Made by a program: the position numbers and the translations under genes. DNA of 64,000 bases, from the NCBI GenBank assembly GCA_951406725.2, contig OX597819.1, forward strand, positions 91,140,001 to 91,204,000, written 5' to 3'. The notes under the pieces are model-generated. The model was not told the DNA's origin and did not search any database. It saw only the letters and a list, made by a program, of their open reading frames with translations. Each line of letters begins with the position of its first letter. The first letter of the stretch is position 1. Shown here piece after piece: positions 1 through 64,000 of this stretch. The DNA is from Octopus vulgaris. Lineage: Eukaryota.

Positions 1-905
1 TACTATGCAAAACCTATGGCCTCAAAATACCTGATCCACCGGAACTCAGCCATTGCGGGCAATGCCAAATTCAATATTTTGATGGCAGACCTCGTCAGAA
101 TAATGAGAAATGTGTCACGCATGTGCGAGCCTACAGAATTAAAGAGACACATACAGTATTTCATTCACCGCATGCAGTTCTCAGGTTACAGCCATAAAGA
201 AAGGATCAGAGTATACAAAGGAGCCATGAAGAAATTTGATAATATATTATGTAATGATAGGAATGGGATTTGCCCACTCTATAGGAACAAGTCATGGAAC
301 ACTATAGAAAGGACAAAAAGAAAATAAGGAAGGCCAACTCTTGGTATGATAGCCATAAATACCAGAGTGTCATGTTCGTTGACACCACCCCTGGAGGTGA
401 ACTAGCGTACCGCTTTAGAAGGACCCTAGATAAACTTAAACTAAGAATTAAGGTTGTTGAAAAGCCAGGCAACCCTATCAGATCTATAATTGGTAGAACC
501 TATCCTTTTAGTAGAACTCTCTGTACGGATAACTATTGCACTGTATGTAGATTTAGCCCACAAACGAACTGTAAAGCCAGAAATGTGGTCTATAGTATAA
601 GATGTATAGAGGGAAGATGCAGTAACAAGACAGTAACATACGTAGGGGAAACTGCAAGAAGCATTGGTGAGCGGGTGAATGAACATTGGAGACAACTCAA
701 GGAAGGTAAAAGCTCATCGATTCTGTACCAACACGCCGAACAAGAACACGGGGGATCAATCAATAACATAGAGATTAAGATATTGTCCACACATAGAACA
801 GATGCAACAATTAGACAAATTACAGAAGCTACACATATAATAGAAAATAAACCTAGCCTGAATAGAAAACTAGAATGGAGCAATAGCGCACACCACAACA
901 TATGA
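1..905 (+). mobile_element. Penelope-like element: RT thumb/C-terminus plus GIY-YIG endonuclease, frameshifted near 315-327; 5' part lies outside the window
   Basis: Frame from base 1 reads YYAKPMASKYLIHRNSAI...SGY (PLE thumb-like). ORF 294..905 has a Cys linker (CTDNYCTVC) and NVVYSIRC...[16 protein letters not shown]...EATHI...PSLN, a GIY-YIG signature. Confidence 0.9.
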
Positions 906-1586
906 CAATAGTGGATCCTGCAAACATAATAAATACACAGGTAATTAAAGAAATAGAAATGAATATCTATGTGTATGTATATGTGTATATATGTGTATAT
1001 GTATATGTGTATATGTGTGTGTATATATGTATATATATATATGTATATGTATATGTATGTATATATATATATATGTATATGTATATTCTTTTTTTTTTTT
1101 TTTTTTTTTTTTTTTCGATTAGATTTATTATTATTATTACTAATATTGTTGTTATACATACATACAAGCATATGTAATGATAATAATGGGTGGATGTAAA
1201 CACATGAACAAAATTAGAACAAAAGCAACAACAACAAAAACAAAATACAAATTACAAGAATGTATATAACCAGAAGATACAAATATTACAGACATCCCCC
1301 CCACACACACTAAATAAACATAGACGCACATAGAGATATAAGCATGCGCAAATGAAGACATACAATAGAAATACAAAATGGCTGACGGTTAGTAAGGAGA
1401 GACACAAGTAAGTGAGAAGAAAACAAAGGACCACTGATGCGGTCACAGGAGTGTGACGAAAGAACTTTGGCCGAAATAAGATTAAGATTAATGTAAAAAA
1501 TAAATATCACTGAAGCAAAATAACACCAAATATATAGTGCGTGTGTTTTTATTGGCTAAACTGGCAATATGACCATTCCGAAATAT

Positions 1587-1593
<7 letters not shown>
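906..1593 (+). mobile_element. 3' non-coding region of the PLE (microsatellites plus unique tail)
   Basis: Near-identical to 21924-22094 and 23837-24345; ends in a (TA)n tract. Confidence 0.75.
1428..1472 (+). ncRNA. Candidate minimal type-I hammerhead variant in the PLE 3' region
   Basis: ggacca-CTGATG-cg-GTCACA-ggag-TGTGAC-GAAA-gaac-TT-tggcc. A9 is replaced by C and stem III is weak. Confidence 0.45.
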
Positions 1594-1633
<40 letters not shown>

Positions 1634-1635
<2 letters not shown>

Positions 1636-1799
1636 ACAGGCTTCTTTCAGTTTCCATCTACCAAATTTACTCACAAGACTTTGGTTGGCCTGAAGCTATA
1701 GTAGAAGACACTTGCCCAAGTTTCCATGCAGTGGGACTGAACCCAGAACCATGTGGTTGGTAAGCAAGCTACTTACCACACAGCCACTCCTGCACCTAT
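1634..1799 (-). mobile_element. tRNA-derived SINE head (Octopus-type family 1)
   Basis: Reverse complement carries GGAGTGGCTGTGTGGTAAG (A-box-like) and GGTTCAGTCCC (B-box-like); many copies in the window. Confidence 0.8.
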
Positions 1800-2124
1800 A
1801 TATATATATATAAAATGCACGTACATATATATGAACACATGTATATATAGATGCATACACAAGAAATCAGAATGCACGTATGCAAATAAATATGATCTGA
1901 TACAATGATCTCCATCCAAGATTATAGATAGTCAGTGAGTAGTTGGCCTAAAAACAATTCACTGACCTTACAAATCATGAAAACTTAAGATATTTATTGT
2001 TCTTCATATCAAATAACCTTCACTTAATAAACTTAACACATTATTCATTTGTCTACTTATTTATGTATTCCCTTCTTAAAAGATATTACCTATGGGAAAT
2101 GTTGAATGTGTTGAAGAGACATTA

Positions 2125-2480
2125 CATGTATGTATGTGTGTGTATATGTATGTATCATCATCATCGTTTAATGTCCGTTCTCCATGCTAGCATGGGTATG
2201 TATGTATGTATGTATGTATGTATGTATGTATGTATGCATGTATGTATGTATGTATGTATGCATGTATGTATGTATGTATGTATGTATGTATGCATGTATG
2301 CATGCATGTATGTATGTATGTATATATGTATGTATGTATGTATGCATGTATGTATTTATGTATGTATGTATGTATTTATGTTTGTACACATGTATGTATG
2401 TATGTATGTATGTGTGTATGTATGTATGTATGTATGTATGTATGTATGTATATATATATGTATTTATGTATGTATGTATT
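2125..2480. repeat. (TATG)n microsatellite
   Basis: Direct inspection; explains the MYVC/HTYI spurious ORFs. Confidence 0.95.
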
Positions 2481-2644
2481 TCTCTTCTATTTTTGAATTA
2501 TTATAAATCTTCCACTAAGGAGGGAACCGGTTTCCAACAAAGATACAAGACCCCATCTTTGGGATGTAGTTAACAGACAAATTCACATTTGGAAGTCGAG
2601 AAAATTCTTGCATATTTTTATTTGCATGCATGCATGTATGTATG

Positions 2645-2678
<34 letters not shown>

Positions 2679-2689
2679 TGTATGTATTC

Positions 2690-3080
2690 TTTTATTCTTG
2701 TATTTGTTTCAGTCATTCAACTGTGGCCATACTGGAGCACCACCTTAAAGGGGTTTTTAGTTGAAGAAATCGATGCCAGAACTTATTCTTTGTAAGCCTA
2801 GTTTTTATTCGATCAGTCTCTTTTGCCGACCTGCTAAGTTACAGAGACATAAACACTCCAACATCAGCTGTCAAGCAATAGTGGAGATACAAACATAGAC
2901 ACAAAGACACACACATAAATAGATACATTTACACACACACACATACACATATAAGGCTTTGGTCAGCCCAAGGCTATAATAGAAGACACTTGCCCAAGGT
3001 GCCTCATGCTGTGGGACTGAACCCAGAACCATGTGTTTGGGAAGCAAGCTTCTTACCATACAGCCACACCTCTGCCTATT
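2690..3080 (-). mobile_element. SINE family 1, near full length
   Basis: Same head and 3' tail (gactgaaacaa) as the other copies. Confidence 0.75.
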
Positions 3081-3146
3081 CTTACCACACAGTCACACCT
3101 AAACCCAAAACACATTCTCCTATATATATATATGTGTGTGTGTATA

Positions 3147-4370
3147 CAGGGTGCACAAAGTATTTGAGGACATACCTTTTTGCGTCATTGCTGCATTTCT
3201 TCTAGCTCTGTATAATATTTGTTTCAGAAAGTAATAATGGCAGACCCTCAGCTTGCTCAAGAAATGAAGAAGCATGCTGTTATTGTTTTATTGTGGTTAT
3301 AAAGGCTGAGCATAGCGATTTAGAAATATCTCGATTTTTAAAAGTTGCCAGACCATTCATCTACAAATTTTGAAAGGAACTAGAGACTGAAGATGGAAAC
3401 ATATCACCAGTATCAAAGCATAAAAAGCATTCTAAATGCTCTGAAATCATCAGAACATCTGAATTTATCCAGCAAGTTCGACAGACCACTGATTACAATC
3501 CCAGAAAGTCCATGAGATCAATTGCAAACGATCTCCATATGTCAGAAGGAACAGTCAAAAATGTTGTCCATGAAGAGATCATATATAAGTCTTATATGAT
3601 GAGGAAAGGTCAGTTTGCCAGAAAAAGCAAAAGAAAATCACTACATCAGATCTAAAAGGCTATTAAACAAACTGAAAAAAATCCAGCAGAAGATTTGATT
3701 TGGTTTTTCTCAAACGAGAAAAACTTTGGCCAAGATCAAAAAGTTAACAGAAGAAATGACAGATGGTTATGCATACAAAACTTCCTGCAATTCTCATGGT
3801 TTTAGGAGTTGTCAGCAATGAAGGACATGTGATGCCGCCTTAATTCTTTCTACAGAGTTAACTCTGCCACCTATATTGAGGTCCTGGAAATAATTGTTAA
3901 GCCTTGGATAGACGGTATATGCAATGGAAAGCCATATGTTTTTCAGTGAGACTCTACACTATCACACATGACTCTAGTAACACAGAAACAGATGGCTGAA
4001 AATTTTCATGATCAAATAACCCCTAACTCCTAATTCCCCAGATCTCAATCCATTGGGCTATTACATGTGGAGTGTTGTTGAGAGAGAGGTCAATGAACGC
4101 GCCCATAACACCAAAGATTCTTTGAAAGCTGCCATAGTCAGAGTTATGTCCAAAATGAACCAGGACCACTTGATTCGAGCATGCAGATGATTTAGATTTC
4201 ATATAGAAGCAGTTGTTGAAGCTGAAGGTGGCTTTATTGAATTACATTATAGAAAAGAAGGTTTATTTTTATCCTCATTTATCGTTTTTTTTTATAAATA
4301 AAGTTATTATCTGTTATTATATATATGTTTTTTATAAACCTAAGTGTCCTGAAATATCCTACATATCTTG
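3147..4370 (+). mobile_element. Degenerate Tc1/mariner (maT-like) DNA transposon
   Basis: TA-CAGGGTG left end and a degenerate right TIR. Transposase remnants NPRKSMRSIANDL, WFFSNEKNF, YVFQ*DS and PNSPDLNPLGYYMW, with stops and frameshifts. Confidence 0.88.
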
Positions 4371-4374
4371 TATG

Positions 4375-4427
<53 letters not shown>

Positions 4428-4431
4428 ACGC

Positions 4432-4462
<31 letters not shown>

Positions 4463-5071
4463 TGTATGTATGTATGTATGTATATATGTATATATGTATA
4501 TGTATGTATCGAGAGAGAGAGTGATAGACAGGCAGACAGACAAGCAGACAGGTAGACAGGCAGCCAGACAAACAGATATGTGTATATATATATAAATTTA
4601 TATATGCACATTCATATACATATACAAACAAATACACACACACATGCACTCATGCACACACACACACACGTATGTGTATATGAGGAAATTGAAGACATTG
4701 AACTTTCTGAAAACAATCCTTAGACTGCTTATATGCTGAGTTCTTCTTTTCCAGAGTTTGTACTTATATCAAAAAAATAGAAATATGAGAGTGGAGGTTA
4801 AGTCATGTCAATGACATGATCTTCATGTTGCTGGTAATTTGGGGAAAAACTTGAATGTCTTAAATTATTTTTGCATCTCTGAAACTATAAGGCCTTCTTA
4901 ATAAAGTACCAATAAAAATTAAGGAGGTGTGGTAAGAATTTTGCCTGCCAGCCACATGGTTCCAGGTTCAGTCCCACTGCATGATACCTTGGACAAGTGT
5001 CTTCTACTATGGACTTGGGCTGACCAAATCCTTGTGAGTGGATTTGGTAGACAGAAACTGAAAGAAGCCTG

Positions 5072-5129
<58 letters not shown>

Positions 5130-5269
5130 CATATTTACAGAAAAACAAAAGACAAAGGCAGGTGTAGGAACAACAAATAGGTGTATTAGCTTGACACTCA
5201 GGAAAAACAGAAAAGTCTTTTATGTTTTGAGCCTACATTCTTTGACAGAAAGGAATCATCTGCTTACCT

Positions 5270-6030
5270 TGCCAATTTTTTTTACATATTTATTATTACC
5301 ATCTTTAATATCAGGTTTCATAAGTTTAGCATCAACTTTAGTATTTATTTTTACAATCTTTTTATTATTCTTCAAATCTTTAAAATTTTGGAGATTTATC
5401 ATAGGGTTTATCTAATCAAAATTTTATTTTTCTATCTATACTTTCTTCATTCTATTATTATCTGTAGTTTCGGTCCAGTCATTATATATTATATTTGGGT
5501 TACTCCTTATTTTATCTTCACTATTTTCATTAAGTATGTATTTATTGGGCCTATAATATTTTATCCTATCCTTATATCATGCTTTTTCAAGTGCATTATT
5601 ATAGAAACTAGCATTTTTATAGATCTCTTCATTATATGAGAGATAAGTTAGTCACTTTCCGGTGTTTTTAATTAATGTGTATTTTATTGATTTTGGATGA
5701 TTACTTAGATTATTAATATATCTTAGATTCATGTTAGGCTTATGATATGATTCATATCTACCAGTTGCAAGATTAAAGTTAATATCCCCAAAATTGACCG
5801 AGTTATTTTCTTTTTCAATAAAGATTGAAAGACCATAATTTTAAAAGAATTTAGGCAATTTTTTTCTTATATAGTTCCAATTTCTTATTTGATGGGTTTT
5901 AAAATAGAAACAGTGCATCATTCCTATATAATCTACCCGTAGTTTCAGAAAATTCATTATTCAAGTTATACAGAATGAATATGCCTACTAGGACCATTAC
6001 CTGGACAAAATCCACAGACCCCATGGTTAT
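5270..6030 (-). mobile_element. Degenerate Penelope-like RT fragment (second PLE family)
   Basis: Manual minus-strand translation gives ...GLSIFIEK...VNFGDINFNLATGRYESYHKPNMNLRYINNLSNHPKSI...LSYNEEIY...YNNALEKA, a PLE thumb pattern with stops. Confidence 0.75.
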
Positions 6031-6479
6031 ATCAATATATATATATGTAATGCTAACAGGATACAAAATACTGATCTCAGTTGATTATCTTTTATTGGTT
6101 ACAACTTGGTACAGTTGTGGCTGTGAGGTTAAACTTGCTTCCCAACCATGTGATTTTATGTTCAGTCTCACTACATTATGTTTTGGACAAGTGTCTCCTA
6201 CTATTGTCCTGGGCCAACCAAAGTTTTGTGAGTGGATTTGGTAGATGGAAATTGAAAGAAGCCTGTTGCATATATATACATACACACACACACACACACA
6301 TATATATATAGTAGCGAGGAAAGGCAAACAATTAGGCAAGGCTGAACAAAGATTTTTAATTGTTTATCTTTCTTCACTACTTTAACCTATAACTACTGAC
6401 TCAAAGGAAAGCCACCTTTAGTTGTTTTGAACAAGACAATCACAAAACCATAACTTCATCTGCTGTTCAAATAGGAATT

Positions 6480-7475
6480 TTGGTGGCACATCACTTTGAA
6501 CACTCAGAGCACATACCTATCTCAGGGTGCATGGATTAAATTGAGGAAGCTCACATGAGCTGACCTGTAGAAGATGGAATCTTTTTGCATCTCCTTTCTG
6601 CTGTGGGTGGTGTATGACACACTCTCAACACCAACAAACCTGCACAGATAGGTTTTGAGGGAAGACCAGCTGTGTAGACTTTGTGGAGAAAGGGACACTC
6701 TGCCACACATCTTGGTAGGGTGCAGAATAGCACTTTTTCAAGGCAGGTACAAATGGCACCATGATTGGGTGCTTGCAACACTTGCTCATACCCTGAAGCA
6801 GGAAAGGTGCAAGAAACATCATCACCAGGAGAAGGCAACAGCAGCAATTAAGTTCGTGAAAGCGGCAGAGAGATCAGTAAAGTCAGCAAAAACAATACAT
6901 AGCTTGCTGCATGGATCTCAACCATTGGATATGAAATTGGACTCAGGGAGAGATTGCAATTTCCCCAGGTTGTCCATACAACCCTGAGGCCAGATGTGAT
7001 CCAGTGGTCTGAAAATGATTGTAATTGAACTCACAGTCCTGTGGGAAGAGAGGTGTGATGAGGCCCATGAACTCATGCCAGATATGAGAGCCTTCTGCAG
7101 GATTATGGGGAAAAGGAATGGCAGGTATGGCTTTTTCAAGATTGGCTGTAGGGGATTCCCTGCTCATTCAGCATGGAGGATGCTTACAGCAATTGGAATG
7201 AGAAGTAAGGTGTAAAGGGTGGCTGTGCACAGGATGGGAGGGGTTGCTGAAAAAGGCTCTTGTTGGCCTTGGTGCAAGAGAGAAGAGTTAAGCCAGAGGA
7301 AATGAGGAACAGTGACTTGGCCACCTCTGCTGACCCACTAATAGGAGGGTGTTATGGTTCTAGGTCAAAACACCTGATGAACATTGGATACTGCCTGATG
7401 ACGTCAGTTTCTCCTGACCAAGGCTCCGTTCACTTTGGTGAATAGGAAAAGCACCTCCATATAAGTGTTATTAAT
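6480..7475 (+). mobile_element. 3' fragment of a non-LTR retrotransposon with a restriction-like endonuclease (Hero/NeSL-like)
   Basis: CCHC knuckle CRLCGERDTLPHILVGC, RYKWHHDWVL, LRPDVI and IELTVLWEE...EAHE; frameshifted. Confidence 0.82.
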
Positions 7476-8431
7476 ATACCTGCTAACATGGAAGCCTAAT
7501 ATGGATTCCTAGCTCCAGCCTTAGCTGTGAACTTGGAACCTAATGGATAACCAATTATAGCACTTACTCAGCATACCTATTCATTTAGATTGCTGGTGAA
7601 CTAAACACCTCATAGTCTAAGTATGTATATATATATATGTATATATTTACACATATTGTCAATAAATCATAAATCCAAAAGAGAAGCTCACTCGAAGTTA
7701 TAGAGCAGTATTAATGACATGTTTCTGTCAGTTCCCTTATGCCATAGCTACATGAAATTGATAGAATAAGTACCAAACTTAGAAAACAAGCATTGGGGTT
7801 GATTTGTTTGACTAAAACCCTAAAGATATGCATGATCAACAAGTCTATGCTCAACTGGTAAAGCCATAATAAGTCTGAAACATGTCTGGAGTTGTCTTTT
7901 ATAGTTACCACAATAATCAAAATAATATTTCTCATTCAATAACATTTAAAAAAAAAGTACAAAACAAACAAAATAATGTCTAGCAGTAAAAATATTTATT
8001 AAATAATATTATTTGATAGCTGGCATATTAAAAGAATCACTAAAAGAAACTATTGTTTGCTGTCTGAAATAATTAGAGACAACGAGAGTACAATGGCCAT
8101 TCCTGATTAATACTTTGGCTGAAAATATATATATTTACTAAGATAACTATAAAAGAAGAAAAAAATTAATAAACGCAAGAGAAGAGGCTGCATTATGGAG
8201 GAGACATTTGTATACAAATTGGATGTTTTATGAACTTGAGAGATTGCTAAGGACAGACACAACCAGTGGGTGTTTTTTTTTTATTTATTTAATGATTTAT
8301 TTATTTATTTTACAATCCAATTAAGAATGAAGAACTAAAGGTGCTTTCTGGCATTTGATTGCTGAACACTAGTTAAGCCAATTCTCCAGAATGGTGTAAT
8401 TGCATCTGCTGAAATAAAATATATTTATAAA

Positions 8432-8464
<33 letters not shown>

Positions 8465-9124
8465 CTTTGTCTTGACATCATGTGATGGTTGTAAATGAGT
8501 GTCACTGTTATACAAGTAATGTTGTTAATTTCCTGTCTTCCATGGGAAAGCATGCCTGGCAACAAAGAGAAATATTACCTTGTTTGAAAACAGGTGAGAA
8601 TTGGCAACAGGAAGGGCATATGGCCATAAAGAATCTATCTCATCAAATTACACCTAACCCATGCAAGCACAGAAAAGTGGACATTAAATGATGATGATGG
8701 TAATTTGACTGCTGTTATTCTCCAGTCTCAGATCAGTCTTGATCAAGAAGACCTGTGGTCAAAAATAAGGTTGAAGAACCTGTGGCTTTCTGAAGCAGCA
8801 CATATAATAGGAAATCATAAAGTCCTAGCTTTTTAAATAATTATGAATTTTAAAAAATCCCTTTTTTATATTTCTTGTAATTAATTGCTTAAAATATATT
8901 TATTACATTTGGGTTTAAAATATAGGTATCCAAAGAAATTTTTTTAAAAAATTCTGCATTTTGTAGTTTTGGATATACAAAAATGAACTGGATGTTCATG
9001 GCTGGAATATCAGGTCTGCTGTGTACTGACTGTCTGGGAGGATGAGGGTTAAACAACAGCAACAACATTTATAAAGACAACACAGTATCTCTGTACTTGT
9101 TAAATAAAACTGGTTGCTCATATG

Positions 9125-9617
9125 CAGCAGTCCTCAACTTGGGTTCCCTGGAAACCTAAGGTTTCGCAATAGGTTTCTACCAGTTCCACAAGAAAGAATG
9201 AGATAAGCTAAAGCTAATTTCATGATCGTAATATTACTATACATGCACAACATATTATTGGTTATTGTAATATTGTAATATAGACATCATCCTATCTAAC
9301 CTATTAGGTTGTCCCAAAAGTTCGTAAACACTTGCGAAAATTGAATTTTTACTCACCAAGTACTAACAAAAACAACAAAAATTATTCCTCAAAATAAAGA
9401 CCATTATTTTCCAAGACTTTCTACGAACTTTTGGGACAACCTTATATTATGTTATCAAAAAATATAATAACCATATATATATGTGATATTTACCACATGA
9501 ACTATGATGAAAAAAAATGAGAAAGATTTGGTATATAATTTTTTTTGTGCAGGGATTCCTTGAGACATGTAATTTATTTTAAGGGTTATGCAAGGGTAAA
9601 AAGGTTGAGAAACACTG
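9125..9617. mobile_element. hAT-type MITE
   Basis: Ends CAGCAGTCCTCAAC and GTTGAGAAACACTG; perfect 8-bp TSD CTCATATG at 9117-9124 and 9618-9625. Confidence 0.85.
9304..9444. mobile_element. Mariner-type MITE nested in the hAT MITE
   Basis: ~22-bp TIRs TTAGGTTGTCCCAAAAGTTCGTA flanked by TA. Confidence 0.85.
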
Positions 9618-11221
9618 CTCATATGAATTTAATCATATGTTCAGTTTTACCTCTTGTTATACACAAATACAAAGAAAATGAAACTCAATATGATATGGAA
9701 ACAATAGTTTATTACTTTCCCTACTCAGCCACTGTCTTTATCTAAATTTAAAAACTGGGTTTCAGTTCTGGGTGTACACCAGCAATTTCTGCTTTGTGAT
9801 TTTACTATACGATCATTGTAAAGCAGGTTCTATTAATTCTTGACTCATTCAGGTATTAAATAGTTATTGGCTCTGTATGTGTGTAGGTGTATTTGCAAGC
9901 ACTTGTTTTACCTGAAATATATTAATCCTTTATATCAATACAGATTAACATTATTGAAGCCTAGTTATCTACATTAAAACTGTTTACTCTGCAAATTTGC
10001 TCTGATCTTGAGTGTAAACAGTTTATAATTTGTACACTTAAGATGTTGGAGAAAAGACTGTGTTAACTTTTTATCTTCACTATTAATATTTTCCAGGTAA
10101 GAAGGTAAAGCCAAAGACTCACAACACTTTTTATAATTGGTGAAGGTTATTGATCTATTGATTCCATTATAGCACAACAACTTATTTTATTGATCTGCTG
10201 AGAATAATAAAAAGCAGAGTTAATCTTTGTATAATTTGAACTACAAAATGTGAGTCACCAAAGCAGATCCTGTAAATTATGTACTTCAGCTCTACAGCTT
10301 CATATCTATTGCTTCTATCAAATCATAAGTGCCTGATGAAATGCTTGTCGTATTTAGTCATAGATATTTATGCTTAGAGGTCAGATGTTACTGAAGTCAA
10401 CTTTGCCTTTCATCCAACTGGATTTTTTACAGCTGGATAGATAACTTCTCTCACCATAGACTAATTCAAACATAAAATAGGATCATGCTGATCTTTCAGC
10501 TAGACAAACTGAGGCAGACAATGTTATGTATCTAGTTGAAAAACAACAACACAATATGTGCCAGACTTAAAACCTTTGGATAATAACCCAATCACCAATG
10601 TAGACAAAAGCTAAATTACTCATACATCAAAAAGAAAAGAAATTATGCTAAATATAAATGGACGGTTTTATTTTAGATATGAATACTTCACTCTTACTCA
10701 TCCAAATTTGATAAAATAAAATTTCCATGAAAATATTTTCTAAAGACCTGAGTGGTGATTAACCAAATCTTGAGCAAGATTTGGTTTGTTTCATTGTGAA
10801 AGGTTTGTCAGTCAAGCCCCATTTTGGAATTCTTTTGAAATATTCCCAATTTAGTTTCTTTTCACCTTTTTTTTTTGTTTCTTTTTTCCCTTTTCTAATT
10901 TGAAAGCACAAGGGACCCCACAAAAACAGAGATCTTGTACTTTATATGAATGTTGCTATAAATAGTTATTTTAAGATCATTACTTGTTAAATTTGTTATT
11001 CTTGAATTGTATTTGGAATTAGGCAAAGTCAATGAAACTTACAAAGTCCAATGACACATTAAAAAGAGCTTATTAAGAAAAAGGACAAAAAAAGAGAAAG
11101 AAAAATAGGTTCAATTCTACTGTGTGGCAAACCTTCATGAGTGGATTTCATACACAGAAAATGAAGGACGCCTGTCATAATGCATGTGTATACATATACA
11201 TAGATGTATGTATGTATGTAC

Positions 11222-11360
11222 TAAACAATAATATGAACAGTTAGGTGCAATATAATACCATAAAGGAAAACATTGTCACTAAGTGTGACCAAGGGTGCTG
11301 AAGCACCTGCATTGCTAGAAAAAGGAGTTAAACACTTTTAATGTTTTAAGAAGAGCACAA

Positions 11361-11419
<59 letters not shown>

Positions 11420-11751
11420 TAGCAGGTGAGTTGACCACCCATTGACCATCTCTGGAAGCACCAGACTAGACCTAGTTTCATCTATTCCATAGTCATCATC
11501 AGTAGTGACTGCTCAAACAGTTGATGGTTTGGCTAATGCCATCTGCCAGTATATATATTTTTACCATGAAAATCTTTGGCTGATCTAGCGAAATGCTAAT
11601 GCATATACTGAAAATTAATATAAACAGCTAGGTGCAATGTAAAACAATAAAGGAAAAGTTTAATCATCACTAAGTGTGACCAAGGGTGCTGAAACACCCA
11701 CATTGCTAGAAATAAGAGTTAAAAAACTCTTAATGCTGTAAGAAGAGTGCC

Positions 11752-11798
<47 letters not shown>

Positions 11799-11856
11799 CT
11801 GATAGGGGAGTTAGCTTTTCTATGACCATCTCTAGAATAGCCAGACTAAGCCTAGA
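11222..11856 (-). repeat. ~1.6 diverged tandem copies of a ~387-bp unit carrying a hammerhead-like motif
   Basis: aatatgaacagttaggtgc (~11230) recurs as aatataaacagctaggtgc (~11617); each copy has an internal (TA)n(CA)n tract. Confidence 0.75.
11465..11506 (-). ncRNA. Minimal type-I hammerhead ribozyme, partly degenerate
   Basis: Reverse complement: ACTA-CTGATGA-t-gaCTAT-gga-ATAGat-GAAA-CTAGG-TC-TAGT. Confidence 0.65.
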
Positions 11857-12976
11857 ACAGTGAAAAAATACAAGACTTTTTTCAAGTTCCAAATGTGAAT
11901 TTCTCTGTGTTAACTACATACCAAAGGTGGAGCTTTGTATCTTTGTTGGAAAACAGATCCCTCCTCAGTGGAAAATTTATAATAATGGCACACACACAGA
12001 CACACACACACACACATACATACACACACAGCTATATACTTGTATATACTTCTTTGTACATCGTTGTGGGACTTAAAACGTAAAGACAGATGAGATACTG
12101 CTAGGCATCTTGCTTGGCACACTAACGTTTCTGCCACCTCACCACCTTAGAAAGTAAACATTCGTTTTAGAAATATATTCTTTATTCTTATTGCTGAAGC
12201 ATTACTCCCTTTCTTCCTTACTTAGTAACATGACATTTCATAACATTTCTACTAATTTTTCTACTAATTTTTGTTCAATGCAACTAGTAATTCTGAATTC
12301 CTCATACATTTTTCTATCATATAAGCCTAAGAAAAGTATTATATTTTTAATTTAAAATTAAAAAAATGTTGTTAATCTGCCTTACTGCCCACTTGAGGTT
12401 ACAGATATTTTGATGTAACTTTTTTCTACTGAACCAAATCTCAAACTATTTATGCCAAAGTGTAGCTGAGGAGGCGGTCCTCTTTAAAACTATTAACAGT
12501 TTGCAATTTAGTTGAGAACTGAATTAGTGGTGAAACTTGGAATCTGCTGCGATTGACAAAATGGCAGACTTAAGAATATATTCAACTGCTACCGTGGTTG
12601 AATGATACTTTTATAGTATCTGTCTCTGGAGCAAAAGTAACAGAAACTACTACTAGGAATCCGCAATCATTAAGAGAATTCATTATATTTATTGTATGTG
12701 TGCTCTTACTACTAACTCTATCTGTGAATATGTTATATACAAAGCCTTTCTCAATAAGCTTACATGTCATCTCATTGCAATTTTTGGTCTCCCTCAAGCA
12801 CTCTGTATGGAATTCTTATTTCCTTTTTTTCTGTAGATCAAGCATAATCACTTCCCAGGTGACAGTAGTCTTGTCATCTTTCTTGCTAACAAAACTCATA
12901 TCATTGCCTAATATAATTTAAAACCTCTCAATTTCAGTTTTTGCTTGTGTTTGGAATTTCTACTCTGATTTTTCAA

Positions 12977-14085
12977 CAGATTCAGCTTTCAGAACTAGGT
13001 CATTAGAATATAGAAGTTACCACAAATAGCTAGTTTTAAACTCCTCCGTTATAGTCTGGAACTCTATAATGAAGTAAACAGGCCTGAAAGCCAAGCCCTG
13101 ATGGAGTCATATTAGCTTACTAAATTTCTTGTTAAACTCATTGCTGACTTTAGCCTCTCTGGCACCACCTCTGCATATGATTTGCTAACAGCACATCTTT
13201 ACGTGACTTGCTAACAGCACATCTGTACGTGACTTGCTAACAGCACCTTTATACATGATCTGCTGGTAGTATCTTTGCACATGACTTGCTTGCAGCATCT
13301 CTGTATGAAACTTGCATTGCTCTCTTAAACCATTTGCCTTCAGGATTTATTTTTGTTTTGTTTTTGTTTTTTAACAATCACCAAATAACAGATTATGAAA
13401 CCCAGTCAAAGTTTTTACCTAAATCAATGAATACTAGAAATAATGGCCTCCTCTTTGCTAAGAGTTCCTGTTGTCGTTGTGTCATAGGAAGAGGATGTTA
13501 GTACTACCTGATTCTGACACAAACACAAACTGCATCTCATTTCAACTTATTCGCTTTTTTTAATTAGTTGTACCATAATTCTTTATTACTTACATAGTGT
13601 TATCCATCAGTTTCATTTTCTCTATCTACTTCTTTCTAGAGCATCTCATCCATCCTTATAATAGTTGATAATGACACTGCTATGGCAATCATTGGGAATT
13701 ACTCCTTTTTGGACTACATGATTGTCTATATAAGATGTTAACATGTCTTATTTCCCTGGGTACTTCCAGCCTGTTAATAACTTTCTCTGACATTAAGGCT
13801 GCTTCCCCTAATTTTATATTTTTATGGCCATTTTGACCATATAACTAGTACTATTACTGGCTGTTCTTGGGGGTAGTTCTCCTCTCATCCATGGATTTTA
13901 TTCAGTAAACTCTTGTGGAAGAATTTCCATGCCTTCTTCTTGGTGTTGATGACAATGATCACACCACTGTCCAAGTATAAATGCTTTTTATCAATAACAC
14001 TCTGATTCATATCAATATACTGTTTCTGAAATCTGGAATGCCTTGTGTATCTGATCTTCATGTCACAGAACATTAACAAGCCTCT
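12977..14085 (-). repeat. Inverted near-identical copy of 25059-26130 (old RTE LINE internal fragment)
   Basis: Direct comparison; ORFs 13885..14118(-) and 25065..25331(+) give nearly the same peptide. Confidence 0.9.
13179..13308. repeat. 26-bp minisatellite, ~5 copies (gacttgctaacagcacatctgtacgt)
   Basis: Contiguous tandem units without spacers; also present inverted at ~25808-25940. Confidence 0.85.
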
Positions 14086-14654
14086 GAAGATACTTACTGA
14101 TCTTAACTCATTAACCACTACATCTTAAACTTTAATATTTAGAGCTCATGTTATTTAAATATCCTCGAAACTATGCTAAAGATACAGAATAAAATATTTT
14201 CTCAAATTATGAAAACGTACCACCAGTGGTGCATATGGCAGTTGTGTGAAGTTTCCAATGAACCACTGGTGGTACATGTGGGGCTTAAGATATTAAATAA
14301 ACAGAACAAAATATTTTGTTCAGCATACTAATAATTTAGGAGTTACATGATAAATGCAAATTCAAAATTTATATAAACTGGAAACAAACATTTGCATAAT
14401 TATAATGATGTCCTATGAAACTGCCTAAGTCTAGGTATGTTTTACTTAAAACTGGCACTCTGAGTGTTCCAGTTGATTTGATCGACATTACAAACTGCTC
14501 ATGGAATTAATGTGCAAGTGGCTGAAAACTTCACAGACACATGCATTCTTAATGTAGTTTTCAGGGAGACTCTACATGACAAAGGCTGGACCTTTGAAAT
14601 TCAGCTATTACCTATTTTTGCCAGCTGAGTGGACTGGAGCAACATGAAATAAAG

Positions 14655-15739
14655 TGTAGCATACGCTTAGTGAAATTTTCTCTCTCTCTCTGTTATATAT
14701 AACATAAATACAGATGTAGCAGATAACAGCTAACCTTTGGCCACTTGGACCCTGTTGTGTCCACTACTCTGATTGGTTGGTTTTGGCACAGTTTGTCTCT
14801 TGCTGTATTACTCGCCAATGCGCAACCCAACCAATCACAGCCTTTTGATAAGGTCCTGTAACACAGTTTTTCTAAAGCTCCATTTGAACCTATAATTTGC
14901 TATAAAACACAGCGATTCATCGAGTCGAGCATCTTTGGTTCTAGACCACTGACCACAGAGCACACAGCAGTTCCAGCGATGCTGCCAGTTCTGGTGACAA
15001 CACCAGCACCAGTAGTATTCAGGACCTCCACCTCCGTTGCCTTCTCCTTAATGACACCAACAACATCTCTTTACGTACACAGCAACTTCGCTCTGGTTTA
15101 ATCTTCATGCTGTTTGTGAATACTTCACCAAGGTTAACAGCAAGAACTACCTGCGATAACCTTCTGTACCAAGTAACCCAGCACAGCATAGAAGCCACAA
15201 CCTCTACACGACATGTGCAGTAACCGGCTCTGCCTTTTTCATCTCAACTTCTTGTTACAGCTTCTGCAACTATTGTGTACTTGACTATGGACTGGTATTT
15301 ATTTTCATTGTGTTTGAACTTCTAACGTCCTGTTATAGACTCTTTCTATGCTCTGTATTTTATCTTACATGCATACACCCTTGCTTGTATACACATACAC
15401 ATTAAGTATGTTTGACGGCTTGTCTATTATTGTTCTTATTATATATGTACTTATGACGCACACACAGACATACTCTGCTAACACACATACGCATTATGTA
15501 TGCATGACGGCCTGTCTATTGTTATTATTATTATCATATATGTACTTATGACGCACACACAGACGCACACTCTGCTAACATCTAAATAAAACCTTTCTCT
15601 TAACATTCTATGGTTGTGTCGTCTTTCATTTCATTCTGGCACTTGTACTCATTTATCCAATTTTGCTTTTATTGTAAGCGAACATGCAGTGTGTTAAATG
15701 AGCCATTTGTCACCTCTCCTTTCACACGGTCATTCTACA
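14655..15739 (+). mobile_element. Solo LTR (probably Ty3/Gypsy) inserted in a SINE
   Basis: TGTAG...CTACA ends; 4-bp TSD AAAG; CCAAT boxes at ~14815-14835, TATAAAA at 14901, AATAAA at 15585; the SINE resumes on both sides. Confidence 0.8.
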
Positions 15740-16041
15740 AAAGTGTCTTGCTCAAGGACACAATGTACCCCCAGGAATTGAACTCATGACCTTACGATCA
15801 TGTGCCTAAGCCTAGTTATGTTTTACTTAACTGGTTATGAATTAACAAAACTAAAAAGTATTATGTTTATTTCATTCAACTGTGGTCATGCTGAGGCACC
15901 ACCTTGAAAATTTTAGTTGAAAAATTGACCCCTTACTCATTTTTTAGCCTAGTAATTATTTTATCAGTCACTTTTGGTAAACTGCCAAGTTACAGGATGT
16001 AAACGCACCAGTTGTGAAGCGATTGTGGGGGAGAAACAAAT

Positions 16042-16113
<72 letters not shown>

Positions 16114-16214
16114 CGATATCTGTATGGCAGGCTTCATTCAGTTTCTGTTTACCAAATCCATCACCAAGTTTTGGTCAACCCGAATCTATAATAGAACACA
16201 TTTGCCCAAGGCAC

Positions 16215-16372
16215 AGGAGTTGCTGTGTGGTAAGTAGCTTGCTTACCAACCACATGGTTCCAGGTTCAGTCCTACAGCGTGGCACCTTGGGCAAGTGTCT
16301 TCTACTATAGCCTCGGGCCGACCAAAGCCTTGTGAGTGGATTTGGCAGACGGAAACTGAAAGAAGCCCGTTG

Positions 16373-16423
<51 letters not shown>

Positions 16424-16628
16424 TTGTGTGTCTGTGTTTGTCCCCCCAACATCGCTTGACAACTGATGATGGTGTGTTTACGCCCCCGTAACTTAGCCGT
16501 TCGGCAAAAGAAAATGATAGAATAAGTACTAGGCTTACAAAGAATAAGTCCTGGAGTCAATTTGCTCGACTACAGGCAGTGCTCCAGCATGGCCACAGTC
16601 AAATGACTGGAACAAGTAAAAGAGTAAA
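16215..16628 (+). mobile_element. SINE family 1, full length
   Basis: tRNA-like head, central microsatellite, tail ...gactggaacaagtaaaagagtaaa. Confidence 0.8.
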
Positions 16629-16983
16629 GGTGCTATGCAGTGGGACAGAATCCAGAATCATGTGGTTAGGAAACAAATTCTTACCACAGGGCCACACTTG
16701 TGCTTATATCATTTTAAAGGCTGAATAAGCTATGTGTGAAGAATAATATGCTTTATTGGCAGAATGTTAGATTATTCTATATGGAAGAAAACTCAAGCTT
16801 ATTTTGCAAACACTCTACGTTACAGTGCTATCACGAATCAATAAGCAAGGAACAGGCCTCTATGTCAACACTCGATTGAGTAGAAATAGCAGCCAAATCT
16901 TTCTTAAATCACACTTTGTTTTTAGAAAAAAGACTTATGGACTGCACAATGTTGTCCTAGAAATTATATATACATATATGTGT

Positions 16984-17018
<35 letters not shown>

Positions 17019-17628
17019 GAAAGCATTTCTGTTTACACAAACATTTTCCTTTATTCAGTGGGTGTGCGTTATTTTTGCCAACGAGTAAATGAAAAGAAAA
17101 AGAAAAGAAAAAAAAACAACAGTCATTTACTTAACTACAAACAAGCTATGCTAACAAGGTGTGTATAAATATATTAGAAACGAAATGTTTACTGCTATCA
17201 GCTTGAGAAGACACTCAAGTTTTATAGAAGAAAATTAAATATCTTGCATGACTGTTTGAATTGCTATTCTCCACCCCACACATTCACCACTTTCTCCAAA
17301 AAAAAAAAAAAAGAATTAATTCTAGAATATCTTTTGTTAGTATTGAATGTCACACTGCTACATGCACATGCATGCACACGTGCACACACACACACACACA
17401 CAATTTCGTTTGCAGAAATTTGTTTGTATTTGTAAGATTTTAAGCGAATCTGAAGAACTGTTAGTTTAACCATCTTGTATTGTTGGAAAAAAGATCAGGA
17501 ACTATAGAAAGAATTCAGACTTTTCAACTCAGAACTGTTACCAGTATTTAAATAGTTATAAATGCAATTTTTTCAAAAAAAGAAATTAGATGTGTTAATT
17601 ATCAGCTATATTAAATGGATTTGTCTTT

Positions 17629-17681
<53 letters not shown>

Positions 17682-18244
17682 GATTTTTAAAGTTTTATTA
17701 GCAATCAAGTTAACAGAGAAAGTGCTTTTATTAAACTAGAAGGCATAGTGAAAGAAGTGGTGAAATGATGTGTAGAGAAAGAGAAAGACAGACAGAAGAG
17801 ATAGAAGAGAGAAGAGCTAATGCAAAAAGCAATAACATGGAGAGAAAAGAGAAGATTAATGGAGTTTCTTGAATTGTTAATGAGGATTTCTTGCGAAGCA
17901 GTTGCTAAGCAACACAATGGCACTGTTATCAAACCAAACCAATTGCTTTCCACAAATCCAAAAAGTGAAAAAAGAAAAAGAAGAAGAAGAAAAGTAAAGA
18001 ATTCAATGCATTGAAAGAAAATATAGCAATAACAGAAGCAGAAAAAAAAGGAACAATAAAAGAAAAGAAAAATGATTAAATGAGTTTTTATACAGATGGT
18101 ATATATAGATTTTTTTTTTTTATGTCTTTCATGAAATAAAATATAACTTTACTTTTCAGCAGTTTTGAAATATCATTGGGAGATATATAATACTTGTGCA
18201 TATATATATAAATACACATGCACACACGCACATATATATGTATA

Positions 18245-18346
<102 letters not shown>

Positions 18347-18477
18347 CATATATATATATACATGAAAATATATATATCTATACACACAAACACATATACA
18401 TGTACACACACACACATACATATATATAAATATATGCATATATATATATATATATATATAGATATGTATATATATAT

Positions 18478-18690
18478 TTCTTTATTGACCACAAGGGGCT
18501 AAACATAGAGGGACAAACAAGGACAGACAAAGGGATTAAGTTGATTACATTGACACCAATGCATAACTGGTACTTATTTAATCGACCCCGAAACAATGAC
18601 AGGCAAAGTCAACCTCGGCAGAATTTGAACTCAGAACGTAATGGCAGACGAAATACCGCTAAGCATTTCGCCCGGCATGCTAACGATCCT
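18478..18690 (-). mobile_element. SINE family 2 (ctggcagaa...gttctgagttcaaattc)
   Basis: Matches copies at ~28008-28240(+), 37172-37390(+), 41190-41400(-), 42360-42570(-) and 63150-63355(+). Confidence 0.75.
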
Positions 18691-19309
18691 GCATATATAT
18701 AAGTACATATATATCCATACATACACATAAATGTATATATATCCATACATACACACACACACACTCATATGTATACATTATTTTTTTTTTTTAATCACAG
18801 TATTATGAATTGTTACTGAGATTTAATCTTTTAGGTATACAATTGGTAAATGTGTGTATATTCTACATTTAGTGTGGGAAAATTGTGTATGTGTGTGTTT
18901 GTTAAGAATTAAAATATATAGACCAACACAATATGAAAAGATATTATTTTTCTGCTTATATATGTATATATTTATTCCAGCTGTCTTCTTACAGTTTTAA
19001 TATTTAGTAAGTGGTGTGTACATGTGTGTGTATTTGTATATGTTTTTGTGTGTGTTTAAGTCCTAGTTATATATGTATGTTTTGTGGTGAAAACACTTCA
19101 GATAATTATGGAAAATTACTCATCAATTTAAAATGTTTTTGAGCAAGACAGTAAGCTAACAAGCTCTGGTTCAGTTCTTCATGTAGGCACAATAAATGTC
19201 AACAGAATTATATATCCAGATCTTCAGATGGAATTGAAACTAGTTTCTAAGATATTAAAAGAGACCGTCTACACATTCCTACTCCAGCACCGCTACCACT
19301 CAAATTAAT

Positions 19310-19712
19310 TTGTGGCTCTGTAGTAAGAAGTTTACTTCCCAACCACATGGTTTCCGGTTCAGTCCCACTGTGTGACACTTTCGGCAAGTGTCTTCTACTA
19401 TAGCTTTGGGTCAACCAAAGCCTTGTGAGTGGATTTGGTAGATAGAAACTGAAAGAAGCCCATTGTGTATATGTGTGTGTGTGTCTTTGTGTCTATGTTT
19501 GTCCCCCACCATTGCTTGACTACTAATGTCAGTGTGTTTACATCCCCTGTAACTTACCAGTTTGACAAAAGAGCCTGATAAAATAAGTACTAGGCTTACA
19601 AAGAATAAGTCCTGAGGTTAATTTCTTCAACTAAAAAAACCCTTTTAGGTAGTGCTCCAGCATGGCTGCAGTCAAATAACTGAAACCAAGTAAAAGAATA
19701 AAAGAATAAAAG
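19310..19712 (+). mobile_element. SINE family 1
   Basis: Same head and tail motifs. Confidence 0.75.
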
Positions 19713-20121
19713 ATATAATTCCGGCAAAAAGTAGATATTATTGTCATTGCTATTTAGCTCCTGGTCTATCCTGGTTCAGTAGACTTCTAATTAAATTCAC
19801 TCCAGCCATAACCATTTTGTCTTTTTAAATGCATGTAGGACTGCAGTATTTCTTCTTGAGAGAATAGGATCTATTTGCAGGAGATTTCACTGCTATTTCT
19901 AGTATGTTGGATGACTACATAGAGAATCCTTTGTTGGCTCATACTTGGTAGGGTTGTTAGAGCATTGGATGGAATGCTTTGTGGTATTTGTTCTGACTCT
20001 GTACTCTTAGTTCAGTTTAAATCCCACCAAATCAAATTTGCCTTTTCATCCATTTGAGGCCAACCAAAGCTTTGTGAGTGGATTTGGTACATGGAAACTG
20101 AAAGAAGCTTATATATGTATA

Positions 20122-21230
20122 TCAACTGCTACAAGGGTAAAGGTGATGCTTTAGATAGAAATAACTACAAGGGTATCAAACTGTTGGATCAGGTGATGAA
20201 GGTCATGGAGGGAGTCATAGGGAGAGAGTCTACTTAGATGAGATGCAGTTCAGTTTTGTGCCAGGTAGAAGCACTGCCGATGTTATATTCCTGGTACAGC
20301 AACTGCAGGAGAAATACCAAGCCAAAGATAAACCCCTATACTTGGCTTTTGTGAACTTGGAGAAAGCCTTTGACAGGGTCCCCCAATCCCTTATCTGGTG
20401 GGTGATGTGGAAACTGAGGATTGACAAATGGTTAATAAGAGCTGTACAGGACCTATACAGAGATGCTGTTAGTAAGATTAGGGTTGGCAATGAGTATAGT
20501 GAAGAATTTCAGGTAGAAGTAGGGGTCCACCAAAGATCAGCCCTCAGCCCCTCTAATTCATCATAGTCCTCCACGTAATAACAGAGGAATTCAAGATAGG
20601 TTATCCCTGAGAGCTCCTTTATGCTGATGACCTGGCCCTCATAGCAGAATCACTACCAGAACTAGTGATGAAATTTCAGATGTGGAAGCAAGATTTAGAA
20701 TCAAAGAACCTTAGAATCAATGTTGCAAAGACCAAAGTTCTAGTAAGTAGGAAGGCGAACACATCACACACCCCTTCAAGTAGGTGGCCCTGCTCAGTTT
20801 GTAGAAAGGGTGTAGGTAGAAACTCCATAAGATGTACCCAGTGTAAGCTATGGACACATAAGAGGTGCAGCAACATCAAAAGAAGATTAACCAGGAAGAT
20901 AGCTTTCATGTGCGGCAGATGCGCAGGGGCAATAGACACCACAGATGCTCAGAAAACAGATTCCATCACATGCCAGGAGGAGAAACTATAAGTAGTTGAT
21001 AGCTTCCACTACCTAGGTGACCAAGTCTGTAGTGGGGCCGGATGCTCAGAGAGTGTTACCACTAGAATAAGAATAGCCTGGGCAAAGTTTAGATAGCACC
21101 TATCCCTACTGGTGACAAAGGGCCTCTTGCTCAGAGTGAAAGGTAGATTGTATGATGCATGTATGTGAACTGCCATGCTTCATGGCAGTGAAACATGGGC
21201 CATGACTGCTGAAGACATGCATAGGCTCAT
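20122..21230 (+). mobile_element. RTE-like LINE RT fragment with a PHD-like Cys/His module, disrupted
   Basis: YKGKGDAL...NYKGIKLL, MQFSFVPGRSTAD, AFVNLEKAFDRVP, LLYADDL, then WPCSVCRKGVGRNSIRCTQCKLWTHKRC...CGRC; stops and frameshifts. Confidence 0.88.
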
Positions 21231-22039
21231 CCACCGGATCATGTAAAAAGCACCATCCGAACGTGACCAATGCCAGTGCCGCCTTGACTGGTTTCTGTGC
21301 CGGTGGCATGTCAAAAGCACCAAGCAATCGTGGTTGTTGCCAGCCCCCTCTGGCCCCTGTGCCAGTGGAATTGCCAGATCAGATTGGAGCTTGGTGCATC
21401 CTCCTGGCTTCCCCGATCCCAGTTGAATCGTCCAACCCATGCCTGCATGGAAAACGGACATTAAACAATGATATAATGATGATGGTGATGATGATATATA
21501 TAGATCTATAATTGGTAGAAGCTATCCTTTTAGTAGAACTCTCTGTACGGATAACTATTGCACTGTATGTAGATTTAGCCCACAAACAAACTGTAAAGCC
21601 AGAAATGTGGTCTATAGTATAAGATGTATAGAGGGACGATGCAGTAACAAGACAGTAACATACGTAGGGGAAACAGCAAGAAGCATTGGTGAGCGGGTGA
21701 ATGAACATTGGAGATAACTCAAGGAAGGTAAAAGCTCATCGATTCTGTACCAACACGCTGAACAAGAACACGGGGGATCAATCAATAACATAGAGATTAA
21801 GATATTGTCCACACATATAACAGATGCAACAATTAGACAAATTACAGAAGCTACACATATAATAGAAAATAAACCTAGCCTGAATAGAAAACTAGAATGG
21901 AGCAATAGCGCACACCACAACATATGACGATAGTGGATCCTGCAAACATAATAAATACACAGATAATTAAAGAAATAGAAATGAATAACTATATATATGT
22001 ATATGTGTATGTATATGTGTATATGTGTGTGTATATATG

Positions 22040-22095
<56 letters not shown>

Positions 22096-22242
22096 AAATA
22101 AATATAAGAGAGTGGTCACTATATGGCTCACTCTAGCACCAGTTAATCCAAAAGGTTTCAACCACAAAAATACATGTTTCCCATGAAAGTCAGTACGATT
22201 GTTAGCTCACACGGACAGGGCAAATAAAAAATAACAAAAATA

Positions 22243-22338
22243 CAGATTATTTTGGGACAATTGTTTCGCTATTAATGAATTAAATGTAATTTTACTTACA
22301 AAAAAATCCACTTGTAGCTCCTCTGCCAAAACTATCTG
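22243..22338 (-). ncRNA. Hammerhead copy with a mutated core (CAGAGGA instead of CUGAGGA)
   Basis: Reverse complement: cagatagTTTTGG-CAGAGGA-GCTA...TAGC-GAAA-CAATTG-TC-CCAAAAtaatctg. Confidence 0.8.
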
Positions 22339-22928
22339 GATGAAATCCACTCAATCACACGCCAGATTTTACCATAACGATAAATACGCGTGTGGTTCAA
22401 TTGATTACATCCGACGTTATAATTCAAATGCCCCAACTAACAGCGCGCCAAATTTTCACGGAAAACAAATACAGCATTTAGAAATAAATGCAGCATAATT
22501 ATAATTAATTAATAAGGGTGAGAGAATTAGATACTAATTTAATAGTATATCTATTCTACACCAAGTGGCCTAGTGCTCCGAGAAACCTGGATTATTATAA
22601 TATTTTATAATATATTATAATATTTTTACAAAATAAATATAAGAGAGTGGTCACTATATGGCTCACTCTAGCACCAGTTAATCCAAAAGGTTTCAACCAC
22701 AAAAATACATGTTTCCCATGAAAGTCAGTACGATTGTTTAATTCTCTCACCCTTATTAATTAATTATAATTATGCTGCATTTATTTCTAAATGCTGTATT
22801 TGTTTTCCGTGAAAATTTGGCGCGCTGTTAGTTGGGCATTTGAATTATAACGTCGGATGTAATCAATTGAACCACACGCGTATTTATCGTTATGGTAAAA
22901 TCTGGCGTGTGATTGAGTGGATTTCATC

Positions 22929-23024
22929 CAGATAGTTTTGGCTGAGGAGCTACAAGTGGATTTTTTTGTAAGTAAAATTACATTTAATTCATTAATAGCG
23001 AAACAATTGTCCCAAAATAATCTG
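22929..23024 (+). ncRNA. Type-I hammerhead ribozyme, intact core; predicted cleavage after GUC at 23011
   Basis: Stem I TTTTGG/CCAAAA extended by CAGAT/ATCTG; CTGAGGA at 22942-22948; stem II GCTA/TAGC; GAAA at 23000-23003; palindromic CAATTG stem III. Confidence 0.88.
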
Positions 23025-23462
23025 TATTTTGTTATTTTTTATTTGCCCTGTCCGTGTGAGCTAACAATCGTACTGACTTTCATGGGAAACATGTATTTTT
23101 GTGGTTGAAACCTTTTGGATTAACTGGTGCTAGAGTGAGCCATATAGTGACCACTCTCTTATATTTATTTTGTAAAAATATTATAATATATTATAAAATA
23201 TTATAATAATCCAGGTTTCTCGGAGCACTAGGCCACTTGGTGTAGAATAGATATACTATTAAATTAGTATCTAATTCTCTCACCCTTATTAATTAATTAT
23301 AATTATGCTGCATTTATTTCTAAATGCTGTATTTGTTTTCCGTGAAAATTTGGCGCGCTGTTAGTTGGGGCATTTGAATTATAACGTCGGATGTAATCAA
23401 TTGAACCACACGCGTATTTATCGTTATGGTAAAATCTGGCGTGTGATTGAGTGGATTTCATC

Positions 23463-23558
23463 CAGATAGTTTTGGCTGAGGAGCTAAAAGTGGATTTTTT
23501 TGTAAGTAAAATTACATTTAATTCATTAATAGCGAAACAATTGTCCCAAAATAATCTG
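23463..23558 (+). ncRNA. Type-I hammerhead ribozyme, intact core; predicted cleavage after 23545
   Basis: Same elements; CTGAGGA at 23476-23482 and GAAACAATTGTC at 23534-23545. Confidence 0.88.
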
Positions 23559-24179
23559 TATTTTTGTTATTTTTTATTTGCCCTGTCCGTGTGAGCTAAC
23601 AATCGTACTGACTTTCATGGGAAACATGTATTTTTGTGGTTGAAACCTTTTGGATTAACTGGTGCTAGAGTGAGCCATATAGTGACCACTCTCTTATATT
23701 TATTTTGTAAAAATATTATAATATATTATAAAATATTATAATAATCCAGGTTTCTCGGAGCACTAGGCCACTTGGTGTAGAATAGATATACTATTAAATT
23801 AGTATCTAATTCTCTCACCCTTATTAATTAATTATATATATATATATATATATTTTTTTTTTTTTCAATTAGATTTATTATTATTATTACTAATATTGTT
23901 GTTATACATACATACAAGCATATGTAATGATAATAATGGGTGGATGTAAACACATGAACAAAATTAGAACAAAAGCAACAACAACAAAAACAAAATACAA
24001 ATTACAAGAATGTATATAACCAGAAGATACAAATATTACAGGCATCCCCCTCACACACACACTAAATAAACATAGACGCACATAGAGATATAAGCATGCG
24101 CAAATGAAGACATACAATAGAAATACAAAATGGCTGACGGTTAGTAAGGAGAGACACAAGTAAGTGAGAAGAAAACAAA

Positions 24180-24224
24180 GGACCACTGATGCGGTCACAG
24201 GAGTGTGACGAAAGAACTTTGGCC
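24180..24224 (+). ncRNA. Second copy of the PLE 3' hammerhead-like variant
   Basis: Identical to 1428-1472. Confidence 0.45.
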
Positions 24225-24399
24225 GAAATAAGATTAAGATTAATGTAAAAAATAAATATCACTGAAGCAAAATAACACCAAATATATAGTGCGTGTGTTT
24301 TTATTGGCTAAACTGGCAATATGACCATTCCGAAATATAACAATATCTGTTTCAACACACGACTTCACATAAAAAATCTTGCACAACAAATATTTAAAC

Positions 24400-24443
<44 letters not shown>

Positions 24444-24486
24444 TCTATATATCTATCTATCTATATAGATATATATATATATATAT

Positions 24487-24527
<41 letters not shown>

Positions 24528-24759
24528 GATATAGATATAAAACACATTTGCACATTATTCAGATGGGAAAAGGGACATGTCATTTTGCTATATTAAACTG
24601 TCATGAAAATGAACTTGTTGGCACAAAACTTAAATAAACATTACAGCTAATAATAAATATAATACATTTTTATATGCACCTCTCAGCATAGATTCATGAT
24701 TAGTGACATCATAGCATGAACTAGTCAGCCTCAGTGACACAAGACTATCTGGAGAAGGA

Positions 24760-26300
24760 ATGTATAGAAGCTGAAAGATTCTCTGTTCCATGTAGTTTCA
24801 GAGAAGTTCTTGTTGACACATATGTTGCAAAAAAGAAAGAGAGATAGTGACTTCTTATAACATAGAAAATAAGTACAAGTTCTTTAACAAGCCACATCAG
24901 AACAGCGGATGGTGACATGGTCATGGAATGGTGTAATGAACAGAGCCATAAAAGCTCAAAGACAGACCTAGAATGAGTGAGAAACAAATAAGGAAGAGTA
25001 ACGAACAGTATCAAGAAGCTAGAAGTAGTATATTCAGCAAAGAGAGAAGTAGAAAGAAAGAGGCTTGTTAATGTTCTGTGACATGAAGATCAGATACACA
25101 AGGCATTCCAGATTTCAGAAACAGTATGTTGATATGAATCAGAGTGTTATTGATAAAAAGCATTTATACTTGGACAGTGGTGTGATCACTGTCATCAACA
25201 CCAAGAAGAAGGCATGGAAATTCTTCCACAAGAGTTTATTGAATAAAAATCCATGGATGAGAGGAGAACTACCCCCAAGAACAGCCAGTAATAGTACTAG
25301 TTATATGGTCAAAATGGCCATAAAAATATAAAATTAGGGGAAGCAGCCTTAATGTCAGAGAAAGTTGTTAACAGGCTGGAAGTACCCAGGGAAATAAGAC
25401 ATGTTAACATCTTATATAGACTATCATGTAGTCCAAAAAGGAGTAATTCCCAATGATTGCCATAGCAGTGTCATTATCAACTATTATAAGGATGGATGAG
25501 ATGCTCTAGAAAGAAGTAGATAGAGAAAATGAAACTGATGGATAACACTATGTAAGTAATAAAGAATTATGGTACAACTAATTAAAAAAACGAATAAGTT
25601 GAAATGAGATGCAGTTTGTGTTTGTGTCAGAATCAGGTAGTATTAACATCCTCTTCCTATGACACAACGACAAAAGGATCTCTTAGCAAAGAGCAGGCCA
25701 TTATTACTAGTATTCATTGATTTAGGTAAAAAATTTGACTGAGTTTCATAATCTGTTGTTTGGTGATTGTTAAAAGACAAAAAACAAAAAAACCTGAAGG
25801 CAAATGGAGATGCTGCAAGCAAGTCATGTGCAAAGATACTACCAACAGGTCTTGTATAGAGGTGCTGTTAGCAAGTCACGTACAGTTGTGCTGTTAGCAA
25901 GTCACGTACAGATGTGCTGTTAGCAAGTCATATGCAGAGGTGGTGCCAGAGAGGCTAAATCAGCAATGAGTTTAACAAGAAATTTAGTAAGCTAATATGG
26001 CTCCATCAGGGCTTGGCTTTCAGGCCTGTTTACTTCGTTATAGAGTTCCAGACTATAACTGAGGAGTTTAAAACTAGCTGTTTGTGGTAACTTCTATATT
26101 CTAATGACCTAGTTCTGAAAGCTGAATCTGAATGTGATGCAGATGGACAAGGGCAGCTATATAAAGAAGTGTCAATCGCTAAATGTAGAAGGAAGCTGTG
26201 CAATAGGAAGACATGGAACAAAGTGGAGAAGATTGACCTCAAGACTTTGAATCTCTCAGAGAAGATGGTAGGGCCTCAGACTAATAGCAATATGCTGTAC
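24760..26300 (+). mobile_element. Highly degenerate RTE-like LINE
   Basis: Remnants of GVIPND, DALER, EMQFVFV and LVFIDLGKKFD, plus an RTE-like 3' end. Confidence 0.65.
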
Positions 26301-28380
26301 ATCAAATGACCTGTCTATCTTAGCAGAATTGAGGTTCTGTCAAGCTTTCCTCCATAACTCATCGTTTAACTTCCATTCTTCCTTCAATCTTCTGTGTTGC
26401 CCTATTTCCTTACTTTACTTTCCCTCCACTGAATCAATATTCTCTGTGTCCAACTCATCCCCTAACTCTAATTATCTTTTACATTATTCTCCTCAGTAGA
26501 CTTTCCTACACATCTACTTTTTCTGCTCCTCTATCCTATTCTGTCGTTCATATTCACCTACACCTTGACCTCATAACTTTCTCTCTTTCTAGATGGGCAA
26601 GCCATGTATTCACCTCCTCACCAAAACACCTGTTCCTGTCCCTCTACCCTAGTTTCTTATTTCTCAACTCTATACCCCTTTCAGTTGAGGCAGTTTCTTA
26701 TCCTGTAAATAATTGGTGGCCCCATTGGTGTTGGTGCAATGTAAGAAACACTCTTCACACTCTGTGAAGTGGTTGGCATTAGGAAGAGTATCTATCTGTA
26801 GAAACCCAAGGCAGTCAACAGAACTTGGCACAGCCCTCTAGCTTGAAATGTTCACATTGAAATGTCCAACTCATGCTGGCATGGAAAAAGGGACATTAAA
26901 TTATGATAATGATAATGTGTGAGTGTATGTGTGTCTGTCTCCCTGTCTTGACATCACATGCTGGCTGTGGGCAAGCATCACTGCCAAACAAGCAATGTTA
27001 TTTGTTTCCAATCTACCATGAAAACATGTCTGGCTATGAAGAAATCTTACCTTGCTGGGGAACAGATGAGATTTGGAAACAGGAATCTGTATCGATGAAT
27101 TCCATCTGACTGATGCAAGCATGGAAAAGTGAATATGAAAGCAATGGTGATGATAATACACACATGTATGTACATATTTGGGTGATTCTATGTGTGTGTA
27201 TGTGTGTGTGTGTGTGTGAATGCTGAAGTTAAATAAGAGAAAGCAGTATAAATCCTTCACTTAATGGGAAACCTTAAATAACCTTAAACTATGATTTCAT
27301 ATAGATTATGACAACTGAGATTTCCACAAACAGGCATCTATATGGATTTATAGGTTTCTCTTTTAACTCTCTTCTGGCCATTATTGATTCCTTGTTACTC
27401 AGTACAAGGCTACATTTTTGTAATTTGGAGAGGAAGCTTATGCTTAGTCAACTGAATCAATCCTCTTATGTTGCTGACATTCAGTATATTGATCACTAAA
27501 GCAAAGTTTGAAATAAATACAGTAAAATGTAGTGTCCTCTGTTCAGCTGTTTCAGCATATTCCTGTGAGGTTCCTCATTTTAGGTGTGGCTGTGTGGTAA
27601 GAAGTTTGGTTCTGAACCACATGGTTTTTGGTTCAGTCTCTCTGTGTGGCACCTTGGGTAAGTATCTTCTTCTATGGCCACAGGCCAACCAGAACCTTGT
27701 GAGTGGATTTGGTAGATGAAAACTGAAAAAAGCCCATCATCATCCTCTAATGTCTGTTTTCCATGCTAGCATAGGTTAGATGGTTTGACAGGAGCTGGTC
27801 AGCTGAAGAGCTGCCCAGGCTGCATGGCTGTTTTTGCATGGTTTCTACAGCTGGATGCCCTTCCTAACACCAACCACTTTACATGGCATACTTAGTGCTT
27901 TTACACAGCACCAGTATGGATGTTTTTATGTGGCACCAGTATGGGTGCTTTTTATGTGACATCAGCACCCACGGGCCCACAAGATTGGGAATGCTCAGAT
28001 TAGGAAGGCAGCGAGCTGGCAGAAATTTTAGCACTCTGGGAGAAATACTTAGCAGTATTTCATCGGCTGTTACGTTCTGAGTTCAATTTCCACTGAGGTT
28101 GACTTTGCCTTTCATCCTTTCATGGTCGATAAATTAAGTACCAGTTATGTACTGGGGTCGATGTAATTGACTTATTCCTTTTGTCTGTCCTTGTTTGTCA
28201 TATCTATGTTTAGCCCCTTGTGGGCAATAAAGAAATAAGATAAGGAATGCTCAGCTGGAGGGGGATGCAGGGGACATGCTTGTATGCAAAGACAACCGCA
28301 ATTTTACTTAATTTGACATGTCTTCTCAAGCACATTGTACATGTATGTATATATGTATGTATCTCTCTCTCTCTCTCCTT

Positions 28381-28824
28381 TCATGGATACATTGAAACTC
28401 CGATGTCTGGCAGCTGACTTGGCAGACACCCATAAAATTATTAACCATCTTACAAACAATAACTCTGAGCACCTTTTCAAACTCCACCTGTCTAACACCT
28501 GTGGACATGTTTACAAAGTCAGAAAACAGCACAGCTCCCATGACTTTCGGAAACATTTTTTCATGCTAAGAGTTGCTGAAGTATGGAACAAACTGCTGGC
28601 ATCAGTTGTTAATTGTTGGAGCACTGCAAAACTTCCATGCTTCCTGAGATTTGCCAACACTACACCTGATTGTCTCCCCTCCATACACACGCAAGCATGT
28701 ATCTGACTCATACACTGTTCACTTTCCAGACATTTGTACATTACGGCATATGCTTTACATGCACTTTTAACAAGTTGTGGTGCACCTGAGCACTGTATAC
28801 AATAATTTCATTATTATTATTATT
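28381..28824 (+). mobile_element. CR1/L2-like LINE 3' fragment
   Basis: DL..THKII...TCGHVYKV...RKHFFMLRVAEVWNKL, then a 3' UTR ending in (ATT)n. Confidence 0.8.
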
Positions 28825-28996
28825 TATCATAACATTTAGAAACTCCTTCATTGCTGTTCAGTTTCCTTGAACAGACCAATGATTGAAAACATCTTAGCCA
28901 GCAGTAAATATTACCATATTTTTAGGGATATTGAGAATCTTAACTTACCTGTTCTGTCTTTTCCTTTGTTTTTTTGTTTTTGTAAAACAATAGAAT

Positions 28997-30500
28997 AGTT
29001 AGTTAGTTAGTTAATTTGGCTCAAAAGCAAATAGCAAGGCCATGTAGGGGGACATGGAGTTAAGTACAGGGTGGTGTTCATGTAAAGAGTTCAGGCCACT
29101 TGAGGTCCAGGGAGGCTTTGAACAAAGCGGTCGTCGGCATCTTCACCATCTCGTCTGGCAGCTTGTTCCACGGATCCGCAAACCGGATGGAGAAAGCCTC
29201 CTTTCCTTCGATTGAGATGAAATTGTCGCAGGTAGAGCTTTTCGGAATGACCCCGCAGCCGACGCTCTGGAGCAGGAGTGAAGAACAGCTCTTTCGAGAG
29301 GTTACACTTTCCGCTTATGATGTTGTGGGCGAGAATGAGATCACTACGGCGGCAGCGTTTTTCAAGAGAATAAAGGTCGAGCGTCCTCAGCCTTTCTTCG
29401 TAGGACAAATTTTTGAGACCATGAACCATGCGGGTAGCCAGCTTCTGGACTCTTTCGAGATGCTGTATATCTTTGAGGAGATAAGGAGAAGAGGCTTGAA
29501 TCCCATACTCCAATATGGGTCTCACTAGCGTGACATAGAGTGGTAGGAATATGGCTGCTGTGAGCATTCCGAATGACCGTCGAATCAAGAACAGAATTCC
29601 GCGTGCTTTGTTGGCAGCATGGACGCACTGGGCCGAAGGCGAAAAGGAGGAATCCACCAAGATACCTAGGTCCTTTACCTGATCGGTCCTCTCCAGCAGC
29701 AGACGACCCGGCTCGAAATCAAGTTGAGTTGCAGGAGTAGAGCCGACAGGCAGATGACAGCACTTTGACACGTTCAGACACAGGTCCCAATCGTTAGACC
29801 ACTTCCAAATTTGGTGGAGGCATCAACGAAGATCCTCTATATTACCGCGAGGAGCGACCAGTTTGATATCATCGGCAAATAGAAGGGTGTGTTGCGTGAG
29901 GTCGTCGGGCAAGTCATTTATGAAGACTAAGAACAACAAGGGCCCAAGCACTGAACCTTGAGGCACGCCACTGCTCGCACTGGAGACGTCGGACCGCGAA
30001 CCATTAACTTGGACTTGGAAGGAGCGATCTGAGAGGAAGGCACCAACCCATCGTACAATATCCGGATGGAAACTATATGCTTGAAGCTTGACAAGTAATA
30101 GGCGGTGGTTTACCGAGTCAAAAGCTTTGGCAAAGTCCAGTAAAACGATGTCAACAGCATCACTATCATCGAGGATGCGCGTCACCAATTCTTCCATTAC
30201 TAGTAAGTTGGTCAAGCATGATCTCTTCGGCACGAAGCCGTGTTGGGAATCAGAGATAGAGGCTGTGTTTAGGAGGTGGAGCATCATACTTTTCTTAAGG
30301 ATGGTTTCGAACATCTTGCTGATTATTGATGTAAGGGAAACCGGTCGGTAGTTAAGCGGGTCTTCGCGGCTCCCTTTCTTGAAAATTGGGCAGATTATCG
30401 CTGTTCTCCAGTCTGCAGGTATAACACCCGTCGCCAATGACATATTAAATAGTCGTGTTAAGGGCTCGCAGATGACCGGAGAATATAATTTGAGGAAGGT
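28997..30500 (-). mobile_element. 5'-truncated CR1-type LINE (RT plus C-terminus)
   Basis: NYRPVSLTS, QHGFVPKRSC, LDFAKAFDSV, GVPQGSVLGP, FADDIKL, KDLGI and RLRGH; GC-rich; (TAAC)n tail at ~28997-29014; few disruptions. Confidence 0.93.
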
Positions 30501-30682
30501 GTAGCTGCTGTTTGTTATTTTATAAATACATAGATGCTGACATGACTGTGTGGAACATGTTTCGCAGCCATGTGGTTTTAGGTTCTGTCCCATAGTGTAG
30601 CACCTTGGGCAAGTATCTTCTACTATAGCCCTGAGCTGACAAATACCTTATGAGTGAATTTAGCAAATGGAAATTGTGTGGA

Positions 30683-30708
<26 letters not shown>

Positions 30709-30713
<5 letters not shown>

Positions 30714-30862
30714 CATCATCATCGTTTAACGTCCGTTTTCCGCGCTAGCACGGGTTGGACGGTTTGACCGGGGTCTGGGAAGCCAGGAGGCTGCACCAGG
30801 CTCCAGTTTGATCTGGCAGTGTTTCTACAGCTGGATGCCCTTCCTAACGCCAACCACTCTGT
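30709..30862 (-). mobile_element. SINE/RTE-tail repeat ending in (GAT)n
   Basis: Same as ~21235-21493(+), 27735-27900(-), 58870-59040(-) and 59630-59812(+). Confidence 0.7.
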
Positions 30863-30864
30863 GA

Positions 30865-31175
30865 GGTGGAGGCGCAATGGCCCAGTGGTTAGAACAGTGG
30901 ACTTGTGGTCGGAGGATCGCGGTTTTGATTCCCAGACAGGGCGTTGTGTGTGTTTATTGAGCAGAAACACCTAAAGCTCCATGAGGCTCCAGCAGGCGGT
31001 GGGTGGCAACCCCTGTTGTATTCTTTTGCTCCAACTTTCTCTCACTCTTTCTTCCTGTTTCTTGAGTAATGCTGTGATGGACTGGTGGCCCGTCCAGCTG
31101 GGGGGAACACATATGCCATAGAAACCGGGCCCATTAGCCTGGCTAGGTTTGAAAAGGGCACATAAATAAATAAAC
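30865..31175 (+). mobile_element. tRNA-derived SINE (family 3)
   Basis: GGAGGCGCAATGGCCCAGTGGTTAG head, B-box-like GGTTTTGATTCC, A-rich tail. Confidence 0.65.
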
Positions 31176-31314
31176 AAATATATATATTTATTATGTATAT
31201 TCAATTAGAGGTTAAAATAGCCTCATTAAGGGATAGTAATAATATCTAATGAATTACTGGTTCATTGCCTGGAATTTTTTGTGAATAACAATAAATACAA
31301 ATCTTGGTTTATAA

Positions 31315-31668
31315 ATATTCAAAAGAAAACTTAGAAAATGGAGATGTAGCATTGATATAATTTATTATCTGCAAAAATCCAACATATTTTCTTACAGTTG
31401 TTTCAATGTAGGCTAAAAGATTAAATTACAATAATTGAATCATTGTATTAGGCAAAATCTCATCAGAGGAGTAAAACAGATATACCATTATAGTATTAAG
31501 TGTTTTGTTTTCAATTCATTTCTGATGAGATTTTGCCTAATACAATAGTTTAATTATTGTAATTTAATCTTTTAGGCTAAATTGAAATAGCTGCGAGAGA
31601 ATATGTTGGATTTTTGCAGATAATAAATTATATTAATGCTCCATTTTCTAAATTTTCTTTTGCATATA
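31315..31668. repeat. ~150-bp inverted repeat whose arms each contain a degenerate hammerhead
   Basis: Arms ~31315-31467 and ~31521-31668; CTGATGA-GATTTTGCCTAA...GAAA-(C/T)A(A/G)CTG in both. Confidence 0.75.
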
Positions 31669-32308
31669 TATGTGTGTGTTTGTGTCTTCATGTGTGCATG
31701 TGTGTGTTTATGACTTCGTGTGTCTGCCACCACTGCTTAACAACTGATGTTGGTTTGTATACATCTCCATAACATAGCAGTTCAGCAAAAGTGACCACTA
31801 GAATAAATACCAGACTTAAAAAGCTTTTAAGGTAGTGCCCCAGCATGGCCACAGTCCAAAAACTGAAACAAGTGAGAAATATATTACTTGAAGCTATTTT
31901 TCTATGGCATTTTTAAGTCACTGCCACACATCTGCAAAACTACTACTGTACATCTCTTATCACTGATTATCTCTTGTGTTAATGTTTAGTAACCAATCAA
32001 AATTGTTTCATTCCATCTCTGGTTACCCTTCTTAGTATTCATTTCCTGCAGTTTTATTAAACTATTTATTAACCTATTTGCTAGTCAAGACACAGTTTGC
32101 AGCGATATTTTTTCATTGCAATCTGTTAATCTGACATCCCTACTTATCTTCTTTGATTTACCACTAGCCACCAAGTGAAAACTTCACAAAAATCATGCTG
32201 GCTGTTCCTCCTTCTAACTATATCAAAAAATGCCTTTGTCATTGCTAACTAATCTGTAGAAACTTAACTCTGCTAATCTTCAATCTATTAGATTCAGCCA
32301 ACACACTA

Positions 32309-32528
32309 ACCCTTTAGCATTCAGACTACGCTGTCAAACGTAATACTTATTTATTCACATTGTTTTGAATTTATCATGAATTATCTCAGATCTTCAAGAT
32401 TTCAGTGCTGTGATTGCTTATTTTCAGAATGACGCTGGGTAGAGTAGGTGTGAAAAATCAGATTTGGCCAGTTTAAACATAAAACATAAATATTTGGGTT
32501 GAATACAGCTGATTTAAATACTAAATGT
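32309..32528. mobile_element. piggyBac-type MITE family member
   Basis: TAACCCTTTAGCATT end; related copies at 41419-41951 and 60962-61190. Confidence 0.55.
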
Positions 32529-32559
32529 CACATTGTCTGCTTTTAAAAGTTACACATAT

Positions 32560-32960
32560 AGGCACAGGCATGGCTGTGTGGTAAGAAGCTTGCTTCCCAA
32601 CCACATGATTCTGAGTTCAGTCCCATTGTGTAGTATCTTGGGCAAGTGTCTTCTTCTATAGCCTCGGATCAATCAAAGCCTTGTGAGTAGATTTGGTAGA
32701 TGGAAACTGAAAGAAGCCCATCATATATATGTGTGTCTGTCTTTGTGTGTGTTTGTATTTGTCCCCCTTGCCACTTGATGACTGGTGTTGGTGTGTTTAT
32801 GTCCCTGTAACTTAGCAGTTTGGCAAAAATGATCGATAGAATAAATAATAGGCTTAAAAACAGAAAGTCCTGGGGGCGATTTGTTCAACTAAAACCCTTC
32901 AATGCAGTGCTCCAGCATGGCCACAGTCAAATGACTGAAACAAGTAAACGCATAAAAGAA
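32560..32960 (+). mobile_element. SINE family 1
   Basis: Head and tail motifs. Confidence 0.75.
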
Positions 32961-33426
32961 TAAAAAAAATATCTGATACTAATGAAAATTCAATCATCAT
33001 TGTTTTGTTTTGTCTTGTATGAAAAAATTGCTTGGCAAGAAAGAAATTATTTGTTACAAAGGAGGCCTCTATGTGGAAACTCATTCTACTAAAAATAGGG
33101 GCTATATCTCTCTCAAATCTAATTTTTCTGCTTTAAATACACACACACATATATGTATAAACATTGGACAATGTAGCTCTATATATATTCTTTTACTTGT
33201 TTTAGTTATTTGATTGCAGGCATGCTGGAACACCGCCTTAAAGGGTTTTTAGTTGAAGAAATCAACCCCAGGATTTATTCTTTGTAAGCCTAGTACTTAT
33301 TCTATTGGTCATTTTTGCCAAACTGCTAGGTTACAGGGACATAAACACATCAACATCAGTTGTCAAGCAAAAACAGATACATACACACATAAATACATAC
33401 ATACATATATATATATGTATACATGT

Positions 33427-33591
33427 ATAGGTGCAGGAGTGGCTATGTGGTAAGTAGCTTGCTTACCAACCTCATGGTTCTGGGTTCATTCCCACTGTGT
33501 GGCACCTTGGGCAAGATTCTCCTACTATAGCCTCAGGCCGACCAAAACCTTGTGAGTGGATTTGGTAGACGGAAACTGAAAGAAGCCCGTC

Positions 33592-33623
<32 letters not shown>

Positions 33624-33833
33624 GTGTGTGTTTATGTGTTTGTGTTTGTCCCCCCAACATCACTTGACAACCGATGGTGGTTTGTTTACACCCCCTTAAT
33701 TTAGTGGTTCAGCAAGAGAGACCAATAGAATAAGCACTAGGCTTACAAAGAATAAGTTCTGGTGTCGATTTGCTCAATTAAAGGTGGTACTCCAGCATGG
33801 CCACAGTCAAATGACTGAAACAAGTAAGAGTAA
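33427..33833 (+). mobile_element. SINE family 1
   Basis: Head and tail motifs; its 3' end forms the outer edge of the inverted duplication. Confidence 0.8.
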
Positions 33834-36235
33834 AATAATAATAATATTTAATGATAAAAATATAATAGGATTTTTTAAAACATTGAATGGTTATAGGGGT
33901 CCAGTAGAGTAAGATAGGAATCAAAGGGGTCCATAGACAAAAAATGGTTGAGAACTACTGGACTAATGTATATAGTTAGTTCTATTGCATTGTGCTATCA
34001 GAGTGACAAAGTTTGCCATACAATTATAGCTAACTTCTATGCCGTTTTTATTCAGTAGTTTGTTTGTTTGGAAAAATGTATTTTGATCAATGCTAGAGAA
34101 TATTTAGGCAATATTTAATGTTGTAATCATGCTACTATTATTATTATTATCATCATCATTATCATCATCCCCATTATTTAATGCCCATCTTCCATGCTCG
34201 CATGGGATGGTTTAACAGGATGGTTTAAACTCACATGGCAAGTTTAACAGGATCCAACAATCCAAAGGATTGAGCTGAGAACCAATGGCATGGTTTTTAT
34301 GACTTCCTAGTGTCAACTACTTTCAAGAGTGTACTGAGTACTTTATGGTGGGGACACTAGTGAGGTCACCAGCTAACTTGCAAGGCAAAAAATCCCCCTT
34401 TCAGTGGGGACATCCCCACTGAGTCAAAGGGGTTTTTTTAGTAGAGAGGAAATGATTGATGGACTACACAGGTTTATTGTTGTAGCTGGAGCGAGAGATG
34501 CTGAAGGTGGTGATAAGGTATCAGAGCATACTCTCAATGTACAAGAAGGTGAATATAAGAAAGAAAAGGGGACAGACGATCTGGGAAAGGTGGGTGGCTA
34601 AATTTACAAGAGTGTGAAAGGAGAGTGATGGATGATTAGAGATGGGGGTAAATGGGAATATAGTGAGTAGTGAACAAAAGATTGAGCTGTGGTTGATGAT
34701 AACTGTCCACTAGGACATTCATCAGATCATCTAAAAAAAACAAAATAATTTCTGGCTTAGCTACAAATGGATTAGTGATATTTCTGTAATCAAAGTTAGA
34801 CTGATGAAAGATAAGGTCTACTAAAACTGCTGGAAATATGTATCATTTCTACTTTATAACTAAATGATTAACAGAAGGAAATTCATCTGGTTTCTATAAG
34901 CGTTTTTTTTTCCAAAATTTACCCACCATTATTAATTAAAAGAAACAATAGTAACAGTATAATAAAACAAAGAAATATAAAAAGGAAAAGAAAGAAAAAG
35001 GGAGGGGAGTAAAGCAGCTGAAAATGGAGTGAGAGGAGGCAATGGGCCACACAACCCAGAACAAATGGTATGCTCAGCTGTACCTCATGGTAATGACTAC
35101 AGTGGTATAGTCACAGAGAAAGGCCGGTGGTACTGTAGCAGCCACTCCACTTCAGGGATGTTGTGCTGCAGATTATTACTTCTTCGTTTCTAAACTTTCC
35201 CCTCCCAAACCCATATTTATCATCAACCACAGCTCAATCTTTTGTTCACTACTCACTATATTCCCATTTACCCCCATCTCTAATCATCCATCACTCTCCT
35301 TTCACACTCTTGTAAATTTAGCCACCCACTTTTCCCAGATCGTCTGTCCCCTTTTCTTTCTTATATTCACCTTCTTGTACATTGAGAGTATGCTCTGATA
35401 CCTTATCACCACCTTCAGCATCTCTCGCTCCAGCTACTCCCACATGTCCTCATAGAACAGAAGAATAGTCATGTATCTCCGATACAACAATAAACCTGTG
35501 TAGTCCATCAATCATTTCCTCTCTACTAAAAAAACCCCTTTGACTCAGTGGGGATGTCCCCACTGAAAGGGGGATTTTTTGCCTTGCAAGTTAGCTGGTG
35601 ACCTCACTAGTGTCCCCACCATAAAGTACTCAGTACACTCTTGAAAGTAGTTGACACTAGGAAGTCATAAAAACCATGCCATTGGTTCTCAGCTCAATCC
35701 TTTGGATTGTTGGATCCTGTTAAACTTGCCATGTGAGTTTAAACCATCCTGTTAAACCATCCCATGCGAGCATGGAAGATGGGCATTAAATAATGGGGAC
35801 GATGATAATGATGATGATAATAATAATAATAGTAGCATGATTACAACATTAAATATTGCCTAAATATTCTCTAGCATTGATCAAAATACATTTTTCCAAA
35901 CAAACAAACTACTGAATAAAAACGGCATAGAAGTTAGCTATAATTGTATGGCAAACTTTGTCACTCTGATAGCACAATGCAATAGAACTAACTATATACA
36001 TTAGTCCAGTAGTTCTCAACCATTTTTTGTCTATGGACCCCTTTGATTCCTATCTTACTCTACTGGACCCCTATAACCATTCAATGCTTTAAAAAATTCT
36101 ATTATATTTTTATCATTAAATATTATTAATTTACTCTTACTTGTTTCAGTCATTTGACTGTGGCCATGCTGGAGTACCACCTTTAATTGAGCAAATCGAC
36201 ACCAGGACTTATTCTTTGTAAGCCCAGTACTTATT
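33740..36235. repeat. Long near-perfect inverted duplication: arms ~33740-34702 and 35217-~36235, ~515-bp spacer
   Basis: Direct reverse-complement match; 48 bp (35438-35485) present only in the right arm. Confidence 0.93.
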
Positions 36236-36642
36236 CTATCAGGCTCTTTCGCCAAACTGCTAAGTTACGGGGCCATTAACGCACCAGCATCGGTTGTCAA
36301 GTGATGTTGGGGGGACAAACATAGACACGCACACACATATATATATACGACAGGCTTCTTTCAGTTTCTGTCTACCAAATCCACTCACAAGGCCTTGGTC
36401 GGCCCGAGGCTATAATAGAAGACACTTACCCAAGGTGCCATGCAGTGGGACTGAACCCGGAACCATGCGGTTCGTAAGCAAGCTACTTACCACACAGCCA
36501 CTCCTACACCTAAAAATTGTATTAAAAAAATTAAATATTTTGTGTATTGTAGAGGTACAACCAATTTATTGCAGATAAATTTTTAACAACAAAATCTTTT
36601 GTGGACCCCAAGGACCATATGGAACCCAGTTGAGAACCACTG
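36007..36642. mobile_element. hAT-type MITE with a nested SINE (~36130-36511, minus)
   Basis: CAGTAGTTCTCAAC...GTTGAGAACCACTG; TSD CATTAGTC/CATTAGGC. Confidence 0.8.
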
Positions 36643-36743
36643 CATTAGGCTAAGTGAAGCACCATGAATCTTTTTTGAAAAATGAGCAAAGAATGGGAAA
36701 CTTGGAGCACAGAAAAAGTGAATTGTTTCCTTTGAATGACTAG

Positions 36744-36774
<31 letters not shown>

Positions 36775-39700
36775 ATTAATATTATAAAAATATTGAAATA
36801 TATTTCATAAAATGAGACCTGAAACTGTTGTTATTGCTATTAATATTGTTGATATTAGCAACTGGATACTTTGAGAAGTGTGTGATATTTATACCATTTC
36901 ATATCACCCTACCATACAAGTTTAACTTTGATAACAAACAAGCAGGCTTGAATGCAGGTAGTGGTGCCTTTGAAGGATTGATAGCAGAGAGTGGAGGGTT
37001 GTTACCAAAATTCATATTGCAAGGCTATTTGGGTTAGTTGCTTTATTTATAGTCAGATCCACTCTTACCCAAAGATACACTGATTCACAATAATACTTTT
37101 CCTACCAACCTTTTTCTTTTTTTTTAATCAAATAATTGACAAATTTCCCTTGGATATGATCTTATTTTGTAGCAGGGTGAGCTGGTAGAAACGTTAGCAC
37201 ACCAGGCAAAATGCTTAGCAGTATTTCATCTGCCACTACATTCTGAGTTCGAATTCCGCCGAGGTTGACTTTGCCTTTCATCATTTTGGGGTCGATTAAA
37301 TAAGTACCAGTTACACACTGGGGTCAATATAATCGACTTAATCCATTTGTCTGTCTTTGTTTGTCCCCTTGTGGGTAGTAAAGAAATAGGTTAACTTTCC
37401 TAGACATCATAGCACCTATTCCTTTTCTAAATAAGTATAAATTGTGATAAGTATGTGTCTTTCTGAAGAAAAATATACAAAAATCTACACATGCACCCAA
37501 ATCATATTCTTTTATGCTTTAGTATCCATTGTTCAAAATCACATGCCATTCAGTTAGTCTGTTTGGTGAGTGCATCTAGTTTATTTTGAGTATTTTGAAT
37601 AATTGAAAGCCCTTTCATTTAGGAAAATATAACCTCTACTTTGTTCTCACTTTAGAAAATTAAATAATAGCACTTATAAATATATATTAAGTAACAGCAG
37701 CAAAAGTATTGTTTATGAAAACTCCACACTAAATCCTGCACATTCATACTTAATTGATGCAGTATTTAGCAACATTGACAATACAAGCAATAACAATTTG
37801 TTTTTTTCAAAGAAACTAATTACTGCATATGCTTGAATCTAACTTAACATTAAATATAAAGTGACCTTTTTTTTTTTACTGGCTAAAATTCTTTCCCTTA
37901 TTCCCCCTCCCCCCACTAGTAAGAAAAAAATTGTAAAAGAATTATATTCAAATATAAGGACATATATATGAAGCACAAATTTTTAGGAAAAAAAATATGA
38001 CCTTATATTTCATTATATAAAGAAAATGATATAAAATCATATTAAATCATACAAATATATAGACCTCATCAACTTCCTCTTACCTGCATATCATAAAGAA
38101 TCTGATTAAATATGGCTGTGTAAATTTCTTTCCACCTACACATGAGGGAAATTTTAATAATAGAAGAGCATAGTTGATTGAAAGAACCCATCTGTTTTTG
38201 TGATATTCTAGTAATCTTGGGGTGATGGAAGACAGTGATGGAAACCAATTTTCAGTAGAACTAGAATTCATCAGACAGTAGCACTCAAAGGATGTAATCT
38301 AAAGATTTATTTCCTTAGCTAATCTTTCAGTAATCCTTATCTTAGTCAAAAGCTATTACAATTATCACCTTGTCTAAGGTCAATACAGTTAGGCTGTTGC
38401 TGATTCCAATTGACTTGATTTTCATTGGGTAACATCAAATTATGCAGCTTAATGTTATAAGCAAAGGGAACATTGTAAAACTGAAGAACATTTCATTAGC
38501 TTTCCATGGTGGGTTCAAGCCCTCTTATAGGCTAGGAGTCGGAATCTTAAACCACTCCAGTATATTTTCTTCAAAAGGTTTATAAATTAAGAAAATCACA
38601 AACGGTTTAAACAACTGACAACACATTCAATAGTATGGAAGTGGTACGGGGAAAAAAGCAAACAAAACAAGCAACAAAAATCTAGAAGGTTTTTTTTTTT
38701 GTATAGTTATTTAGTGAAACTGGATTTCTTGGTTGACTGCAATCAGATGAGTGTATTTTTCAACAAAATAATTTCCTTTGCCTTTTTCTTTGTAGAAATC
38801 AGACATATCCACTCAAAAATTCCATTACCCTTAACCACAGAAAGCAGTTTTTATACCAATCCATCTTTTGTTTGGGGAATGTCATGTTTGTTTAAAACTA
38901 TTTTCTGTTGAGACACATCAAGTTTATTGAGGTAATGTGACTTGCAGAAAATATCCATTATATTTTTTGGTAGATATTCAACATCATTACAGGAATAACT
39001 ATAAAATTTCATTTCACAGTTGAAGGGTTAAAAGAAAAAGAAATAATAATCAAAAACTGCCTCGTCTCCAAAGAGATACAAGTGAATTCACTATATTCAG
39101 TATGTACTTAATTCTAATAGAAAAAAAAGATAATTGGTTAAGCTGAAAATAAAATTATATGACTACACATCTCTGTAATTCAAATTCAGTGTTAAAAATT
39201 TATCCTTAAAGATAAGAATTATGTTCAGTAATTTGTGTAGATTCTTGTGCAACATCTGAGTAAAATCGAATTTGGGCAATGATAATAAGCACAGATTTGA
39301 CCTATGACAAAACAAGTCTTGCATTAGTAATATCAGAATCTAAAAAAATTCCACTTATTTAAATGCCTGGTGTTGAATTTCGGCATTCAATCAGTGATTT
39401 AAGCAATGAGTATCATATCATTACACTGGACCATGTCCTGAAGAGCTTAAAATATATTAACATCTTTTGTAAATAGCAGGAAGTTTGCTGAGGGAGAATT
39501 GGCAGAGATTACTCTTGTTTAGCCATGGGAACCCTGGTCAGGCAGACCTGTAAGCAAACACATTCCAACCTTGACTAGAAGTCTTTTCAAGCAATGTAAG
39601 GCTACATCCTCTACTGAGTCAGTTTAGCCTTTCAATCCCACTGCATAGCATCTTGGGCAAGTGCTTAGATGTAGAGACAGCTACGTAGTTAAGATGTCTG

Positions 39701-40043
39701 CTTCAGTCCCACTGAGCAACAACTCGACAATTGTACAATACTACAGACCCTGGCTGAGCAAAGTATTTATAGTTAATTTGGTAGGCAGAAACTGCACAAA
39801 ACCAGTTGTATGTGTGGTGGTGGTAGGAGATGGTATGTGCATGTGTGTATGTGTACATGCTACCCTGAGCCAAGCTAAAGACATTCTCCATTCAGCAAAT
39901 CCAGTAACTCTGCATTTTTGAAGACGAGCAAGTGAAAACTACCTTACTTAAAAAAAAAGATTTAGAGCAACAGGAAGGGTAGCTGGCTGTAAAACAATAC
40001 CACAGTAATATGTATTTGTCTAACCTATATTTTTTTTCTGCCT

Positions 40044-40441
40044 TTAACCCTCCAAAGCAGAGTGTAGGCCACTTATAATTGAATTCCATGTCGCATAATT
40101 TTTCGCCTCTGTACTTATACTCTGCCATGAATGTCCCCCTTTCTCTAGTTCCTTTTGTGTTAATCTACGCCACGAGTTCTTAGGCCTACCTTTCTTTCTA
40201 TATCCATCCGAATTCCACTGTAAAGCACTTTTCGCTACATTTGGTGTGTCTTTTCTAATTGTGCTACCAATCCACTTCCACATTTTCTTAAATATTTGCT
40301 CCCTAATCGAAACTTGATTTGTTCTTTGCCATAGGTTAGTTGCTCTTATTATAGATATATACTTGTCTGGTATGCCGTAGTGTTGCATAATTTTTCGTAA
40401 GCCTTCCCTATCTACACTATCAAATGCTTTTTCAAAATCTC
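40044..40441 (-). mobile_element. Internally deleted RTE LINE remnant
   Basis: DFEKAFDSVDRE...MQHYGIP fused to the C-terminal WKWIG...RKKGRPKNSWRR...SW motif. Confidence 0.8.
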
Positions 40442-41418
40442 TAACCTATACTAGTATGGAGAAAATAGATAAGAAATGAATTAATGAGAGCATGATTTGA
40501 TGGAGGTTTGGCAGCTATTTCTAGCAAGTAGTGAGATCCCATAGTGGATACCATGTTAACAGATATTGTGTTGGTTGACCAAAAACATGGAAACTGCGTC
40601 ATTTGCAATGTGTTGTCTGTTAATTTAAGTTGGTATTTCACAAGTTTTAGCTGCAAACATATATACTTGAGTTCTTGTTTCTTATTGCTTTCTCACTCAT
40701 AAACGTCAATTGTCCAAACCCTTTTATTTATTTCCTTACAATTTATTTTTAGAACTTATTTTCAAGTTGTTTGGGAAATAAACTGAATTCCAGGATGTAA
40801 AGGAGAAACTGATATCATACAGGATAAAGTGTTGGTGGGGCTCATCAACAATAGAGCTGATTGAATAAGAGAAATAACCATATTACTTCTCGTTTTATAT
40901 TTCCTCTGTGCAGTTGAACTACTGAGCAAAATCCCAGCGTTGTCAATAAACATTCTAGATTTCCATGACTTCCAGTAAACAACAAATTAAAATGTGCTTT
41001 GCAATATTAGTAAACAACACACTTCAAAGTCTAATCTTAGCAATATCAGAAAAACAACGTAACTACAGAATTTTGTCTTAGCAATTTCAGTAAACAAGAT
41101 AAACATACGACATGGATTTTCCAGAACCATTGATTCCAAAGCCTTTATGGTGGTCCCTTGGTCAACACACTCTAAATTAAAGAAATGCTGGTTTCAAATT
41201 TTGGCAGAAGGCCAGCAATTTCAGAGAAGGGGTTAAATCGATTAGGTCACCCCCAGTGCTCAGCTGATATTTATTTTATTGACCTTCAAAGGATGAAAAG
41301 CAAAGTCAACTCCAGTGGCATTTGAACTCAGAACATGAAGAGAGATGAAATGCTGCTTGACATTTGGTTTGGTCTGCTAAAGATTCTGCCAGTTCACTGC
41401 CTAAAATTAAAGAAATAT

Positions 41419-41951
41419 TAACCTTTTAGCATTTAGACTGGCCATATCTAGCCTCTCACACCTACCCTATACTGACATTCTAAAAATAAACAATCAGCTC
41501 ATTGAAATCTCAAAGCTATGAGATAATGCATTATTAATACAAAGGGTGAAAGATAAAAAAAGGGTAAGACTTCCTTCAGTCATGAATTACCATGGACTGC
41601 ACCTAGAAAGTTACCTTCCAAGGCACAAGTCCAGGCAAGGTTGTTTATGGAAGACAAGCAGTCGCCCATGTATACCAGCCTCCCCTCTCCACACCACCGA
41701 TGTTATCCAAGGGAAAGGTAAAGGCCAATACAGCTTGGTACCAATATCGCAACTCATTTCTACAGCTGACTGAACTGGAGCAATGTTAAAATAAAGTATC
41801 TTGCTCAAGAACACAGCACACAGCCCAGTCTGGGAATTGAACTCACTACCTCATGATTGTGAGCAAGATGCCATGTGCCTTCATTATAATACAAAACAAT
41901 TTAAATAAATAAGCATTATGTTTGACAGTAATCTGAATGTTAAAGAGTTAA
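41419..41951. mobile_element. piggyBac-type MITE with a nested retroposon (~41543-41881)
   Basis: TTAACC...GAGTTAA ends; the insert is flanked by an imperfect ~14-bp duplication cattattaatacaaa/cattataatacaaa. Confidence 0.65.
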
Positions 41952-44900
41952 ATTTACTTAAATAATTAAATGAAATATAAGTATCTGTACATTAGCATAA
42001 ATGATACAAATTTATTAATACTATACTGTGCATTGTATAAATGAAATAATCTAGCAGTTGCAGCAATTTGAAGTTTCTGCCCATAAATTAGTGTGGATTA
42101 TAAGAGGTTCCAAGCCATCAGTGTCTGGAAGGTTGGCATTGTAACTGTACGAAAAGTTTCGTCTTAGCAAAGTCACTAAGTACACTAAAAATTATTTCTT
42201 TCTTACTGTCTTTCATATGTTTAATTAGTTACTTAATAAGATGGAAGGGGATTTTCTTTGGCATTGAACAGCATGTTCTCAGACTTGCTATGAATCATCA
42301 TGATACAGGATTTTATTATACAAGAACATGTAAATTTTTTTCAGCCCCAAACAATGCTTTCTACTAAAGGCGCAAGGCCTGAAATTTTGGGGGAGGGAAC
42401 TAGTTGATTCCATCGACCCCAGTGTTTCACTGGTACTTAATTTATTGACTCAGAAAGGATGAAAGGTAAAGCTGACTTAGCTGGAATTTGAACTCAGAAT
42501 GCAAAAATAGATGAAATGCCACTAAGCATTTTGCCTGGAGTGCTAATGATTCTGTCTGTTCGCCACCTTAAATGATTAAATTTTAAATTTATAAACGAAA
42601 TGCAGAGTGTAAAGCAAATGCAAAGCTGCTTTCATAATTTTTCAGTGTTGTTCTTCTTTCTGGAAAGTTAATGTAGTTAAAAAAGAAGTTGATTGATTTT
42701 GGCAGATCTATGAAAATTACAGTGAGTTCTGACACTGACACAAGACTACAACTTTAGAGGTGGATATAGTCAATTATACTAATTTTTATCAACTGCAGAT
42801 AGATGTAAGGCAAGATGACTTTGCTGAGATATGAAATCAGAAGTTAAGCATGTGTAGTGCCATTTACTTTTAGTTAGGCTGTAATGTGCCTCAGTAGAAA
42901 CATTTACTGGTGCACAGTCTATCAACATAATGTCATTAAATAACACTGTAGCCATATCTTAGCAATGTCAGAAAAAACCATGTTACACCACCTTGTTTTA
43001 GCAATGTCAATAACCAACATTAGATTTTGTCCAATAATTTTACACATCATAATGAAAACTAGTTAATTGAAAATTTAATTATCTTCAGATTTTTACCTCA
43101 GTCTTTTCCTCTTTATTAATGACATTCTGAAAAATAATCTTTATTTTTTTATTACTCCAAAATAAGAAGCTGCTCAAATTAGAAATACAGCAATTAATAC
43201 TGTTCTTAAACTCTAGAGATAGTATTCACTAAATAATACCAACAGATTATAACAACTAGACTTTTATTTTAGGCTAGGAAGTATATAAATTAAATAACCA
43301 TGATAGATTCTCACCACAGAGTGATATATTTTCTGGCATACAAGCTGATGTAGTTTAAAGTGAAAACATGTGTAAACATTCGAACATTGTCACTATCGTT
43401 CCAAATCCTGCTGGAATTCACATGAAATTTTTGTTCCTCCAACGTTGTCTTTGCATGTAAGTCAACTTACCTTTCTTTGGCTGTAAATTTTGATCCAGAA
43501 AATTCAAGTTGCATGCCAGAGAATATGGTATGTCTTTCTAGTTTTAGAGTGGACAAAATCTTGCAAAATGTTAATCTCTAATTCATTACACACTTTCAAA
43601 AATAGCAGTATGTTCTTATAGTAAGAGCAAGAAGGATATGATTAAGATTTTGATTCAGATGTTTACATTCTAACACTGTTGTAAAATAGCTGTAGATTAA
43701 AAGAAATTTTTAAAAACATTATCCAAGCAAATATGTTAAAATAATTACTTCCTTATAAAGTCATGTTAGAAAATATATTGATGATTTCATGTAAGTTACA
43801 AATTAGAAAAGCAAAAGGCAATATAAAAGAAAATTAAACCTCAGGTTAATAAGACAAACCAAAAAAGCATTGCTTGATTTTGATCACACTATTTCTGTTC
43901 TTTCCCATAAAAAAAGTAATTGTGAGATGAGATGCTTTGTTAATAATAATGGCACCTACTAAATCCAGAATGAGTCAATTGGGCACATTTGTATTGATGC
44001 TGATGATTTGGCATGGCTGACTAGATTTTCAGCCTGTTTTGGCAACACAACATTTTGGCACTGAAGGCAAATACATGCATACATGCAGAAATATCCACAT
44101 ACAGATAAAAAAGAGAAATACATTACAATTTATTAATTGAGAATAATTGACATAAACACTTTCCTTCTCCTCATACACATAAAGAGAAATATGCTCACAC
44201 ACATAAACAGAGAGAGAAAGAAAGATGGGGAAGGAAGAGAGAAAATGAGAGAAACATTAAAAAATGGCTAATGTCAAATAAGTCAGCATCAAATCAGCAA
44301 CACTGAAATGGTTGTGCCAAAACATCTTATACCCACCTAAATCTGCTGAATAGTAAATGAAAGAGAAAGTAAAATCCTTTTTATCTGATTGTTACTAAAT
44401 GTAGTTAGGCATTAAAGACAGCAGATAAAAAGAAACAAACAAAAACAAATATGAAATATCTTAAAAGTAGTCAAAGAAATTAGTAGCACTGCAAACCATA
44501 TAAAATATAGAAATGGTTGGAGTAAGAGATAAATAAACAACAACAACAACAGTAAAAGATAAAACAAACACCAGTGATGCCATATAAAATATTCCAAAGT
44601 TTACATTCACAAATAATAACTACCAAGGAAGGGATTTAGATTTGCACATCTTCTCTTTGTATATCTGGAATTTAAAAGATTCATTCACAAACATCGATTA
44701 CATTGATCAACAATGACAAGGAAAAGAGTCAAGTCTGTCTTCAGCTATGAAATATTGTAAGGCTTTACAATCAAGGTAGGTAGGTAGGTAGAAACATCAT
44801 TGCAAATCTGAACGGGGGATCTGGAATGTGCAAGGAAATTGGCTCTTCATTTACCAGCTGTCTGAATATGAGACGTATCTGGTACATTTACAAAGATAAA

Positions 44901-44988
44901 GCCTGGAATCTTTTTTTTTTGTGGGGCAGGGGAGATGGGGTGGAAGCAAATATCATTGGCCTCTATATCACATCAAACACATCTATGA

Positions 44989-45028
<40 letters not shown>

Positions 45029-46326
45029 TATATATATACATACATATATAAATATATGAGACAAAATGGCACTTGTGTTATATGGTTTCAGCCTGAACTG
45101 AATGTTCGCTGTAATGTTGGAACCAAAGGAGCACAAAATGTTTTAATAGTTTTGGTGTCACCAAAATTCAGTGGTGAACGGAAATATTTAAAAGGGAATC
45201 TGACAAAGAAACAATCAAACAAACAAAAACAATAAGAACTTACCTGGAATGTATAAGAGTGTATATTGAGAGATGTTATACAGGTAAAAAATATGAGAGA
45301 AATCTATATCAAGACTGTTAAAATCACTAAGGCATTTTAATATGAAACCACAATGAGACTGAAATTCATTCTATTTTTTTTCTTCTTTTTTCTAAAATAC
45401 TTCATAGGAAACTAGGAAGGTGTCTCATCCTCAGGACTCTGTAATGAAGAGCCAAGTAATTACCAGTGATATAAAGTCTTCTTTTGCATTAGTTTCAGAT
45501 AGGGTTTCAATTAGTCTAAGTTTAAATGTGTATCACTACAGCTACAACAATAGTCACTGTGAAGAAATAAATTCTAAGAGTTCAAAGACAAAGTTATACA
45601 AACTTTGTAAGGCAATAACATGATAATGAACCAATCACTCTCTCCAATAATATTTATTTCCAATGCCACTGATTAGTATTAATTAATACAGGACATACTG
45701 TACATAGTCTATCATCAATCATGCCCTAAAGGCACTAATTGCAGCTACAATGAAAGGTATTTTGGATATCTGACACATGCAGCAGCTAAGTATATATGAT
45801 AGGTAGGTGTATGTTTGCGCACGTGTGAGTGTGTGTGTATAAGTGTGTTTATGTGTGCGTATGTTTCAGCACAAAATATTGTGCAAACAAGGAGAAAATA
45901 GAGGAGCCAATATGAAATGTATATATATATATATATATATACCCATCCATGTATGTACATAAAACAAAAATTCACATCTACATACATAAGTACATCTACA
46001 TATATACATGCTTATATATATGCATGGGTGCATAAATATATACCCGCACATGTGTATGTGTATATATTCATATAGTTAGGGTATTGCATTCATGATCACA
46101 AGATCATGGTTTTGATTCCAAGACTAGTCAGTGCATTGTGTTCTTGAGCGAAACACTTCATTTCATATTGCTCTGAGATCAGGGCAACATCTGACATGTA
46201 GCACATAGGGCACCTGTACAGGTAAAGTCAATTTGGTGGAAGGAGTGAGCATAAGTCAATTTGGTGGAAGGAGTAGAGCATAAACATTTGATCACTATAA
46301 GCAAATCATCTGTGCAGGTTGTTTAA

Positions 46327-47386
46327 CCCTTTCGTTACCAAACCGCCCGAAAAAAATTTTGGTTAATGTGACCAAACCGCCCGAATTTACCTATTCATAT
46401 TTAAATGAGAATATCAGAGCAAATCTCTTTAGTACATTCGTGAAAATACGTATTATACTTCGTAAAGAGTTCAACTACAGTTTTGTACAAAAATTGAAGT
46501 GTAATTTTAATTCCATGAATTTTGGGAGATTTTTTTCCGAAATTTCCTATTGTTTTCAAAATTTGTAATTCTGACAAAAAATGGATACGAATTTCATTAT
46601 ATCAAGCAGCAAATCAGAATTCGAAGGATTTTCTACTGAAGACCTTCATAAATCTAACTCTATGACTGAAAAAAAAAGCATGTGGTATTTGATAATGAAT
46701 CTGATGTTTCATTTTCCGAAAGTGAAAACAGTGAATCCGAGAGCTCCGACAGCGATAAAGAAAATGAATTGGCACCTGAATGGAGTGAAAATTTAAAAAC
46801 TGTTTCTTTCGGTGATTTTTCTGAAGAAACTGGACCAAGCCACAGACTTTCCCAGAAGAGTAAAGCCTTAGACTATTTCTTTTTACTTTTTCGAATGAGC
46901 CTATTTGAAATCATTACGGCAGAAACGAACCGTTACGCTAAACGTAAACAAAGCGAAAGAAAGGATAGTTAGTGTATTCCCACAACCTTAAATGAAATTA
47001 AGACAATTTTGCCATAAATATTATTATGGGTATCAGAAAGTTACCCAGAATAACAAATTCTATCGTAAAATTTTGTTGTATACCCAATTGAATATTAGCT
47101 AATAACCCATTTTCTATAGCGATGTTTGAATAAAATTTTAATAATTTTATATTTTGTTGAATTTACCTGTATCTACCTGCAATTAGAGTCACTTTGTGAC
47201 AAAAATTATAGTATAGAATTGGTTGAGAACATTACATTAAATTATCTTCCAAAATTCACATTAATATATTGATAGATAAAAAAGTTATAGTTGTTTAATG
47301 AAACCAGACTAAATTTATGATTATGTTAGAAATTAATTGAAACACATAAGGGGTGTATTTTGGTCAGAAATATAGTAACGAAAGGG
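46327..47386 (+). mobile_element. Internally deleted piggyBac transposon
   Basis: TTAA TSDs (46323-46326, 47387-47390); TIR CCCTTTCGTTAC; acidic N-terminus then ALDYFFLLF...IITAETNRYA...IIMGIRKLP transposase remnant. Confidence 0.92.
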
Positions 47387-48692
47387 TTAACAAGAAATTG
47401 TTTAATTGTAGAACCCTCATCTGTGTGTGTGCATATTTATACACACACACACACACGTGTATATAGACATGATCATCATTTGTAATGCTCATTTTCACAT
47501 GCTAGGATTAAACAAGTAAATTATTGCGGTATTGCTTTTTACAGCTGGATGCCCTTCCAGTTGCTAACTCGTGTTTTTCAAATAAGGGATCTGGTATAAA
47601 CATTATATATATATAGTAGTTGCTTTCTTGTAAACAAGCAAAGCCATTGCTAGAATCATTGATAATGCAATGTGGGGCCCTTATATGACTCTTGAGCCCT
47701 GCCAAAGATTTGCACATTTTATTACATAATGCACAGTTGTGTTGGCTGGTGGAAGGAACCGGTGCCATAGTATGAAGTCTTATGATATATATATACACAC
47801 ATACATATATGCATTATATATACATATAGGTGTGTTACATATATATATGGATGAGCCTCTAGTTGCTTGATCAACTAGATAACATCTGATTGAATTAGTG
47901 TGCTTTGTGCCTGAATATTGCATAGATATGCCTATTCTATGTATTCCAGAGTATGACAAGGCTGGACCCTTGAAGTGCAGATGTAGTGAAATATAGATAC
48001 ATCTACACAAATTCACTTACAAGATTGGGTCAAGGAGAAGTTATGGTAAACATTTTAACCACTTAGGTATACTTGCACCCACACACACACACACATTACA
48101 TATATATATAAGTCACAGGCATGGCTGTGTGGTGAAGAAGTTTGCTTCCCAAACACATGGCTTTTGGGTTCAGTCCCAATATGTGGCACCTTGGATAAGT
48201 GTCTTCTACAATAGTCCCAGACTGACTAAAGCTGTGTAAGTGGATGTAGTAGATGGAAACTGAAAGAAGCCTATTGTATATATATATTTGTGCGTATGTG
48301 CATGTGTGTGTGTATTTTTGCGTCAGCTTGTCTTGACTGCATAAATGAGTTCCACTGTCACAATATTCAGCGAAAGCCTGTATGGACCGTGGGTAAATAT
48401 TACCTTGCTTGGAAACAGGTGTAGGTTAGCAACAAATGGAGCATCTGGCCATAGAAAATCTGCTTTGATAAACACCATGCTCACATGGAAGAGTAGATGT
48501 TATGATGATGATGATGTGAGTATATGTGTGTGTGTACATATATGATACAAGAAATAGAAAGACCTTGTTACAGTATTATATATTTGAAAAGATGAATAGA
48601 AACGTCTTTTCAGATAACATTTCCATTTTAATAATTAGATGTTTATATATTATTGAAATGAAAATCAGAGAAGACATTTCTAGTCATTTTAT

Positions 48693-48732
<40 letters not shown>

Positions 48733-48734
48733 AA

Positions 48735-49140
48735 TTAAGAACTGAACACGAAAAGTGGACAGTCAACATGCTAGATATAGACGTCAAATCGCCATTCTCC
48801 ACAAAAGATTATGTTCTCAAATCAAACTCAGCACATCAGTTTCGGCTATTATTATCCGCAAGGATAACTGTAGCATTCATCAGCATGGCCTGTTATAAAT
48901 GCAATTTGCTGGACTAGATGCAAAAACGATACCGGAGTATCGCGTGCATTGAGTTCAACCTATTACATTCGAATATATCTTTCAAATGCCTTTACTTTGG
49001 CGCGTTGAGACCCGAAAAAACCAGCCTGCAGCTAATAATTAGCAGCAGTCAATTTATCGGTTAGAGAACATATTTATTTATATAAAATTAATTGGGTAGA
49101 AATTGATATTTATCAATTTCTACCCTTAATTAATTTTATA
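48735..49140 (-). repeat. CpG-rich ~400-bp element between (TA)n tracts, with a degenerate HHR-like core and a terminal hairpin
   Basis: Reverse complement CTGATGA-at-GCTA...TAGC-c-GAAAC at ~48839-48883; near-perfect palindrome at 49081-49140. Confidence 0.5.
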
Positions 49141-49359
49141 TATATACACACACACATACATATAATGTATATACATGGTAAATCCTTGTTCAGTCTGTCA
49201 TATCCCATCCATGTTAACAGAAAAAATGCGAGTGTGTTTTGTGTGTCTGTGTGCGCATGTGTGGACATAAAGAGTTATAGAATTACTTTTACAAAGAAAG
49301 GTACAATTGCAATTTAACAATTGGGATGCATATTTAAATAGACATATGGATTAGACCTA

Positions 49360-49704
49360 CCATATATACTCACCGATAGGTTGCACTTTTTTTTACCAAA
49401 AATTTCAATAAAAATCAAAGGTGCGACCTACCCATTTGACATTGCAGGGATTTTTCTGTCGAGTTGATTTATCAGTTAGACTACTTTCATAAAGTCACTT
49501 CTGCAAAAATATCTTAATATTTGTAAGCAAAGTTTTGATATAAATGTGAATATTTGATAATATTTAACAAATATTAGTTAGATTTATGTTAAAAAGGGCC
49601 ATGTAAATCCTCAGATTATAGTGTGACCTATCTGTGAGTCAACTGCAAATACCTGCTTTGACAACCCCAAACTAAGGGTGTGACCCATCAGTGAGTATAT
49701 ACAG
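49360..49704. mobile_element. pogo/Tc2-like MITE
   Basis: ~27-bp imperfect TIRs CC(A/G)TATATACTCAC flanked by TA. Confidence 0.65.
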
Positions 49705-50929
49705 TACCTCTTGTTTGAACCAGAGTTTTAGCAGAGTGCAAACCTGCCTCATGTACTATGTTACAAAGATATGTCCATTTACTGAAATGAGATATATTGG
49801 ACAGAATTTTGGTGTACCTTGTAGAGATATTTATTGAATTACATAAATTCTTTCTAAATTTGAAATTTTGTGATCACAATTTGATACTGAGCCCTTTTTT
49901 TGTGTGTGTGTACTAAAAGTGCATAGGAAGAAATAAAATAATTATAATAGTATCACATGTCACATGATACAAATGTAATCAAGAACATTGGCAACAATGT
50001 TTCCTTGTATAAGATGATTTTGAAAGTTTCTCCACATCATACAAATACAAAGGTAACAGATAACATTTTCAGAAATTGATGCCGCCCTGTGTCAAGAATT
50101 TCTTCCAATCATGATGTGGCATTTTTTTTATTTTCCAAATGACAGTCCAAATATTTACACACTAAATTTAATTCATTCTTTATGATTCTTCAGATTATGC
50201 AAGATGACTGTCAAATCATGGGGGCCCAAGTAAGAGGAATCAATTTTATATATTTATTTTAATATGTATCTTGTTTGATATTCATGGAAGTACCACTCTT
50301 TACATAATATATATATATACATACACACACTCATATACATATATACATACACACACACTCATACATATATGTATGTGCATACACTCATATATATGCATAT
50401 ACACACATACATACAGACACATACATGTTTGACTAAATAATAAAATGATTTCTCGGAAGACAAATTGTTCTTTCTTAGACTAATATTCCAAATATATCAT
50501 AAAATCATTCAATACAAAATATATATCCTTAAAGACAGAATATTCAAATTGCATAAAATGATTAAATTTAGAAAATCATTCCAAAGAATTGTCATTATAA
50601 CCATTCACTAAAAGCAAGAGTGGTTATCAGGCTAACAGAAACATGCAGAGCTGACTGTGCATATTGGATTGTGTAAATAGCTGGGCTAACATAACTATAA
50701 GGCTGATGACAATGTGAAATGACGAGAATTTTGTTTTGATCATCCATACATAAATTATATTTACAAATATTTCATATAAGTGTATGTGTGTGTATATATA
50801 TGTATGTATGTATGTATATATACATACACACACACATACATCATGTATGTATGTATTGTTTCAACTATAATTTGCCAGTTAAATCTAAATTTAAAATATA
50901 ATCACACACAAATTTTGCATGTAAGTGTA

Positions 50930-51151
50930 TGTGTGTACTGAAAAGTTTCTGACTTTAAGGGTATCGCAAATGTCCTGACTGGAGACCCAACCTTCTGAGT
51001 TCTTTTACAGGGCTTAGGAAAACTAAAGGACCTCTGCAATAAGTATGTGAAAATCGTAAGGGAATATGTTGAATAAAATCATAATCAACTGATCCACCAG
51101 GATTTTCTTTTATTCAAAGCCAAAGCCAGAAACTTTTCAGCATTCCCTCAT
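50930..51151. mobile_element. Mariner-type MITE remnant
   Basis: CTGAAAAGTTTCTGACTTT / AAAGCCAGAAACTTTTCAG inverted ends. Confidence 0.55.
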
Positions 51152-52525
51152 GTGTGTATACATACATACAAACACATATGTGTGTGTGTGTGTGAAATTA
51201 TGATAAACACAGGTTCATATCATTTGTTCTCTACATACAATTCACCATTATGGTCACTTGCATGTACTTGGAATATTCACTGCAGAGGTTGCAAATAATC
51301 ACAATGGTGAAACATATGTTGGGAACAAATAACAAATTTTTGCTTATCATAATTTCTCCTATATTTGCTAATAATACTACTACTAGTGTGGTTACTACTA
51401 AATATAGTAATAAGCACACCACTATACTGGAAGTAGACTGAATGATAATCTATATAGAGCTCTAAACTCAACAGTATAGCCACACATCTAACTGTACACA
51501 CAATAAATAAATATATATATATATATATACACATATATAAATATATATGCACACACACACACACATATGTGGTATATGTGTGAAAGTGTGATTATGTAAA
51601 TATATATTAATTTGTTGCTAAATTCTCAGTGAATTTACATAAATTCTAAAAATCATACAAACTAATTTGAGGAATGCTCTTCAGAATTAAACCTTGATGT
51701 TTGTGTTCTCAATGAATAAAATCTAAGAGAAAAAAAACACAAAAGAAACAAAAAACTAATATGTAAGTATAGATCATTTCTCAATTGACTACCTACTACA
51801 GCTCTTTCAACTTTTCTCACAAATTGTAGGATTATAATAGCTAGGAAAAAAAAATAATAAAAGTGAATCCAAAAAGTAAAATGCAACAAAATTCTAAAAT
51901 TAAACATTTATATAGATCTTAAAAGCATTCATGTTGTCAGATAACTAAAATATGAACTTAAAAAAGAAATCACATGCAACACAAGAAGATGTTAGTTTTA
52001 AAAATAATTTTACTGACATTCGCATTAGATTTTCTTTTAATTTTTTTTTTGTCATTCTCTGTATTATTTATTTCTCAAATCATTATAAAAAGAAAACCAA
52101 AAAAAAAAAGGGAAAAAAATCAAAGCCATATAATGGCTATTTAATACATAAACATATACACACATCCAGTTAAGACGTCCCACCCCATTCTCTCTTCTAA
52201 TTTAAAATACCACCCTTCCACAGAGTGGGAAGCCAAAAAAAAAAAAAAAAGTAATTTCCTTGTGCTATATCCTCCCACGCTAGCATGATCCTACACTTGA
52301 TGACTTCTTGATCTCTCAAGACTGCGAAGTTGGTAAGTATATCATAAATCAAAGATAATTACATCGGTTATCTACAATACCACTTTCACAAGTATGTGGG
52401 AAATTCTGAAAATCTATAATAATTTCAATGCCTGAGGAGAATGTTGGAAGGTTAACCATTCCATTAATTAATTGATTAATAAAGCATACAAACCACTGTA
52501 TAACAAAGAAACAGTTCCTCTAGTC

Positions 52526-52889
52526 TAGTAGTTCTCAACCATTTTTTTTTTATCTATGGAATCCTTTTGATTACTATTTTATTTTGTTGGACTGCCAGAG
52601 CCATTCGATGTTTAAAGACTAGTTTTATAGATTCTTTTTTTTGTTTTCACTCATTTACTTGCATAGGTTTCTAATAGCATGTACTGAGAGAACATGTTAT
52701 AGTAACTGGAAACATGTTAAACTATGTAAGACATTAGAGAAAGAAACATGGCTGTTTCTTGCAATAAATACTTCTAAAGTAGCGAAATGCTTTCATGAAC
52801 CCTTAAAATACTACTGTGGATCCTCAATTTACTATTTTACTTGTGTGGACCTCCAAAAATCTTATATGGACCCTTGTTGAGAATCACTG
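52526..52889. mobile_element. hAT-type MITE
   Basis: TAGTAGTTCTCAAC...GTTGAGAATCACTG; TSD CTCTAGTC/CTCTAATC. Confidence 0.78.
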
Positions 52890-53223
52890 CTCTAATCATT
52901 TGAAACATTCACAATGAATAAAGTTCTGTCAAAACAATCTTCACTCTTTTGTCTGATTGCAATTTTTGTCTTTGATTAGAGTAAGAACCAATCAATTATT
53001 GGATAACCTTGGATTTATAATTTGAAATGGATTGCGTGGTGTATTTAACCTATATGGATTCCTATATTCAGCACTAGACATTCTGTTAGCCAGGACCTTT
53101 TTTGATATGGAGTGCTGACTGAGGTCCTTTGCCTGAATTTGTTCAATCATTTCCTATACAATATCATCATTTAACATCCCTTTTTCTATGCTAGCATGCA
53201 TATGAACTACACACACACATACA

Positions 53224-53729
53224 CAGGGGTTGGCAAAAGCAGGTATACAGTTGCCTAACATAAGTGGAATGATTTTTTCATTTTTCTGTTTCTTTTTTAG
53301 GACAAGAACTCTATGATTCTATGTTCTTTTTAACTAATTCTTTTTATAATAAAATAATTATTCCTAATTTCAGATATTTATTATATGGCTGGAAATTTGA
53401 CTAACAATGAACGAAAGAGGATCATCAAGCAATACTGGAAAACAGGATGGAGAAATGGTCTGAAGAATTTCAAAGACCAGCTCCGTCAAGATTAGTCCTT
53501 TACAAAATATGTGACATATATGAACAGACTGAGTTCATCTGCTATGCACAGAAAAGTGGTTGACTGGTCAGTGTTACCACTGCAGAAAATGAAATGCTTC
53601 TGGGTCAAGCATTCATTCTAATTCCCCCAAAATCAAAAATGAGGGCTTCCAATGAACAAGGCAATAGAGAAATGAAAAGAACATTCCACTCATATTAAGC
53701 AGCTGTGTACCTACTTTTGCCCACTCCTG
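53224..53729 (+). mobile_element. Internally deleted Tc1/mariner element
   Basis: ~48-bp imperfect TIRs CAGGGGTTGGCAAAAG...; N-terminal HTH remnant ERKRIIKQYWKT...APSRL...VTTAENE. Confidence 0.75.
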
Positions 53730-53744
53730 TGTATGTATAATGGC

Positions 53745-54160
53745 TCAGGCATGGCTGTGTGGAAGGAAGAGTTTGCTTCTCATCTACATGGTTCCAGTTC
53801 AGTCCCACTACATGGCATCTTGGGCAAGTATCTTCCACTATAGCCTTGGGCTAGCAAAAGCCTTATGAGTGGATCTGATAGGTGGAAACTGAAGGAAGCC
53901 CACTATATATGTATGTATGTATGTATATGTAAATGTGTGTGTGTGTGTGTCTTTATGTCTGTGCTTGTCTCCCCAAAACTTGACAACCAGTTTTGGTGTA
54001 TTTACATCTCATAACTTAGCGGTTCAGCAAAAGAGATCAGTAGAATAAATACCAGGCTTAAAAAAAAAAAAAAAAAGAAAAAATACTGGGATTGATTTGT
54101 TCAACTGAAACTCTTCTAGATGGTACCCCAGAATGGCCACAGTCTAATGACTGAAATAAG
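53745..54160 (+). mobile_element. SINE family 1
   Basis: Head and tail motifs. Confidence 0.7.
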
Positions 54161-57100
54161 ATAGATAGATGGCTAGATAGATAGACATATGTATATCTAT
54201 AAATATATATATCAAACACACACACTGTCTGACACCAATACCATACAGTTCCTAAGCCGAGTGCAATAACCTCAGCTCTCTCTTAGATATAAACAAGAAT
54301 CACTAACAACAAATGAGACTGTAGAAATTAACTTGACAGTTTTGAGTTTTGCTTCCACTGATTTGAGCTTTTAATCTTAGTAACCAAGCAACACATGACT
54401 ACATTACAACACCTTAATTTTGAATTGCTTTACAAAACTCATGACTATAACTACAGTTCAATATTAGAAAGAAGAGGGGGAAAAATATTATTACAAATGA
54501 ACCAAAGGAAAATCTCAGAAAACAGCTTCAACTTAAAAGCTTTACTAATGTCAACATAAACCGGAATTGTTAACATTATTCACCATTGTAACAAGTTACA
54601 TATTAATTTACTGGACTGAGCTTTGTAACTGTAAGTTCTTCAAATTTCTTTACATATTGATTTTTGACTTGCAATATTCTGTTTTCTCCTTAAATGTTGG
54701 TTTATCATTGCTGTCATGTTACCAAACTCTCTGTCTCCCTCTCTCTCTATCTTTCACACACACACACACACATACACACAATCATTCAAAGACTAGAACC
54801 AAAATATAATTTTGGCGGCGGAGCAGAAAAAGTAAAAAAAGACCACAAAAGGAAACAGACAAGATGAGTTCTAAGTATAAATATTTAACTTTATATATTT
54901 GTGTTTAATGGGGACTTTTGGTTAACTACAGTTTCGCTTCTATTTACTTTAAAATTCAAGAAGCACTTTTTTTCCTTTCCAACAAAATACATTGGAGACA
55001 AACTTTAAATATTAGCTTGAAAGAAAACATTTACAAGAGAGACATTATAACTTAACAACAAACAAATGAAGACTAATGAAAGTAAACATAACAACAGCTG
55101 GGAGAACTACGTGCTTGATTCACATTGCATAGGTTCAGCTATATGCTATTGACATATTGACATGGTCACCTAACAAAGTTGACGGTTCAAATTTCAGTGC
55201 CTCATACACACTCATTTGTATCGTATTTCTAGATACTTGTTTGATTTAAATTTGGGGGTAAATGAATAGTAAGATAGAAAAGCAAAGTAAAGAAGAAAAA
55301 AAAAGAAATTGAAGTATCCTGATTAGCTAAGCCTGATCTGTACTTCTTGATATTTCATTGTAACCATAACAATGACAAAAGTAAAATGGAAAAGGAAATA
55401 CTGTACAACAATTGAAATAATATCAACTTCATTATCAACTGATATATACACACACACACACACACACATATATGTATGTGTGTGTGTGTGTATTTATATA
55501 TACACAGACACACACATATATTATACATATAGCACACACATACATATACATACACACACACTTCTTTTGTCTTTGTTTCAGTGATTGGACAGGGGCTATG
55601 CTGGGGTGCCATCTCAAAGATTTTACCTGAAGACATCATCCCAGTAGTTAAGTATTTTTTTAACCTGATACTTATTCTATCAGTCTCCTTTGCCAACTGC
55701 TTATTTGTCAGGCCATAAACAAACTAACCCAACACTGGTTATTAAGTAGTGATGAATAGGTGGGGGGGAAGGACTAAAACACACACACACACATCTATCA
55801 GTCTATCAGTATGGGCTTCCACAATTTCCATCAACCAGTTTCATTTGCAAGCCATTAGTCAGCATAGAGAATACATTTTCCCATAATGCCACACAGTGCG
55901 GCTCAACCAGAAACCACACTGTTCCAAAGTGAGCTTCTTAGCCAGTTACCTGTCTGCACCTAAATATATATATGTACATACATACATACATGCACACATA
56001 CAGAGTTCAGTAATTCAACAAAAGAAAGCAGCCAACATTTACTGTTAATTTTAACTATTAACTCTCTTTCTCTCAATAATGTGGCTGTGATTTTCAGCAA
56101 TATTTCAATTATGTAATGTGAACTGATGGTTTTTCGATGATTTACTCAGTAATAATCTCTAAATCTACAAAAACTACCAAGTATAGAAACTGCTCAAGAA
56201 GAGCTACAATCAAAGGCATTCCAGCTATGAACATCTTGTTTTCTATTCAAACAATTTATCTAACACAAAATATATTTTCTTGTTTAAGATTGTTGGGTGT
56301 GATTTGAAGGATATTTGGCTGATGGCTCAAATGAGCCATTACATAAAGCAACCCTTTTCAATTGTTCATTTATTAAACGCTTGTGTTTTTGTGTAGTTAA
56401 ACTGAATACTTTAATCATAACCAAGATTAAAAACAGTAACCAGAACAATATTAAGGAAAAACCACCCCACCCCACAAAAAAGAAGCAAAAACAAAAAAAA
56501 AAAAATGTGATAAACCACTCACTTCAAAACCTCATGTTTACTGAAGATACAACCTATGTTTCTTCATAAGAATGAGCTAGCAATATCTAATATGTTAAAA
56601 ATGAATCATTGATTTTAATTTGACTTGAGATTAATTTACTTCTGGATAACTATAAGTTATATAATTTTATTTCGTACACAACTAAAGAATCATCTGTTTT
56701 CTTGGCAACTTGATATTGTTAGAAGACAAGGAAAAAAATGGAAGGATTTAAAGAATGGTGGAAGAGAGGAAGTTATTCCTTATTTCATAAGTAAAAACAA
56801 AATTGTAAGAGTAAAATGGTTAAGAAAATTTTAAAATTTTCCTAAATCAAAAATAAATGAACTTGAATATTTCATAGTTTCTGATAAAGAATATATTTAA
56901 AAAAGAATATATTTAAAAAAAAAAAAACAAAAAAAAATAGAAACATGGCAAATGACAGAAAGTAAAAAAAACATGCAAGAAAACTCATGCAACAAAAAGG
57001 AATAAAGAAACAACAAAAATGAAAGCAATAAAAATAGATGTTTATAATTATACATTGAAGCAATAACGGTAATTACCGTTACTACATTATTCAGACATGG

Positions 57101-57437
57101 GATGAGAAGTAACCATAGCTAGGGCAGCAGCAGTAGCAGCAGCAGTTTCAATGTTTGGTAAAAGAATTAGTAAGGCAGATGATGAATTCCTTCATTGATA
57201 ATCTTTGTATCAATGAACATAGCTATGACTGGTCATGTAGAATTATGTACCATTTCATGGAATGGACTTTGCACTGAGACAACTGCAGTTCCTGAAGAGA
57301 TCAGGAGGCATGATGCATGATTTACAGGAATCAGAAAGGAGAAGAAAGGAGGGGGACTTAAAGAGGAAAAAAAAAATTATCACAAAGTAGGTTTATAGAA
57401 TATATGGTTGATTTGTTATTGGAAGAACTTGGCATTG

Positions 57438-57700
57438 TCATTTGAACACCCACTGGACCATGGCTTGGAATACCAGTATAATAGTGAGAACAACCCAATC
57501 TCGGTTCTGTGCCATAAATCCTTGTTGGCCGAGTAAGTGTTGTTGTTCACGTCTTACTACGGTTAATTGCTGTTGGAATGAATGGACAGTTTGTTGTGTG
57601 TCTCCCAAAATTTGAGATAGAGTTTCAATTGCTTTTAAAAAAGTTTCATCAGTCAGATTGGAAGATTTAGCTGATGATAAAGCATTTCGAATTCTCAAAT
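57438..57700 (-). CDS. OSBPL8: Last coding exon of oxysterol-binding protein-related protein 8 (ORP5/8 family): coiled coil plus C-terminal TM anchor
   Basis: Acceptor ttttcag|AT at 57700; the phase-1 join with the upstream exon is in frame (C|AT = His). It ends QNRDWVVLTIILVFQAMVQWVFK*, resembling the recalled human ORP8 tail QQKDYFIIFLLILLQVIINFMFK. Confidence 0.85.
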
Positions 57701-57954
57701 CTGAAAATAGAAAAAAATGGTACTTAATTAATTAGTATACATCAGATAACAGTAAAACATACATCAAACTGACCATATCAATCAATATGTGAATACATGT
57801 GTGCATTCATAAATAGTGACCATCATAGTTTTAGAACAAATAGCATATTTAGATATTTTTTTCTTAAGTTTTCAAATATAATAGATAATCCAATAAATAT
57901 AACAATTTTGTGAAATTAATAAACAATATTGATGACAAAAAATTTGCTAATATT

Positions 57955-58160
57955 ACTCTTTTACTTGTTGCAGTCATTTGACTGTAGCCATGCTGGAGCA
58001 CCGCCTTTAGTCGAGCAAATTAACCCCAGGACTCATTCTTTGTAAGCCTAGTACTTTATTCTATCAGTCTCTTTTGCCGAACTGCTAAGTTACGGGAACA
58101 TAAACACACCTGCATCAGTTGTCAAGCGATATTGGGGGACAAACACAGACACACAAACAT

Positions 58161-58211
<51 letters not shown>

Positions 58212-58370
58212 TATGATGGGTTTCTTTCAGTTTCTGTCTACCAAATCCACTGACAAGGCTTTGGTTGGTCTGATGCTATAGTAGAAGACACTTGCCCAAG
58301 GTGCCACGCAGTGGGACTGAACCAAGAACCATGTGGTTCGTAAGCAAGCTACTTACCACACAGCCACTCC
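57955..58370 (-). mobile_element. SINE family 1 in the last OSBPL8 intron
   Basis: Head and tail motifs. Confidence 0.8.
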
Positions 58371-61300
58371 TTGCTTAAATTATTTTCTCATGTTTTGTGT
58401 GGTGATGAATTTCACAATTCCATACATTTAAAACTATAAATAAGAAAATGCAAAATTTGGTTCAAATTCAGGAACCCAAGCAAAGTCTATGGTATTTTTT
58501 TTCATACCAGTTTTTTGACAATGTAAATGAGAGAATAACCAAATCTGTGGTCTATGAGATGGACATGCACTGTTCAACTACATGAAGTCAGGTGTTTGCT
58601 AAAGGAACATTTCTTTGGCCCTGAATTACAGTCATTCTTCCTCTATGAAGACTTGCCACTTACAAAGACACTGGCAACAACTGATGACTGATTCAAAAGT
58701 GGTAAACCTATGAAAGCATCCCCAAGATAAGATTGGGTAAGAAACCAACCACTGAATGGCTGCTGTAGATAATGATGCATATTCTGGACATGCACAATAA
58801 AACTCAAACTACTGGTAACAGCTGTTTACAGAAGTTTCAAAGAATACAAAGTAAATGTACATCATTATTGTTATCATCATCACCATTCTAACATCCATTT
58901 TCCATACTGGTACATCTTGAATAGTTTGACAGGAGCTGGCAAACCAGAGGATTGCACCAAACTCTAATATTTGCTTCAGCATGGTTTCTATGGATGGATG
59001 CCCTTCCTAATGCCAACCACTTTACAAGTGCACTGGTTACATTTTGCAAGGTACCAGTAAGGTCACCAAGTAACTTGCAAAGACACTTCAATTGAAAAGA
59101 GGAGTGGTATTGAGGAAGGCAGCTTTGTGCAAGGTGATGAGAGGTTAATGTATGATAGAGGGGCAGAAATGTTGTCTTGCTGTAGAAATACAAGACTACA
59201 TCAATCAGAATTGAGTAAGTATGGTAGTTACGTCTCAGAAGGGATTTCCCTAAAGGTACATTACTCAAGGTAGACCTTGTCAATAATGATCGGTAAACTG
59301 AGTACCAAACTGGGATTGATATGATAAACTAAAAACTGCTGTTGGCAGCCCTCCAGAATGGAAGCAGTCTAATGGCAAGTGCTAGTAAAAAAGTTAGTTT
59401 CATTTTCACTTTTATGAATTCTTTTCCATATTGCCATGGAAAATGAAAACTGAACTCATCAAAGCAGAATTTCAATGGCAGGATGCTCTTCCTGTCACCA
59501 AGCCTTACAAACTTTCCATTTAACGTAAAGAACATTAATCCACTGGAGAAAAGAGGCAATGTCACCATCTTTTGTTCAAACAACATTAATGATGATATGT
59601 AGAACTGACATTAACAAACACAGACTTCCTTGTGACACGTAAAAAGCACCCACTACACACATGGAGTGGTTGGCATTAGGAAGGGCATCCAGCTGTAGAA
59701 ACACTGCCAGATCAGACTGGAGCCTGGTGCAGCCTTCTGGCTTCCCAGACCCCGGTTGAACTGTCCAACCCATGCTAGCATGGAAAACGGACGTTAAACG
59801 ATGATGATGATGAAGACACTGATCTGTCTGAGACTAGAGTAGATGGCACTTGTCCAAGATGCTAAGTAGTGGGATTGGACATAAAACCACATGATTTAAA
59901 ATTGTGAAGCAAATTCATACAATCATATCTGCACCTTGGAAACAGATGAGCATTAATGACAGAGGGTATTTGGCCATAGAAAATCTGCTTTAAATCCCAT
60001 CTGACCCTTGCAAGCATGGGAAAGTGAATGCTAAATGATAATGATAATATACATATAAGAAATAGAAAACTATTACTTAAAAAAAACAATTTTGCAACAA
60101 TTAGTGTTTATAGCCAATATGCTTAATACTAGTGGTACTTCAACTGGCATAGGCTATTTTGTTGAACTAACAAGAACTCTTCATTGCCATGAACAATTTA
60201 TTGTTTCACTGCTACAAACAATTTTTTAAAAAAATTTTCATTGCTATGCTGTTTGCATATGGATTAGTTGAACCATAAGTTGCTGTTTCAATTAAAACAG
60301 TTTAGAGCATTATAAATTTATCTGGAATCTTAGACATGATTTTATATTATCTGCAGAGTATTAAATTAATCTTCTCTCTCTTTCTCACTCTCTCTTTGAT
60401 AAATCTATTCACATAGCTGAATACTTCAAACTGATATCCTTATCTGTACTATACACCTTAGTCAGAACACCCACAAAGTAAACATAGTTTCCCCGCTCAA
60501 TACAGCCACAACTGCACACATTAAAATAATTGTATTCATTTACTAATGTCAGGTGGTGAGCTGTGGCCATACTGGGACACAACTGTCACAAGTTGCTTGC
60601 TTAATTCAAATAAGGTTAATCAAATATTGATTGACTATACTGGACATAAAGCAGAGCACATGCAGTTTCTTTAACTGACAACACCACCACCAAACAACAA
60701 AAAAATCTTATCAGAGTGGCATGTCATTAATGCAAATAATAGAATAATACACCAGCTACTCAACGGTTTAATGACACCTATTAATTTAAGAAGCAGAGAA
60801 TTCTCTTAAACAGGTGAACATTTTATATAAAAGGATTTATATTTTAATTAGTTAATTAGTTCTGATACATTTTTGAAGCAGGTTTTCATACAATTAAGTA
60901 GCTGCTAAATCTTGTAGGTCCACTTCATCCTTATTCAATAGCACATCATCATATTTACCATTTAACCCTTTAGAATTTAAACTGGCCAGATCTAGACAAA
61001 ATATTCTACCTGTTTTATGTTCAAACTGGCCAGATCTGGCCTCTAGCACCCACCATACAATGTCATTCTAAAAATAATATATCATATTATTGAAATTTCT
61101 AAGCTACAAGATAATTTATGATTAATTCCAAAACTATGAGAATAAATAAGCATTATATTTTGACAGAGTAATCTGAATACTACAGGGTTAGTGTCTGTTT
61201 TCCATGCTAGCACAAGTTGGACAGTTTGATAGGATCCAGCGAGCTGCAAGGATCCTATCCTGAGCTCCAGACAACACCAAGAAATTTAAAACGAAAAAAA

Positions 61301-62297
61301 ATAATTTTAATGAATAATAAAATTTTACATTTAGAAGACACACCAGGACTAAGAATTGGATAGTGTTATGGTTGTATTTATAAAGCTGAAATCAGATTCT
61401 GTTGAAATGAGGAAATAATCTGTTCATTCAAAAATTTTATTGTTGACTATTTTGGTACTCCCTGCTTTTCTTGTTATGTGGAAAATTATAAAATAAAACA
61501 ACAGTTTGATAACAGGTTTTAGAGTATGATTATTACAAAGGAGTTATTAAGCATTTACATAACTGACACACCTTCAGTTAGGTGACCATTGCAATTATAT
61601 AGTTTGACTACCTAATTTTATGAATAAATGCTAATAAGAGAATTGTGCACAAACTAGAATGTCATTATCATCATCATCAGTGTTTTAACATTCACATTAT
61701 AATGTTCACATGAGTTGAACAGAATTTGTCGAGATGGTATTTCTACAGCTAGATGCCTTTCCTGCTGCCAACACTTATCTGTTCCCAAGTAAGGTAATAT
61801 ACCCCATGATCAGACAGGTTTTCATGGAAAATTGGAAATGAAGGACACCTCTTGCATGAAGGTGACATTTGTTTACAACTATCACAAAGTCTAAGCAAGA
61901 AGACAGTAACACACACACATAATGGACATCCGTTTCTGTCTACCAAATCTACTTAGAAGGTCAGTCCAGGGCTATAGTAAAAGACATTTACCCTAGGTGC
62001 CATGCATTAGAACTGAACCAGGAACCCAGTGATTGGGAAGCAAGTTTCATACAGCTACAGTTGCACCTAATAATGTGTGAAAGCAAATAGTTTTTTTTCC
62101 AAAGTTAATTGCCAAATTTTCCAAAAGAAGACTGAACTTATTTCTGTTACTTATAAAAACATTCTGGTATTTGAATAATTTTGAGAGAATGGTTTGATAA
62201 GAATATAAAGTGACTATTTTAAATAAATATTCAAAGATTCGTTGGCAAACCAGGATTGAGTAAATATAATTATCCTAATGAATAAATTTAGACTTAC

Positions 62298-62572
62298 GGC
62301 CAGAATTAGATGAATCGCTGTCATGTCTGTTGATTTCTAGATCAGGAGTAGAACTACCACTTTCTTCACCCATGTGTCGTTGATTTAAGGAAGGACGTTT
62401 CATACGATTTGAACACAATTTGCTTTTGCTGTAATTTTTGCACTCGTCTTTTTTATCAAGACTGGAAAGGCTTCTTGCACGCACCATCGGTGTTCGGTGA
62501 CGAGTTCTTGCTTTAATTACATATTCAGATTCGTACTGCAGCAAGTCATTACATGGATCCCATGGTCTCATA
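62298..62572 (-). CDS. OSBPL8: Penultimate coding exon of the OSBPL8/ORP8-like gene (end of the ORD plus linker)
   Basis: ttatag| acceptor and C|gtaagt donor. MRPWDPCNDLLQYESEYVIKARTRHRTPMV resembles recalled ORP8 TRPWDPLNDMIQFEKDGVIQTKVKHRTPMV. Confidence 0.88.
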
Positions 62573-64000
62573 CTATAAGTGGAATGGAAATATTTTGTTA
62601 AAAGGAAATTAAAATAAAGACAAAATTTTTAATGTAAAACCAATGTTTAAGAATCAAAAATATTCTATGACTATCAATTTCTGTAAAGTCGATATTATGA
62701 TTGTTGTTATTTAACAGACCTGTGATCAAACGCATTCCAACATGACAATAACCACTTTTCCCTACCCCCAGACATGATGTATCTAAAGCTAAGTTAACCC
62801 ATGCTCAGCTGATTAAATTATTGTTGGCAATGTAACATGCTAACCATATGCAAATCAGTTTTTGCAACCACTTTCTGTTGGCCAGAAAATAAAATGGCTG
62901 TACTATATAATATGAAATGTGGAGCGTTCCAGAAAAATACTCCACTATTGAAAAATGAGTTAACTCACTTCCCACATCTCCAGTATACATGCACACAACT
63001 GATTATACTCAGTTCCTGCACAGTAAGGATTAAACAATGTCTCTTTATTTTCTAAAGATGATAGAGAGTAATTTGAGAAAGGATTTGACTACTATTGCTA
63101 GCAGGTTGAGTATTATTATATGCTTGTTGATATAACATTAAATTAAGGCAGTGAGCAAGCAGAATTGTCAGCATGCCAGGTAAAATGCTTAGCAGTATTT
63201 CATCCGTCTTTACATTGAGTTCAAATTCCATTGAGGTCAACTTTGCCTTTCATCCTTTCAGGATTGATAAATTAAGTACCAGTTGCATACTGGGGTCGAT
63301 CTAATCGACTGGCCCCCTCCCACAAAATTTCGGGCCTTGTGCCTAGAGTAGAAAGGACATTACATTAAATTAGAGAGAGAACCTAACTTAATATTCTTTT
63401 GAATTGAATTTCTTTGAACAAACAACTGAGTACCTCAGTAATTTGGTATAACCAATCCTGATTTAGAAACAAGATTCATTCTTATTTCACAGTTACTTTC
63501 CAAAGGCAACAAGTTTGTAGTTCTTATATTTTCCCACAAAAACAAAGCCTTTTTATTTTAATTCTGCTTTTCTTGTTTTACTTCCGTTAAATGCAAAAAC
63601 AGTATGTAAGATTTCAGTAATTAAGTGCTTTAAGCACAAAAGTGAATACAAAATCCTTTATGGTTCAGGTATGTAATTTTCTCATATTCAAGAAACGCCC
63701 ATATTATTTTTCAATAAATAAAATTTGCAGAACAAAGAAAATAAATCTTGTAACTGAACTACTCTATTACACCTAATACATGTGATATTTTTTTAAAACA
63801 ATACAATTTGTGGTTTTAATTCACTTCCAGTCTGACAAGTTGAGAAAAAATGTTCAGTTCTACACTTAAGATTAATATCAGATGTCCGAAAGACAACTGG
63901 TTTGAGAAGGTAGTTGTATACAATGTACACTTACTCAGCATGCTTGTAGACCCAGTCTAATGTTAGTGGGTCTCTTTCAAATAAGTTTGGAATCCATTCT

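Follow-up and report, generated by a model that had tools for sequence, protein, structure and literature searches.

A Young Non-Coding Hammerhead Retrozyme of Octopus vulgaris with the Insertion Anatomy of Penelope-like Elements

Metazoan non-LTR retrozymes are non-coding tandem repeats with one type I hammerhead ribozyme (HHR) per unit (Cervera and de la Peña, 2020, PMC7229834; Li, Clavereau and Pollet, 2026, bioRxiv 10.64898/2026.07.22.740005), a plan shared by the octopus element described here. In the former report the units measure 150–450 nt, and in the latter the consensus units range from 51 to 972 bp. Mobilization of retrozymes by Penelope-like elements (PLEs), as these two reports present it, previously rested on co-occurrence and on trees of the PLE pseudo-LTRs (pLTRs). 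The tail of a PLE is often found at one end alone (Craig et al., 2021, PMC8557442), and the PLE protein studied by Frangieh et al. (2024, PMC11167929), which is predicted to be dimeric, cleaves both strands and extends them, starting at two internal sites.

We have analyzed a 64,000-nt stretch of the Octopus vulgaris genome (the window; contig OX597819.1, positions 91,140,001–91,204,000). We consider with good confidence that it contains a non-coding tandem retroelement, an animal non-LTR retrozyme, and that the enzyme of an autonomous PLE, most likely of the Hydra clade, probably copies its RNA into (TA)n. Retrozymes as a class, their likely descent from PLEs and units as long as this one were already known. 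What is new is the presence in a retrozyme of direct signatures of PLE insertion, together with a 127-nt tail, a long-stem HHR of the Hydra type and a used splice donor inside the ribozyme.

The units, their hammerhead and the family

The insertion (22095–23836; locus L070) consists of two arms arranged head to head, joined at 22738|22739, with both 3′ ends entering (TA)n. The plus arm contains two complete units, of 533 bp (22739–23271, plus strand) and 535 bp (23272–23806, plus strand), and ends at u27–30 (23833–23836) in the coordinates of the second unit, which serves as the reference (u1–u535). One substitution and two 1-nt indels distinguish the two units. The inverted arm (22095–22738, minus strand) is 99% complementary to the plus units; it is 5′-truncated at unit position 327, runs from u327 to u535 and then from u1 to u435, and terminates at 22095 in a tail-less end. 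The first-pass annotation had described near-identical tandem units of 533–535 bp with no credible open reading frame, and both the coordinates and the near-identity are confirmed; in a unit trimer the longest frame beginning with ATG encodes 19 amino acids on the sense strand and 52 on the antisense strand. The length of the unit had been thought unusual, but 534 nt falls inside the range of consensus lengths given by Li et al. (2026).

Both plus-strand units carry a complete type I HHR with an extended stem II and a palindromic stem III (ACAAUUGU), at 22929–23024 and 23463–23558, with every element annotated earlier present. These comprise CUGAGGA (at 22942 and 23476), the basal stem II GCUA/UAGC, the sequence GAAA-C-AAUU-G-UC, and a stem I of GUUUUGG/CCAAAAU extended by CAGAU/AUCUG. 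Cleavage is predicted after 23011 and 23545, a spacing of 534 nt, and would release a monomer corresponding to 23012–23545 (plus strand). The predicted monomer is strongly self-paired (z = −5.73, with none of 100 shuffled sequences as extreme). The HHR of the inverted arm (22243–22338, minus strand) has a mutated core, with CUGA changed to CAGA (U4A) at 22324.

Stem II had been annotated as closed by a 43-nt loop. It is indeed long, but in place of a loop the fold gives a lengthened stem capped by a hairpin. Nor is the long stem II wholly distinctive, for the same form is common to the pLTRs of octopus Hydra-clade PLEs and to a genome-wide class of motifs. The Rfam search that had been proposed as a check returned no hammerhead at the gathering score, and none at E ≤ 10; the long stem II is the likely reason. 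A looser pattern with a stem II insert of 38–66 nt and a palindromic stem III matched the genome 13,322 times, compared with 41 matches in the control, and the first 100 rows contain many distinct families. A long stem II is thus a genome-wide style, not peculiar to the 534-nt unit, and some 13,000 hammerhead-like motifs are present in a form that Rfam missed here.

Further families with long-stem-II HHRs were looked at in four loci. A second short family of about 572 nt (L052:8200–8800; L328:668–1064) shares the motif of start site A described below (CACTTGGTG...ACCCT) and also has head-to-head arms. Other HHR-bearing families lie in (TA)n (L039:7400–7900, L033:6850–7050, L062, L332 and L333), several of them as inverted pairs. 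In L332 and L333 the ends are Hydra-like, with no ORF match nearby.

The stems of the HHR covary across at least five subfamilies that are just 60–70% identical. When 12 sequences from subfamilies both young and older were aligned, nine of the 18 stem pairs proved to be changed on both sides, including six of seven pairs in stem I and three of four in the basal part of stem II. None of 500 shuffles equaled this, a count that is no p-value, as the kinship of the sequences can by itself beat shuffles; controls with slid alignments gave far fewer double changes. The core is intact in 188 of the 212 units covered. In most copies of older subfamilies the base of stem II is mismatched, often by U-U, which Perreault (2011) reported to be tolerated. 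These sequence comparisons indicate that the HHR is under selection.

The family was searched for in the 2.8-Gb genome. A search with the unit, of the kind suggested earlier for estimating copy number, gave 961 candidate places, the best 40 of which were scored by similarity; these contain 217 matches, the full-length ones being 98–100% identical. A stem II pattern had 1,668 exact matches and none in the control, with about 78 of the first 100 belonging to the young type. The young loci examined are the 40 ranked by similarity and 29 further loci taken in order of position along chromosome C1. The family is dispersed over most chromosomes, in arms of 1–12 units. The arms are made of units alone that abut the flanking DNA, with no LTR pair around a unique body. 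Older subfamilies, 60–70% identical to the unit, are collinear with it, lack an ORF and keep both 3′ ends. No match to a reverse transcriptase or endonuclease adjoins the unit at any of 70 young loci or 42 loci of older subfamilies, a sample that holds a minority of the genomic copies; the nearest such matches lie at least 1.7 kb from the unit or are part of the PLE into which it is inserted. The copies are therefore not always attached to a PLE ORF. The conclusion that emerges is that this is a young cephalopod non-LTR retrozyme, and not the pseudo-LTR of a coding element.

The earlier suggestion was that the family might be undescribed, and in the literature searched, which did not extend to subscription journals or to Repbase and Dfam, we found neither an octopus retrozyme nor a splice donor placed in stem II. 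No cephalopod retrozyme family was found in the consulted text of Cervera and de la Peña (2020) or in the main text of Li et al. (2026). Distinct substitutions in the alignments of the young family show a sense-strand bias (G>A 32 against C>T 13, A>G 28 against T>C 21), which is weak and of uncertain polarity, and might reflect reverse transcriptase errors or editing.

The splice donor in stem II

The tip of stem II bears a conserved GURAGU, with variation between GTAAGT and GTGAGT among relatives. In the window the 5′ splice donor GTAAGT is at 22968–22973 and, in the second copy, at 23502–23507 (plus strand). Signs of transcription were sought in the contigs of eight of 21 runs, which are guessed to be RNA and come from animals other than the one sequenced. 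Family copies use the donor in three runs: one contig in each of X10, X13 and X4 leaves the unit at the stem II GTAAGT. The three continuations are host exons, each of which in the genome follows immediately on a pyrimidine tract and CAG, with the X13 acceptor found at one of three paralogous places, and two of the three joins lie shortly before an ATG. The exon joined in X10 belongs to a segment present three times at C7:58.62–58.94 Mb, with 35 kb at 99.3% identity. No splice joint internal to the unit was seen in the contigs of the eight runs. The spliced joins in three runs and the sense-strand A>G clusters described below both indicate that the HHR strand is transcribed, in these other animals and in runs guessed to be RNA.

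No family copy was found within 50–69 kb upstream of the spliced exons, or within 100 kb for L206 and L209 only. Such a result could be explained if the retrozyme RNA acted as a selfish spliced leader whose donor is trans-spliced onto host mRNAs, an idea to which we attach very little weight. The haplotype make-up differs among runs, with haplotype 209A almost missing in X15. Because the runs come from other animals and their haplotypes differ, the simple reading is that the splicing took place in cis, from insertions carried only by the animals of those runs. The donor is likely a relic of a PLE pLTR intron, and the splicing to host exons a by-product. Its location at the tip of stem II means that splicing would compete with self-cleavage for the same RNA. 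As the donor is used, insertions are able to alter host transcripts.

Octopus is known for A-to-I editing. Clusters of A>G differences are found on the HHR strand in the runs guessed to be RNA; the deep run X15 has few or none of these changes (for example, 0 at position 23095, at a depth of 1.3 million). The T>C differences, present in X15 too, are genomic alleles. The A>G clusters are as expected for editing of the inverted arms, as we infer from runs unmatched to DNA, and the inverted arms would feed A-to-I editing.

Insertion anatomy, candidate enzyme and template

The 3′ ends of the arms are fixed at one of two sites 127 nt apart, both of which read CYCTTAT-N9|RTA behind a hairpin: site B follows u435, and site A follows u27 of the next unit. 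In the window the site A motif CCCTTAT-N9|ATA (23818–23836, plus strand) forms the 3′ end of the plus arm. The inverted arm ends at site B, the motif of which, CTCTTAT-N9|GTA, is found at 23691–23709 (plus strand), preceded by a hairpin, with its junction at 23706|23707 and also at 23171|23172. The 127-nt tail between these two putative start sites of reverse transcription (23707–23833, plus strand) contains a hairpin whose sequence differs between subfamilies. The 5′ ends, by contrast, are scattered, as by random truncation. Only two of 107 lie within 10 nt of the HHR cut, where about four would be expected, and truncation at the cut was therefore rejected.

The two sites are used one each. 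Site A is paired with site B in 38 of 40 two-armed insertions, the other two (L048 and L065) having one atypical end, and neither A with A nor B with B was found (0/40). The similarity-ranked set gave 23 of 25, with both atypical ends, and the position-ordered set on C1 gave 15 of 15; counting of motifs alone settled 32 insertions, and the other six were read by hand. Single-arm insertions at L050, L057, L047 and L194 appear by eye to have a very short second arm with the other type of end. Microhomology of at least 3 nt occurs at 10 of the 32 arm joints that lack inserted bases, compared with 7% expected; seven joints with inserted bases were left out of this count. The (TA)n flanks mask any target-site duplication (criterion: more than 4 bp when present). 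In the classical twin priming of L1 the second arm begins at the priming point of the first. This mechanism was rejected, since the 5′ starts are scattered.

PLEs of the same genome obey this end rule. In the PLE family that hosts the window insertion it holds at all 17 two-armed loci (among 20 loci), with a tail of 56 nt, and in the Hydra-clade PLEs at 11 of 13, with ends 37 and about 155 nt past the HHR cut, compared with 162 and 289 nt in the octopus unit. Given these PLE-type end signatures, the retrozyme was likely copied by a PLE enzyme, which agrees with the earlier proposal of a non-coding, retrozyme-like element mobilized in trans by a PLE; no ORF adjoins it at the 70 young loci. The insertion anatomy is direct genomic evidence for PLE mobilization. 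The reaction itself is documented in about 70 young insertions, with both ends of the target primed and two mapped start sites used one each.

The copy in the window lies as a single insertion within the (TA)n of a PLE to which it is unrelated; this PLE spans 21502–24405 and was missed in the first-pass annotation. The host copy retains the end of a 5′-truncated ORF (21502–21927, plus strand) with a Cys linker, a GIY-YIG-type endonuclease and one in-frame stop; it is Neptune/Nematis-like and young. The (TA)n tract within its 3′ UTR (21990–22094) was the target, and the rest of its pLTR with a 56–59-nt tail follows at 23853–24405 (plus strand). By eye, though not in our motif scan, this part contains an HHR-like variant (24180–24226, plus strand) with CUGAUGC (A9 to C), a stem II of GTCAC/GTGAC and a short stem I, and a GTAAGT about 25 nt upstream. 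A further copy of the host family at 1–1633 of the window is 98.5% identical to L083, where a full-length Neptune/Nematis-like PLE (L083:1210–5148, minus strand) has a frame of about 1,309 aa with an Asn-rich insert, a 4.6-kb unit and no Pfam match. The host family has 4,743 candidate places and frames of up to 1,312 aa.

We regard the host PLE as the landing site and not as the demonstrated parent of the unit. As a parent it was rejected for want of homology to the unit, as was another young Neptune-like family, which contains a 781-aa frame and has no similarity to it; Naiad_Ovul, flagged HHR_half_core in the supplement of Craig et al. (2021), showed no likeness in DNA by eye. Neither GTAAGTAAAATT nor GAAACAATTGT is found in the sequence file of that supplement, where line breaks might hide a match. 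In all, no autonomous parent was found, the two young Neptune-like families being without DNA similarity to the unit. The second of these (L278:1081–4784) has overlapping frames of 479 and 781 aa and, in its pLTR, repeated CCAAT/TGACGTC blocks ahead of a TATA box.

A search for GIY-YIG endonucleases revealed, besides this second family, a Hydra-clade group of several families (L313:3795–6750, L310–L329 and L040:3–3100). Its motifs RWK, DKT, CxCX5C, CxxC and CxH fit the definition of Hydra in Craig et al. (2021), and no Pfam family was found in the ORFs of the host PLE or of the Hydra group. One Hydra family is young, with frames of about 980 aa, a 4.65-kb unit and a tail of about 118 nt; the Hydras of Craig et al. 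(2021) are smaller, at less than 3 kb. The octopus Hydra PLEs target (TA)n, and the HHRs of their pLTRs share with the unit the long stem II, the C-RAUY-G stem III and the U-rich tract, with 77–82% identity over 44–49 nt from GAAA onward (E = 3e-4 to 9e-4 against a small local set). A profile of the unit tail matched none of five Hydra and three Neptune-like ends, and with no match among tail sequences a helper of the Hydra clade remains the best guess. On these likenesses, we suggest a Hydra-clade PLE as the likeliest helper.

What was the template? Units differ by 1.34 substitutions within arms and by 1.30 between opposite arms, compared with 6.91 between loci, and it follows that both arms derive from one source. 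Among 38 loci with at least two full units, 19 distinct haplotypes are fixed, often on both arms. Such fixation requires a bottleneck of one unit followed by re-expansion, which a circle would simply explain, and the reading of the locus-homogeneous arrays through the HHR cut site without scars fits a circle also. We lean toward this template. The same family might instead be mobilized by a PLE from an uncleaved linear multimer, the HHR having another or a late role and the arrays growing afterward through unequal exchange or template jumps, and this we judge a serious but less probable reading. Eight of the 44 loci with at least three pieces are mosaic, with variants in several but not all units, and four of these are so across both arms; L051 shares a variant in register, as expected of a linear multimer, and M201 contains a repeat of a four-unit block. 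A multimer or later growth at the DNA level would explain these arrays, but the remaining 36 loci have no such variants, and the whole-array haplotypes and the stems that covary across divergent subfamilies speak against it. All units of L182 and L186 and most of those of L061 carry the core change U4C; evidently, units lacking a perfect HHR core can be inserted. In addition, unprocessed RNA is the substrate of PAc and HHR cleavage is dispensable in vitro (Frangieh et al., 2024), while Li et al. (2026) saw cleavage in one of nine frog dimers and propose local amplification via unequal crossover. A cyclic 565-nt contig in X2 is explained equally well by tandem DNA as by a circle.

Other readings depart further from a retrozyme with a Hydra-clade helper. 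It is unlikely that either of the two young Neptune-like families, to one of which the host element belongs, supplies the helper by reading structure and not sequence. Both families are young, with intact ORFs and (TA)n targets, and the host family follows the same end rule; against this, they have no similarity to the unit and no long-stem-II HHR, the tail is shorter (56 nt in the host family against 127), and Arkhipova et al. (2013, PMC3846280) saw no cross-mobilization between PLE types. It is very unlikely that the unit is the pseudo-LTR of an autonomous PLE yet to be found, with the arrays as its truncated copies. The order of donor, HHR and the two sites does resemble a pLTR, and 40 of the 961 candidates were scored by similarity, but no reverse transcriptase or endonuclease adjoins the unit in the sampled young and older loci, the next unit follows directly after site A, and the older subfamilies are likewise unit-like and ORF-less. 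The tandem, AT-rich and homogeneous arrays could also suggest a satellite spread at the DNA level with a chance or vestigial HHR. This reading is excluded by the end structure, with its fixed 3′ and random 5′ ends and the PLE end rule, and sits equally badly with the spread over most chromosomes and the covarying stems.

We therefore return to a retrozyme copied by a PLE. In the mechanism that we propose, Pol II would transcribe the HHR strand, and the HHR, probably dimeric via its palindromic stem III, would cut the multimers into 534-nt monomers. Some of these may be ligated into circles, by analogy with the retrozymes of coral, mussel and axolotl. The PLE protein would cut both strands of (TA)n and extend both ends round the continuous template, one end primed from site A and the other from site B within the same RNP, and the two cDNAs would then join, often through microhomology. 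Intact candidate enzymes and a 534-nt RNA open the choice between circle and multimer, and the question of how the PLE tail arose, to tests in vitro.

Comparison with known systems

The octopus unit resembles the metazoan non-LTR retrozymes in its weak palindromic stem III, low GC content and self-paired monomer, and in its dispersed monomers to multimers in a genome that also contains PLEs. It differs in its length, which exceeds the range of Cervera and de la Peña (2020), and in a stem II of about 50 nt with a used splice donor. Circles and cleavage are reported for metazoan retrozymes, whereas those of the octopus unit are predicted from sequence. Inverted arms with two start sites are not described for retrozymes in the consulted text of Cervera and de la Peña (2020) or the main text of Li et al. 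(2026).

These same features are found in the EN+ PLEs (Arkhipova et al., 2013; Craig et al., 2021; Frangieh et al., 2024), which share 5′ truncation, partial tandems and head-to-head copies, a tail at one end, (TA)n targets, and an HHR and splice signal in the pLTR region. Unlike them, the octopus unit has no ORF, has a tail of 127 nt instead of 30–40, and reaches 12 units per arm. The closest likeness is to the octopus Hydra-clade PLEs (L280–L329 and L040; Hydra-1_Obim is listed in Craig et al., 2021), in the long stem II, the C-RAUY-G stem III, the U-rich tract past stem I, the long tail and the targets. Their tails have no significant homology to that of the unit, however, and they lack the GURAGU hairpin; the published HHR of Hydra-1_Obim has a short loop II (supplement of Craig et al., 2021).

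Chlamys elements such as MRC1 are also non-autonomous PLE derivatives with multicopy head-to-tail insertions (Craig et al., 2021). Most of them are without an HHR, unlike the octopus unit, and their 3′ end resembles that of an autonomous partner, whereas no close partner was found for the unit. In the Penelope of Drosophila virilis (Cervera and de la Peña, 2014, PMC4209133), as in the octopus unit, a splice signal overlaps the HHR; there the 3′ end of an intron meets helix I, while in the octopus unit a 5′ donor occupies the tip of stem II.
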